DNA of 64,000 bases from Octopus sinensis (Eukaryota). The notes beneath the pieces are model-generated. The model was not told the DNA's origin and did no database searches. It saw only the letters and a program-made list of their open reading frames with translations. This document shows positions 1 through 64,000 of this stretch, piece after piece. Position numbers and translations under genes: made by a program. How positions within the stretch are numbered: the first letter of the stretch is position 1; each line of letters begins with the position of its first letter. The stretch spans positions 69,316,001 through 69,380,000 of the forward strand of contig NC_043003.1 of assembly GCF_006345805.1 (NCBI RefSeq), given 5' to 3'.

Positions 1-275
1 ATAGACACCCACCCAAACATACATACATACATACATACATACATACATACATACTACATACATACATACATACATACATATGGATGGATGTACAATAATA
101 ACAAAACTGAACATGTTTATTGAAAGGAAAAAATCACAGTGAATCCTAACAAGTTCCCAGTCCGTTACAAAACAAGGGTTTGGAGAAAAACAGACAAAGA
201 GGGGAGGTTTAATGAGTGACTGTGTGTGTGTGAGTGTATGCGTATATGTATGTGTGTAACAGAGCTGTAACAGAA

Positions 276-950
276 ATGGAATTCTTTAATTCACCGTTTC
301 TGGATTGTTCTGATGCTCTGTCGATAAATGCCATGATTGAAACCTTGGACAAAGACGTACAAGGAGACTTGGAACATTTCTTACAGACTTCGATACCTGA
401 AAATAATAATAATAATAATAATAAGATGGGCTTCGAGATGGATTTACGATCGGATCTTTGCATGTCGGATATGTTAACTGTCAATGGAGTGGAGCCGGTG
501 TTTAATAATATGATGACGACGATGGCCATGATAACAACTGGCATGATGGGGACGGCGATGACGGCGCCTGCTGTGTTGGGAACGACGTCGACGACGACGG
601 CTACGGCCGAAGCAACAACAACAACATCGATACCAACATCATCATCATCATCATCATCATCATTATCGTCATCGTTGTTATCGACAATAACAACAGTAGC
701 ATCGCTGTCTACGATACCAACAACAACAACCACCACCACCACCGCCACACCAACAATAGCAACGACATCAACAGATGCTGTACACGCTACAATAACAACA
801 GCAACAGTGACATCATCACCATCACCATCATCGTCATCGTCATCATCATCATCATCATCGTTATCATCATCATTATCATCATCATCATCATCATCGTTAT
901 TATTGTTATCGTCAGCAACACCGACATTAACAGTAGCGCCGACGACGACG

Positions 951-981
<31 letters not shown>

Positions 982-2121
982 ACCATCAGGCAACCAGCAA
1001 TGGACAAGGTGAGTCGTTAAGTTCTTTCTCGACTGTCGTTTACCGTGACAAGAGCCGGGCAGGGGCAGGAGGAGGAGGGGGAGAAGGTGGTGCTAGTGGT
1101 GGTGTTGGAGGAGGAGGAGGAGGAGGAGGTGAACTTTTTATGCTTAACAACATCACCAATAACAACAACAACAACACCGACACTATCGACAACACAGAAA
1201 TAGCAATTGCAACAACAACAACAGCAAGTGCCTCACAAACAAAAACAATTAGTAGTAGTGGTGGTGGTGTTGGTGGTGGTCATTTAATTGGCTGGGCCAA
1301 CGGTTTCAGAAGCAGCAGGCTGGGCGAGAACTGCACCAACTTCACAATCGTCGGAGGTTCTCAACGGGTGATCAGTGGACGAATGGTGGACAAAAGCAAC
1401 AACAACAACTATAACGATACCAGTAATAAACTTAATAATAATAATAATAATATTTTACTTAGCAATAACAACACTTATAATAATAATAATAATAATAATA
1501 ATAGTAATATTAACAACAGTCCGTCTATCAACGACAACAACAATAATAATAATAATACTAATAATAATGTTAATAGCAACAGAGATAATGTTAGTTGCTT
1601 CGGGAGGAGTATTATCAAAGCTGGGTCGAGAATTGTCCGTGCCGATCGGACATTAAGTCAGCAAAATTGCGATGTCCTTTGGTCACCCGGTTTATCGCGA
1701 TTGTCTGAAGTAACGGAATCGAGAGATTCTTCTTCTGTCAATGTTCAGGGGGTTTCTGGATCGAATTTAAATGGCAACAGTTTGAGTAGTCTGGCAGGAC
1801 ACAATCTCGGTAACTGTCGTGTGTTTATAGACCATCACCAGCCAAATACGCTTAATGTCGGTTCGAATCTAGTTATCAACTCGAAAACACGAAACTTGCC
1901 CTCGCAGGTCGGCCAGCCGAAGCAATGCACAGCTGTTCTTCTTGGGACGGTAGGACAGCTCTCCAAATCGGCGGTGACGGCTGCTGCTCTCCAGCAGTCC
2001 TTGCTTTCGGGTGCAAGTGGCAATAATTGCAGTAACACCCTGAATGCACTCAACTCGGTAACGGCGACACCGCTGTCGCAGGTTTTTGTATTACAAACTT
2101 TGGGTCAGGAACAGCAACAAA

Positions 2122-2152
<31 letters not shown>

Positions 2153-2950
2153 ACAACAACAACAACAGAAAGAACAACAACGACAGCAGCAGCAGCAACA
2201 ACAACAACAACAACAACAAGCACTGCACTTGCATAACAGCATAAATCTAAGGGACAATGTGCCGTTGCAGTTTTATCAAAGTTCTGTTGAGTCAGGAAAC
2301 TACGTCCAAACCCAGCTGCAACAGCAGCAGCAGCAACAACAACAACAACAACAACAACATCAGCAACAACAACATCAGCAACAACAACATATTCAAGCGC
2401 AATTACTTCTACAACAACAACAACAACAGCAACAACAGCAACAACAAGAAAGACTTCAACAACAAAACCAACAACATCTACAATTATTACAACACCACCA
2501 CCACCAACAACAACAACAACAACAACAACAACAGCAGCAACAACAGTTATTACATCAACAACTTCTGCAACAACAACAACAACAACAACATCAACTACAA
2601 CAACAGCAGCAGCAGCAACAACAGCAGCAGCAGCAACACCAACATCAACAGCAGCAGCAGCAGCAGCAACAACATGTGTACGCTGAGAACAGAGACAATT
2701 GTCCAACGATGTTTGGAATAAATGGTAAACCACGTCTTGTGGTGAAACCATTAGAGACCCGAGTCCAACACCAGACTGTTGATACATCAGTGCTGGATCT
2801 ATGTGATGCCATGGCAGTGTCGCCAGACATGCCAGTCACCGCCAAATGCTACCCTAAACCTGTATATTCCTATAGCTGTCTCATAGCGATGGCTTTGAAA
2901 AATAGCAAAACTGGGAGTTTACCGGTCAGTGAGATTTACAACTTCATGAC
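276..2950 (+). CDS. FoxN1/4: FoxN1/4-type forkhead transcription factor, large first visible coding exon (poly-T/S/A/G/N/Q N-terminus plus start of forkhead domain)
   Basis: Open frame 234..2954 ends [34 protein letters not shown], the FoxN1/N4 forkhead start. Donor AC|GTAAGT at 2950/2951 (phase 2). The ATG at 276 is only a candidate start; CAG acceptors ending at 262 and 273 allow an upstream exon outside the window. Confidence 0.9.
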
Positions 2951-2999
2951 GTAAGTAAACATTATTATTTTTTTTTTTTTTTGTCGTTGTCGTTGTTAT

Positions 3000-3329
3000 T
3001 TTATGTTTGACTTTTGCTTTGCATTTGTACAAGTTGGCTCCAAGTTTCACCCAGAGACTTCAAGAGACAACAAGTTAGAAGTTCATGTTCGTGTTATGCC
3101 TAGGGTGCCATACATTTGGTTTTATACATAGTGTTGGTTTTATACATAGTGTTGTTCTAGAGAATGTTTAAGAAACTATAAGAAAATTATGTTTGTTTTA
3201 AAATTTGAGATTACATAGAGAGTATTTTACGTAGGATGTGGGCAGTTCCCATGAGCACTATCTTTTGAGTTTCTTCCATTTTGGGGTTTCCTGGTATCTG
3301 AGCTAGGTAGCAATTAGCCGCTTTTGCTA
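3000..3329 (-). mobile_element. Dong/R4-like non-LTR retrotransposon 3' fragment, copy 1
   Basis: Near-identical to 7330-7636 and 7830-8135; followed by (ATT)n/(GAT)n. Confidence 0.75.
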
Positions 3330-3337
3330 AATTATTA

Positions 3338-3420
<83 letters not shown>

Positions 3421-3948
3421 ATTATTATTATTATTATTAATTATTATATATAGTAATTCTATTGTAAATTAACAAATATCATCAATGTTTTTTGTTAGAA
3501 GATTCTTTGCTCTAAGAACAAGTATCTGTAGTTGTAGAGATCTGCCTTTGCAGAAGCCACCTTGTTTTAAAATGGGATCAATATTAGGGGAAAATTCTAT
3601 TAAAGGGTGTAAGTTTCTAGACTTTTGAGACTGAAGGCGAAGACAACCTTTCTTTGGAAATGAACCAAAGAATCTGAGAAGGCTGCTAGTTTAAACATCA
3701 TTATAACACAAGCGCAGCAAATGTGATGCAGTGGATTCTTCTTAACTCTTCCAGGGATGTTATCTAGGCCTGGTGTTTTGTTTCTTTAAGAATTTTTGAA
3801 GTTCTATGGAAAATAAGCCAGTCTGAATTGGCAGGCTCTCTGCTATCTTGTAGTTGAAGAAAACGAAAAGTCAAGCTTGGTGTTAGGTAGCTCTGTTTTA
3901 CCAAGAAGCAATGTAAAATGCTGAAAAGAGGCATCTAAATGCTGACCA

Positions 3949-4230
3949 GTGGATTTCTCAAAGACATTTGATAGTGTCAACAGAAAGACCATATTATACA
4001 TGTTGAATTATGGTATCCCACATGGGTTTGACAAAGCCAACATCATCATAGATAACCTGTCAAGCTCTCTACAAAACACAGTCCAACTAAAGAGTTTACA
4101 ACAAGAGGAATCCTTTAGGAGGCATATTAGATCCTTTTCTCTCTGTGATTGTAGAGGACTACATCCTTAGGCAAAGTCTTGACCCTATCCAAGACTAAGA
4201 CTTTACTACCAAGCAGAAGACATCAGCAGG
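3949..4230 (+). pseudogene. Degenerate reverse-transcriptase fragment of an older LINE
   Basis: VDFSKTFDSVNRKTILYMLNYGIP resembles the RT motif (V/I)DF.KAFDSV; frame disrupted downstream. Confidence 0.55.
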
Positions 4231-4377
4231 ATGTGTATCTCTCTGACTTTGGCTGCCATATTTTCCAACACGTCAATGTAGTATTAAAGTAGACACATTT
4301 AAACAGTTATTATCTTTCCAAATCCTGTTGTATTCCACGTGGTGTTTTTGCTTCTCCAATGTCATTTTGGTGTATAC

Positions 4378-7272
4378 GCGCTCACGGGGGCAATCATCAA
4401 CAACAACTGGTGGTTTGCCCTCAAGAGAGCAATTAGAGTAGAGTCGATTAGGTATAGTAAGACTCTAGCTATTGAACGTAGGAAGAGAGAGCGGGATTTA
4501 GTTAAGAAACTAGACGAGGCTCTTGACACTGGCATCGCGACCGACGTGTTGGCGGCAAGGTTGGCCCTCGACCAACACTTCGACGCCAAACACGAAGGCT
4601 GCGTTGTCAGAGCTAAGGCACGTTCGCTAAGCGGGGAGGGGACTAGAGCCGCTCGATGGGCCCGCGTGGCGGAGGCGAAGCGAGGCAACAGAGCAACCAT
4701 TCGGTCTTTGGTGGACCAGAACGGACGCGAGGTTACCCAACCGAAGCAGATGTGTACGGTGCTTCAGCGGCACTTTGCTCAACTGTTTGGGACGAGCGGT
4801 GGAACGGACACCAACGGTACAGACTTCGGTGTGTACCTGGACGGACTGCCGCAACTCTCGGACAGCGAGGCAGAGTGCTGCGAAGGACCGATATCTGCCT
4901 GGGAAGTACAGGAAGCGATGAAGAGTTGCACGAGAGGTAGATCGCCGGGTTTGGATGGTCTGCCCTACGAGCTTTACTTTTCAATGCCAGACTTGTTTGC
5001 GGACCTGTTGGCAAACGTCTACTGCAACTGGCAGCAAAACGGGAGAATTCCTGCTTTTGTCTGTCGAGGGGTGGTGGCTTTGCTAAAGAAGGACCCAAAC
5101 AAGGGGGACGTTATAGGGAATTTCCGGCCATCACTCTGCTCAATGCAGAGTTGAAGATTTTGGCCAAGGTGCTAGCCAAGAGATTGGCGCTCGTCGTGGA
5201 CAAGCTGGTCGGCGGGACGCAGACATGCGCCGTGCCGACCAGGTCGATACACGACAACCTCCATCTCATGCGCTACATCATAGAGAGGGTGGGTAACGAC
5301 GCTGGCGCGGGTGGGGCTTTGATCAACTTGGATCAGAGTAAAGCCTTCGATAGGGTCGACCATCGGTACCTGGCAGCTGTCCTCAAGGCAGCCGGCTTCG
5401 GTCCAGTCTTCCGCGGGTGGATCGCTGCTTTATACAGCAACATCTGCTCGGTGATACGGGTGAACGGTCACCTTTCGGAACCGTTCGACATCTCGCGTTC
5501 GGTCCGCCAAGGATGCCCTCTCTCCTCCCTCTTGTACATTTTGACTCTCGAGCCATTACTGCGCAAGTTGGAGGCTTTGAGGGGCATCCCGCGCGATCTA
5601 GGAGGCGGAAACAGCGTGTCTGCTTATGCCGACGACGTCACCGTGGTGGTGTCGAGCCACAGGCACATTGGCCTGATTGGCGAGACGCTAAACCAGTACG
5701 AAGCGGTGACAGGGGCAAAGATTAACGCGGAAAAGTCTGTGGGCTTGCAACTGGGCACCTGGAGAGGCAAGCCCATGCCGTCCAACAGCGTCGTAGGGCG
5801 CTGGACAGACGGACCCGTTAAACTGCTCGGGGTCTGGTTCGGTCCGGACCTCCAGGTGGATAAGAACTGGGAAGAGGTGACGAGCAGGGTGGCACGTCTC
5901 ACCCAGAAATGGGCCGAGAGGAAGCTGTCCCTGAAAGGTCGAGCGGAGGTGGCGAATGCGTACATCGCATCCGTCATCTATTACCGCTTGACCGTCGTCC
6001 CTTGTCCCGACCGCTGGTTGGCCAAGCTGGTACGCCTGCTCTTCGACTTTTTGTGGAAGGGTCAGGTGCCACTGGTCAGGCGATCCATCTGCTGTCAACG
6101 ACCGCTGAACGGAGGCCTTGGAATGCCGTGGTTGCTGTTGCGCAGACATGCGCTCAGGCTGCGGCATCTCAAGCGCTTCCTAGACGGTGAACAGGTGTGG
6201 TCGTCTTTTGTCAGACGCGATTTTCCGCAGCTCGTCTCTTTGACGGAGCTGCAGACCTGGATCAAACGTAGACCGAGAAAGGGCGCTTGGCACCTCGAGT
6301 GCCGTCAAGCCCTCTCCGCCCTCCACCAGGCGGGCAATGCGGTCGGTTACAGCTCCACTCTAGCGTTCTATAGAGGGTTAGTGGAGGAAAAATGCGACGA
6401 CGTTCTCGGGGAAACTCTAGGCGTTGAAGACGACGAACTGAGCGGTCTGTTCGGGAGGACTTTCGGGCCGGGGCCGATGGATAATTTCCAGAGGTCTCTC
6501 GCCTGGCAGTGCTACCGAGGGGCTCTGCCTGTTCGAGATAAACTCTACCGGCACGGAAGTGCCGTCAGCCGGGCCTGCCCGAGGTGTTGCCAGGACGACG
6601 AAACCGTTCTGCACGCACTCGTCCAGTGCCCGAGTATTGCTGAAATATGGGTTTATGTCGAACAGCTACTGTCACGTGTAGGACGGATCCGACTATCGGC
6701 CGAATCCATAGTGAAGATTGCCCCGCCGACCTCCTTTAACAAGGAGGGCGAGGCCGTTTTCTTGTGCCTAGTGGCTGTGGCGAAAGAGGTCGTGTGGTGG
6801 ACTCGTTTGAAAGGGCTAAAGTCAGACACTTTCCTCTTTGGTCAAGGCCTCATCAACTTTTTCAAGTTTCACTTGAAAAGGAAAATGAGGTTAGAGAGGA
6901 AAGTGCTGTCCGATAGCAAGTTTTATGAAAGGTGGGTGAATTGTGCGAGACTGGCCTGTATAAATGGACCAGTTCTCAGGTTTCGCCTGTGATTTCAAAG
7001 AAAAAGGTAATGTAAAAGGAGAAGAAAGGGGACTCTCTACACCCCCTTTTTTGACCAGGCTCCCGTTGGCTTTTGTAGGGTTTTTTCCACCAGGAACCTT
7101 TCGAGACGTCTCCCCCTTTTGGGAGTTTTTCATTGTTGAATTTTATAAGTTGTTATAAAGATTTTTACTCGATGTTTTTAAAAAAAAACGGCAAAACCCT
7201 TTGTAACCTTTCGTCCTGTCTTGTCCCTTTATGTAATCATGCGTGTCAGCCCTTGTGGCCAATAAAAAAGAA
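4378..7272 (+). mobile_element. Tx1/L1-clade non-LTR retrotransposon, 5'-truncated ORF2 (RT plus C-terminal zinc finger) and 3' UTR
   Basis: ORFs 4339-5154 and 5151-6992 join across a 1-bp frameshift near 5128 (FRPITLLNAELKILAK). Motifs SPGLDGLP, LDQSKAFDRVDH, VRQGCPLS, YADD and CPRC...ETVLHALVQC. GC/CpG-rich. AATAAA at 7261 runs into (ATT)n. No endonuclease domain or ORF1. Confidence 0.93.
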
Positions 7273-7288
7273 TTGATTATTATTATTA

Positions 7289-7329
<41 letters not shown>

Positions 7330-7330
<1 letters not shown>

Positions 7331-7636
7331 TGTGTTTGACTTTTGCATTTTTACAAGTTGGCTCCAATTCTCACCCAGAGACTTCAAGAGACAAAAAGTT
7401 AGAAGTTCATGTTCGTGTTATGCCTAGGGTGCCATACATTTGGTTTTATACATAGTGTTGTTCTAGAGAATGTTTAAGAAACTATAAGAAAATTATGTTT
7501 GTTTTAAAATTTGAGATTACATAGAAAGTATTTTACGTAGGATGTGGGCAGTTCCCATGAGCACTATCTTTTGAGTTTCTGCCATTTTGGGGTTTCCTGG
7601 TATCTGAGCTAGGTAGCAATCAGCCGCTTTTGCTAA
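7330..7636 (-). mobile_element. Dong/R4-like 3' fragment, copy 2
   Basis: Same sequence and same truncation point (GCTTTTGCTA) as copy 1; embedded in (ATT)n on both sides. Confidence 0.75.
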
Positions 7637-7668
7637 ATTATTATTATTATTATTATTATTATCATCAT

Positions 7669-7701
<33 letters not shown>

Positions 7702-7790
7702 TATCATTATTATTATTATTATTATATTATTATTATTATTATTATAATTATATTATTATTATTATTATTATTATATTATTATTATTATTA

Positions 7791-7829
<39 letters not shown>

Positions 7830-7830
<1 letters not shown>

Positions 7831-8390
7831 TTATGTTTGACTTTTGCATTTGTACAAGTTGGCTCCAATTCTCACCCAGAGACTTCAAGAGACAAAAAGT
7901 TAGAAGTTCATGTTCGTGTTATGCCTAGGATGCCATACATTTGGTTTTGTACATAGCGTTGTTCTAGAGAATGTTTAAGAAACTATAAGAAAATTGTTGG
8001 TTTTAAAATTTGAGATCACATAGTAAGTATTTTGCGTAGGATATGAGCAGTTCCCATGAGCACTATCTTTTGAATTTCTGCCATTTTGGGGTTTCCTGGT
8101 ATCTGAGCTAGGTTGCAATCAGCCGCTTTTGCTATCATTCCCAGGGCACCTATGGCAACGGGTATTGTTTTAGTCTTTAGGTTCCACATTTTGCTTATTT
8201 CTGTTTCAAGATCTTTATATTTGCTCAGTTTTTGGTAGGTCTTGACAAATACGTTTATATCGATTGGGACAGTCATATCAATGAGGAGGCATGATTTTTG
8301 TCTGAAGACTTTCAATATGATGTCTGGCCTATTTGCATCTATCTTTCTGTCAGTTTGAATGGCGAGGTTCCAGAGGAGTGAGATGTTATC
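7830..8390 (-). mobile_element. Dong/R4-like 3' fragment with restriction-like endonuclease coding region, copy 3
   Basis: Minus-strand ORF 8016-8315 CLLIDMTVP...KLSKYKDLETEISKMW...IPVAIGALG, preceded by NRPDII, matches the PD-(D/E)xK endonuclease C-terminus. Flanked by TAA-type repeats. Confidence 0.8.
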
Positions 8391-8502
8391 ATTATTATTA
8401 TTGTTGTTGTTGTTGTTGTTGTTGTTGTATTGTTGTTATTGTTGTTGTTATTATTATTATCATCATCATCATCATCATTATTATTATTCAATAGTTCTTT
8501 TT

Positions 8503-8683
8503 CAGTTTTATATTTAAGAGATGAGTAATTATGTACATTATTTACATTATTTACATTTGACGGATATTTGTCTTCATCTTGTTTGTTGTTAACACAACGT
8601 TTCGGCTGATATACCCTCCTGCCTTCATCAGGTATCTTGGGGAAATTTCGAACTTGGGTTCTCGTTCCTAAGGTATTTTTCGA

Positions 8684-8717
<34 letters not shown>

Positions 8718-8836
8718 ATTCAGGTCACTGCCTGGAATCGAACTCGGAATCTTGGAGTTAGTAACCCGTGCTCTTAGCCACTACGCCATACGCTACTAAC
8801 CCCCAGATTCTGAATTCGATTCCAGGCAGTGACCTA

Positions 8837-8885
<49 letters not shown>

Positions 8886-9030
8886 GTAACATAGAAAAAA
8901 ATACCTTAGGAATGAGAACCCAGGTTCGAAATTTCCCCCAAGACACCTGATGAAGGCTGGAGGATATATCAGCCGAAACGTTGTGTTAACAACAAACAAG
9001 ATGGGGACAAAAAATCCGTCAAATGTAAAT
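8503..9030. mobile_element. tRNA-head/hammerhead retroelement, inverted double copy
   Basis: Minus-strand full unit 8503-8790 abuts plus-strand partial unit 8793-9030. Hammerhead motifs at 8591-8636(-) and 8942-8987(+). Imperfect TSD ATAGTTCTTTTT / AAAGTCCTTTTT. Confidence 0.8.
8942..8987 (+). ncRNA. Minimal type I hammerhead ribozyme motif
   Basis: GACAC-CTGATGA-A-GGCTG(loop)CAGCC-GAAA-CG-TT-GTGTT: stem I, conserved core, stem II, palindromic ACGT stem III and a GUU cleavage triplet. Confidence 0.78.
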
Positions 9031-9370
9031 AAAGTCCTTTTTATTGCGTGCTTTTTCACTGCAATACTGATCGCAATTCTGTGGACCCTGTTTACGTGTG
9101 GTTTGTGTTGTTGTTGTTGTTATTTTTCCTGTATTACAAATGCTCTGCGTAAACCATGTGACGTACCTAGCACTTCTATTTTCTGTATATTATGCATTTA
9201 TTCGTAAACCCTGGAGTTCAGCTTATGTATTTGTCCGTATGTTCTTCCACCACACCCAAAGCACTTATTATTGCCTTGTTTATGTTTTCAGGCTCCGCAT
9301 TCGCGTTATCTTTCTTTCCAGATCTTTGCATGTTGATAGTTTTTGTATTTTATTCCCAGCATATAGGTGT

Positions 9371-9559
9371 AGGAGTGGCTGTGTGGTAAGTAGCTTGCTT
9401 ACGAACTGCATGGTTCCGGGTTCAGTCCCACTGTGTGGCACCTTGAGCAAGTGTCTTCTACTATAGCCTTGGGCCGACCAAAGCCTTGCGAGTGAATTTG
9501 GTAGACGGAAACTGAAAGAAGCCTGTCATATATATATATATATATTATATATATATATA

Positions 9560-9611
<52 letters not shown>

Positions 9612-9826
9612 TTGTGTGTCTGTGTTTGTCCCCCCCCCAACATCGCTTGACAACCGACGTTGATGTGTTTACGTCCCCGTAACCTAGCGGTTCGGCAAAA
9701 GACACCGATAGAATAAGTACTAGGCTTACAAAGAATAAGTCCTGGGTACGATTTGTTCGACTAAAGGCGGTGCTCCAGCATGGCCACATTCAAATGACTG
9801 AAACAAGTAAAAGAGTTAAGAGTAAA
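9371..9826 (+). mobile_element. tRNA-derived CORE-type SINE with internal (TA)n(TG)n, full length
   Basis: A/B-box head, CORE-like CACCTTGAGCAAGTG, tail GCTCCAGCATGGCC...GAAACAAGTAAAAGAG. Further copies near 26180, 26930, 27690, 30080, 39495, 40145, 41790, 41990, 43030, 57425 and 59115. Confidence 0.8.
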
Positions 9827-10012
9827 GAGCTTTTTACGCTCTGAGTTCAAATGCCGCCGAGGTTAACATTGCCCCTCATCGTTTTCTGGGTCGTTAAAAT
9901 AACTACCAGTTTTAGTACTAGGATTGGCATAATTGACTCACCCGCTCCCTAAAAATTGTAGGCCATCTGCCTTATATTAAAATGAATTTTTGTTATTACT
10001 GTGGTCTCTCTA

Positions 10013-10413
10013 GAGGCAGCGAGCTGGCAGAATCGTTAGCACGCTGGACGAAATGCTTAGCGGTATTTCGCCTGTCGCTACGTTCTGAGTTCAAATTCCG
10101 CCGAGGTCGACTTTGCCTTTCATCCTTTCGGGGTCGATTAAATAAGTACCAGTTACTCACTGTGGTCGATATAATCGACTTAATCCGTTTGTCTGTCCTT
10201 GTTTGTCCTCTCTGTGTTTAGCCCTTTGTGGGTAGTAAAGAAATAGGAATTTCGCCTGTCGCTACGTTCTGAGTTCGAATTCCGCCGAGATCGACTTTGT
10301 GTTTCATCCTTTTGGGGTCGATAAATTAAGTACCAGTGAAACACTGGGGTCGATGTAATCGACCAGTCCCTCCCCCACATGTCAGGCCTTGTGCCTACAG
10401 TAGAAAGGGTCAT
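10013..10413 (+). mobile_element. tRNA-derived Nin/Deu-domain-like SINE, dimeric
   Basis: GGTCGACTTTGCCTTTCATCCTTTCGGGGTCGAT...AAGTACCAG domain present twice. TSD TGTGGTCTCTCTA at 10000-10012 and 10414-10426. Monomers near 16948, 17545, 17770, 28285, 29755, 32597, 33567, 41484, 54430 and 58185-58750. Confidence 0.8.
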
Positions 10414-11586
10414 TGTGGTCTCTCTAAATGAATATGTGAAATAGTGGGTAACTATGAAAAACAAGGGGTTCAGGGCGATTAGACCTTCTTTAGGTATGCC
10501 CTGTAGATTGGAGAACAACTGCTGAGTGAAGGCTTATGTCTTTGGCGGTCAGGATAATTCTGCGTGCGTTGGGTTCCTTGAGTGACCCTGAGTTGGAGGT
10601 TCCCTGCATCAGAAGGACTGCATTTATGTGTCCACGTATTTTATATGCTAAGTATTCTTTTATCTCGAGTCCCCTTACCCTCCCTTTCTTCCCGTCATGT
10701 TTAACGTAAACCCAAACACAAACTGTAAACTGTTCTTTCAATGTTCCCTTCTTCTAATGCCTCTGAGGAAAATAAAAGAACAGATTATTATCAGTAGTAG
10801 TAGTAGTAGTAGTAGTAGTAAAAGCAGCAGCAGCAGCAGAAGTCCATGTGACAAACGTGACGACAAAGAGTAAAAACAGTTCCTCAGCCAAACTGCCGTC
10901 AACTTTTTCAAGTCACTCTTGGAGATGAAAGTGAAAGTGAAGAGAAAGGTTTTGCCCGCCAATAAATTTGTTGAAAGACGAAAGAGAGCTGCGAATTCTG
11001 AATGCTCCAGTAGAGTCGGTGAACATAACCGTGAAAGGGGAGCACTTTCCTTGACAGAAGGGCAGTCTGGGACCTACGCTTTTTCTCCAATAACTTCGTT
11101 AAAAAGTGGGTTGACAAACTTAATATGGCTCGAGTGAATGAAGTTACACTGAGCATGTCCTTTTGGTCAGCAGGCAGTGAACTGGGAAAAGGAACTTGTC
11201 CTTGGCTGTCAGCGTAACTCTGCAGTGTTGGGATTCTTTGTTGTGTCTTTGTGAAGTTTTGTCGAATAGCTGTTGTCGCATATAGGACGGATCTCGAGGA
11301 TAATGCCGAGTCTGACGTGAACAGAACTGAACACTCTTTGTAGTAAGGAAGATTTATATCTGTCAAGTTCCATAATCTCGTGCCGTGGGGTGATTCTTGT
11401 CTCAGGGTGTGTCACTGTGCCCAATCCACTTCTCTAGTATAAGGAGAACCATACAAATTCAACTTCGTTACGACTTGATGTTCGTTTCTGAATGTATATT
11501 CATCAGCCATCAGCCAAGAACTCCCCGTGTCCAGGGGTCGATTTGCCAAGAATCTCCAGTTCACCCTGTGTTGTGTTGCATGCATA

Positions 11587-11864
11587 CTGTTGCTGCTTCG
11601 TGTAGAAATCTAGTCAAGCGGGGTCACAGTCACCACTGAGATAACAAAGACGAACAATGGTTTAAACTTTTTGGAGCCATTTATTTTCTACTCGTACGTA
11701 ACATCATGCTGTTGTACCGCGTTTATATACAAATGTATGGCAAGTGTACGCCTGCACGATGTTACGTAAGAGTAGAAAATAAATGGTTCCAAAATATTTA
11801 AGCCATTGTTCGGCTTTGTGATCACAGTGGTGGTTGTGATTCTGCTTGCACGAAGCAGCAACAG
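11587..11864. mobile_element. Palindromic MITE (Tc1/mariner-type, TA-flanked)
   Basis: TA-CTGTTGCTGCTTCGTG...CACGAAGCAGCAACAG-TA with long imperfect inverted arms. Confidence 0.75.
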
Positions 11865-12179
11865 TAGAAAAAACTTTGTCGGCTCATCATTCTAGAAACA
11901 GCAGAATATTGGTCACATTGATACAACGCAACGTTCGCAGTAACATGAAATAACCATTGAAGAAGAACATCCAGGGATGGCAGCGGGTTTTCTGAGATAT
12001 AGACGGACACAAAAGGGACAACCCCACCATTTTTCTGAAAACAAAACAACCTCGATTCCAGATACAAACCGGAAATGACTCACTTCCGACAAGTTGTGAA
12101 AACTAACGCTAAATAGTTATCGTTGGAGATAACACAAACATTTACCGAGGCTCTTGTTTCCATTCCATGTTTTTATGTC

Positions 12180-12760
12180 ATAGTCCGTAAACGTCTTTGA
12201 CGGCCTCTTGTTCTCTTCCTTTCCACACTTCCTGTCAGCATAGTCTTTGGCAATGTCTCGTGACACATTGTATGTCCAAATTATCAAAGTTTTGTAGACT
12301 TGATTCTCAACATAGGTGTCTTTGGATTTTCAGCTTCACTAGTACTGTAGCGTTAGTTACCCTATCTGTTCCGCCTATTCTGCCCAATCTACGAAAGATC
12401 ATTATCTCAAGAGCTTCTATCTTTCTTCACATTGCTCTGTACATTGTCCAAGTTTCTGCCCCCGTAGAGGACAATACAGCAGTTTTCTAGCCTCAATGTT
12501 AGGTGCAGTGTTATATATTTTGAAGTGAAGATCTTTTTCATTCTTATAAATGTTGTTTTAGCCTTATTTATTCATTGAACAACTTCTACTTCACAGCAGC
12601 CTCCCGAACGTATTATTTGTCCTAGAAACTTTAACGTTTTCTAATTGCTCCAGTTGTTTCTACCTTGATATTTGCTTCCTTTTGTTCCAAGTTACTAATA
12701 ACCATTGTCATTTTAACCAGTCTATATAAATGTAATCCGCATAAATTATAAACCAGTTTG
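12180..12760 (-). pseudogene. Degenerate RTE-like LINE ORF C-terminal fragment
   Basis: Minus-strand translation contains LEALE(I/M).IFRRLGRIGGTDRVTNATVL and FGHTM, typical of the RTE post-RT region. Confidence 0.55.
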
Positions 12761-13174
12761 ATAAGCGCCAATGTATGAAACTGTCGTCCCTTGCGTCACT
12801 CAGTAACTTCTGCCGATGAATAACAAAAAAATAATATAACTATAAATATGCACACATTTTGAGTTTTATTTTCCTATTTGTATCACCAGACCAGATTATA
12901 TAATAATATCGCGTGGAAAGAAATTATTATAAAGAATGCGTACAGTCTTTTGTGGGTGAGCGCTGTACACCAAACATATCAAGTATATAGCCCCTGAGAC
13001 TTCCTTGATTGACCACCAGGTGGTAGTTTCCTTCCTGGGGCATGTTATTTCATTTGCTTTTCACACTGCTGTTTTGACTACCTTGTTTTCTCGTATTCTA
13101 TTCTATGTAACCCCCCACCCCACCCCACCCCATTGGTATACCTACACAGGTGTTCCTCACCCGATTTTGTTTCC

Positions 13175-13725
13175 CCATAACTTTTAGAAAAAATGGATAT
13201 TTTGTAATGAATTTTTCTACAAATACCTTTGAGATGGCGTGCATGACGACGATATCGGAATTTGTTGCGAAAATCTTTTCGGGCGTGGTGGGAAGAAGAG
13301 TTTCAGATAATTCACACGAGTTGACTTTGTTTTCTCATGTCTTTTAGTAAAATGGATATTTTTTGGTGAAATTTTCTTTTGAGATGGTACACATTCCGAC
13401 TACAGTAATATCTCGCCATATCGCGGTTCATCTATCGCGCACTCAGTACATCGCGGATTTTTCTGGCCAATATATGTAAATTTATATCGCGGACTTCTCA
13501 ATATATCGCGGGTTTCTGCGGCCGATAGGTATTTATATTTTTTTAGATTTTAATTATTTCTGTGGGGGGTTTTGGAGCGTAACACTCGCGATAGTCGAGG
13601 AATTACTGTATATCGGAATTTGTTTTGAAAATCTTTTCGGGCGTGGTGGGGAGAAGAGGTTTAGATAATTCACACGAGTTGACTTTGTTTTCTCATGACT
13701 TTCAGAAAAATTTATATTTTTAAAT
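13175..13725. repeat. About 165-bp tandem repeat (2-3 units) interrupted by a MITE
   Basis: ATATCGGAATTTGTT..GAAAATCTTTTCGGGCGTGGTGGG...GATAATTCACACGAGTTGACTTTGTTTTCTCATG occurs at about 13252 and about 13610. Confidence 0.7.
13403..13608. mobile_element. pogo/Tigger-like MITE
   Basis: TA-CAGTAATATCTCGCCATATCGCG...CGCGATAGTCGAGGAATTACTG-TA terminal inverted repeats with TA duplication. Confidence 0.78.
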
Positions 13726-13937
13726 GAATAACGGTCCAGCAAGAAACAGCTGAAATAAACGACCATCGCCCTATGGCTGCCTGTGTGCAGAGTCAAAGCT
13801 GATGGTTTCAAGCGGCGTCTTCTACATGTCCCGGTTGCCCTTTTCCCTATCAGTATTGGACTTATGAAGAAAGTGCGATGGTGTCAGAGCTGGTGTCTTG
13901 GTTTGTTGACCAACTAGCATGATGACTATTATCATAT

Positions 13938-14080
13938 CGTACATTATTTACATTTGACGGATATTTGTCCTCATCTTGTTTGTTATTAACACAACGTTTC
14001 GGCTGATATACTCTCCAGCCTTCATCAGGTGTCTTAGGGAAATTTCGAACCTAGGTTCTCATTCCTCAGGTATTTTTCGA

Positions 14081-14162
<82 letters not shown>

Positions 14163-14255
14163 TGACTGCCTGGAATCGAACTCGGAATCTTGGGGTTAGT
14201 AGCCTGCGCTCTTAACCTCTACGCCATATTATTTCAGAAGTGAAATATAGAACTG
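13938..14255 (-). mobile_element. tRNA-head/hammerhead retroelement
   Basis: Head (A/B boxes) at about 14165-14228, (AAT)n tract, intact hammerhead 13988-14033(-), short inverted terminus AAATATAGAACTG ending 14255. TSD TATTATCATAT at 13927-13937 and 14256-14266. Confidence 0.85.
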
Positions 14256-14827
14256 TATTATCATATTGGTTAAATGTTTGTGCAGAGCTGGTCTCACTCT
14301 TTCGTCCTGCAAACTCGTATTGGCCCGGTGCCAATGCTACGAGTAAAGTAGTTACCAAGATGCAGATTTTGTATAGAGTTAGCTTCTTTCAGATGAGCAG
14401 ATAAAGAGCTAAAGGGCCTCATCTGCTTTGGCTGCGTTGGGAGTGTCTGTGAGAAACGTTCTTCCAGAGGCCATCCTGTGGCACGCTAATTAACGCATAA
14501 CTGGAGCACTGACAGGTGTTACTACTCGGGGTCAGAGAGAACTGGGAACAACAATTGCTAAGAGGTCATTCTATACACCTCAAAACCCTGCAACATCCGA
14601 AAGAGACTATTACTTAAAGAAATACAAGGACACTCGTGATCCCAGCCAGTTACCCGGTTTACCACCCGCTTTCATTCTTAATCGATTATTCATGTAAAGT
14701 ATATTGTGGAAGTGTTGGTAACTGTTGCTCTATTCACTCAAAAGAAGTGAAACCTCTGCTTTTTAAATTATAGCGACTGGAGAAACAGCCATTTTTTATT
14801 AAGTGGAGGAAACTCACTGTCATGTAT

Positions 14828-14861
<34 letters not shown>

Positions 14862-15081
14862 CAATTGCTTGTAAGAACCCCCATATTAAGTTACGCAGTC
14901 ATAATGTACTACTAAGTATATCAAAGGCTTTATAAGTCAATACTGTGTCCTACCTGTGTTAGCAGTGCGAGTAAATCACTTTTGAAAAAGTATTTTAATA
15001 TTCATACTTTCCCAGTGACGATTGATATTGTTCCAGAAGTGAAATAAGCTTTACCCGGCAGTTTACTTTTTTAATCAATAG

Positions 15082-15267
15082 CAATGCTCTGCAACCGGTA
15101 TGTCGCGGCACACTGGTGTGCTACGAGACGATGCTAGGTGTGCCGCAGTGTAACCTGAATATATATTTTTTCGATATACTTTTAGATATATTTTTAGTAC
15201 GGGTGTGCTGCCTAATTTTGAAAAGAACATAAGTGTGCCGCAAGTGAAAAAAGGTTGCAGAGCACTG
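15082..15267. mobile_element. hAT-like MITE
   Basis: TIRs CAATGCTCTGCAACC / GGTTGCAGAGCACTG with repeated subterminal GTGTGCCGC motifs; TSD not clear. Confidence 0.68.
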
Positions 15268-15500
15268 GTCTATGACATGCAGAGAATGACAGTGATTATT
15301 GTATGATGTCAGCCTCCTTTGTGGCTGCCTTTGTGGATGCCCTCATCTGATTCTACAGAAATAAACTGGACATTGACCAGAATGCAACTTGTCCATATTT
15401 TCACACCGCACTCTATTATTATTAACTTCCAACCATTAACCCTTCAGGTGTTGTTGATCCACCAATGCTTGCTGAAAGCTTCTACATTGCGGTTTATCTA

Positions 15501-16067
15501 TTGGGTTGTCCGGAAAGTTAGTGCCGATTTTTAAAGGACAGAAAAAGGAAAATAAATATTTGCCATTAGATTTTTAATCAACCAAATATGAACCATTTTT
15601 GTTGCACAATGCGTCTCCATCTTTCCGTTAACTTGAAAATACCCTCTTCTCAGTATTGAGGTGGTTTCATGGCTAAGAATTCATCAAGGTATCTTTTTAC
15701 GTCATCCAAGGAATTGAAATTTTTACCATTAAGACTATTCTGCAGAGACATGAATAAGTGGAAATCCGAAGGAGCAATATCTGGTGAATATGGAGGGTGG
15801 TGTAACACATCCCAGCCGAGCTGCAGCAATTTTTGTCTGGTTCCCAAAGCATCAAGTGCCGAAAATGAACTTTCTTATCTTCCGTTTTAAAGGGTTACAG
15901 AATTAACACAGGTTATAGGAACATAAACCTTCTTCCACGAAAAGATAGCTTAAACTGTGCTCTAAATGGTGGTGTAGTCAAATCCTATTTTATGAACTCA
16001 ACCATGTTCTAAAATAAGACGAAAGGTAAGCTACTATAACTCGGCACGAACTTTCCGGACAACCCAA
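15501..16067 (-). mobile_element. Internally deleted mariner transposon
   Basis: TIRs TTGGGTTGTCCGGAAAGTT.GTGCCGA at both ends flanked by TA; transposase remnant HPPYSPDIAPSDFHLF. Confidence 0.9.
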
Positions 16068-19000
16068 TATAATGGCCGCTTTGGCCATCTGCGGGTTGGA
16101 CAGGGATACTGCAGTAGTCAGCTATTTCCGCTCTGCTTATCAGCACATTGTGAGTGTGCTTGGCTGAGTGGTTAGAGCGTTGCACTCGTAATCTTGCAAT
16201 CGTGGTTTCGATTCCCGGATTGCGAAGTATATTAAATTCTTGAGCAAAACACTTCAATTCACTTTCCTCTATTTCACTCATCTGTAAAAGAATAACCCTA
16301 TGAGCAACCGGTTCTTGGGGAATGTGGGGATCTCAGCCATTAACACACCATGGAAACCGGGTAACCCGGCCCATGTGTTTAAGAGTTCGAAACACAACTT
16401 AATTACTCACTATCAGCACCTTGGCTCAATTTAAACTCGGCTCAGCATTTTAAAAAGAGCCTGTTTTCCAAAAACATAAATGGGGTAAAATTTAATTTTA
16501 GATTCAGTATTTTACTTTATGCTTTTCAGCCCAAAGGCTGTGGCCAAACTGGAGCACCACCATTTATTTATTTACTTATCTTTAACCGTCTTCTGAATCG
16601 TTGTTTGTGTTGCAACAATTCCAAATGAATCAACATTCCAAAAACAACTGAAGAACGTCAACATATTCTTTTTTAAAGGAATTTATCCAAAATATACAGA
16701 ATCCGCTATAACCCTTAATTTACATAACACCTCGATTGTGTCTCTTGACAACGGTGCCAGCTCCCCTTTGAACCATTTTCGTTCTGACCTAGTTTTCCAT
16801 CGAAATAACAGTTTCAATTCCTCCTGTGTTCTGAAGAACATTGGGCAGCAAGTTGATGTCACTGGTTTCTGTTGGTTGTGGATTTCTCTACATCCGGTCA
16901 TGTGATATTGACCTCTCTCACATCGGTTATGAATATTCTGCGTCACGAGGGCGGCGAGCTGGCAGAATCGTGCGCACACAAGTAAGGTGCTTAGCGGCAT
17001 TTTAACCGTCTTTACGTTCTGAGTTCAAACGCTGCCGAAATCGACATTGCCTTTCGTGCTTTCGTGGTCGATATAATAGTCTTCCCTCCTTCCTGGAAAA
17101 CTGCTGGCCTTGTGCTAAAATTTGAAACCAATAATCTGCGTCCATTTGAAAGCTGTTTTACATTGGAAGTTCACAGCTTCCAAAATACATCGGCGTATTC
17201 AAATATGAAAAATTTATATCCAAAAGCCTGTTTAAACTTCACAGAAATTACTGATGGAATTTTACAAAATGGCGTACATTTTGATGTCTTCATGGAGTAA
17301 TCCGGTTACACTTACTCGTTGCCGCACTCAGTCTCACATACACACATCTACTCACTCATGCCTAAAAGTACATGGTACAAAATACGAAGTACTCTAGAGT
17401 GGGTTAGTGTGATGTTTCTTAAAGGGGTGATGGAGTTATGAGGATTAAAATTGGATGGGAAAAATGGCATGTTTGACAAAAACCAAGATGGCTTTTAAAC
17501 TTTTTTAACTTGTCTAATACCATGACGAAAGAGGAAGACATAGATTAGGCCCAAGGCCAGAAATTTCCGGAGAGGGGATGAGTCGATTACATTGACCCCA
17601 GTGTCCAACTGGTACTTATTTTATCAACCCCGAAAGAATAAAAGACAAAGATAGCCTCTATGGAATTTGATCTCAGAACGTAAAGACGTGGAAAAATTGC
17701 TGCTATGCACTTTGTCCGGCATGCTAACGATTCTGCCAGCTCGCTGCCCTAAAAAGAAAAAAATATATTCTTTTCTACTCTAGGCACAAGGTACGGTTGG
17801 GGGGGGGGGGCAGTCGATTAGATCGACCCCCAATACGCAACTGGTACTTAATTTATGACACCACCCCCCTCGAAAGGATGAAAGACAAAGTCGACCTCAG
17901 GGGAATTTGTAAAGACAGACGAAATACCGCTAAGCATTTCGCTCGGCGTGCTTAACTTTTCTGCCAGCTCGCCGCCCTAATAAGAAAAAAATATATTAAT
18001 GGAATTCTGCTAATGTCGCCCTCCTTGTTCACAAGATGATGAAAAGATCTCTCCGTAAAGTTGGAGGAGATCCTTTTTCAAGGGACAAAAAGATCAGCTA
18101 CAGCTTGGGAGGCGAGAAAGCTTGGAGCGGGGATGATGCGCGAAGACATCCTTTGCCACTGGATAATAGGTTCAGAGAAGTTGCGTGGCTGGCTGAGTTT
18201 CACCTAGTTTAGCAAGAGTTGAGATTCTCCAGACGTTGTATTTCTTGTTTTTGTCCGAACAGCTGTTGTGTAACTTTGAGCTAACTACCAAGGAAAGTTA
18301 GGACATTGAGGTTTTGGTGAGAGGCGTGGATGTGAAGGTGCGAAACACATTTGCCTGAAACCAGTCGGCTAACCCGAAGGGCCATAGTGTTCGAGGGGGA
18401 CGAGAATGTTATGTGGTAGGTAGTTGTGACGAAGCAGTTGTTGGGTGACTCAGTAGGTGCAAAGTTTGGGGAAAATTCCTTTAAAAAGATCCTGAGGATC
18501 TTCCTTTGGTCTGTGGGCGTTCATTCACTGAGAATTATTGCATCCAAGCAATTTAGAAAATCGTTTGGATCAACAAGAGTTTCATAAAAATGCACAATAA
18601 AGGAAAGCAATACATAATTATAGAACTAAAAATAAATTTTTTTCTTCTATTTTATTTCATTTTTGTGTTTTGTTTACAAGATACTTAATGTGAACTTGTA
18701 TATTGAAACATATATTGTGTTTTGGGTGGGTCATTATGCCAATAATAAACACATGCACTGGTTTTATTTCACTTCTTTTATTTATAATCATTAGTCAATT
18801 CTTTAATCATTTAAGGCATTTTTCGTTTGTCACGTACAAAAAAAATATGCTCTACAAAATATATTGAAAAAATCTTCGGTTTAATATTAAACAAACATTA
18901 TGTATGTATGTATGTATGTATGTATGTATGTATGTATGTATGTACGCACATCTTGTTGTTAAATGCTTGAAATACGAGAGTAGAAAAACAGCCAACAACT

Positions 19001-19135
19001 GATGAAGGGTTGTTCTTTGTGTTATCTGTCTTGTTTTCCATTTGTGTCTTTCGTTGTTCAAAAAAAGTTCATATTCCATGTACTCGTACTTCGTATTTTT
19101 GTTGTACACGTTTCGTGACATCCTATGCCCACATA

Positions 19136-19226
<91 letters not shown>

Positions 19227-20789
19227 AGATGTATGTACATATACATATGTATATATGCATATATACATATTATTCATATTACATATATATAGATACATAC
19301 ATGCACACACACACGTACACACATACACACATACATACATACATACATACATACATACATACATACATACATACATACATACATACATACATACAAAGGA
19401 AATCTTTATCTCCAACATAGCGTGGATTTTGCGTTATAACACAGAATATTGCGTGTTTACCTTGAAAGAACATCTCATATGAACTCATGGCGCATAAAAG
19501 CACTCGTATTTATATCGTTGACAGACGAGAACTATGCCGCTATTAAATATTTTATATAGACAGATAGATAGATAAATAGATACATACATACAAACATACA
19601 CGCATACATACATACATACATACATACGTTTGTATGTATATGTATGTATATATATATATACTTACATACATATATATACTTACATGCATACACTCATGCA
19701 TATTTGTGTGGGTGGGGGGGGCGGATGTAAGTACGTATCCATGTGTTAATTATTTTGTAAGAGTCAGCTGGTGGTTAAATTCATAATTGGAATATTTTTT
19801 CTCTCTTTTCTTTTCTTCCTTTATAGTATTAGAAATGCTAAACAATATGAATTTATGTCAGCTTCGTTTCGATTAACAAAACAGATAAAAAAAAAAAAAA
19901 CCTTCTTAACAATGGAGACAGATAACGCGCAGTTAAGATATTCGTCACAACAGAAGCAGCAGATGTTGGCCTCTTATATCATGGTTAAAAGTTATCTATT
20001 ACCTATTATACTAACAACTCAATGAATACAGGATGTCTGTATTATTTTATTAGCTATAAAATTAAAGATCTGCAACCATGAAATAGAAATTTATAATTGA
20101 AGGGAGGTGGGAGTATTCAATTATATTTTATTTTTTATCAAATTGAATATATTGGGCCGTTAGATAAATTCGTTCTCTTTATTCCTATTTTCTTTTTCTT
20201 TTTGTATGTTGGCACACCTTTCAAATTTCAATTTAGAACAGAGCTAAAGAAAACTAGAAAAAAACAAATGTAACACTATGATAAAGATATTTTTCACGTT
20301 AATTCAATATATAATATATATATATATTATATATATATAATATATATATATATATATAGTAAAGAAAAATAAGTTGGCTAGCAGCAAGCTGTTTCGCCTC
20401 ATACCGAAGGAATTAGAAATGGCAGTCAAAGACCGTTTTTTTCCATTTCTATAAGTGGAGATTCCAAAAACGAAGGCCCTTGCGGCTCACATACACAAAA
20501 CCGGAGTGGCAAATATACGAATTCAGTCACTTACCGTTAATAGCGAACACGGTGTTTCTGGATCACAAACAGGGGAGTTTGAATTCCGTCATCAGCGCTA
20601 TTCTTTACTATATACTGAACCTTACAAAGGTCTTGACAATTATTTTGTCGTATTTACATACCGAAATTTACCGGTAAATAATTGTTGGTTACATGAAAAA
20701 CCACAGGAAAATTATTTACCATTTTTATTGTATTACCATGTGGATTCCTCATTCCATATATATATATATATATATATATATTATTTAAA

Positions 20790-21140
20790 TAAAACCCTTG
20801 ATTCAATAGCACTGTGTACAAACTCTATACTTGGAATGACCAATTTTTAATACTATTGGAATTTACTCACAAGGTATTGGAATCTTATAAGCATACCATT
20901 CTTCCTAAATAATGGATCTACAAATGCAATATCCTTGCATATCTCACATCTGTTTTCTTTCCTCCGCTTCCCTCTCTATTTCGTATCTTATCTAAATTAA
21001 CTATTGCTTAACCATTTTCTCATGCCGTCTCCCATGAAGGGATATAATAAATATCCTGGAAACAGCTGTAAGACCTATTTATAAATGTTCTAAAATGTTC
21101 ACAGCCATGGTTTTCTTTATCTCATTCTGAATGAAAATTA
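20790..21140 (+). mobile_element. Penelope-like terminal repeat fragment with a degenerate hammerhead (21027-21074)
   Basis: GTCT-CCCATGA-A-GGGATAT/ATATCCT-G-GAAA-CAGCTG-TA-AGAC; core has two substitutions relative to CTGATGA; lies between (TA)n tracts. Confidence 0.55.
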
Positions 21141-21187
21141 TATATATATGTGGTGTGTGTGTGTGTATGCATTATTCTATATATCTA

Positions 21188-21230
<43 letters not shown>

Positions 21231-21848
21231 TAATATATATATATATTATAGATACTTGGGTTTGTCGGATGAAACCGTTTATTTTTTTCTAGATTGTTTT
21301 CTACTTGCCATTATCATATGTCTAAAAAGAGGTAAAAATTTTTAATCAAATTTCAAAAACGATTGACAAAAGTTGCAGAGAAATCTTTGATTTACAAATA
21401 AAAACCATAAAACATTGTGATGAAAATATTTTTCGTGTTAATTCAAATAATATTGGAAAAGATTAAAATAATAGAAATATATTGAACGAACTTGTCTGAC
21501 AGTCCAAAATTTTTTTAATTTAGATAATAAAATATGATATAGCGTTAAAATTTCAACTTCATAAATCAAGTTTTCACAACATTAAAAAAAATTGAAAAAG
21601 TGATTTCAAAGGGAAACAGAGTCTTTTCCTTTTTCTGAATTTAATTTTCGTTAAAACAGAAAGAAATGCATTTTATGTGATTCCAGTTTCAGTTTTTATT
21701 TCAATACAGATTTTTAATTTCTTTATTTTTCTCACTAAATTCACACCATCTTTCGATTTATGCAAACATTTCTGTCTTATCAATTCGAAATTTCAAACCA
21801 AATAAATATATAGATGAATTTTTGGAAACATCATTGTGTGTGTGTGTG

Positions 21849-21895
<47 letters not shown>

Positions 21896-22615
21896 TGTGT
21901 CTGTGTCTGTGTCTGTCTGTATCTGTGTGCGTGTGTGTGTGTGTGTGTGTGTATGTGTGTTTCATTGCTGTTCTCATCCCCTCTCTGGATATGAATCTAT
22001 CATATGAAGGACAAAAATTCTTTAACCTTAATTTCTAGAGACGACTTCAAAAAGAACTCCTCATTCGCCAACCTGAACTTGCTATGCAAATCTGAGACTC
22101 TCGCTACTTCCCAACTACTGACCAGAAGGCAGAATATCCAAGGACTCCAACCACCCGTCCGTTCTAGTCGACCCCCACTAAATCTAGAAAAAAGAGTCTC
22201 TCAAATCTCCCGCTTCCACACCTGACATCACTTCTCTCACTTCTGGTCAGATCCCTCGGCTCTTCCCTTCTTCTCACCTCACACCTTCCGACGTATAATC
22301 TGCTATATCACACGCCAACCTTACCAAGCGATCACTTCATGATGCCTTCTTTTCGTTTCGAAGTCATCCACCTTCCTCAGCGAATGTCGCTGCCTTTGTG
22401 ACAAAGGGAAAACTCAGGTGCTGGCCTCACCTTCTTCTCGTCCCTCGTCTGAGTCCGCAACGACGCAGCACTCCGTCGCCTAATATGTGTTTATTGAGTC
22501 GAAAAACTGAAATCACTATCAAACGAGTCTTTGAAATAAGCTTCTTGAAAGAAGCGCTTTATTTAATAACAGGAATAAATCTTGCAAAAATATTTGTATT
22601 ATTTCTTTGAGTAAA

Positions 22616-23176
22616 GGCGGTGAACTGGCGGAATCGTTAGCACACCGGGTGAAATGCTTAGCGGTATTTTGTCAGCCGCTACGTTCTGAGTTCAAACTCC
22701 GCCGAGGTCGACTTGCCTTTCATCTTTTCGGGGTCGATTAATTAAGTACCAGTTACGCACTGGGGTCGATATAATCGACTTAATACCTATGTCTGTCCTT
22801 GGTTGTCCCCTCTATGTTTAGCCCCTGGTGGGTAGTAAAGAAATAGGTATTTTGTCAGCCGCTACGTTCTGAGTTCAAACTCTGCCGAGGTCGACTTGCC
22901 TTTCATCTTTTCGGAGTCGATTAAATAAGTACCAGTTACGCACTGGAGTCGTTTGTCTGTCCTAGTTTGTCCACTCTGTGTTTAGCCTCTTGTGGGTAGT
23001 AAAGAAATAGGTATTTTGTCTGTCTTTACGTTCTGAGTTCAAATTCCGCCGAGGTTGACTTTGCTTTTCATCTGTTCGGGGTCGATAAATTAAGTACCAG
23101 TCAAGTACTGGGGTCTATGTAATTGACTATTCCCCTCCCCACAAATTCCAGGCCTTGTGCCTATAGTAGAAAGGAC
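22616..23176 (+). mobile_element. Nin/Deu-domain-like SINE, trimeric
   Basis: Three tandem B-box/Nin units inside a 16-bp TSD TATTTCTTTGAGTAAA (22600-22615, 23177-23192). Confidence 0.82.
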
Positions 23177-23419
23177 TATTTCTTTGAGTAAAACTTTTTA
23201 GTGCTGCGCACAGTAAGAATAAACAATTTCGCAATCAAGGTAAAAGATTTTGCTGACAATTTTTTTTAATTAACAAACATTTATTTAGTTGAGAGAAAAT
23301 TACCGGAGAACTTCCATCTAATTCTTCCAAATCTTTCTGTTAAAACTGTATTGAATCCGGGGAATCTTTTTTTTCTTTTCGTCTTTTTATCACATCAACT
23401 GGTCGCACATAACAAGGTT

Positions 23420-24330
23420 TAACGGAAGCTGCTGAAGCAAGCCAGCACTCACGCAGCTTACCACGGGCGATGGCGAGGCTAAGGCGTTGAGAAAGCCAAG
23501 CACCTCAAAGGGCATCACTTGACACCGCGATGAGGCGAGTTACCAACGTTGACAAGAACTTCGTGGTTGGTGGCCCAGTCCCTTTGAACGTCTCAAACGT
23601 CACAGGTTGAAAGACTGTCAGATCCCGATATTTCAGGGTTTTCTACGGAAGCAGCGACCCTCCCATTAACAGCAGCATGGGAGGAAGCAAAGGAGTCGCA
23701 GACTGTGGCATCTCAAATGAGGCACCTACCTCTAACCCAGGGACAGGGGGCAAGACTATCTGGTCTCTTGCCATGACTTTTGGATAACCCCGACGGCTCC
23801 AGAAATGAGGGGATATTAATCCAAGCCAGGGCCCGCTTCGTGATTAGGTTTATCTCGGTGTGGCGAGAGAAGCGACCAGCATTTAGGAGGCAAGACAAGT
23901 CCCACTCTGAATGCGATGGAGATGCGGAGGTCATCTAGACTGAGCAGACCTCCAGTGTTGGCCACAACCAGGGCATCAATCCAATCCCCTGAGATTTTTC
24001 CATTAGCTGAAAGTAGACGACATCTTGAAAATCGATCAGATTGATCAAAGAGACAGTTGGAGTGGCACCTGAACGCAGATTGCCCCATATTATCCTCTAC
24101 TGTAACCGGAACTGACAAACTCAGCTCTCTCCACTGTGATAGAGCTTCATCCATCTCCCTGTTGGAATTAGTCCATGTAGGAGAGGAGAGGATGTTGCCT
24201 ACCAAAGGGGAGAAAGCGTGGACGGAGGAAAGAAAACAAGGAAGAGACAGAGATGAGATCTTGCGCAGACCTGGATCCCCCAAACCGTTTGGGCAAAGCA
24301 TCATCGTCGCGCTAGCAGAGGACATCTCTT
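23420..24330 (-). pseudogene. Degenerate CRE-like non-LTR retrotransposon 3' region (restriction-like endonuclease)
   Basis: LEPSGLSKSHGKRPDSLAPCPWVRGRCLI*DAT matches the EP.GL...DGKRPDG...PW..G..L.WDAT pattern; upstream GLGDPGLRK and DDLRISIAFRVG; stops and frameshifts present. Confidence 0.7.
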
Positions 24331-24828
24331 TCCAGGTTTAAACACAACCGATTTCTTCCATATATAACGTGTAAGAAACAGGAAGACTTTGAGAAAGAAA
24401 TAAGAATCGATTCAAATACTACATCTATCGAGCTAGAAAAGATGAAGGGGCAAGGTTGATCTTGATGGATTTGAACAGAAAGCCAGAACAAGTACCACAA
24501 AACAATCTCCGGCGCTTTAACCACTCTATCACAAGATGGCTGTCTATACTATTATCCGAAAAATTGTAATACTTTTATACTTACTACGCCGTATGCTAAA
24601 ACTGCTTTGAACAAAGAAATATTTGCATTACCTTTCTGAAATTAGTCTGTATATGTATATTATTATTATTTGCATATTTATTGTTCATTCGTCCAGACAG
24701 GTTCTGACACAAAATATTCCGCATATTCAGTCACCGAGTCTGTCTAGACGTATTCAGAAAAATATGCAAATAGCCGTTCCAGATCTCACATTACACGATA
24801 CAATCAACTATTTGATACATACATACAT

Positions 24829-24861
<33 letters not shown>

Positions 24862-24866
24862 ACACA

Positions 24867-24897
<31 letters not shown>

Positions 24898-24900
24898 CAC

Positions 24901-24953
<53 letters not shown>

Positions 24954-25805
24954 CTAGCTGGTGTACCCGATAATTCCCGGTGGTAAAGATGTTCTATTGA
25001 AACGCCTTATTACTCTGATATAAGAAAGCAATTTTGTTACAACTGCCGCAAAAGGTGTCTTTTCTGACATGAAAAAGTACAAAAAGTCAGCTGAAAGAAG
25101 GAGATATTGTTGGAGGTTGGCGAGAGTGGTTTTAGGAGGTTGTCGGAGATTGGCGAGAGACATATACATTATTCTGCTTAGCGAAGGCATCTGCGAAATG
25201 TATAACTGCTGTCATTCACAGAAAAACTATTGTTTTACCGTGGGAAGAGCGCTGTTGAAGTGTTAAGTGAAATTTGGCAATCGAGGATGGAATCCATGCT
25301 ATACCTGCATGAAGCCACTACAAATACGTTGTGGAACAAAAAATTTATCTACTGTCATGGAAAAAGAGTAACTGAAAAAATGCAGAATTATCGAAGTAAT
25401 GGGCATTCAAAAAAGTATGTATGTATAGAAATGTATGAATGTTTCAGATTCAAATTAAGGAGGTGCAATAATAATGTTTAGCAGTTCAAAACTGTGAATA
25501 GTGAAATGCAGAATTAGGTCGGCTGATCGTGAGAATCACATATTGATCGCTTCGCTAAAAACTGCAGGTACTATGGGTTATTTCCCTTGGATTGTTTAAA
25601 TAAAATATTAGTATTATGTAGTAGATAGAAGGATCCATTAGAGGGACCCTATTATCGATATTTTTCAACAATCTAGGTATGTCACGAGGTTTCCAGACAT
25701 GCGTTCTACTCACTTGTCAAGTTTCATCAAAATCAATAAAACGATGTAGGAGGAGTTAGCTAACAACGCCACAAACAAACACACACCGATTTTCCACATA
25801 TGTAG

Positions 25806-25806
<1 letters not shown>
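24954..25806 (-). mobile_element. Non-autonomous Helitron-like element
   Basis: ACTAG (CTAG-T on the minus strand) with an adjacent GC-rich imperfect hairpin; opposite end has an AAGTTTCATCAAAATC...GGAGGAGTTAG motif running into (TA)n. Confidence 0.5.
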
Positions 25807-25845
<39 letters not shown>

Positions 25846-25934
25846 AATATATATATATATATATACATGCATACATACATACATACGTACATATATATCC
25901 ATACAGAGAGACGGACAGACAGACAGACAGACTC

Positions 25935-25991
<57 letters not shown>

Positions 25992-25992
25992 T

Positions 25993-26038
<46 letters not shown>

Positions 26039-26344
26039 GATAGATAGATAGATAGATATAGATAGATAGATATAGATAGATAGAGATAGATAGATAGATA
26101 TGTATACACACATACATACATCCATATATCCACAGGACATGCATATATATCTACGTACAAATGTATGTTTTTGTGAGTGAGTGCTTCCCAACCACATGGT
26201 TCCGGGTTCAGTCCCACTGTGTGGAAGCTTGGGCAATTTTCTTCGACTAAAGCTTCGGGCCGACCAAAGCCTTGTGAGTGGATATCGTAGACGGAAACTG
26301 GAAGAAGCCTGTTCTACATACACACACACACACACACACACATA

Positions 26345-26394
<50 letters not shown>

Positions 26395-26508
26395 AAAAGC
26401 AATTAAGATTCAGTCAATTCTAATGAATTCACTTGAATGCGGTACTTAACTTAGATGCACCAGAAAACTATATGGTGTTAACCATACAGTAATGTGGGGT
26501 GATTATAA

Positions 26509-26695
26509 ACGAGAAAGACGCAACAAGAATGGATTAGTTTTTAGTACAATTGTTTCATACAAAGACAGGCTTTATTATTTGCAACTTTTAATAAATGCTG
26601 CAATATCTGCTGCAATATTTGCAACTTTTAATAAAGCCTGTCTTTGTATGAAACAATTGTACTAAAAACTAATCCATTCTTGTTGCTTCTTTCTC

Positions 26696-26697
<2 letters not shown>
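26509..26697. repeat. 69-bp near-perfect inverted repeat in a (TA)n-flanked repeat fragment
   Basis: 26509-26577 is the reverse complement of 26629-26697 with one mismatch. Confidence 0.85.
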
Positions 26698-26753
<56 letters not shown>

Positions 26754-28573
26754 CTTAGTATGTCCTTTGATTAATTTTTATCCTTCAGTTATTTAATACT
26801 TTTTGGGGCCTGCAATCGCCTATATTATTGATTCTGTTATCATTTTTAATTGTTACACTAGATAATAACAGAGACAATAATATCTTCGCAAATATTTTTC
26901 TCCTGAATTATTTGCTCCGTATTGAAATATACGATAGACTTCTTTCAGTTTCCGTCTACCAAATCCACTCACAAGGCTTTGGTTGACCCGAGACTATAGT
27001 AGAAGACACTTACGCAGTCAGACTGAACCTAGAATCATGTGGTTGGGAAGTATGCTTCTCGTATACATTTACGTTTATATTAGTAATAAATTACACTAAA
27101 CGTCCAGTGTATGTCTTGCTTTTCCTGCATTATCTCCGATTTCTCAAGCTTTCCGTCTTTCTGCATTATCCTTTTTCTTTATTCTTCCATACTGTCTTTT
27201 TCTCTCACTTTGTCATTTTCACATCGATTCCCTTACACTCAAGCGTATGTATGCAAGCATGCCTGCATCTATGTATGTATGTAATTATCTCTCTCCCTCA
27301 CACACATGCACACACACAATTATATTATTGTTGTCTCAGCATTGTGAATGAATTGAAGCGTTAACCATCTCGTAAGATGTCGCAATATAAGAAATACTCC
27401 AGTATATTCAACAGATTAATATACTGGAAATCTCTTTATATCTTGTCTCATTTTTAATACAATTCAATAAACCTTAAAATATCGTGCCTTTCTTTAATAA
27501 ATTCCATGTAATTATTATTTCGTAGTAAATCTATCACGCAGACGCTTCGGACTTCCTGAGCTTACAATATGTATAAGAAGAATTTGTTTAGTGTGTAGGA
27601 GAGGAATAAAAAAATAAATGATTTTGTTTCCCTTTAACTATTCTATATCTACTGGAGAATAATGAGCTTAAGGTTTTGAAAAGATACAGACATGGCTGTG
27701 CGGTTAAGGAGCTTGATTTGCAACCACTTGATTTTGGGTTCAGTCCCACTGCATGGCACCTTGAGCAAGTGTGTGTGTCTTTATGTGTGTGTGTGTCTTT
27801 GTGTGTGTGTGTCTTTGTGTGTGTGTCTTTGTGTGTGTGTGTCTTTGTGTGTGTATTTGTCACCCCTTCCCCACCGCTTGACAACTGTAACCTAACGGTT
27901 CAACGAAAATGACTGATCCTTTAAAAAAAACATAAATACTGAGGTGGATTTGTTCGACTAAAACCCTTCAAGGCGGGACTCCAGCATGGCCGTAGTCCAA
28001 TGATTGCAACAAGAAAAAGACAAAAGATAAAAGATTTATTCTAGCATCACTTCATAATACTTGTCTACCTTAGATGATCTCTGATTAAGTAAATCTATGA
28101 ACAACGGGGTGTGGGATTATCTTGAGCTGCATAAACTATTATTATACTACAGGATTGGGTGACCCTTTCAGCTATACTGAGGGTGCGAATAGTAAACTTG
28201 TGGGGCTGGAGCATCTGTGCTAAAACAAACAACGAAGCTTTAATTTTATTAATTCATAAGACTGTCGATTAAATATTAATGTCAAATTTTGGCACAAGGC
28301 TAGCAATTTTGAGAGAGGTGTCGAGTCTATTAAATCGACCCCAGAGTTCAACTGGCACTTATTTTAACGACTCCGAAAGGATAATAGACGAAGTCCACCT
28401 CAGCAGAGTTTGAACTCAGAACGTAAAGACGGACGAAGTGCCGCTAAGGGTTTTTTTCTCGGCTCGTTAACGATTCTACCTGCTGCTCAACGCCTTACAT
28501 TATGTTATGGCACGGCTTTAAAAACGTGATTTCATTGATCAATGTATAATATTTGGGTATCGGAAAATATTCT

Positions 28574-29135
28574 AGCGTGGAAGGTGTTTATAAGCCATTT
28601 AAGAAACACAAATTCACTTCAACATTTAAATTTAATTTGTCAAAATATTTTCGTCGCTTTCAATTCTTTATTGCTCACAAGAGGCTACACATAGAGGGGA
28701 CGAACAAGGACAGACAAAGGGACTAAATCGATTACATCGACCCCGGTACGTAACTGGTACTTATTTAATCGACCCCGAAAGGATGAAAGGCAAAGTCGAC
28801 CTCGGCGGAATTTGAACTCAGAAAGTAGCGGCAGACGAAATACTGCTAAGCATTTCGCCTGGCGTACTAACGTTTCTGCCAGCTCGCCGCCTTTTTTCGT
28901 CGCTTTGAGACCGCGACCTGTTCACTGACAAAATTCCGTGCAGCACGGAATTTTGTCAGTGAACAGGTCGCGGTCTCAAAGAGACGAAAATATTTTGGCA
29001 AGTTAAATTTAAATGTTGAACTGAATCTAACGGCTTTTGTGTTTCTTAAATGGCTTATAAACACCTTCCACGCTGCAATTGTTTTCGTTCCAGCACACGA
29101 TCTCAGATCAGGTCACTTGCTATGCAAGTACATCT
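28574..29135. mobile_element. Fully palindromic MITE interrupted by a SINE
   Basis: Arms fold about position 28942 (…TTCCGTGC-A-GCACGGAA…). The left arm is split by a minus-strand SINE (28661-28893) with TSD TTTTCGTCGCTTT. Confidence 0.82.
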
Positions 29136-29209
29136 CAGAAAATATTCTTTTACTCCTTTATTCAATGTGTATCTGCATCCCTCCACACATTTTCTCCATC
29201 CACTATTTA

Positions 29210-29500
29210 TTAGAAGAGTCGTGGAACTAAAGTCCTCACGCACCTTCACCTACCAGAAGCGACCGTCATTAGACTTTCTGACTGGATTTCCATGCATGAC
29301 CAACTAAGACTATGGATGTCATCCAACCATTTCATTCTTGGTCTACTCCTAGGTCTCTCCTTCCAGTTGGCTCAGTTTGAAGAATTCGTCTTTTGACTCT
29401 GTTCAGCACCATTCTAGCCACATGTCCGTAGTACAGGAGTTGTGACCACTCAATGCAGAGAAGGAACAGCTTCATGTGAAGAGACTCGCTGTTCTCTGAA
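29210..29500 (-). pseudogene. RTE-like LINE 3' fragment
   Basis: QLLYYGHVARM...RRILQTEPTGRRDLG matches the GHV.RM...G.R..GRP C-terminal motif. Confidence 0.6.
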
Positions 29501-29636
29501 CTACGCATTTCGGTCGAAAAAAATTCGGTGGAACCCCTATTCGGTCTACATTCGCGAAGAAATATCAAATTCTTATTATTATTATTCCGAGCTCGATTCC
29601 AGGCAGTGACCTGAATAATAATAATAATAATAATAA

Positions 29637-29688
<52 letters not shown>

Positions 29689-30814
29689 GCAAATTCTTTG
29701 AAAAATTGTGTATTGTGTCACATCACCTTTACATTTTCCAAATAATAATAATTCCTTCCTACGCGAGGCACAAGGCCTGAAATTTTGGGGAAGGGGCCCA
29801 GTTGATTAAATTGACTCCAGTACACAACTGATACTTAATTTATCGACCCCGAAAGGATGAAAAGCAAAATCGACCTCAGCAGAATTTGAACTCAGAACGT
29901 AGCGGCAGACGAAATAGCGCTAAGCATTTCGCCCGGCATGCTAACGATTCTGCCAGCTCGCACCTTTTTTGCCAAATAATAATAATAATAATAATTCTAT
30001 GTATAGTTTTCCGTCTTATGGTTTTCGTTCCTTCCAATGAGTATTTTTTTAAAGAATTATTTAACTCTCAGAACTGACTTCTTTTACTCGATTTTACTTG
30101 CTTGAGTCATTGGACTGCGGCCAAGCTGGAGCACCGCCTCGAAGGGTTTTTGCCGAACAAATTGACCTCAGTACATATTTTCAAGTCTGGTACTTATTCT
30201 ATCAGTCTTTTTTGCCGAACTGCCATACACCAATTGTCATGCTGGCTGTGGCGGGGTTGGGGGTGATAAATACAAACACAATACACACACAATGATACAA
30301 ACATAAATAAATACGTGTGCGTGCATATATGCGACGGGCTTCCACACAGTTTCCATTTATCCAAATTCTTTACATGCCTCGGATTTACTACAGCCTCGGT
30401 TCGAGGCTATAGAAAAATACACTTGCCCAGAGTCCTGCGCATTGAGATTGAACCCGAAATCACGTGGTGGCACAGTGAGCTTCTTAACCACACAACCAGG
30501 CCTCCGCCTATGGGAAAGAATTTCGACCAAGTAGTTTAAATTATTAGAGTTATCTCCCTTATGATATTGCTTTATGATGTTTGCGAGAAAGGATTCCGAG
30601 TGACGGAGAATTATGTCGATCATTATGACTGAAGTAATTGATTGGATGGGACTTATTTCTTAGCCCAAGGATGAAAGGATGAAAGGCAAAATAATTCAAC
30701 GTTGGTGTGATTCGAACATGAAGCGTAAAAGTGACTCAGCTAAATGCAACAAAGCATTTCATTCGATGCTCTACCGAAACATAAACCGAATCAATCTCAC
30801 TCGCCCTCTTTCTT

Positions 30815-30885
<71 letters not shown>

Positions 30886-30886
30886 A

Positions 30887-30932
<46 letters not shown>

Positions 30933-30967
30933 GCACACACACACACACAGAAAGATAGACACTGGTA

Positions 30968-31255
30968 TTCTTTTACTTGTTGAGGTCATTTGACTCCGCC
31001 CAAGCTAGAGCACCGCCTTTAGTCGAGCAAATCGACCCCAGGACTTATACTTTGTAAGCCTGGTACTTATTCTATCGGCCTCTTTTGACGAACCGCTAAG
31101 TTGACGTAATTACACCAGCATTGGTTGTCAAGCGATGTTGGGGGACAAACACAGACACACAAACATATACACACACACATACATACACACACACACACAT
31201 ACATACATACATACATACATACATACATACATACATACATACATACATACATACA

Positions 31256-31288
<33 letters not shown>

Positions 31289-31460
31289 GTATGTATGTAT
31301 ATATATATGTGTATGTGTGTGTGTCTACCAAATCCACTCACAAAGCTTCGGTCGGCCCGAGGTTATAGTAGAAGACACTTGCCCAAGTTGTCACGCAGTG
31401 GGACTGAACCTGGAACCACGTGCTTGGGAAGCAAGCTACTTACCATACAGCCACTCCTAT
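30968..31460 (-). mobile_element. CORE-type SINE, full length, minus strand
   Basis: Reverse-complement match to 9371-9826 with an expanded (CATA)n interior. Confidence 0.78.
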
Positions 31461-32442
31461 ACCTATGTGGATGAATATTTTTAATACCATACACGAAACT
31501 CTCGGCTCTCGAGCCACTTTTATCTGTTTCTACTTATTACAGACAATAAATCTCTCTCTCTCTTTCTCGTTGCTGGGGTTACCAAAGGAGTGGAGAAATA
31601 GAGTCTGTGAGATGGAGTTTAACTGAAAAGTGACTCAATATTATACTTTTAAGAGAAGAGGGGTGACAGTGACTTCGAAGTTAAGACATGCTGGCCTTCG
31701 TTGGACATTCAAACAAAGATTCAGCAGGCCGAAACTTCGAAGTCACAGACAGACAGACAAGCATGCATACACACATACATATATACATTCATATATACAC
31801 ATATGCATACATACAGGCACACACATACGTACATACATACATACATACATACATACATACATACATACATACATACATACATACACATATATGTGCATAC
31901 ATACATGCATACATGCATACAAACATACATACATACATACATACATGCATACATACATACATACATACATACATACATACATACATACATACATACATAC
32001 ATACATGCATACATACATACATACATACATACATACATGCATACAAACATACATACATACATACATACATATGCATACATACATACATACATACACACAT
32101 ACATACATACATACATACATACATACATACATACATACATACATACATCTCGAGTATAACCAGTCGAAATTGCAAAGATAATCTGGAATTCGACTGAGGA
32201 ATGGAAACTCCGAATGACCCGTCCTTGTTTTCTTGGTATCGTCTATCTGGATATTTTGTTGTCTTTTTTTGTATCACCTGTCTGGAGGTTTTGCGTTCTT
32301 GTCCCATTTTGTATTTTATATATATGTATATATACACACATACGTACATATATACATACATACGTACGCACACATACATGCATACATACATACATATATA
32401 CACACACATACATGCATACATACATACATACATACACACATG

Positions 32443-32509
<67 letters not shown>

Positions 32510-33358
32510 ACACTCATATGTGTTTGAGATGTGTATGATAGTTTTTCTCTTATAATCAAGCTGGCCAAATCCACAGGGTATCGGCTTCCATATTCAAGGC
32601 GGCGAACTGGCAGAAACGTTAAGCACGCCGGGCGAAATGCTTAGCGGTATTTCGTCTGCATTACGTTGTGAGTTCAAATTCCGCCGAGGTCGACTTTGCC
32701 TTTCATCCTTTCGGGATCGATAAATTAAGTACCAATTACGCACTTGGGGTCGATGTAATCGACTTAATACCTATGTCTGTCCTTGTTTGTCCCCTCTGTG
32801 TTTAGCCCCTTGTGGGTAATAAAGAAATAGGTTTATAGTTCGCGTCTCATCAGCAGCAGTGTATCACATCATTCCAATCTGATCGAGGTGGTTTACCTAA
32901 TTGAAACAGATATAAAAAAACACGACTGCCAATGCAACGTATTGTTTGGAGGAGGCGGCAGAAGAGCATCGTAGAGACTCCCTTAGCGTTATGTGTTATG
33001 TAAGTACCAAAACAGTTAGTAGCCTCTCTCCCGCCTCTCTCCCGCCTCTCGCTTTCTCTCTCGTCTCTTTGTGCTTTCGTCACTGTGTGTGTATGTGTTT
33101 GTTTATGTGCTTGTGTATGTGTGTGTGTGTGTCTGTGTGTATGGGGGTGTCTGTGTGTATGGGGGTGTCTGTGTGTAGGTGTGTGAAACGAAGCGATACG
33201 TGTGCTAAAGTCTAACATCTCCTCGCCATATATATACTCACACATAACACTGACAAGCGCACAAATTATACACGCCATATATACATGTGTGCGTGCGTGT
33301 GTGTGTGTGTGTTGTGTGTGTGTGTGTATGTTTGTATGTATGTATATACATACATATA

Positions 33359-33427
<69 letters not shown>

Positions 33428-33523
33428 AGAGAGAGAGAGATGATGTATTTATGTGTCGGTGTATGTATGTATATATATATGTGTGTGTGTGTATGTATTT
33501 TATGTGTGTGTGTGTGTGTGTGT

Positions 33524-33554
<31 letters not shown>

Positions 33555-33793
33555 TGTGTGTGTATGCGGCATTCCGTCTGTCTTTATGTTCCGAGTTCAA
33601 ATTTCGCCGAAGTCGACTTTGCCTTTCATCTTTTCGAAGTTGATAAAATAAGTATCAGTTGAACACGGGAGTGGGGAAGCAATATAATCGGCTTATCGCC
33701 TTCCCTAGAAACTTGTGGCTTTGTGCGAAATTTGAAACCAATAATTATATATACCTATACACATACATAGACCGACTGACAGACAGCAGACAC

Positions 33794-33913
<120 letters not shown>

Positions 33914-34271
33914 AAGAGAGAGATGGAAGGAGTTTACGATGTAATTCCCACCAATGTTTCACGGAGGTATCCAAGAGGATTTTAACGATCCTCAATAAAC
34001 ATGAAACTAAGTCAAATGTGAGGTTTGTGTATAACCTGATAGAATTTCTATCTGGTATATGGAGGCCCATCAATAACAAGACAGATTTTGGGGTGCTATT
34101 TTCGCGTGTGATCTACAACCTAAAGGGCGATTACTTTTGATTACTTTTTAGTTTAGTTTTCAATTTCTAAAAGGACTTAACACATTAGCTACAGATATTT
34201 TACAATAAATTCTTTTGTACATACTTAGCACTGTATATGTATTCTTTCAAAATTCTTACTATTTTAATAAT

Positions 34272-34620
34272 AACAAGAACACTCAGAGAGCGCAGACCTC
34301 CGCCAAAGCCACAGCGACGTCTTCTCAACGATTAGCCAGAGATGGTTTTTAAAACGAGAATATCTAAAATAAATTCGACTGCTATCACAAACTAAAAATG
34401 AACCCGACTGCTCTCAAAAATTAAGTAAAAAATGAAAAATAATCCAGAATCCTTGTCTGGTACCGGATCGATCCCAAAATCTAATCAGTTCATACCAGTC
34501 ACGAGGCCAAACATCCCTGAAAGTTTCATCCGAATCCATCTAGCGGTTCTTGAGATATCTTGTCCACGGACAAACAAGCAAACACGACTGAAATAATACC
34601 CCCGCCTTCGCTAAGGCGGA
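34272..34620 (+). mobile_element. Helentron-associated (HINE/DINE-like) non-autonomous element; second copy at 40702-41066
   Basis: Two highly similar copies; AAGTTTCATCCGAATCC...TCTTGAGATAT subterminal motif and terminal hairpin CCGCCTT-CGCT-AAGGCGG. Confidence 0.62.
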
Positions 34621-34889
34621 TGAAATAAAACCATGTTTCATTAACGTCTAAGTAAATGATAATAAGATAGCCAGAATAAATAATACAATAATTAGAATGA
34701 GCTCGTAGATCACACAAATTTGGCAGCCGCGAGTTTTGCATCGAAAAACTAAACTTAAGTAATCGTCCTTGAAGTTGTGGATCACAAACAAAAGTAGAAC
34801 CGATTTTTGTTTATTTATCACTTAACAATGTCTACTTTTGAAAGTAGATATTAGTTCTGATCTATAGTTTAGTGCCTTTAAACAGAGAA

Positions 34890-35765
34890 TGGTTTTATAC
34901 AATTCACAAATTTTATTTAATCACCTACAAAATGTTTCCCTTGGGAATTCACACACTTCTTATCCCAGCGGCTCTGACTTTGCTGGTAACACCTCTGGAA
35001 CGCCCTCTCTGGAAAGGTATAAAGCTCCGCAATTGCTCCAATCGCGACTCAGATCGCTTCCTTTTTAGTGTGGTTTTCTATTTGGGGAAGAGCCAGAAGT
35101 CACTCGGTGCCAAGTCGGGAGAGTAGGGAACCCGTCGAACAAGTGTTGTGTTGTTCTTGACAAGGAAAGCTTGATTATGAGGACGGAATGAGCGAGCGCA
35201 TTGTCGTGTTGAAGTTTACCACTTTTTTGCTGCCTACATATCCGGCCGCTTTCAACGTACAGCAATTTGAAGGTGACGTATAACTTCCAGGTAATATTCC
35301 TTACTGATTGGTGGCGAGCTGGCAGAAACGTTTGCACGCCAGGCGATATGCTTAGCGATATTTCGTCTGTCTTTATGTTCTCAGTTCAAATTCCGCCGAA
35401 GTCGGCATTGCCTTTCATCCTTTCGTGGTCGATAACTTAAGTACCAGTTGCGTACTGAGGTAGATCTTATCAACTGGCCTCCTCCCCCAAAATTTCGAGC
35501 CTTGTGCCAAGAGTAGAAAAAAAATATTCCTTGTTGACTGCTTGGCCTTGTAGTACGGTATTCATGACGGGAGTCAAAGAAACAGTTCAGCGTTACATCT
35601 ACCCGAAGAGCGTAATGTCCAGAAACTGAAGCGGCCCACCGGCGTAAAAATTTTCACGCATGCGCAGGAAGGATAGTGTCACCGGCTATCCAAAGGATTT
35701 TACCCACGCGGCATTAGTTTTGGCGGAAAAAGATAAAGTTGAATACTTTTTAAACGCACCTCGTA
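34890..35765 (-). mobile_element. Second mariner remnant with a nested SINE (35311-35522)
   Basis: HDNALAH and YSPDLAPSDFWLFPK motifs on the minus strand; terminus TACGAGGTGCGTTTAAAAAGTATTC at 35765; duplicated AATATTCCTT flanks the SINE. Confidence 0.75.
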
Positions 35766-35807
35766 CAGGCATACATACTAACAATAAATAGCTTTCTTAG
35801 TTTCGTG

Positions 35808-36134
35808 CATAGGTTCTCAAAGTGGGCGCTACCGCCCCCCGGTGGCATTGAGACGGTCCAGTTGGGCGCTGGTGCCTAAGAGGGCGACGAGGTGGGGCAG
35901 TAGAGCAAAAGGAGGCGTTGGGAGGAAGGCAGTGGATTGGGGAGTCTCTAAATTTATTTATAATATTATTACAGTTTTGTACACAAATTATATAATATAT
36001 TAAATATCAAATGATTCATAATATATATAAATTAGTAAAATATAAAATATTTATTTATATATAAAAATAGGGGTCGGGGCGCTGAGGGTGTTATGTGGCC
36101 ATGAGGGGTGACCCAAAAAGTTTGAGAATCTCTG
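35808..36134. mobile_element. hAT-like MITE
   Basis: Imperfect TIRs CATAGGTTCTCAAAGT / AGTTTGAGAATCTCTG with subterminal GGGCG repeats. Confidence 0.5.
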
Positions 36135-36459
36135 GTCTAGTGAGCAAATATCTCAGTGACAACCTGGAAAAGCTAAGGTTTACAGAAAAAGAAATCAACT
36201 AGCTAACAGACACATTAGAAATACAGTTTGTAAGCGGAACAGTAAAAATATACAAAACTTTTCTCAAGTTCTAAATGTGACATTGTTTTTATCTACTTTC
36301 CAGCAATGGGGGCTTTTTGTATCTTTGTTAGAAACCAACTCCTTCTTTATTTCAAATAATTTTAAACAGAACAGAACATACACCGAGACGTCTACGGGCG
36401 TCTTTAGACGTCTAAAGTGTATGGACACGAAAAGCAATTGTCCGCTTTATTTTTGTAGC

Positions 36460-36498
36460 ATCATCATCAACGTCATCGTCGTCGTCGTCGTCGTCGTC

Positions 36499-36533
<35 letters not shown>

Positions 36534-36546
36534 GGTGGTGGTGGTG

Positions 36547-36611
<65 letters not shown>

Positions 36612-36627
36612 GGTGGTGGTGGTGGTG

Positions 36628-36668
<41 letters not shown>
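36460..36668. repeat. Compound trinucleotide repeat (GTC/GTA/GTG); similar (GGT)n blocks at 39115-39400 and 39730-39770
   Basis: Directly visible. Confidence 0.95.
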
Positions 36669-37857
36669 TGCCGCCTTAATAATTAAGACGGCATTGTTTA
36701 AAGTCTCGCTTTTTGTTTTTAATCCTCCAAAAGCAGCTGTCGTTCTAGTGAAATCCTCTAAGGCTTAAGGGTATTTTTAAAAAGCAAAATGCCTCTAAAG
36801 ACAAATATGTTACGTTGTCTCGGGTTTTTACTAAACACCGAGACATTTCATTTTTCATTAACTCGGTCCATCCATGCTAACTTAACCAGTGAAGAAACTC
36901 AACGGGTTAGTTCGACCTTTCTAAAACTAGCAACCAATGAAAATAATATGAATGAACTGCAATAATGTAAAGGATTTTGCAAGGCCGCTCTCTTTCGAAA
37001 CTTTTTTTCCATACATTATCCCATGATGCACCTGGACACATTATCAGTGATGTTTCCTGCGGTCATTATGAGGTTCACGTCCTTCAACATCAAATATCCT
37101 CACGAAGGTGATCCAGCCAGAGTCGATCGAACGCCAGCCTGTGTCCAATTAGCAATACCCCCGGTATCACTGCCGTTTCAAGGCCTCACACCCGATTCAC
37201 AGCCACCTTGAGGCGACCTCGGTGCCTCCACGGCCATTTTGGTGGTCTTCTACCTTCCGGGCCCTGTGATGCCATCTTTGGTTTCACATGATGTGATTTG
37301 CTTCTGTTTTTGTTTTGTTTTTTGCATATAAAGGCATTTCATTTCTTTTTAATGTGATGTATTTGATGGGAAAGAGAGAGGGGAGGGGGAGGGAGAGAGA
37401 CGGAGAAAGAGAGAGACGGAGAAAGAGAGAGGGGAGAAAGAGAGAGGGGAGAAAGAGAGAGATACATAGAAAGTGAGAAAGGGGGAGAGACAGAGAAAGA
37501 GAAACATAGAGGGAGAGGGAAGGAGAGAGTAAAGAGAGAGAGAGAGAGAGGGATAGTGAGAAAGGCGAATAGATTCTCGTGATTTGGTTGTTTAATTTAT
37601 CAAAGATGAAAGAAGTTAAGGTGTCGAGGTTAGGGTGTTGCACGCAAAATCGCGGTTTCGATTCCCGGCCTATTATAACAACCTAATTAATCCTTTCTAC
37701 TAAAGGCATGAAAGGCGATGTTGACCTTGGTAGAATTTGAATTCAAAACATAGTGACGGGCTAAATACCTATTTCTTTACTACCGACAAGGGGCTAAACA
37801 CCGATATCGACTACTTTTCATCTTTTCGGTATTGATAGAATAAGTACCAGTTCAAAT

Positions 37858-38236
37858 GGAGGCGCAATGGCCCAGTGGTTAGGGCAGCGAACTCGCGGTC
37901 GTAGGATCGCGGTTTCGATTCCCAGACCGGGCGTTGTGAGTGTTTATTGAGCAAAAACACCTAAAGCTCCATGAGGCTCAGGCAGGGATGGTGGTGATCC
38001 CTGCTGTACTCTTTCACCACAACTTTCTCTCACTCTTACTTCCTGTTTCTGTTGTACCTGTATTTCAAAGGGCCGGCCTTGTCACTCTGTGTCACGCTGA
38101 ATATCCCCGAGAACTACGTTAAGGGTACACGTGTCTGTGGAGTGCTCAACCACTTACACGTTAATTTCACGAGCAGGCTGTTCCGTTGATCGGATCAACC
38201 GGAACCCTCGCCGTCGGAACTGACGGAGTGCTTCCA
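37858..38236 (+). mobile_element. tRNA-derived SINE (third family)
   Basis: Head TGGCCCAGTGGTTAGGG...GGTTTCGATTCCC; 3' ~185 bp shared with 54822-55140. Confidence 0.75.
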
Positions 38237-38322
38237 ATCTAAAAAACCAGTTCAAAAACAGTCATGCTAAAACAAGTCAGTTCATCTCAAATTCTTTGTA
38301 AACTCCCAAATATATCTCCTTC

Positions 38323-38358
<36 letters not shown>

Positions 38359-38709
38359 CTACCAAATATGACTGTTTTTGAACCAATTCCTTTCTGTGTA
38401 TATATATAGATACTTCCAAACAAACATGATTTTTGATGAAATCCTAATATATATATATATATCTTTGAAATTTTTGTTTAATATTTTCTTATTATTATCA
38501 AAGAATGTATATATGTATTGTAATATTTTGTGACAACCAGTACTTAACACAACAAAGCTTTTACAAATCTATCTTTTCATTTTACTTTTGACAATCTTTT
38601 TCTTAAAAAAAGTGAAACCGGTCAAGTGAATAAACATCTTTAAAATTGCATTTTCAAGCCTTCTCTCTTATATATTTCCACTCGTGCGGTACCTTACAAT
38701 TTCACTTTG

Positions 38710-38746
<37 letters not shown>

Positions 38747-41700
38747 ATTACTGGGGTCGATTCTCTGGGCTAAAAATTCTTCAAAGCGGTGCCCCAGCTT
38801 GGCCGCAATCTAATGAGTGAAACAAGTAACAGATAAATATCTTTTATCTTTTCAACCTGCATTAAATCGCTTTTTAATCCAGAGAGCTGTCCTCGTCCTT
38901 CTCTTTTATTCTATTTTATCTTTGTTCTCTCTCTCTCTCCTTCTCTCTCCATCTCTGTCTCGCTCTATCTCCTCCACTTCCTCCTCCTCCTCCTCTTTAA
39001 TGATTCTTAAAATATGACAGCTGCTTCTGGAGGATTAAAAGAAACAAAGGCTTTAAACAATGGCATCTTGATGATTACGATGACGAAGGAAGAGGAGAGG
39101 GAGGAGGAGGATTCTGGTGGTGGTCGTCGTCGTCATGGTTGTGGTCGTGGTGGTGATGGTGTTGGTGGTGGTGATGGTCATGGTGGTGGTGGTGGTGATG
39201 GTCGTGGTGGTGGTGGTGGTGGTGGTGGTGGTGGTGGCAGCGGCGGCGGCGGCGGCGGCGTCGGTGGTGGTGGTGGTGGTGGTGGTGGTGGTGGTGGTGG
39301 TGGTGGGGAGGCTAATGAGGATGATGAAATTATAATGATTACGATTATCATGGTGGCGGCGGCGGCGGTGATGGTGATGATGATGATGATAATGATGATG
39401 ATGGTATGTCGGAACAGCAAATAGCGCGAAGGAGTTGTGATGGATTATATAAATCCAGCATTATCCATTTTTTGTCTCTTTATTTGCCTTTTCTTCTTTT
39501 ACTTGTTTCAGTCATTTTGACTGTGGCCATGCTGGAGCACTGCCTTTAGTCGAACAAATCGTACCCAGGACTTATTCTTTGCAAGCCTAATACTTATTAT
39601 ATCGGTTTCTTTTGCCGAACCGCTAAGTCATGGGGACGTAAACACACCAGGTGGTAGTGATGGTAATGGTGGTGGTGAGGGTGGGCGTGGTTGAGGCGGT
39701 GATGGTAGTAGTCGTTTCTTGCAGTTGTTATTGTGGTGGTGGTGGTGGTGGTGGTGGTGGTGGTGGTGGGCCGTGGTTACAATGTCTTCCTTATCACATG
39801 ATTGGTTAATCCTTCCTTGAAACCCTTAGGGCTGGTTTAGTTTCATAAAATCTGCTCTTTTAGCTCCGGTTATTCGTTAACGTTTTAAGAAAATCAAAGT
39901 CAAAATCGTTTTCTTCATTTATTTATTAGGAATTGTCTCCACCACCACCACCACCACCACCACCACTACCACTACTACTGCCATCCCAGCCGCCGCCATC
40001 CTGTAAATTGAGGCCGGTAGGGTCAATGATCTTGTCTTAGAGACAGGAAGAACGAATAAACAGGTGGGGAACGAACTCACAACCCTGTAGAACAAGCTTG
40101 CGAGAATAGCCTTAGCTACAAGCCCCGGGATTCCACACTGTCTTTCTTTTGTCTTTTATTTATCAGTCATGACTGCGGTCATGCTGGGGCACCACCTTGA
40201 ATCTTAAGCCCAATGGATCGACTCCAGTACTAATTTTTTTTCCAGCCTGGTGCTTATTTTATCGGTATCTTTTGCCGAACCGCAAAGTTACGGGGATGCA
40301 GACACACCATCACCGGCCGTCAAACAGTGGTGGAGGGGCAAACACAAAGACAGACACACAAATATTTGCATATGCATCTCACCTTCTTCACCCACTCATT
40401 CCTGGAAGGCTCGTGGGGGCAGAGTCCTCAAGCACGCCTTCCATAGGGTCCTTTCAGAAGCAGCCAGCTCCAGGTAATCCGACTGGGACCCCAAGCTAGA
40501 CCAACCGAGCATATGCATGTTATCCAACCATTTTGCTCGTGGTGAACTCCTGGGCCTCCGCTCAGTTGTTTTTGCTCATAAAAACCAGTCCAACGATTCT
40601 TTTCTGAGACATTCTTACGTAGAGCCGGATTAAGACCCATCGAGGCCCTAAGCACTTAAAAGGTTTTGGTACCCCTATATGTATATGTAATTCAAAATAT
40701 AAACAATAAGAGCACTCGGAGAGCGCAAACCTCCGCCAAGGCAACACCAACGTCCTCTCAACGATTAGCCGGAGATGATTTTTTAAAATGAGAATATCTG
40801 AAATAAACTCGACTGCTCTCACAAACGAGAATGCTAAAAATGAACCCGACCGCTCTCAAAAAAAAAAAAAAAAAGAAACAAAAAACGAAAAATAATACAG
40901 AATCCTAGTCCGGTACCGGATCGATCCCAAAATCTAATTCGTTCGTACCAGTCACGTGGCCATCAGAAAGTTTTATCTGAATCCATCCAGCGGTTCTTGA
41001 GATATCTTGACCGCAGACAAACAGACACGACTGAAAACAATACCCCCGCCTTCGCTAAGGCAGAGGTAATAATAATAAACTATAAAATATATTTTTAGCT
41101 TTCAAAATGGAACAAAGATAACAGCAAGAAAGAAAATAATATTTATATTCATATACTTCCACTTTATTTATATTTGAAAAGTCTTCTCCTACTTGCTTTA
41201 AACTGCAAAGGTTTTGATCAGACCATCAAAAGTAATCTTACGTAACACATCTACTTCTATACGTAGTAGAGATAAGACATGTTATTTCAGCAAGTTTAAA
41301 GCGATTTCTTTTGCCCTGTAATCTATTTACCTTTCCTGTTGTGCCCACCTCCCTTGATATTCTGAGCATGTTTCTGTTTTTGGGGTTTTCTTTTTTTTTT
41401 CTGCCTAATGGTTAATCCTGCGCTGTTCTTACCGCGTGATTGTAGTATCGAACCTGTGATCTATAAATTAGGAGAAGTATATATTTCTTTACTGCCCAGA
41501 AGGGGCTAAACATAGAGGGGACAAACAAGGACAGACGAAGGGATTGAGTCGATTATATCGACCCCAGTGCGAAACTGGTACTTTATTTATCGACCCCGAA
41601 AGGATGAAAGGCAAAGTTGACCTCGGCGGAATTTGAACTCAAAAACGTAACGACAGACGAAATACCGCTAAGCACTTCGCCCGGCGCGCTAACGTGTCTG

Positions 41701-42142
41701 CCAGCGACTCTACCTGATGTGCCTCGCTGAGCTCCAAGCTACGCCCTCTAGCGAACGACATTTACTCGACAAGCGGTGAGGGCAAGCACAAATACAAAAA
41801 CATACTAACACACACATATACGACGGGTTTCCACACAACTTCTGTCAACGAAATTCATTCGCAAGGCAGTGGTCAGCCCAAGGTGTGGAACGGAACCCGA
41901 AATCACATGGTTAAAAAGCGATCTTCTTAACCACACAGCCAAACTTGTGCCAATATAGAATTTAAAAAAAAACAATAATAGATGCAGATGTGGCTGTGTG
42001 GTAAGAAGTTTGTTCCCCAACCACATAGTCCCAAGTTCTGTCCTGCTGTGTGACACCCTGAGCAAATGTCTTCTACTATAGCCTAGGGTTAACTAAAGAC
42101 TTATGAGTAGATTTGGCAGACGGAAACTGAAAGAAGCCTGTC

Positions 42143-42207
<65 letters not shown>

Positions 42208-42447
42208 GTGTGTGTGTGCATGACTATTTGTGCCCCGCTACTACTTGACAACCGGTATTGCTATGTTGGTGTGTTTACGAACCGTAAGCTAGGGGTTCGG
42301 CAAAGTAGACCGATAGAGTAAATACCAGGGTTTCTTTTTCTTAAAAAAAAAAAAGAGAGAGGTACTGGATTCGATTCAATTGACTTAAAATGGTTCGTCG
42401 TAGTGTCGAAATATAGCCGCAGTCTAATGATTCAAATAAAATGTTTA

Positions 42448-42520
42448 CGACCACGACGAGACTCGAACTCGCAATCTTCTGATTCGAAGTCAGACGCCTT
42501 ATCCATTAGGCCACGCGGCC
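42448..42520 (-). tRNA. tRNA-Arg(TCG), intact, intronic and antisense to FoxN
   Basis: Reverse complement GGCCGCGTGGCCTAATGGATAAGGCGTCTGACTTCGAATCAGAAGATTGCGAGTTCGAGTCTCGTCGTGGTCG (73 nt) folds into a full cloverleaf with anticodon TCG and A/B boxes. A TTTT terminator follows at 42441-42438. Confidence 0.95.
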
Positions 42521-45500
42521 AGTCGAACGATTCACGCATTTTATGTAAGTTAGCACAAACGTAATGTCCTCATAGTGAAGTAAGAGATTTTTCGCAGTGA
42601 AAATAAATTTCAGCGTATGCGTTAAGAATCAACTGTTTTCATTGAAAACGGAAGAGAATAGACTTTTGTGATGATCTATGGCGAAATGTTTTTTAGTCAC
42701 TGGTAAATGGGGTGAATAGGTGGGAATTATGATATTTTGAAGTAGCTTTTACCAGGAGTCGAAATCCTCAAGGTTGTTAAGATAACAGGGTAACGCTGCT
42801 AGCAGGATAGACAGGAAGGAAGATGAGAAGAAATAAGATAAAACACGTTAAGATACAGTGAAATGGGGGTGGGGGATGAAATAAAATAAAATAATGTAAA
42901 ACAATAAACAGGTGGTAGAGTACAAAATTTAATTTTCTGTACTAAACTCCAGCTTGTTGCCTGAGACACACCAATACATTATCTACGGTTGTTAAGGACT
43001 GGATTTTAAAGAATACTTTCAAATCTATACTCTTTTTACTCTTTTACTTGTTTCAGTCATTTGACTGCTGCCATGCTGGAGCACCGCCTTTAGTCGAGCA
43101 AATCGACCCCAGGACTTATTCTTTGTAAGCCTAGTACTTATTCTATCGGTTTATTTTGCCGAACCGCTAAGTTACGGGGACGTAAACACAACAGCATCAG
43201 TTGTCAAGCGATGTTGGGGGGGGGGGACAAACACAGACACACACACATATATATATATATATATAAATCAAGGGTCTTCGACCATTTTTTGGTTATGCAC
43301 CCCTTTCATTACTATTTTATTCTAGTGGAGCCCAGTAGCCATTTGATGCTTAAAAAATAGTTTTATAGAAATGGCTTTCAAAATTCCTATTTTGTTTTTT
43401 ACACATTCCCTGTGTAGGCTGAACCATGTAAAATATTAGAGAAACAAACCCAGCTGTTTCTTGCAAAACATACCAAAGCAAGATTTTTTAAGGGTCCTTA
43501 AAAAACTATTGCGGATACCCAATTTACTATCTTGTTAAGTTGACACCCCACCCCCCAAAAATCTTATATGGACCCTTAGGGGCCATGTGGAAGCCGTTTG
43601 AACCACTGCTATTAATAATAGCAAGGAAATATAGGGTTGAAAAACCTTTTTTTGTATAGAAAAAGTCGAAGGCTTCCCGTGGGCACACTTTCAACTTTTA
43701 CTGTCATTTTTATCATGGTAGAATTCTGGATTTCGAAGCATACAGCTATAAATAACAGCATGTAAATGCTTGATTGAAAAACCCTTATGGGTAGGAAAAA
43801 ATTGAAGGCTGCCCGTTTGAACTCCAATCCACATTTTTGACTTTTTCTCTTCAAAAAGGTTTTTGAACTCCATATTTTTCACGCTGTTATCTATAGCTTT
43901 ATATGTGTGCTTCGCGGTCCACCATAGCAAAAACTAAAGTTTATAAAACGAAAGTTTACAAAATGTTTATTTTATCGTAATGTTTTATTATTTTAGGTGG
44001 AGTTCTTTTGTTTATCGTTTTGGAAATTTGGATAAATCTTTTAATTTCTTACGAAAAATAAGTATTAAAATAATTAGTGTGGGAGAGCGAATTTGGACGA
44101 ATTTCTCTGACAACTCCTTTAAGGCAAGCTGAAGGCCACTGTGTAGTAATTTGACCTGCTAGAAATTATAGCTAAAACTCAAACTACACCATAACTTTTA
44201 TTTAAATCCTTTTTTTAATGGAAAATCATTTGAATAAATGCAATCCTGGATGCATCGGTGTCCGAGAGAGAGAGGAGGAGTGGAGACAGAATGGGAGGGG
44301 AGAGAGACTGTATAGTCATGGTTCGAGTGCCTTCTTTGGTCGTGGGTCTTCTGGGTCACGATTGATTTGGGACCTCAGCAACGACTAATGGACTTTCGCT
44401 GTCCTCTTTCTTCTACTCCCTTCGAAAATTTTAAATAAATAAATAGAAGCAGAAAGAAGTCAATGCAGCCTTGCCTGTCCCTGTCCCTCTTTGCCCTCTT
44501 CCCCGTCACCAACGCAACATACAGCTACAATGTCATCATCACTATTATCAGATACAGCAAAACTTTATAGTCTTTCTCCCCCACCACCACCACCACTACT
44601 TTCCTTTCGCCTCTTTCTCAACGTCGTTGGCATACTCATACACACACACACACGTTTATACAAAGGCACACATACGTACACATGACAGCACGCACACACG
44701 CATATACAAAGGCACACATACGTACGCATAAGCGCACGCACACTTGGATATACAAAGGCACACACACGTACACATAAGCGCACATGCACACACAAACACA
44801 CACACAATAAGCTTTCTTCCTCACTTTGTCACTTTTTTTCCTCCGCCGCCTCTTCCATCATACACAAATGTCGCTGGCATACACATACGCACTCATACAC
44901 ACAAATACATACATGCGCGCGCGCGCACTCTCACAAACCAGTTATTCCCCCTTCCTCTCATACTTACTCTCTGGTGACACTACTCCAACACTACTACTAC
45001 TACTATAACGACCCAATGAAGAAGTCTTATGTGGTCGCGCGAAATGCTAGAAACAGCAGCAAACTATCTTAAATAACATTCATCGTCATATAAGAGGAAA
45101 GGATAGATTAGACAATATAATCTTTGATAAACTTTAGAAAGATATGATTATAACAGATGAAATACGTTGCTTGATTAAGATCTCGCCGGGGTTAAAACAA
45201 AAGCAACAAATTTAAAAGAGGTTTCTTCGTTTGTTTGCTTTTTCTTGAGCCCCAAGATTCATTTGGCCGGTTACTCGTTTTCCATAGCTTATACATGACC
45301 CAAGATCGTAACATTTCTGGAGAAAGGGACACCGGTCCGTTGCAGGATTCAAAGCCAGTAATTTTGAGAGGAATGACAGGTCGACTACATCGGCTCCAGT
45401 ACTTGGTTAGAACTCTTGTCTATCGACTCCTAAAGGATTAAAGACAAAGGCGACTGCGGCGGGATTTGAACTCAGAACGTAAAGAGTTGGGAAGAAACAT

Positions 45501-47903
45501 TTTGTCCGATGTGTTAACGATTCTGTCGATTCGCTGTCCAAGTAGAGAGAAGAAATTAAATATTGATTCAACTTATTTAGAAGTGCTGGTTCTTGTTAAA
45601 TTTCTTCCAACCACTTTTAATGTTTAAAATTTTCAACAATTATATTTTATTTTATATGGAAGTTTGCCTGCCGATTCGCATTCTTCTTTTCTCTTTTTTT
45701 TTTCTGGAAATTAATAATCTCTAAAATAATAAATAATTAAGTTACATCGTTGTAGAAAAGTTTTTTAAAAAGTCTGGTGGAAATTGATACTTCAAGTAGT
45801 TGGAAGCATTTTAAGATCTGAATCGTTTATTTTATTAACCCGAGTGAATTAAAAGAAAGAAAAAGAAAGTACATTCGGCTCTTGTGCGATTTGAACTCAG
45901 AGTCTCGTCTCTCTGATTCTACAATAAGTTTTCCTTCTCCACTTCGTCACTTATCCTCTTTCTTCTACTCCATAAGTTTACCACCACCACCACCATCACA
46001 ATACCCCAGTCAGCTGACCTTACTCCTCCTCTTACACATCTTTCCTCACCCCTTTCTCTCGCCCCTCTATCTTTCCTCTTTCTCCCTTTCCTCTTCCTTC
46101 CTTTCTTTCTTTCCTTTTCATCTTCCTCCTCCACCAACGTCGATAAAATGTGACCTTCTTCCCTTCACTTTCTTCTTCACCATGGATAACGTCATCTGTC
46201 TTGAACTCTTCTCCTCTTTCTCGTTTACTTCTTCTTTTCCACTTTCTTCCTCCTCCTTTTCCTCTTTCTTTCCCCTCCTCCTCCTTTAATAGTTAAACAC
46301 GGACTTTTTCCATTCCAAAACATTAAAAAACCAAAACAGCATCACTATCGCCACCATATCCACCACCGTCGCCTCCAATCCTCATCATCACCATTATCAT
46401 TACTACTAACACTGCCACCACTACCATCACCACCACAATCCAACACAACCACCACCAAAGTGACAGTCAGCCAACAGAGTTTTATTAACACTAACCCCAC
46501 TCTCTCTCATCTATCCATCTATCATATCAACCTCTCTCTCTTTCTCACGTTTCATCCTCCTTCTTCCCCTCACTGGCTGAGTAGCACTTATATATATATA
46601 TATACTCCCCTTCCCTATCGTGTCATATCTATTTGCCTCTCTCTCTCTTTTCCTCTCCCTCGGCGATACCCCCGCCACATCTCTCAAATAGTGTCGTCTG
46701 CTTTTATAACATTCTCTCTCTCTCTCTTTCTGGTATTCTGTCTCTTTTTTCCCTCCTTCTATCTTATCTACCAATCTCTTTCTTTTCTTTTTTCGCTTTT
46801 ATCCTCCTCCTCTTCCTTCACCTCGGTTGATAAACAACGATACACTCCCTCCTATCCGAATGTGACAACACTATACTCCACCATCTCCGCTTCTCCTTCT
46901 CTTTCACTCCATCTTCCGCTCTGTCCTTCTCTTTCTCTTTCACTCTATCTTCCCCTTTCCATCTAACTCTCTTATCTACCTGTCCCTTTCTTGCTTTTTT
47001 ATTCTCCTCTTCCTTCTCCTCACTGGATAAGCAGCAGTGATATATCCTCCACCTTTATCATATAGCGTTCCTGTTACTCTTTCTCTCTTCTCCCTCCTTC
47101 CACCTATCATCTTTCTATCTGTCACTTTCTCGCCTTCATCCTCCACACCTATCATACAGTTGTTCCTTTTACTCTTCTCTTTCTTTCTCTTCCTTTACTC
47201 TCTTTACTTATTTATGTTACTTTCTCACCTTTATCCTCCCCGTTCCTTCTCATTAGGTAAACAGTAAGGTTACATTCCCCACCCCTCTCATATAACACTG
47301 CCTGCTTTAACCCTTCTCCCTCTGTCTTTCTTCCTCTCTTTCCCTCTATCACTTTCTCGCTTTTATCCTCCCCTTCCTTCTCAGTAAACGGTAATGATAC
47401 CCTCCCCCTCCTCTATCATATTAATATTGCTTGCTTTAAGCCCCCCCCGTCTCTCTCTCTCTCTCTCTCTCTCTCTAACTCTGATTTTCCTCCTCCCCCT
47501 TTCTTTTTATCATCTATCTGTCATTCATTTCCTCGCTTTTATCCTCCTTCTCCTCAATAGATAAACAGCAGCGAGCACCACCCCCCTTCCCTTGTCATAT
47601 GGGCAACAACAACAACGTTACCATCACAACCGTTTAAACCCTGCCATTGTGTTGCTGGTTCTTTCCCCTTTCAGCTGGAAATGGCAGGTGACAACCTCCG
47701 TTTTTTGTTTGTTTTTGCTTTTTATTTTAGTGGGTTTTTCTTCAGTTTTTATTATTATTATTTTTTTATAACCACGGCTCATTCTAAACAATAGCAGCCT
47801 CTATATAAATTTCATTTGTCCCAACAACGTCTGAAAAGTCATAACGAAAAGTTGTGTTTGTATATAGCAATCAAGTTTTATATAACGACATACACCTACT
47901 GAC

Positions 47904-47947
<44 letters not shown>

Positions 47948-47949
<2 letters not shown>

Positions 47950-48156
47950 CCATGTTGATTCGTTAGCTACTGCACGCATTTTTTTCTCTCCTTCTTTCTG
48001 TGTTTTTCTCTCTCTGTGTATCTTTCTGTTGAAGAGCGTAGGCTCGAAACGTTAAAGACTTGTTTTATTTATATTTCCTGAGCGCCATACTAATACAATT
48101 GTTCGTTTGTTTTCCACCTGCCTTCGTCTTTTGTTTATTTTCATAAAGCTTCCCGT

Positions 48157-48158
<2 letters not shown>
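47948..48158 (+). mobile_element. Penelope-like terminal fragment with a variant minimal hammerhead (48021-48058)
   Basis: TCTTT-CTGTTGA-A-GAGC(GTAG)GCTC-GAAA-CG-TT-AAAGA; inserted in (TA)n. Confidence 0.6.
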
Positions 48159-48219
<61 letters not shown>

Positions 48220-48417
48220 GTATATATATATATATACATATAATATATATATATACATATATATCATATATATATATATATAATATATATATATATACAT
48301 ATACATATATATATATACATATATATATATATACTATATATATATATATAATATACATATATATATATATACATATATATTATATATATATACATACATA
48401 CATATCTATATACATAC

Positions 48418-48452
<35 letters not shown>

Positions 48453-48714
48453 CATATATATACATATATATACATAATATATATATACATATATATACAT
48501 ATATATATATACATATATATACATATATATATATATACATATATATACATATATATATATACAATATATATATATATTATATATATACATATATAACATA
48601 TATATATACATATATATATATACATATATATATATACATATATATACATATATATATATATAACATATATATACATATATATATATACATAATATATATA
48701 CATATATATTATAC

Positions 48715-48782
<68 letters not shown>

Positions 48783-48790
48783 CACACACT
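48158..48790. repeat. (TA)n/(TACA)n microsatellite block
   Basis: About 630 bp of degenerate TA repeats; similar blocks at 19140-19390, 25810-26110, 31760-32510, 33290-33560 and 61210-61445. Confidence 0.95.
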
Positions 48791-49734
48791 AGCATTATTA
48801 CCAATAGCAGTAAAACAATCTGCTTTTGTTTCTAAGAGGAAGCCTTCGCCACCATCACCACCACTACCACAACGACCGTCAGATTTTGAAAGGAGAATGG
48901 AATGTTTAGGACTCTGGGAGGCTTTTATCAGTGTTGATGAAATAAAAGGGTTAAATTACCAAATTATAACTAGTTGATTAACAATAAAGATTTTCTCCTT
49001 TCCTTTTAAGCAAGATTAAGTTTTAATGCACAACAAAGATGTCCTTTGGTTTAATTTCAGATCCAGAAAATTTTGAAAATATAAAAAAAGTTGGTTCCTT
49101 TACACTTGTGAAGTTATGATTTACTTGACAAGTTATTAAGAAACAAAGTTCCAGGTGGAGAGAGAGAGCATTAAATTGTAATTATGATGAAATAGAAGTG
49201 ATGATCATGATTGGAACACTTTAAAAAAAAAGATGGGTATTTAGAAAAAAACAGATTACCAGATTGCATATAGCCTGATGGCTTGTTTAAAACATTCAGC
49301 ATTCTTGAACCACCGTTTGAAACAGAATTCTTTTAAGAAGAAATTTTTAAAAATTAAATTTCATCAACTCAGTTGTAATCCTAACCATAAATTCTAAACC
49401 CAACATTAAACCCTAATCCTAACCCAAAGCCCTAACCCTAAATTTTAATACTAAACCCTAAACCCATAATCTTAAAATCACTCCACCAGCATTGATTTCC
49501 TTGCAATTTAATGCACATTATTGTATGCAAAAGATCAACCAACTTATTTTGAAAATGTTCAACTCAGAGCTTCAATCCTGTTATGTACCAGAATAATAGG
49601 GATTTTCTGACATAGTTGTAGAACCACAGATTTGCTGCAGAGGAAAGTGAAATTGTCTTCAATTTCATAGAATTTCAATGCATTTCTGGTAATAATTTTA
49701 TCAACTCCCTTACCCATGATATTCCAAGTTAACT

Positions 49735-51160
49735 TAATTTGTGTAGGGGCCACATGATTTGTTAAGAGTTCACTTGTTTTGTGTAGGGTCCACTTGTTTT
49801 CTGTAGGACTCCTTTGTTTTGCACAGGGTCCACTTGCTTCAGGTAGGGTCCACTCGTTTTGTATAGGAAGCTCTTTTGTTCCGGAGCAACTGTTTTGTGT
49901 AGGTCTCCTTCTTTTATGAAGGGTCCACTTCATTTATATTGATGGTCACTTCTGTGTATGATCCATTTCTTGTGTATAGGGGCCTCAAATCCTTTGTTGG
50001 ATTCACATATTTTGTGTAGGATCCACTTGTATTCTGTAGGATTCTTTTTTTGTACAGAGTCCACTTGCTTTGAGTAGAGTCCTCTTGTTTTCTGTAGGAT
50101 CTATATCTTTTCTATATGCTTACTTCTTTTATGTAGGGTCCGCTTATTTTGTGTAAGGGCCACAAGTTCTATTTTATGTAAGGTTCACTTGTTTTGTGTA
50201 GGATTCATTTGTTATTTTATAAGGTCCAATTGTTTTGCATAGGGTTCACTTCTTTCATAAGAGTCTACATATTCTGTGTAGGGTCCACTTTTTTGTGTAG
50301 GTACACTTGTCCTCTATAGGTTCACTTGATTTGTATTGAGTCCACTTGTTTTGTGTAGGGTTTACTTGACTTATGTAGGTGCACTTGTTTGTGTAGGGTC
50401 CATTTGTTTGGAGTAGGGTTCACTTATTTTCTGCAGGAACCACTTGTTTTGAGTAGAATGCATTTGTTTTGTGTAGGATCCACTTGTTTTGGATATGGTT
50501 CATCATTTTCTTTGGGGTTCACTTGTAGGGTCATCTTATTCTATCGAGGTCCCATTTGCTTTGTGGAGGACTCACTTATTTTTGGTAAGATTTGCTTCCT
50601 TTGTGTAAGTCCATGTGTTTTGTGTAGCACCACTTGTCTTGTGTAGGGAACAGTTGTTTTGTATAGGTCTGCTTATTTTGTACTGGGTCTACTTTTCTTG
50701 GACAGAACCATTTTTTTGTGTCAGGTCCTCTTGCTTCGTTTACAGTTCACACCTTTTATGAAAGGCCCATGTGTTTTTTTTTTTCTTGTAGGGGTGAGTT
50801 TACACTGTTTTTAAGGTAAACTTGTTTTATATAGAATTCACTTTTGTGCCAGAACCTCGTCTTGTGTAGCGTCTATTTTGTGTAGGAGTCATGTTTTTAC
50901 TTTGTGCAGGGTCCACTTGTTTTGTTTAGGGTTCACTTGTTTTGTGCATGGTTCATTTGTTTTGAGTAGAAGCCTCTGTTTTGTGTAGGGGATCCTTGTT
51001 TTGCATAAAGTTTACTTATTTTGTATTGGAGCCACTTATTTTGTTTAGGGTCTCCTTGTTTTGTGTAGGGTCCTCTTGTTTTGTGAAGAATTCATTGTTA
51101 TGTATAAAGTCTACTATTTTGTTTAAGGTTCACTTTTTTTGTGTAGGGTCCACTGGTTTT
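49735..51160. repeat. Diverged 20-bp minisatellite (consensus CACTTGTTTTGTGTAGGGTC), roughly 70 units
   Basis: Clear 20-nt periodicity, e.g. 49771-49860. Confidence 0.9.
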
Positions 51161-51516
51161 ATTGCTCTGACCAGAATGTTACTGTAATTAATGCATCATG
51201 TAATCTTTCATTGGAGTCTCTCGTTATTAGTCTGGTGCCCCAAAACGTATTTCCTGCAGTTTACCATCATAGGAAACATTGTTGATGATGAGATGTGTAG
51301 ATGTGTATACTTGTGTGTGCATATATTTGTGTGAGTGTGTGTGAGGGGGGGGGGGCATGGTGTAGCTGGAATATTTAGCAGAACCCCAAATATCAAGGAA
51401 TCAAAATTGAATTGCTAAATTTCCATGCAACCAAAAAATCTGACCACTCAAACATGTGTTAAACAGGGTGTTATTAGCAAGTTGTTTTTTCACTCCCCTT
51501 TTTTCTTGGACAGATA

Positions 51517-51912
51517 TCTTTATATATAAAAGTACGGTTGTGTGCCTGTCTCCTACGATTTAGATTCCTAACTACTCCCACATTTTGCAGTGCAGTTTAA
51601 CCAAAACCGGGTATCTTATAGTCGGGATTCATATCGAGCCCTTCTGGGTATTAGCGCGCATCTACGATGAGTCTACGATTTTAAAAATAATTTACCATAA
51701 TTTTTTTCCATTTTAGTGTATTTTTTTGCTATTATATAAGGGAAGTAACTCTCTAAAAATGTCTACAATGAGTCAACGATTTTTAAAAAAATTTACCATA
51801 ATTTTTTTCCATTTTTAATGCCTTTTTTTGCTATTTTTTGGCTATAACTCTCTAAAAATGCTCTATAGTAATTTCCCTTACAAACGCGAGCAACGCCAGG
51901 TGATACTGCTAG
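51517..51912 (+). mobile_element. Non-autonomous Helitron
   Basis: Inserted between A and T; 5' TC start, 3' CTAG end with a subterminal GC-rich imperfect hairpin; internal ~100-bp duplication; no TSD. Confidence 0.7.
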
Positions 51913-52124
51913 TAAACTATAAATAAAAACTTTTTACCTCCAGCAGGTAGTGAATTCTGAATGTTGTATATATATATATATATATATATATATGAGTGTA
52001 TTAATGTAAACAAACAAATATTTGTTGTTGTATTAGGAGTGTCGGAATGTGTATTGTACAATACAATTAAGATGATATTTTTTTGACACTTCTAATTTTC
52101 ATCATCATCATCATCATCGGCGGT

Positions 52125-52398
52125 GTTTAACGTCCGCTTTCCATGCTGGCATGGGTTGGATGGTTTGACTGAGGACTGGCAAGCTAGAAGGCTGCACCAG
52201 GCTCCAATCTGATCTGGCAAAGTTTCTACAGCTGGATGCCTTTCCTAATGCCAACCGCTCCGAGAATGTAGTGGGTGCTTTTACGTGCCACTGGCACGAG
52301 GGCCAGTCAGGTGGTTCTGGCAACGACCATGCTCAAAAGGTGTTTTTTACATGCTACCTGCACAGGACCCAGTCCAGCGGCACTGGCAACGACCATAT
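52125..52398 (-). mobile_element. SINE 3' part with (GAT)n tail; related copies at 56283-56715, 59375-59555 and 62880-63360(+)
   Basis: Shared GTTGGCATTAGGAA.GGCATCCAGCTGTAGAAA...CCAACCCATGCCAGCATGGAAAGCGGACGTTAAA-(GAT)n; internal ~63-bp tandem units of variable copy number. Confidence 0.75.
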
Positions 52399-52669
52399 AA
52401 ACAAATATTTGTTTGTTTGCATTTATACACATATGGTTGTTCTATAAAGCTAAAGTATTTAGCATCTAATCCAGGGGATAAATTTGTCAGTGGGCAGCTT
52501 AGCTTAATAATAAAGCATTCATCTGGACTATTAAGAGATATGGGTTCAAGTCCCATGGCTGGTTGTTGACAAATTTTTCTGCCTTGTAGGGGTAATTTAT
52601 CCAGTATTTCTACTGTTTTAATGGCAACTCTGCATTTGAAAATAAATATCATCTTCTTATTTGTATCAT

Positions 52670-52751
<82 letters not shown>

Positions 52752-52902
52752 TACACGTGTATATATATAAATCTTTAGTTAAATATATTCAATGAGAATA
52801 TTATATACTGAATTTATATTGAGTGCTCTATTGTATTAAAGTATTAATACTATTATAGTATTTATGTATTTAATATGAGTGATTATATATATTTTATATA
52901 AT

Positions 52903-53852
52903 ATATTATTGTTAATATCAGGAAATCAATATTAGAAAATTCTTCAGAAAGATATATACGTGTGCAAAATAATTGTTGTATTAAAAATATAAATATATAT
53001 AAATATATGTAAATATGTATAAGTATAAATATATAATAATGACATTTTAAGAGTTTCGAATTAAGGTTTCAAAGCATCTTACATTCGTTTCAGAGAAGTG
53101 GAATCCTATATTGATAAGCATTTATAGACAACTTTTCTGCTCTTCAGAGATACAAAATGTGAAATTTGTATAATTTATCGAATGGTAGTTTTTTAAAAAT
53201 ATGAAGTAATATAGGAAAATTGTATTTGTTTGAAATATAAGTTAAAAAAAATTTCTGCTTTTGATTTTGGTAAGTACACCTTAGTATGAGAGTCTTTAAA
53301 TCTATATATGTTTCCTTGGTAAGTCTTCTGTAATAATCCATAATAGTTATGTGTAAAATCCATTATATTGTCTTGGATTCCAAATATAGTTCATAGACTT
53401 AGATAATATTGAATAATGGAATCCTATATTCATAAGCATTTATAGATAACTCTTCTACTCCTCAGAAATATCAAATGTGAAATTTGTATAATTTAACGAA
53501 TGGTAGTTTTTTTTTAAATTATGAAGTAATTATGGGAAAATGGTGTTTGTTTGAAATATAAATTAAAAATTAAGAATTACTGCTTTTGATTTTGGTAAGT
53601 ACACTTTAGTATAATAATCTTGAAATTCTTGAAAGTGTTGTCTATAAATGCTTATTAATATAGGATTCCATTATAAGGACAGCACTTCTGCGAAACGATC
53701 ATAAAATGCTTTAAAAACTTAATTCGAAACTTTTAAAATGTCATTATTATATATTTATACTTATTTGCATATATTTATATATATTTACATTTTTAATAGA
53801 GCAATTATTTTACACAGGAATTTTCTAATATTGATTTCCTGATATTAATAAT

Positions 53853-53858
<6 letters not shown>
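52903..53858. repeat. Large AT-rich inverted repeat (~230-bp arms) enclosing a ~200-bp direct repeat
   Basis: 52903-53135 is an imperfect reverse complement of 53635-53858; 53100-53300 is repeated at 53418-53620. Confidence 0.8.
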
Positions 53859-53895
<37 letters not shown>

Positions 53896-54066
53896 CATAC
53901 ACACACATACATATATTTATTTACACACACATACATATATCCTATGCCAGCATTGAAAACGGACATTAAACAATGATGATGATGGTGATGATGATATATG
54001 TATGCTTATATTTTGTTAATTCTGTAATTAAAACTGTTTAATTCTGTTTTCCATGTAATTTTTCAG

Positions 54067-54109
54067 AGAGAACTTCCCATACTTTAAGAATGCACCAGGT
54101 GGATGGAAG
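54067..54109 (+). CDS. FoxN1/4: FoxN1/4 43-nt forkhead exon (T-ENFPYFKNAPGGWK)
   Basis: TTTCAG acceptor ending 54066 and AAG|GTAAAT donor. Completes the phase-2 Thr codon and gives the conserved FPYFK.AP.GWK motif. Confidence 0.93.
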
Positions 54110-54821
54110 GTAAATTAAAATTCTTCAATTAATTTTCTCATAATATCTGACCAAACCCGTTCAGTTACTCTTCTTTTGATGTCCAAGCACATTAGACACA
54201 TCTCAAATTCACCAGTACACGTCTTTTTTTTTTAAATAAGTTTTTAGCCCATTAAAGCATGCAATACAAACACAACTTCCCATTTAGAATTCAAAGTGAT
54301 TTACTAAGACAATTTTTGGGAAAGGAACTGTTTCTTCTATTTGATAGACACTTTGATCGCTTCATTCCATGGGATATATTACGGCCTCTTCTCTAATTAG
54401 TCCAAAAATTTTAATTGGGCTGAAGTTTTGGTACAAGGTCAGTAGTTTTGGGGTAGAAGATAAGTCAATTACATTGACCACCAGGACACAACTGGTACTT
54501 ATTTTATTGACCCCCTAAGAGGAGTCAGTCTTGGCAGAATTTGAACTGAGAACATAAAGATGAATGAAATGCCATGAAGCATTTTGCCTGGCATGCTAAT
54601 GGTTCAGCCAGTTTGCTGCCTTTGTCCAAATATCTATATTAACCCTAAGTTTCTTCCTCTATAAATAAATGTCTTTGGGCTCTAAATTCTTTCTTTAGGA
54701 TCATTTCTAAGCCCTGTAAAGTAGATGAGAAATAGATCTCTATCTGGTTAGATTGCATCTTGTAAGGGCATGACAAGTTTTGGTTTAGCTATTTTGGCAC
54801 CACTGATATTCAATGCTGGTG

Positions 54822-55140
54822 AGGGCGCGTGGCTTAGTGGTTAGGGCATTCGGCTCATGATCGTAAGGTTGTGAGTTCGATTCCCGGCGACGCGTTGTGT
54901 CCTTGAGCAAGACACTTTATTTCACGTTGCTCCAGTCCACTCAGCTGGCAAAAATGAGTTGTACTTGTATTTCAAAGGGTCAGCCTTGTCACTCTCTGTG
55001 TCACGCTGATTATCCCCGAGAACTACGTTAAGGGTACACGTGTCTGTGGAGTGCTCAGCCATTTGCACGTTAATTTCACGAGCAAGCTGTTCCGTTGATC
55101 GTATCAGCTGGGACCCTCGTCATCGTAACCGGCGGAGTCT
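54822..55140 (+). mobile_element. tRNA-derived SINE with CORE/Meta-like body and shared 3' tail
   Basis: TGGCTTAGTGGTTAGGG...GAGTTCGATTCCC head, GTGTCCTTGAGCAAGACACTTTA body, tail matching 38050-38230. Confidence 0.75.
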
Positions 55141-55982
55141 TTATTCAATGCTGACTTATTTGACATCAAACATTTTAAAGTTTCTCTCATTCCCTCTCCC
55201 ACCTCTCTCTATCTCTATCTCTTTTTCTCTATGTGTGTGAGCATATTTCTTTTTATGCAAATGAGGAGAGGGAAACTGTTCATATCAACCAGGTTCAATT
55301 AATGACTATCTGTAATGTCTCTCTTTCTCCATCTGTCTCCCTTGCTCGTTCTGTCTGTATCTATACATTTCTTTATACATGTGTGTGTATGTGTGTGTTT
55401 CACCAGTGCCAAAAAGTACTGTCACCAAAACATTTTCACCATCCAGTCAGTAATACCAAATCCCCAGTGTCCAACCAGGTGCACCCAATTACCTCATTCC
55501 AACCATATAAGGCAGTTAATCGACAAAATCATTAGGGGATCAGACAGAATACCTTGTGGTATTTTTCCAAGCTCTCCATGTTCTGAGTTCAAGTCCAACC
55601 AATGTAGACTTTGTCTTTCACTCTCTCAGAGCTGACAAAGTATGATGCCACAGTAGGTAGTTTTGTGTCTACTTTTTTTCTTTAACCCTAAGCCAATTAC
55701 TGTTTGACAATGACAGGCAATGAAAGGAATATTATAAGAGGGATCTCTCATGTCTGTTCACAGTGTCTGCCTTTTTGGTCTCTGTTGTTGAAGGGGAGAC
55801 AACCACTCTGCAATGCATGCAGCCAACAGCCTGGTTAGGAAATGCTGTGAACTGACTCGGTATGTTCACTCCCATCTCTCTACAGTGAGAAATTTTCTCC
55901 ATGATAAGATACAGTAAATACTTTTCTTAGGGGCTTGAATATGCCTCCAGCATATTTGAAATGGTAACAAGTTTGTATGAGG

Positions 55983-56162
55983 ATACATTATTTATATTGG
56001 ATGGATATGTGTCATCTTGTTTGTTGTTACCACGTTTCGGCTGATTTACTCTCCAGCCTTCATCAGGTACCCTGGCAGAATTTTAAACCCAACCCTGGGT
56101 TCTCATTCCTAAGGTATTTTTTTGCTGCTGCTGCTATTACTATTATTATTATTACGATTATT

Positions 56163-56211
<49 letters not shown>

Positions 56212-56867
56212 TCATCATCATCATCACATCATCATCATCACATCATCATCATCACATCATCATCATCATCATCATCATCATCAGTCCGCTTTCCATGCTA
56301 GCATGGGTTGGACGGTTCAACTGGGGTCTGGGGAGCCCGAAAGCTGCACCAGTCCAGTCAGATCTGGCAGTGTTTCTACAGCTGGATGCCCTTCCTAACG
56401 CCAACCACTCCGAGAGTGTAGTGGGTGATTTTATGTGCCACCGACACAGGTGCCAGACGAGGCTGGCAAACGGCCACGCTCGGATGGTGTTTTTTATGTG
56501 CCACCGACACAGGTGCCAGACGAGGCTGGCAGACGGCCACGCTCGGATGGTGTTTTTTATGTGCCACCGACACAGGTGCCAGATGAGGCTGGCAAACGGC
56601 CACGATCGGATGGTGCTTGTTACGTGCCCACAGCACGGAGGCAAGTCGATGCGGTACTGGCTACGGCCACGTTCGGATGGTTTTGTTGTGTGCCACGTGC
56701 CACCGGCACTGGTACCACAAGATATTTATTATTAATATTTATTCAAGGCACTTGCCTGAAATTGAACTCACAATCTTGGGGTTATGGTAACAACAAACAA
56801 GATGAGCACACATATCCATCCAATGTAAACAATGTACAGAATACCTCATCTGTGAAATATAGAACAG
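55983..56867 (-). mobile_element. Older tRNA-head/hammerhead retroelement with a nested SINE in its microsatellite
   Basis: Degenerate hammerhead at about 56030-56070, partial head at about 56740-56785, inverted tail 56788-56867. TSD TTTGTATGAGG at 55972-55982 and 56870-56880. Confidence 0.72.
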
Positions 56868-57191
56868 TATTTGTATGAGGTGGGGTGCTGAAAAGTTCCT
56901 GCCTTTAGGTGTATCATGAAAGGCCTGGGTGGAGGCCCAACCTTCTGAGTTCTTTTACAGGGCTTAGAAAAACCTAAAGACTGCTAAAGAACTGTCACAG
57001 TGTGTGAATCTGAGGGTGGAATATGTTAAATGAAATCATAATTAACTGATCCTCCTGTATTTTCTTTTACTCAAAACCAGGAACTTATCGTGTATTTATG
57101 TAAATCCCTGCTTAGCTCTGTCCCCCACCTTTTTTATAGTTTGTACAGTGATGACAGGTATTTTAATATAATTTGTATATTTTAATTTCAG

Positions 57192-57381
57192 AATTCTGTT
57201 AGACATAATCTGTCTTTGAATAAATGCTTTGAAAAAGTTGAAAACCCGAAATTCAGTGGATCTTCTCGTAAAGGTTGTCTCTGGGCACTTAATCCAGCCA
57301 AAATATCCAAAATGGAAGAAGAAATTGCTAAATGGGAGAAGAAAGATCCTCAAGGAATCCGAAACAGCATGGCAAATCCAG
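57192..57381 (+). CDS. FoxN1/4: FoxN1/4 forkhead helix 3/wing exon ([20 protein letters not shown]...[23 protein letters not shown]...SMANP)
   Basis: TTTCAG acceptor, phase 0; CAG|GTAATG donor, phase 1. RKGCLWALN and SMANP motifs are typical of FoxN1/N4. Confidence 0.96.
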
Positions 57382-57734
57382 GTAATGTCTTGTGTTGGAT
57401 TCTTTGGTTTTTTTTTCTCTTACCTCTTTCAATCGTTAGACTGCGACCATGCTGGAGCACCACATCGAAGAATATTTTAGCCAAATGAATTTGTTTCTGT
57501 CTACCGAATCCACTCACAAGGCTTTGGTCAGCTCAAGGCTATATAGTAGAAGACACTTGCTCAAGGTGCCACACAGTGGGAATGAACCCAGAGCCATGTG
57601 GTTGGTAAGCAAGCTACTTACCACACAGCCACTCCTGCCAATTATTATGTAAAACATTAAAAATAAAATTTGATTTTGTTGAATGTCTTTGTATCTTTCT
57701 TTCCATATCCATTTTTTTTGTTTGTTTTTTTCAG

Positions 57735-58027
57735 AACGTTTGGAATTGATTATCCAGGGACGAGTAGACTCACCTCAGATGCAAATTTCACCTAATCTAC
57801 CCAACATCATCAATATCCGACAGACAGCAAACGTGCACCCAGAGCAACCCAGTATATTATCAGGAGGCCCTAATCAGTATCATATCCAGTCCCCTTTTCT
57901 ACCAGACAGTCCGACCCCACAACATGTCGAGATTCTAGAACAAAACAATAGCAGCTTATTAAAGGAAGTCAGTGCTGTGGACACAACTCTTTCTTTAGAC
58001 CCAACAATGTCAGAAATGACCCTAAAG
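57735..58027 (+). CDS. FoxN1/4: FoxN1/4 post-forkhead exon (ERLELIIQGRVDSPQ...SEMTLK)
   Basis: Polypyrimidine tract plus TCAG acceptor, phase compatible (G|AA gives Glu, SMANPE); AAG|GTAACC donor. Confidence 0.85.
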
Positions 58028-58910
58028 GTAACCCCTCCACCACACACACACACACACATCTAGAGTGCTTTTAAAACCTTAATGTCCTTTGTACCCTGTG
58101 TAAATCACTGTGAAACAGTTTTACTTTCAATCCATCAAGCAGAATTGAAGTGCCAACACACGAAACTCTTGGCCCTTGGGTTTCTAATATTGGCACAAGG
58201 CCAGCAATTTTTGTGGTTGAAGTCAATTTTATTGACCTCAGTACACAACTGGTACTTATTTTATTGACCCCAAATTGATGAAAGGCAAAGTTGACCTTAG
58301 CAGAATTTGAACTCAGAACATTTTCTCCAGCATGAGAACAATTCTGCCAAGTTGGCTGCCTTTTATGGTATCAAATTCTTGCACAAGGCCAGCAACTTTT
58401 GAGGTGCATATTTTATCGACCCCGAAAGGATGAAAGGCAAAGTCGACCTTGGCAGAATTTGAACTCAGAACGTAAAGAGACGGAAGAGATGTTGCTAAGC
58501 ATTTCACCCACCATGTTAATGATGATTCTGTTGGCTTTCTGCCTGCAACCAATTAACAATCCCTAATACTATAGGTACAAGGCCTGAAATTTTCAGTGAA
58601 GAGCTATGCCAACCACATTGACCCCACTGCTCAACTGGGACTATTTTTTTTTACCCTAAAAGGATAAATGGTAAAGCCAACCTCAGAAGAATTTGAACTC
58701 AGAACATAAAAACAGACAAAATACCACTAAGCATTCTGCCAGCTCACCACCATCAACTAATTAATTACTACTAATTAACCATTAAAAAATCATCAATTAA
58801 GTTTATCATAAAAAAATCTGTTTTCTTGTTTGTATCCCTAAACCTATGAAGTTCAACTCATAATATTTGTTGTTGTTTTTTAAATTTCCTTCTCTACTTT
58901 CTTATTTCAG

Positions 58911-59103
58911 AACCTGTTGGATCCCACAATCTGTCTCCAAGATAATTTCCCCTTCCAGAACAGTTTATGGGATGAAGACATGGATGTTGAATTGAGTTTA
59001 GATATGCCTGTGGCCATATCTGCAACCAATTCTGGTGTGCAAACTCTAGGGGCCTCACTAACTTCAGCAGCACCTCATATCAATTTATATTCCCCTCTGG
59101 CAG
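58911..59103 (+). CDS. FoxN1/4: FoxN1/4 exon with acidic/hydrophobic putative activation segment (NLLDPTICLQD...SLWDEDMDVELSLD...)
   Basis: Long pyrimidine tract plus TTTCAG acceptor, open in phase 0; CAG|GTTAGA donor. LWD acidic motif resembles the FoxN1/4 C-terminal region. Confidence 0.8.
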
Positions 59104-59559
59104 GTTAGAGATTCTTTTATTCTTCTACTTGTTTCGGTCATTTGACTGCAGCCATGCTGGAGCACCGCCTTTAGTTGAGCAAATCAACCCAGAGCTTATA
59201 CTTTGTAAGCCTAGTACTTATTCTATCAGTCTCTTTTGCTGAACCGCTAAGTTACGGGGACATAAACACACCAGCATCGATTGTCAAGCGATGTTGGGTA
59301 GACAAACACAGACACACAAACATATACACACACACATACACTCACACACACACACACATATATATATATATCATCATCGTTTAATGTCCGTTTTCCATGC
59401 TAGCATAGGTTGGATGGTTCGACTGGGGTCTGGGAAGCCAGGTGGCTGCACCAGGCTCCAGTTTGATATGGCAGTGTTTCTACAGCTGGATGCCCTTCCT
59501 AATGCCAACCACTCCAAGAGTGTAGTAGGTGCTTTTTAAGTGCCACTGGCACGGGTATC

Positions 59560-59834
59560 ACAACTACAATTTTCATTTGATTTTCATTTTGATGTTGATG
59601 TACTTGGCTCAATAGGTTTCAGCAGGTCACCCTACGTTCCAAGGTACTTTTGAATGGGCTGGGGCTGGTTATGCGAAACTGGTGTAGGATACAGCTGTGA
59701 ATTCACTTTATTTGCCGTGTCTTCGCAGTCACAGTATATCTCCAGAAGTCTCGGTCTTTCGTCATTGCCTCTATGAGACACAACATTTGAAGGTCATGCT
59801 TCACCACCTCATCCCATGTCTTCTTGGGTCTACC
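59560..59834 (-). pseudogene. RTE-like LINE 3' end
   Basis: Minus-strand GRPKKTWDEVVKHDLQMLCL...KDRDFWR followed by stop and UTR. Confidence 0.7.
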
Positions 59835-60113
59835 ATATATATATATATATATGACTGGCTCTCATGCCAGTGGCACGTAAAACGCACCAACCAAATATGG
59901 CCAATGCCAGTACCCATTAACTGCTCATTTTGTGTGTGTGTGTGTGTGAATATACACATGTTGATATTTTAAAGGTCTATTCATCACCATTTGACTAAAA
60001 CAGTAAATAATTTTGACATTCCATCATGACATTACGACTGGTTGCATGAACAGTCGATAAATTAATAAATAGCTTCTAATTTTTCTTTTTCTTTTTTCTT
60101 TCTAATATTTCAG

Positions 60114-60223
60114 GAATCAGAAATGAGTCTTTAGCAGTCACAGGATTTGGTCACACAGCTTACAACCAACTAGACGTCAGTGGTTCAATTTATGGCCAGA
60201 ATACTCTCTCTGTGTCAACGTAA
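60114..60223 (+). CDS. FoxN1/4: FoxN1/4 probable terminal coding exon (GIRNESLAVTGFG...LSVST*)
   Basis: Strong pyrimidine tract plus TTTCAG acceptor ending 60113; phase-1 compatible; TAA at 60221-60223. Confidence 0.72.
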
Positions 60224-60454
60224 TCATTGTGTCAATTGAAGATGTTTGTTGATGCCAAAATATTTTGATTCTCTCCACAACTTCTATATTACTACAACTG
60301 ATCTTTATACAATGGCTGGCTACTGGCAGTTATTTTCACAGTCACTCCATCATGTGGATATATAACAAGAAATACAAACTTTACAAGATATTCTGTGAAA
60401 TGTATTCACTCTTTTAATTCCCCCAGCCAGCAACAGTGACTGCAGAGTCATTAA

Positions 60455-60661
60455 CCCTTTGACCATATCTGGCCTAAGTATCCCAGCTCTTTTATGTTCA
60501 AACTGGATAGAACTGGCTCCCCGCATTGCCCTACAGTATCATTCTAAAGACAAACAATCACTCTAAAGAAATCTCAAGGCTACAAGATAATCCAGGATTA
60601 ATTCAAAACAATATGAATAAATAAGGATTACATTTGACAGAGTAATCTAAATGCTAAAGGG
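60455..60661. mobile_element. piggyBac-like MITE in the presumed FoxN 3' UTR region
   Basis: TTAA-CCCTTT...AAAGGG-TTAA termini. Confidence 0.65.
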
Positions 60662-62075
60662 TTAAAACAATTTTATATTTTAGTGACAGGCATGGATGGA
60701 TGGCTGAGAAGTTTACTTCCCAACATCTAGTTCCATAGTTCCACCTTCAGGTCCTTTGCATGGCATATTGGACAACGGTCATCAGCTTCAGTCCTGGGCC
60801 AACCAATTCAATGCCAGTGAAACTAGCAGATGGAAACTGTGTAGAGGTTCATCATGTGTGTGTGTGTGTGTGTGAAAATGTTGGTTTCAAATTTTGGCAC
60901 AAGGCCAGGAATTTTGGGGACGGGGAGGATCCTAGTCTATTATATCAACCCCAGTATTCTACTGGTACTTAATTTATCAACTCCCTGAGAGGGATGAAAG
61001 GTGAAGTTGACCTCAGCGGAAGTTGAACCCATGTGTGTGTATAAATGTTATTCTTTAACAAGAATGGTATTGAGTGACTTCAGACAGTCCGATGATAGCA
61101 TAGCCAGCCAAAACTTCAAAGTCACTGTCAAAAATATTCTCTATAAAAAGTATGGAATACTCCTTCAGTTTAATGTAAATTTGTTTTTAGCATAAAAACG
61201 AATACAAATTATATGTATGTGCATGTGTGTATAAATATGCATGCGTGTATATACATATATATATGCATGTATATACATACATATATGCATGTATATACAT
61301 ACATATATGCATGTATATATATATATATATATACATATATATACATATATATATATGCATGTGCATATATACATATATATGCATGTATATACATATATAT
61401 ATATGCATGTATATACATATGTATATATGCATGTGTGTATATACACAGTGTTTCTGTGAATGTTCACATTCTGTGACGTTTTCATGCAAAATCCCAACAG
61501 CAAAGGCAGTGACATTATGTTGACAATTCCCTGTCAACAAATCACTCTGTAGCTCCAGTCGTTTAAAGACTGGAAGAATAAAAATCCCTTGTAAAACAAG
61601 TAAAGGTTAGCGACAGGAAGAGCATCTGGTTGTAAAAACAATGCTTTAGCAATAAGACTTCATGTTGCCTATACCAAATGAATGTGTGTTTGTGTTTGTT
61701 TAATGTGCAAGGAGTTAAAAATTTCTGATTTGGTGCCAAGGCACACATTTAACTTACCAAAGGTAGGTTGTCCTTCACGAGTCTTCTCTACTGGAAACAA
61801 ATCCTGCGGAAGTAATCTTTTATATTGATTGTTGGAACCTCATATGTTGAGACCAACGAGAGAATCCACAAAGTTATGTATGTATATTGTTATGGTCAGA
61901 CAGTGAGAAAACCTAGTCAACAATATGTCAAAGCACATTTGTATCTCTCTCACTTTCCCTCTCTGTCTATATAATTCTTAAACAAGAATAATAACTGCCA
62001 ATAATTTTCTCATTTAAGAATAATAGATTTGTACTCCACAAAGTATAGAGCAATCCATCAGATTAATGTAGAATT

Positions 62076-62230
62076 CAGTTCTATATTTAAGAGACGAGGA
62101 ATTATGTACATTATTTACTTTATTTATATATAACGGATATTTGTCATCATCTTGCCCACAGGCATAAGGCATAGTGGTTAAGAGCGCAGGCTACTAACCC
62201 CAAGATTCCGAGTTCGATTCCAGGCAATGA

Positions 62231-62295
<65 letters not shown>

Positions 62296-62432
62296 TTGAA
62301 AAATACCTTAGGAATGAGAACCCAGGTTCAAAATTTTCCCCAAGACACCTGATGAAGGTTGGAGGGTATATCAGCCGAAACGTGTTAACAACAAACAAGA
62401 TGAGGACAAATATCCGTCAAATGTAGATAATG
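62076..62432 (+). mobile_element. tRNA-head/hammerhead retroelement
   Basis: Inverted tail 62076-62154, then head, (AAT)n and hammerhead 62344-62386 (3-nt deletion at the cleavage site). TSD TAATGTAGAATT at 62064-62075 and 62433-62444. Confidence 0.85.
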
Positions 62433-64000
62433 TAATGTAGAATTGTTTCTATTATAACTGAACATTAAGTTTAGTTTAATCCTCAGTCAAGCTCTAATTG
62501 CTAAAACTGAGGGAGAGAGAGAGGAGAAAGAAAGAGAGAAGAAATATTTTCTTTTATGATTTGCTTTGCTATCAGTCTTTATTCTCATGGCATCTACTTT
62601 TATCTAAGATATCAGTCATGTAATGATCTCGTTTGTGGCCACAAATTCATGAAGAAGGGGACACGGTGTATTAAACAAACTCATCCCACTGTTGGTACTC
62701 ATTTCATTGATGCAGAGCACTATGCCACTTGGTAAGATCTTGCTCAAGATCACTCGCTGTGGTGTAGTGCTATACTCCAGAGCAGTGCTTCTCAAACTAT
62801 CTGACGTGGCATAACCGGCAGTTTTTTTTTTTTTCAATGTGCCAGGGACCGATAATATTTCTTAGTAATATTAATTTCTGATGACAGTACCGCCTGATTG
62901 GCACTCATGTGCCAGTGGAACGTTAAAAGCACATTCAAGCGTGATCATTGCTAGGGCCATGGATTGGCTCCTGTGCTTGGTGATACGTGAAAAGCACCAT
63001 TCGAGCGTAATCGTTGCCAGTGTCGTCTTACCAGCATATGTGCCGGTGACATGTGAAAAACAACATTCGAGCATGGTCATTGCCAGTGCCGCCTGACTGA
63101 CTCCCGTGCAAGTAGCACATAAAAAACACATTTTGAGCGTGGTTGTTGCCAGAACTGCCTGACTGGCCCTCGTGCTGGTGGCACGTAAAAGCACCCACTA
63201 CACTCTCTGAGTGGTTGGCATTAGGAAAGGCATCCAGCTGTAGAAATAAACTTTGCCAGATCAGATTGAACCTGGTGCAGCCTTCTAGCTCACCAGTCCT
63301 CAGTCAAACCATCCAACCCATGCCAGCATGGAAAGCAGATGTTAAACGATGATGATGATGAATATAATAAAAGTTAACTTTTTTTTTTTATCTTATATTT
63401 ATCTTGTAAACAAATAATACAATATTACATAAGCATTTTATAATGTTTCTTTTCTGAAAACTCGCCACGTACTGAGAGCTGATGACTCGTGGACCAGCAC
63501 CGCTCAACAGACCACTGCTCTAGAGTACTTAGAGTCATAAATGTTCAGAGAAGCTAAAGAGAGGAAGGCTGCATGCAAAGACAGAGTCCCACCTGGTTTT
63601 GATTCTGTTATTACATGACGGACCCCACAACTGGAACTGTGGGTTTTGTGTCGATTTGGACTAATTGGCCACCTCAGGATACACAAAGATTAAAGCTGCT
63701 AATCTAGTCATCTTCACAAAGGATGAACATCATTTCACTGAGCCCCAACCCCTAAAAGGGACATCCCCCTATTTAATATCACTGCCTGGCCCTTTAGGTT
63801 GCCTTTAGCAGAATCTACTCTATTGCTAGATTTCAAGACAGATCTCTGGTTTCAGAAACCCTGAAAAAAAAATTGGTAGGTGATGCCCTTACACTTAAGA
63901 AAAATTTAAATAAAACACTGAGGGTGGAATGAAATAGAATCCTTATCACAGCAGAGTTTTTTTTTTTTTTTTTTTGGGTAAGCAAAAACAGCATTTCATC

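What the first reader, a model, noticed from the sequence alone, without database searches (positions are those of the whole stretch)
13938..14255. SINE-like element combining a tRNA-derived Pol III head with a hammerhead ribozyme
Seen: a ~290-bp unit reading 5' tRNA-like head (A box TGGCGTAGTGGTTAAG, B box GAGTTCGATTCC), then (AAT)n/(AAC)n, a ~50-nt spacer, GACAC CTGATGA A GGCTG..CAGCC GAAA CG TT GTGTT, and a tail ending AAATATAGAACTG. It occurs at 8.5-9.0, 13.9-14.3, 56.0-56.9 and 62.1-62.4 kb, with a head-only piece at about 29587. Known: minimal hammerheads with a palindromic, loopless stem III typify Penelope-like element terminal repeats and cleave as dimers. Hammerhead-bearing SINE-like repeats are known from few cases, e.g. 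schistosome Sm-alpha. Inference: this is a Pol III-transcribed non-autonomous element mobilised by Penelope-like machinery rather than by a LINE. I do not recognise a description of it in cephalopods but cannot exclude one.
Basis: partly seen in the sequence, partly recalled or inferred. Interest (0 to 1): 0.88.

Follow-up and report, generated by a model that had tools for sequence, protein, structure and literature searches.

The report
Penelope retrotransposon with tRNA-type promoter
This short repeat is the end piece of a protein-coding Penelope-type jumping gene, and that end piece begins with a tRNA-derived sequence that likely served as the element's own promoter for RNA polymerase III, the enzyme that normally makes small non-coding RNAs rather than messages for proteins.

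Summary
The unit is real: a tRNA-derived head, (AAT)n, spacer, minimal hammerhead and tail, in thousands of genomic copies. It is not a separate SINE. It is the terminal repeat (pLTR) of an autonomous Penelope/Poseidon-type element. The head follows the endonuclease stop codon in 29 of 30 loci, and in full-length copies the tail runs straight into the RT-endonuclease frame. Penelope-type insertion marks are clear: inverted arms, one-sided tail (32 of 36 pairs) and target duplications (18 of 33 against 9 of 1056 controls). Two results suggest the head worked as a Pol III promoter. First, 5' ends pile up at its start: exact-motif counts jump from 792 to 2760 across it but stay flat upstream (775). 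Second, the 2.76-kb sense strand has no TTTT terminator (expected 2.7-4.7, P 0.006-0.03; other Penelope-like ORFs here have 8-10). A Pol II TATA promoter or palindrome fold-back remains a real rival. Cleavage and Pol III use are untested, and the RNA data were uninformative. Earlier notes of this scan saw the same layout on other DNA, with the promoter untested. Nine literature searches found no description; Repbase, Dfam and the 1994 octopus SINE paper could not be checked.

The parts
13927..13937 (.). Target-site duplication, left copy (11 bp)
   Evidence: identical to 14256-14266
13939..13987 (-). Tail ending at the short 3' end; in full-length copies this is ORF N-terminal coding sequence
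   Evidence: short-end class
13988..14033 (-). Minimal type I hammerhead motif: stem I GACAC/GTGTT, core CTGATGA plus one extra A, 6-bp stem II, GAAA, palindromic ACGT in place of stem III; predicted cut between 13993 and 13992
   Evidence: sequence, fold; no Rfam hit; cleavage untested
14034..14084 (-). Spacer holding the predicted start codon of the Penelope ORF (ATG at 14062-14060; frame broken in this copy)
   Evidence: open frame of the family column majority runs from here to the endonuclease stop
14085..14158 (-). (AAT)n run of variable length
14159..14229 (-). tRNA-derived head (+5..+75), A box 14226-14216, B box 14183-14172
   Evidence: alignment to tRNA-Arg(TCG) score 66.5 vs shuffles 19.3+-5.6, max 39 of 500
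14240..14255 (+). Inverted piece of the long tail end in front of the head
14256..14266 (.). Target-site duplication, right copy
8503..8793 (-). Second copy, long-tail arm of an inverted pair
8792..9035 (+). Its inverted partner, head cut at +31, short tail
29584..29688 (+). Head fragment (+46..+75) followed by (AAT)n
55984..56871 (-). Interrupted copy (body 55984-56121, head piece 56753-56784) with inverted long tail 56781-56871 on +
   Evidence: 11-bp duplication found
62072..62434 (+). Copy starting at -8 of the head (62152-62434), 3-nt deletion in the hammerhead, inverted long tail 62072-62154
   Evidence: 12-bp duplication found

Best explanation
The unit is the terminal repeat (pLTR) of an autonomous Penelope/Poseidon-type retrotransposon, and its tRNA-derived head likely acted as an internal Pol III promoter that started the element's RNA about 6 nt before the tRNA-like sequence. 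Shown: the full element reads head, (AAT)n, spacer with ATG, hammerhead, tail, RT, GIY-YIG-type endonuclease, stop, 29 nt, then head again; copies carry inverted arms, a one-sided tail and target duplications. Inferred: Pol III fired from either pLTR and from short copies. From a 3' pLTR or short copy it gave ~300-nt SINE-like RNAs. From a 5' pLTR it likely read on through the TTTT-free ORF. The element's own protein nicked the target and began reverse transcription at two sites in the tail (by analogy with Anolis PAc), which gives the long and short ends. The hammerhead is predicted to cut only as a dimer and is likely dispensable for copying; a cut would fall 70 nt after the ATG and separate head and start codon from the rest. 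The family is old (about 90% identity) and likely inactive.
For: Head directly behind the endonuclease in 29 of 30 EN-selected loci (27 of 28 without two near-identical copies). Tail continues into the ORF. One open frame of 827+ aa in the column majority of 54 natural copies; RVT_1 hit E 9e-9; 33% identity to an 836-aa Anolis protein. 32 of 36 inverted pairs have one long and one short tail, none two long. Duplications >=8 bp in 18 of 33 loci vs 9 of 1056 swapped controls. 5' ends: 30 of 36 arms that reach +8 stop at -17..+8, and 6 run 79 to over 900 nt into the endonuclease (69 loci); 25 of 30 head-selected loci stop at -20..+1 (5 loci shared). Exact-motif counts: 775 at -146, 792 at -29..-9, 2760 at +1..+23. 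Several non-fold-back arms end at -7..-4, the 5' foot of the hairpin and about 14 nt before the A box. Five ORF-bearing copies start at the head (L208, L230, L231, L235, L244). T>=4 runs on the sense strand: 0 in 2764 nt; ORF nulls 2.7-4.7, P 0.006-0.03. Single copies have 0.38 per kb, no run shared by more than 12% of copies, against 3.4-4.3 per kb in 8 ORFs of other Penelope-like families here.
Against: No direct evidence of Pol III use. RNA reads were unstranded, with no start or end pile-up. G>=4 runs are also absent (nulls 1.0-2.9, P 0.05-0.33), so the T result is a single modest test. The controls are more distant families: all 30 loci checked from an Anolis-protein search were this same family, so no same-clade control was available. 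A TATA-like TTTATAA lies about 30-24 nt before the inferred start, which fits Pol II as well. Palindromes at pLTR 5' ends are common in Penelope elements without tRNA heads (PMC3846280, passages), and fold-back can inflate the head count by up to two-fold. Three ORF-bearing copies have a 5' pLTR that extends into upstream endonuclease sequence (L236, L253, L258), so templates starting further upstream existed. An uncapped Pol III RNA needs an unknown route to translation.
Confidence: 0.65

Rival explanations
1. The tRNA head is a passive passenger, captured once into the pLTR. The 5' boundary is set by an ordinary Pol II TATA/initiator promoter at the end of the ORF, or by fold-back at the short palindrome, and the short copies are plain 5'-truncated Penelope insertions.
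For: TATA-like box at about -30 from the inferred start. Penelope pLTRs are reported with TATA/Inr motifs and 5' palindromes (PMC3846280, passages). Many junctions fold back at the palindrome. No separate short-copy subfamily. G4 runs are also absent.
Against: The boundary falls where Pol III starts relative to an A box (established knowledge of type 2 promoters). Several ends at the 5' foot of the hairpin show no fold-back. A and B boxes are intact in the family majority. TTTT is absent from the whole sense strand but common in other Penelope-like ORFs of the genome.
Confidence: 0.28
2. An independent non-autonomous SINE family with its own master genes, borrowing the Penelope enzyme in trans.
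For: Head-start copies outnumber endonuclease-linked ones about 3.5 to 1. Short copies with an intact head could be transcribed on their own.
Against: The same head sits in both pLTRs of the autonomous element. No diagnostic variants separate short from ORF-linked copies (small samples; the few low-P columns are motif-selection or CpG effects). Only 2 of 30 heads are solitary.
Confidence: 0.07

Closest known systems
Penelope/Poseidon-clade PLEs, e.g. Anolis PAc (PMC11167929; main text read, parts 1-2 of 4)
   Same: Single ORF with RT and C-terminal GIY-YIG-type endonuclease; pLTR-ORF-pLTR layout; hammerhead overlapping the ORF start; two 3' ends bounding an optional tail; in PAc hammerhead mutants do not affect insertion in vitro.
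   Different: No tRNA-derived head or Pol III promoter is described for PAc in the parts read. Here the ATG lies before the hammerhead and the cut would fall 70 nt after it (26 nt in PAc).
Adineta vaga Penelope elements (PMC3846280, passages) and PLE insertion structure (PMC8557442, passages)
   Same: Inverted 5' pLTR, 30-40 bp one-sided tail, 8-10 bp target duplications, palindromes at pLTR 5' ends, solo pLTRs.
   Different: Their pLTR promoter is read as Pol II TATA/Inr; no A/B boxes in the passages seen.
Schistosome Sm-alpha / Sj-alpha SINE-like repeats (as reviewed in PMC6765202, passages)
   Same: Pol III-type promoter followed by a hammerhead in a short repeat.
   Different: Tandem repeats with an active ribozyme that frees monomers; not described there as the pLTR of a coding element. 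The present unit is mostly single or inverted, with a minimal hammerhead.
Non-LTR retrozymes (bioRxiv 10.64898/2026.07.22.740005, parts 1-3 of 5)
   Same: Non-coding hammerhead repeats derived from PLE pLTRs.
   Different: Defined as tandem arrays; vertebrates and four invertebrates, no mollusc; no tRNA head mentioned in the parts read.
Octopus tRNA-derived SINEs of Ohshima & Okada 1994 (title seen in a reference list; content recalled, paper not held)
   Same: Recalled as including tRNA-Arg-derived families; one could be this short unit.
   Different: Not checked. No link to Penelope or hammerheads is known to me.

Membership tests
EN+ Penelope-like element, Penelope/Poseidon type | Single ORF with RT followed by C-terminal GIY-YIG-type endonuclease | tested here: met
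   827+ aa frame in the column majority; RVT_1; 33% to an 836-aa Anolis protein over the RT end and endonuclease. Pfam GIY-YIG did not hit the two endonuclease-bearing pieces; the motif is a variant.
EN+ Penelope-like element, Penelope/Poseidon type | pLTRs flanking the ORF and including its first codons | tested here: met
EN+ Penelope-like element, Penelope/Poseidon type | Inverted 5' copy, one-sided tail, target duplication | tested here: met
   32 of 36 pairs; 18 of 33 vs 9 of 1056
EN+ Penelope-like element, Penelope/Poseidon type | Clade placement by RT phylogeny against named references | not tested
   No tree built; placement rests on similarity and domain order, and the Anolis protein P0041 is not named as PAc by its source.
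Minimal type I hammerhead of PLEs | Core CUGANGA and GAAA, stems I and II, palindromic stem III remnant, NUH triplet | tested here: met
   one extra A before stem II; the only frequent non-CpG changes fall at N7 (13 of 77) and loop II (15 of 79)
Minimal type I hammerhead of PLEs | Match to an Rfam hammerhead model | tested here: not met
   no hammerhead among 142 matches at E<=1
Minimal type I hammerhead of PLEs | Stem covariation | tested here: inconclusive
   copies descend from near-identical masters; core no more conserved than flanks
Minimal type I hammerhead of PLEs | Self-cleavage as a dimer | not testable with these tools
   needs an in vitro assay
SINE (tRNA-derived) | tRNA-derived head with A and B boxes | tested here: met
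   only one true tRNA was compared, so the Arg origin is tentative
SINE (tRNA-derived) | Transcription by Pol III | tested here: inconclusive
   indirect support from 5' ends and TTTT absence; RNA lay uninformative
SINE (tRNA-derived) | Family distinct from its autonomous partner, sharing only the 3' end | tested here: not met
   the whole unit, head included, is part of the autonomous element
Non-LTR retrozyme | Head-to-tail tandem arrays with a hammerhead in each unit | tested here: not met
   a partial tandem in 1 of 30 position-ordered loci (L097); the rest single or inverted

The most novel reading that the evidence does not exclude
An autonomous, protein-coding retrotransposon transcribed end to end by RNA polymerase III: it took a tRNA promoter into its terminal repeat, purged Pol III terminators from a 2.5-kb ORF, and so acts as both the enzyme source and its own SINE.
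Probability: 0.4. Interest if true: 0.85.

Novelty: new variant of a known kind. Interest (0 to 1): 0.62.

Why it matters
SINEs are taught as Pol III heads fused to the tail of a separate Pol II-driven LINE. Here head and enzyme gene are one element, which gives a direct route for the birth of a SINE-like repeat from a Penelope pLTR and a possible origin for hammerhead SINEs such as Sm-alpha. If the full RNA is a Pol III product, it would be a rare case of a natural protein-coding Pol III transcript, and it makes the open questions of Penelope promoters, cap-independent translation and hammerhead function testable with a 300-bp fragment. In practice, repeat libraries probably split this family into a 'SINE' and a 'Penelope'.

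Tried and rejected
Rfam scan: no hammerhead hit. Partner search through Pfam GIY-YIG found other Penelope-like families; none of 30 loci or 20 wider stretches shared the hammerhead or tail. The real partner came from reading upstream of position-ordered copies. Metagenome scan for relatives: 33 pattern matches, none confirmed. Sequencing runs: no RNA holder listed. Laying three raw RNA runs of a related organism and one contig set on L133 gave equal depth on both strands and no start or end pile-up, so nothing on promoter, cleavage or circles. Search for a headless Poseidon family as a control for the TTTT test: 30 of 30 loci checked (of 59 matches) were this family. Covariation inside the family was uninformative. 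Subfamily test of short vs ORF-linked copies: no diagnostic column. First target-duplication count (12 of 36) had no control and was replaced. A second hammerhead in the spacer was considered by eye and rejected (no stem I partner, core mismatch). Ohshima & Okada 1994 and Lunse et al. 2017 were not held. The supplement of PMC13282606 was listed but not read and may hold a family name.

Full report
Observation. The unit is present on the minus strand at 13939-14229: tRNA-like head, (AAT)n, 51-nt spacer, hammerhead-like motif, tail. An exact 21-mer of the hammerhead 3' half occurs 4421 times in the 2.72-Gb genome, reversed control 0; a 3-nt-deleted form occurs 469 times. In this copy the sequence AAATATAGAACTG is an inverted tail piece in front of the head, and the whole insert 13938-14255 is bounded by an 11-bp duplication. 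Rfam finds no hammerhead among 142 matches. The motif folds with a 5-bp stem I and 6-bp stem II (z -2.2) and has the palindromic stem III remnant described for dimeric minimal hammerheads (PMC4209133, passages). The head aligns to the window's tRNA-Arg at score 66.5 against 19.3+-5.6 for shuffles; another SINE head scores 62, so tRNA origin is clear but the Arg assignment is tentative.

What it is. Among 30 position-ordered copies, four continued upstream of the head into shared sequence, which in three translated as a Penelope-type endonuclease end. Searching with it gave 30 loci; 29 have the head about 25 nt behind the query end (27 of 28 without two near-identical copies). Searching with RT and ORF-start DNA gave copies in which head, spacer, hammerhead and tail run straight into the ORF. 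The column majority of 54 natural copies has one open frame of 827+ aa from the spacer through the hammerhead to a stop 29 nt before the head. An RT piece hits RVT_1, and an RT-endonuclease piece is 33% identical to an 836-aa Anolis protein. So the unit is the pLTR of an autonomous Penelope/Poseidon-type element. Copies are about 90% identical to the majority (median of 113). The longest stop-free natural stretch seen was 551 aa, so the family is likely extinct. The head is not an independent SINE: 22 of 30 head-selected loci have the body directly behind, 5 more are the inverted arm of a full copy, 1 is linked across an insertion, and 2 are solitary.

Mobilisation. Of 112 arms, 54 end at the long tail end, 49 at the short end 25-50 nt earlier, 9 elsewhere. 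Of 36 inverted pairs in 33 loci, 32 have one long and one short tail and none has two long. Duplications of 8 bp or more flank 18 of 33 inverted insertions, against 9 of 1056 swapped flanks. This is the insertion signature described for PLEs (PMC8557442 and PMC3846280, passages). In Anolis PAc the two ends correspond to two internal RT start sites, the hammerhead overlaps the ORF start, and hammerhead mutants still insert in vitro (PMC11167929, parts 1-2 of 4). The same mechanism here is inferred by analogy.

Is the head a promoter? Two indirect tests. First, 5' ends. In 69 position-ordered loci, 51 arms hold part of the head; 36 reach +8 or further, and 30 of these stop at -17..+8 (the -17 group are fold-backs, most true ends lie at -7..+2), while 6 run 79 to over 900 nt upstream (one segmental duplicate pair is counted twice). 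In 30 head-selected loci 25 stop at -20..+1 (5 loci shared, one insertion and one duplicate counted twice). Genome-wide exact counts for 21 specified bases are 775 at -146, 792 at -29..-9 and 2760 at +1..+23: flat over 117 nt, then a 3.5-fold step. Fold-back can account for at most two-fold. The ends lie about 14 nt before the A box, where type 2 Pol III promoters start (established knowledge). Five ORF-bearing copies start at the head; three extend into upstream endonuclease sequence. Second, terminators. The sense strand has no run of four T in 2764 nt; four nulls on the ORF expect 2.7-4.7 (P 0.006-0.03). Single copies have 0.38 per kb, no run shared by more than 12% of copies, against 3.4-4.3 per kb in eight ORFs of other Penelope-like families with similar T content.

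Against this. G4 runs are also absent (P 0.05-0.33). No same-clade control exists in what I could fetch. A TATA-like box lies about 30-24 nt before the inferred start; this fits Pol II, though TATA-like boxes at -31/-24 also occur in A/B-box Pol III genes (PMC10137851, abstract start in a search listing). Palindromes mark pLTR 5' ends in headless Penelope elements too. RNA reads were unstranded and showed no pile-up. How an uncapped RNA would be translated is open; R2 elements, whose RNA is cut out of an rRNA transcript, are a recalled precedent.

Hammerhead. The core is no better kept than its flanks among up to 91 arms from loci chosen without regard to it, as expected for neutral decay. The two frequent non-CpG changes within it fall at free positions, N7 (13 of 77) and loop II (15 of 79); this is weak support, and the same bases also code for protein. 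Cleavage is untested.

SINE or not. Short copies show no diagnostic variant against endonuclease-linked copies (small samples). The unit therefore works like a SINE but fails the test of being a family distinct from its partner.

Prior knowledge. Pol III promoter plus hammerhead is known from schistosome repeats (PMC6765202, passages), and hammerhead repeats derived from pLTRs are described as retrozymes (bioRxiv 10.64898/2026.07.22.740005, parts 1-3 of 5). Nine full-text searches listed no paper whose title or abstract start describes a tRNA-headed pLTR or a Pol III-driven PLE; I read only the papers named here. A 2026 octopus repeat annotation has no occurrence of 'hammerhead', 'ribozyme' or 'polymerase III' in its main text (PMC13282606; supplement not read). 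Repbase, Dfam, SINEBase and the 1994 octopus SINE paper could not be checked, so the short unit may already carry a SINE name. Earlier notes of this scan (unchecked AI notes) report the same head-plus-hammerhead unit in this genome and a tRNA-headed pLTR in another genome with the promoter untested; I had reached my reading before opening them, and took one paper id from them.

Verdict. The identity as a Penelope pLTR is secure. Pol III use of the head is likely (0.65). Pol III transcription of the whole coding element is the bold reading (0.4). New variant of a known kind; interest 0.62.

Noticed in passing
window 42447-42521 (-): Intact-looking tRNA-Arg(TCG) gene (ARAGORN; Rfam 66.7 bits).
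   Followed up: partly
window 54825-54894 (+) and 52493-52564 (+): Two other tRNA-like sequences; the first continues into a different repeat body, likely another SINE family.
   Followed up: partly
L061-L065, L068, L069: A young Penelope-like family with intact 780-781 aa RT-GIY-YIG frames, an upstream 479-aa frame in L061 and L065, and 3' tandem repeats rich in GATTGG and TGACGTC; my hammerhead scan found at most one weak motif in these stretches (L068). 'Neptune-like' is a recalled label.
   Followed up: partly
L034:2395 (oriented), L039:977 and 2319, L067:9021: Hammerhead-like motifs beside other GIY-YIG families, unrelated in sequence to this unit.
   Followed up: no
genome-wide; window 62344-62388: An in-frame 3-nt deletion that breaks the hammerhead has 469 exact copies against 4421 intact; recurrent slippage or a subfamily, not resolved.
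   Followed up: partly
L264:1493-1508 (head -7..+5 in the family): The inferred RNA 5' end folds into a small hairpin with a CACG loop; its likeness to stable YNMG tetraloops is recalled.
   Followed up: no
window 14084-14160 (+ strand): On the antisense strand the (TTA)n run lies between GT and AG splice-like signals; no spliced copy was looked for.
   Followed up: no
window 56290-56720: A different repeat with tandem ~60-bp units sits inside the 56-kb copy.
   Followed up: no
L139 (oriented 2287-2970); L040, L041: A 227-aa frame resembling a Merlin/IS1595-type transposase in L139, and SLX1-like GIY-YIG pieces in L040 and L041 (labels recalled).
   Followed up: no

What the first reader, a model, noticed from the sequence alone, without database searches (positions are those of the whole stretch)
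62064..62444. All four hammerhead-element insertions share an inverted-terminus layout inside 11-12 bp TSDs
Seen: each insertion has one end made of the element's extreme 3' terminus in inverted orientation (CAGTT(C/T)TATATTT...). The other end is an internal point roughly 30-40 nt short of that terminus (…GTAAATAATGTA). The inverted part varies: ~15 nt at 14.25 kb, ~80 nt at 56.8 and 62.1 kb, and a whole unit at 8.5 kb. TSDs are TAATGTAGAATT (62064/62433), TATTATCATAT (13927/14256), TTTGTATGAGG (55972/56870) and an imperfect 12-mer (8491/9031). Inference: each composite is one integration event with a stereotyped inverted second priming or template switch, like the inverted terminal repeats of Penelope insertions and unlike standard SINE insertion with a simple 3' tail.
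Basis: partly seen in the sequence, partly recalled or inferred. Interest (0 to 1): 0.75.

Follow-up and report, generated by a model that had tools for sequence, protein, structure and literature searches.

The report
Octopus SINE inserting like Penelope retroelements
A very abundant short octopus repeat with a tRNA-like front end carries the tail end of a Penelope-type jumping gene and lands in the genome with the known Penelope footprint, which suggests it borrows Penelope enzymes instead of the LINE enzymes that such repeats normally use.

Summary
The layout is real. Three TSDs are exact (12, 11, 11 bp), one matches 10 of 12. Each insertion has an inverted 3' piece (16, 79, 85, 288 nt) with the extreme terminus at one end, and a direct copy ending about 30-37 nt short of it at the other. 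One-event integration is supported by an empty paralogous site, by 14 other tail-to-head junctions in public runs, by shared private variants in one pair of halves, and by a related family with the tail never at both ends (0 of 17 clear cases). The layout itself is the published signature of endonuclease-bearing Penelope-like elements (PLEs): an adjacent inverted copy plus a 30-40 nt tail at one end, explained by two reverse-transcription start sites (PMC8557442, PMC11167929). Less ordinary is the passenger: a tRNA-derived head, (AAT)n, then a pLTR-like end with a minimal hammerhead, at very high copy number. I found no such octopus family in the paper searches, but Repbase, Dfam and SINEBase were not searchable. 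No autonomous partner was found. Verdict: a new variant of a known kind.

The parts
62064..62075 (.). TSD, left copy (12 bp)
   Evidence: exact repeat at 62433-62444
62076..62154 (-). inverted 3' piece, 79 nt, with the 31-nt tail (62076-62106) at the outer end
   Evidence: 62076 is the top listed loose-end place in all 4 runs laid
62155..62234 (+). leader remnant and tRNA-derived head (A-box-like 62167-62177, B-box-like 62212-62220)
   Evidence: the 14 kb copy's head, 67 of 75 nt identical to this one, aligns to the window's tRNA-Arg better than 2000 of 2000 shuffles; no Rfam or ARAGORN call
62235..62293 (+). (AAT)n microsatellite spacer
62294..62432 (+). pLTR-like 3' domain ending at the internal site; minimal hammerhead core at 62349-62381 (3 nt missing at the cleavage site in this copy)
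62433..62444 (.). TSD, right copy
61147..61195 (+). paralogous empty site of the 62 kb target, with the TSD sequence once
   Evidence: 38 of 49 identical, ungapped, E 2.4e-5; 10 of 13 matches beyond the TSD
13927..13937 (.). TSD (11 bp), repeated at 14256-14266
13938..14228 (-). full-length direct unit ending at the internal site; hammerhead core 13996-14028
14229..14255 (+). 11-nt filler (partly a fold-back copy of the tail) and 16-nt inverted terminus
55972..55982 (.). TSD (11 bp), repeated at 56870-56880
55983..56784 (-). 5'-truncated direct unit (3' domain 55983-56165, hammerhead core 56034-56066, head 56726-56784) split by a nested repeat at about 56260-56720
56785..56869 (+). inverted 3' piece, 85 nt, with tail; shares 4 private variants in 50 columns with the direct half
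8491..8502 (.). imperfect TSD (10 of 12 with 9031-9042)
8503..8790 (-). inverted whole unit with tail; hammerhead core 8599-8631; open frame of 54 codons at 8504-8665
8793..9030 (+). 5'-truncated direct unit ending at the internal site; hammerhead core 8947-8979
29575..29689 (+). fifth fragment: short (ATT)n, truncated head, (AAT)n; no hammerhead, no tail; 9-bp direct repeat at 29566 and 29690

Best explanation
A non-autonomous retroposon family of Octopus: tRNA-derived head, (AAT)n, then the 3' end (pLTR plus tail) of an endonuclease-bearing Penelope-like element. Shown: the anatomy, the TSDs, a fixed tail terminus, variable head-to-head junctions in other copies, one tail per insertion. Inferred by analogy with Poseidon of Anolis (PMC11167929): (1) the head drives Pol III transcription; (2) a PLE RT/GIY-YIG protein, supplied in trans and probably dimeric, binds the 3' domain; (3) it nicks both strands of AT-rich DNA 11-12 nt apart; (4) one 3'-OH starts reverse transcription at the internal site, in the loop between the upstream AGAUGA and the tail's UCAUCU, and the other starts at the tail end; (5) the two cDNAs run towards each other and are joined head to head with 0-2 nt of overlap or a short filler; (6) fill-in makes the TSD. 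The halves overlap in sequence in 3 of 4 insertions, so two RNA molecules or two passes over one RNA are needed. Origin, inferred: a truncated PLE end landed behind the (AAT)n tail of a tRNA SINE.
For: TSD statistics. Empty paralogous site. Fixed terminus: 298, 229, 231 and 17 contigs with unrelated flanks end at 62076 in runs X1, X5, X13, X19. 14 of 15 listed joints link a 30-56 nt inverted tail piece to the head at other offsets, 7 of the 14 in two runs; 17 more joints not shown. The 56 kb halves are 47 of 50 identical and share 4 private variants; the best cross pair shares 3 in 136 columns. Related family, 182 ORF calls examined, 20 with an inverted piece: tail on the direct end only 12, on the inverted end only 4, neither 1, unclear 3, both 0. 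Minimal type I hammerhead core with a palindromic stem III in 5 of 5 pieces long enough to hold it, the PLE type (PMC4209133). Inverted copy, 30-40 nt tail and 8-10 bp TSD are described for PLEs. The tail lies between two RT start sites, 111-118 nt into the ORF for the stem-loop site; here the internal end lies 121 nt into a 54-codon open frame.
Against: No autonomous partner: 111 and 120 listed protein hits were short ORF calls or exonised pieces, none with a GIY-YIG or PLE RT domain (799 of 919 hits were not listed). The halves of the 62 kb and 8.5 kb insertions share no private variants and are no closer to each other than to other copies. The 3' hairpin is not significant alone (z -1.96, -1.26, +0.52). 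The internal end and the share of copies with an inversion could not be counted genome-wide (no genome; the laid copy diverges beyond 62118). 8 of 300 artificial joins also gave a spanning hit, so the empty site is moderate evidence. The related family is known only from peptide calls, a biased sample. TSDs here (11-12 bp) are a little longer than the 8-10 bp. The 29.6 kb fragment ends behind the (AAT)n like an ordinary SINE.
Confidence: 0.78

Rival explanations
1. Two separate insertions: a second copy was aimed at or next to the first, because the endonuclease likes its own end sequence, and landed inverted.
For: PAc nicks its own pLTR in vitro. Halves at 62 kb and 8.5 kb are not closer to each other than to other copies. 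The 8.5 kb TSD is imperfect, and two targets resemble the element's end.
Against: One TSD brackets the whole composite with none at the inner junction; empty paralogous site; shared private variants at 56 kb; tail at both ends in 0 of 17 clear cases of the related family and 0 of 4 here.
Confidence: 0.08
2. An ordinary LINE-mobilised SINE with frequent twin priming or template switching; the hammerhead domain is a passenger.
For: tRNA-derived head; the 29.6 kb fragment ends behind (AAT)n with a 9-bp repeat; LINE-type RT occurs in the window.
Against: No poly(A) or simple-repeat 3' end in 4 of 4 full insertions. The inverted part is the 3'-most piece and duplicates part of the direct copy in 3 of 4; in L1 twin priming (recalled) the inverted part is the upstream, non-overlapping piece. 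Two fixed ends 30-40 nt apart are stated to be unique to PLEs.
Confidence: 0.08
3. A non-LTR retrozyme: hammerhead self-cleavage gives a circular RNA that a PLE enzyme copies, and the layout comes from copying a circle or multimer.
For: Hammerhead present; retrozymes are proposed to be non-autonomous PLE derivatives; the related family has head-to-tail tandem units.
Against: No tandem copies among the 5 loci in the window. The ends are 50-85 nt from the cleavage site. The core is the minimal PLE type, not the canonical retrozyme type. Hammerhead cleavage was not needed for PAc insertion in vitro. This reading overlaps with the best explanation in the enzyme used.
Confidence: 0.06

Closest known systems
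Insertions of endonuclease-bearing PLEs (Penelope/Poseidon, Neptune, Nematis, Naiad); PMC8557442, PMC3846280, PMC11167929
   Same: Adjacent inverted 5'-truncated copy, 30-40 nt tail at one end only, TSD around the composite, AT-rich targets, minimal hammerhead in the terminal region, palindromes at head-to-head junctions (a palindromic consensus before 62161).
   Different: No RT or GIY-YIG ORF; no direct partial tandem in the 4 insertions; a tRNA-derived head is part of the unit; TSDs 11-12 bp against 8-10 bp.
Schistosoma Sm-alpha / Sj-alpha SINE-like elements (seen only through the review PMC6765202)
   Same: Pol III-type promoter followed by a hammerhead in a short repeated unit.
   Different: Described as tandem repeats released by an active hammerhead; the passages I saw name no PLE partner, tail or inverted copy. 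Here the copies are dispersed and the hammerhead is minimal.
Animal non-LTR retrozymes (PMC7229834; bioRxiv 10.64898/2026.07.22.740005)
   Same: Non-coding, type I hammerhead, proposed PLE dependence and pLTR origin.
   Different: Defined by tandem units and circular RNAs; the parts I read mention no tRNA head; cephalopods were not sampled in the preprint.
Non-autonomous Chlamys PLEs such as MRC1 (PMC8557442)
   Same: Non-autonomous elements sharing the 3' end of an autonomous PLE.
   Different: Green algal; Chlamys/Naiad elements lack canonical hammerheads; form pLTR tandems; no tRNA head mentioned in the passages seen.
tRNA-derived SINEs of molluscs (PMC11481361; Ohshima and Okada 1994, seen only as a reference-list entry)
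   Same: tRNA-derived head with A- and B-box-like motifs, about 280 nt, very high copy number.
   Different: Partners reported in the passages seen are LINE clades (CR1, CR1-Zenon, L2, Nimb), and 'Penelope' occurs 0 times in PMC11481361. Whether this family equals one of the 1994 octopus SINEs could not be checked.

Membership tests
EN+ Penelope-like element (autonomous) | ORF with PLE-type RT and GIY-YIG endonuclease | tested here: not met
   unit about 280 nt; only a 54-codon frame; no RT or GIY-YIG among the hits
Non-autonomous PLE-dependent element | adjacent inverted 5'-truncated copy | tested here: met
   4 of 4 full insertions; 14 of 15 listed joints in public runs; the fifth fragment has only a short (ATT)n
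Non-autonomous PLE-dependent element | 30-40 nt tail at one end only | tested here: met
   4 of 4 here; related family 16 of 17 clear cases, none with both
Non-autonomous PLE-dependent element | TSD around the whole composite | tested here: met
   3 exact, 1 imperfect; one empty paralogous site
Non-autonomous PLE-dependent element | minimal type I hammerhead in the terminal region | tested here: met
   core, stem II and palindromic stem III by motif in 5 of 5 long pieces, 2 with a deletion at the cleavage site; no Rfam hit; activity not tested
Non-autonomous PLE-dependent element | 3' end shared with an autonomous PLE of the same genome | tested here: inconclusive
   no partner in protein searches; no genome to search
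SINE (tRNA-derived) | head derived from tRNA with A and B boxes | tested here: met
   0 of 2000 shuffles reach the alignment score against the window's tRNA-Arg; below Rfam and ARAGORN detection
SINE (tRNA-derived) | Pol III transcription | not testable with these tools
   only contigs were offered; no RNA holder listed
SINE (tRNA-derived) | LINE-derived or simple-repeat 3' tail, mobilised by a LINE | tested here: not met
   3' ends are two fixed points in a pLTR-like domain; only the 29.6 kb fragment ends behind (AAT)n
Non-LTR retrozyme | head-to-tail tandem units with a hammerhead in each | tested here: not met
   0 of 5 loci in the window; the rest of the genome was not available
Non-LTR retrozyme | self-cleavage and circular RNA | not testable with these tools
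   no raw RNA reads offered

The most novel reading that the evidence does not exclude
An undescribed class of SINE: a Pol III, tRNA-headed family that is amplified to tens of thousands of copies by a Penelope-type enzyme instead of a LINE, each insertion made by two primings at the two PLE start sites. It would add PLEs to the known SINE partners and give the largest natural data set for the unresolved PLE integration steps.
Probability: 0.4. Interest if true: 0.7.

Novelty: new variant of a known kind. Interest (0 to 1): 0.48.

Why it matters
The footprint tells which enzyme moves the element even though it codes for nothing. If the tRNA head really drives the family, SINEs can ride PLE machinery as well as LINE machinery, and some octopus repeats filed as unclassified SINEs (893 of 900 recently active SINE families in PMC13282606) may be PLE-dependent. 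The steps after first-strand priming in PLE integration are unvalidated. A short, very abundant element with both ends inside one read lets one count tail polarity, nick stagger and junction types at scale.

Tried and rejected
No whole genome is held, so no genome-wide count. A hammerhead pattern scan of metagenome contigs gave 15 loci, none of this family beyond the ribozyme core; viral and prokaryote collections gave 0. Rfam found no tRNA or hammerhead on the element, only sub-threshold chance matches; ARAGORN found only the tRNA-Arg at 42.4 kb. No RNA holder listed. No empty allele of the 62 kb site appeared in the rows shown for 4 runs (725 loose-end rows not shown). Empty paralogous sites: found for 1 of 4 targets. 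Partner search: nothing longer with the single query; 1 hit near its length; 111 hits of at most 199 aa without relevant Pfam domains; with an alignment 919 hits, the 120 listed all at most 371 aa. My B-box regular expression was mis-written and missed the motif, also in the real tRNA; the B box is read by eye. The stem-II covariation count from peptides was mixed (R/R 55, R/Q 18, W/Q 3) and is not used. Dimer folding did not give the palindrome-paired hammerhead. The regex misclassed some family-A peptides and P0108; one search is the count used. Assembly artefact rejected (bridging contig). DNA transposon with TIRs rejected: the two outer ends are different points of the element and the arm length varies from 16 to 288 nt. 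PMC5785218 was not held.

Full report
Observation. Three TSDs are exact (12 bp at 62064/62433, 11 bp at 13927/14256, 11 bp at 55972/56870) and one matches 10 of 12 (8491/9031). Among 20,000 random position pairs with 3 nt of slack, 11 gave an exact repeat of 11 bp or more, and 0.6% gave a 12-mer with at most 2 mismatches. Each insertion has an inverted piece of the element's 3' end, carrying the extreme terminus, at one outer end: 16 nt plus an 11-nt filler at 14.2 kb, 79 nt at 62.1 kb, 85 nt at 56.8 kb, a whole unit at 8.5 kb. The direct copy stops within AATGTAC, about 30-37 nt short of the terminus. A contig of run X5 bridges the 62 kb junction without a mismatch. A fifth fragment at 29.6 kb has head and (AAT)n only, with a 9-bp direct repeat; it does not follow the rule.

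Anatomy. The unit is about 280 nt. The head has A- and B-box-like motifs and aligns to the window's own tRNA-Arg better than all 2000 shuffles, though Rfam and ARAGORN do not call it. An (AAT)n run follows. The 3' domain holds a hammerhead core with stem II, an almost absent palindromic stem III and a short stem I, in 5 of 5 pieces long enough; two lack 3 nt at the cleavage site. This is the minimal type described for PLEs (PMC4209133; passages and section 5). One frame is open for 54 codons through the 3' domain to the terminus. The same peptide is annotated in Octopus bimaculoides and at the start of an O. sinensis protein, so the family is an octopus family; the window's species is not given. 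A stem can pair the tail with sequence upstream of the internal end in all three long tailed pieces, but its folding energy is not significant.

Beyond the window. No genome is held. I laid contigs of 4 of the 24 listed runs on 61700-62234. Summed depth over tail and head is 51,000-111,000 times the flank in the three large runs; the tool warns this is no copy number, so I read it only as very high copy. The top listed loose-end place is 62076 in all four runs (298, 229, 231, 17 contigs, unrelated flanks), with a second place 4 nt further out in three; 24 of 749 rows were shown. So the tail terminus is fixed. Of 15 joints shown (17 not shown), 14 link an inverted tail piece of 30-56 nt to the head at other offsets, 7 of them in two runs; one changes strand. 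Loose ends before the head show a palindromic consensus and, in some copies, a conserved leader. The lay could not test the internal end or the share of copies with an inversion.

One event or two. The reconstructed 62 kb target matches 61147-61195 without gaps (38 of 49), with the TSD sequence once; 10 of 13 nt match beyond the TSD, against 4 of 13 for the filled site. Eight of 300 artificial joins also gave spanning hits, so this is moderate evidence, and it exists for 1 of 4 targets. The 56 kb halves share 4 private variants in 50 columns; the 62 kb and 8.5 kb halves share none. Protein searches returned spurious ORF calls over a related family on unnamed contigs. Of 182 such calls, 20 show an inverted piece in antisense reading: tail on the direct end only 12, on the inverted end only 4, neither 1, unclear 3, both 0. 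The sample is biased by ORF calling, but the tail is never doubled, and its side is not fixed.

Mechanism. Shown: anatomy, TSDs, fixed terminus, variable junctions, one tail per insertion. Inferred: Pol III transcription; a PLE protein in trans; nicks 11-12 nt apart; priming from both nicks, one at the internal site and one at the tail end; head-to-head joining; fill-in. The basis is the in vitro work on Anolis Poseidon (PMC11167929; parts 1-2 of 4 read): both strands are cut and extended, the protein is predicted to be a dimer, the tail is the stretch between two RT start sites, AT-rich DNA is preferred, and hammerhead cleavage is dispensable. The halves overlap in 3 of 4 insertions, so two templates or two passes are needed. 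That a truncated PLE end joined a tRNA SINE behind its (AAT)n is inference from the module order, the 29.6 kb fragment and the reported microsatellite bias of PLEs. Confidence in PLE-type, single-event insertion is about 0.78. The main gap is the missing autonomous partner.

Comparison with what is known. The layout is described: an adjacent inverted truncated copy and a 30-40 bp tail at either end (PMC8557442, passages; PMC8969392, passages), with 8-10 bp TSDs and junction palindromes (PMC3846280, passages). Non-autonomous PLE dependants are known or proposed: MRC1 and animal retrozymes (PMC7229834, passages; bioRxiv 10.64898/2026.07.22.740005, parts 1-3 of 5, supplements not seen). Schistosome SINE-like elements join a Pol III promoter to a hammerhead (review PMC6765202, passages). 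It works like a PLE insertion. It is not an autonomous PLE, not a retrozyme by the tandem criterion in this window, and not a standard SINE by its 3' end.

Novelty. Ten full-text searches were run. None listed a paper describing a tRNA-headed, PLE-mobilised family in cephalopods; I saw most hits only as listings. The O. vulgaris repeat annotation (PMC13282606, parts 1-2 of 3 and a supplement search) has no 'hammerhead' in its supplement and leaves most active SINE families unclassified; its library was not visible. Passages of PMC6962438, PMC8967140, PMC10886601 and PMC11481361 added nothing on this family. Repbase, Dfam, SINEBase and Ohshima and Okada 1994 could not be checked, and the family is abundant enough to be deposited there under some name. 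Earlier notes of this scan describe similar footprints in other genomes; they are unchecked and not used as support.

Verdict. Observation confirmed, interpretation supported, footprint already known. The tRNA-headed, high-copy passenger is a new variant of a known kind. Interest 0.48.

Noticed in passing
window 234-2954 +: Long low-complexity open frame ending in the start of a Forkhead domain (Pfam PF00250, E 4e-8).
   Followed up: partly
window 4303-6992 +: Non-LTR retrotransposon with a 683-aa frame holding RVT_1 and zf-RVT; the label Tx1/L1-like is recalled.
   Followed up: partly
window 8016-8435 -: 139-aa frame next to the 8.5 kb insertion that looks like the end of a restriction-like endonuclease of R4/Dong-type elements (recalled); no Pfam hit.
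   Followed up: partly
window 56870-57100: The right TSD copy runs into what looks like the terminal repeat of a Mariner-type element (recalled), so the TSD duplicates its first bases.
   Followed up: no
window 56260-56720: Another repeat, with internal direct repeats, is nested in the microsatellite of the 56 kb copy; relatives at 52099, 59370 and 62985.
   Followed up: no
window 62072-62075: A second loose-end peak 4 nt outside the terminus in three runs, and an A/T-rich consensus ending in ATA before the terminus, hint at a target preference or a slightly longer template end.
   Followed up: no
window 61970-62025: The left flank of the 62 kb insertion is self-complementary and has raised depth in the runs: part of a lower-copy repeat.
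   Followed up: no
P0204 (Octopus sinensis, 368 aa): An annotated protein starts with the element's open-frame peptide, a possible exonisation or an annotation error; P0047 is similar.
   Followed up: no
P0002-P0215, unnamed ENA contigs: A related hammerhead family with head-to-tail units of about 35 codons plus inverted pieces; whether it has a tRNA head is unknown.
   Followed up: partly
L001, L003-L007, L009, L011, L012, L014, L015: Minimal hammerhead cores with other stem II sequences in metagenome contigs, probably host-animal PLE ends.
   Followed up: no
window 42448-42520 -; 52493-52564 +: A tRNA-Arg(TCG) gene and a weak second tRNA-like match.
   Followed up: no
window 49700-51150: Degenerate 20-nt tandem array.
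   Followed up: no
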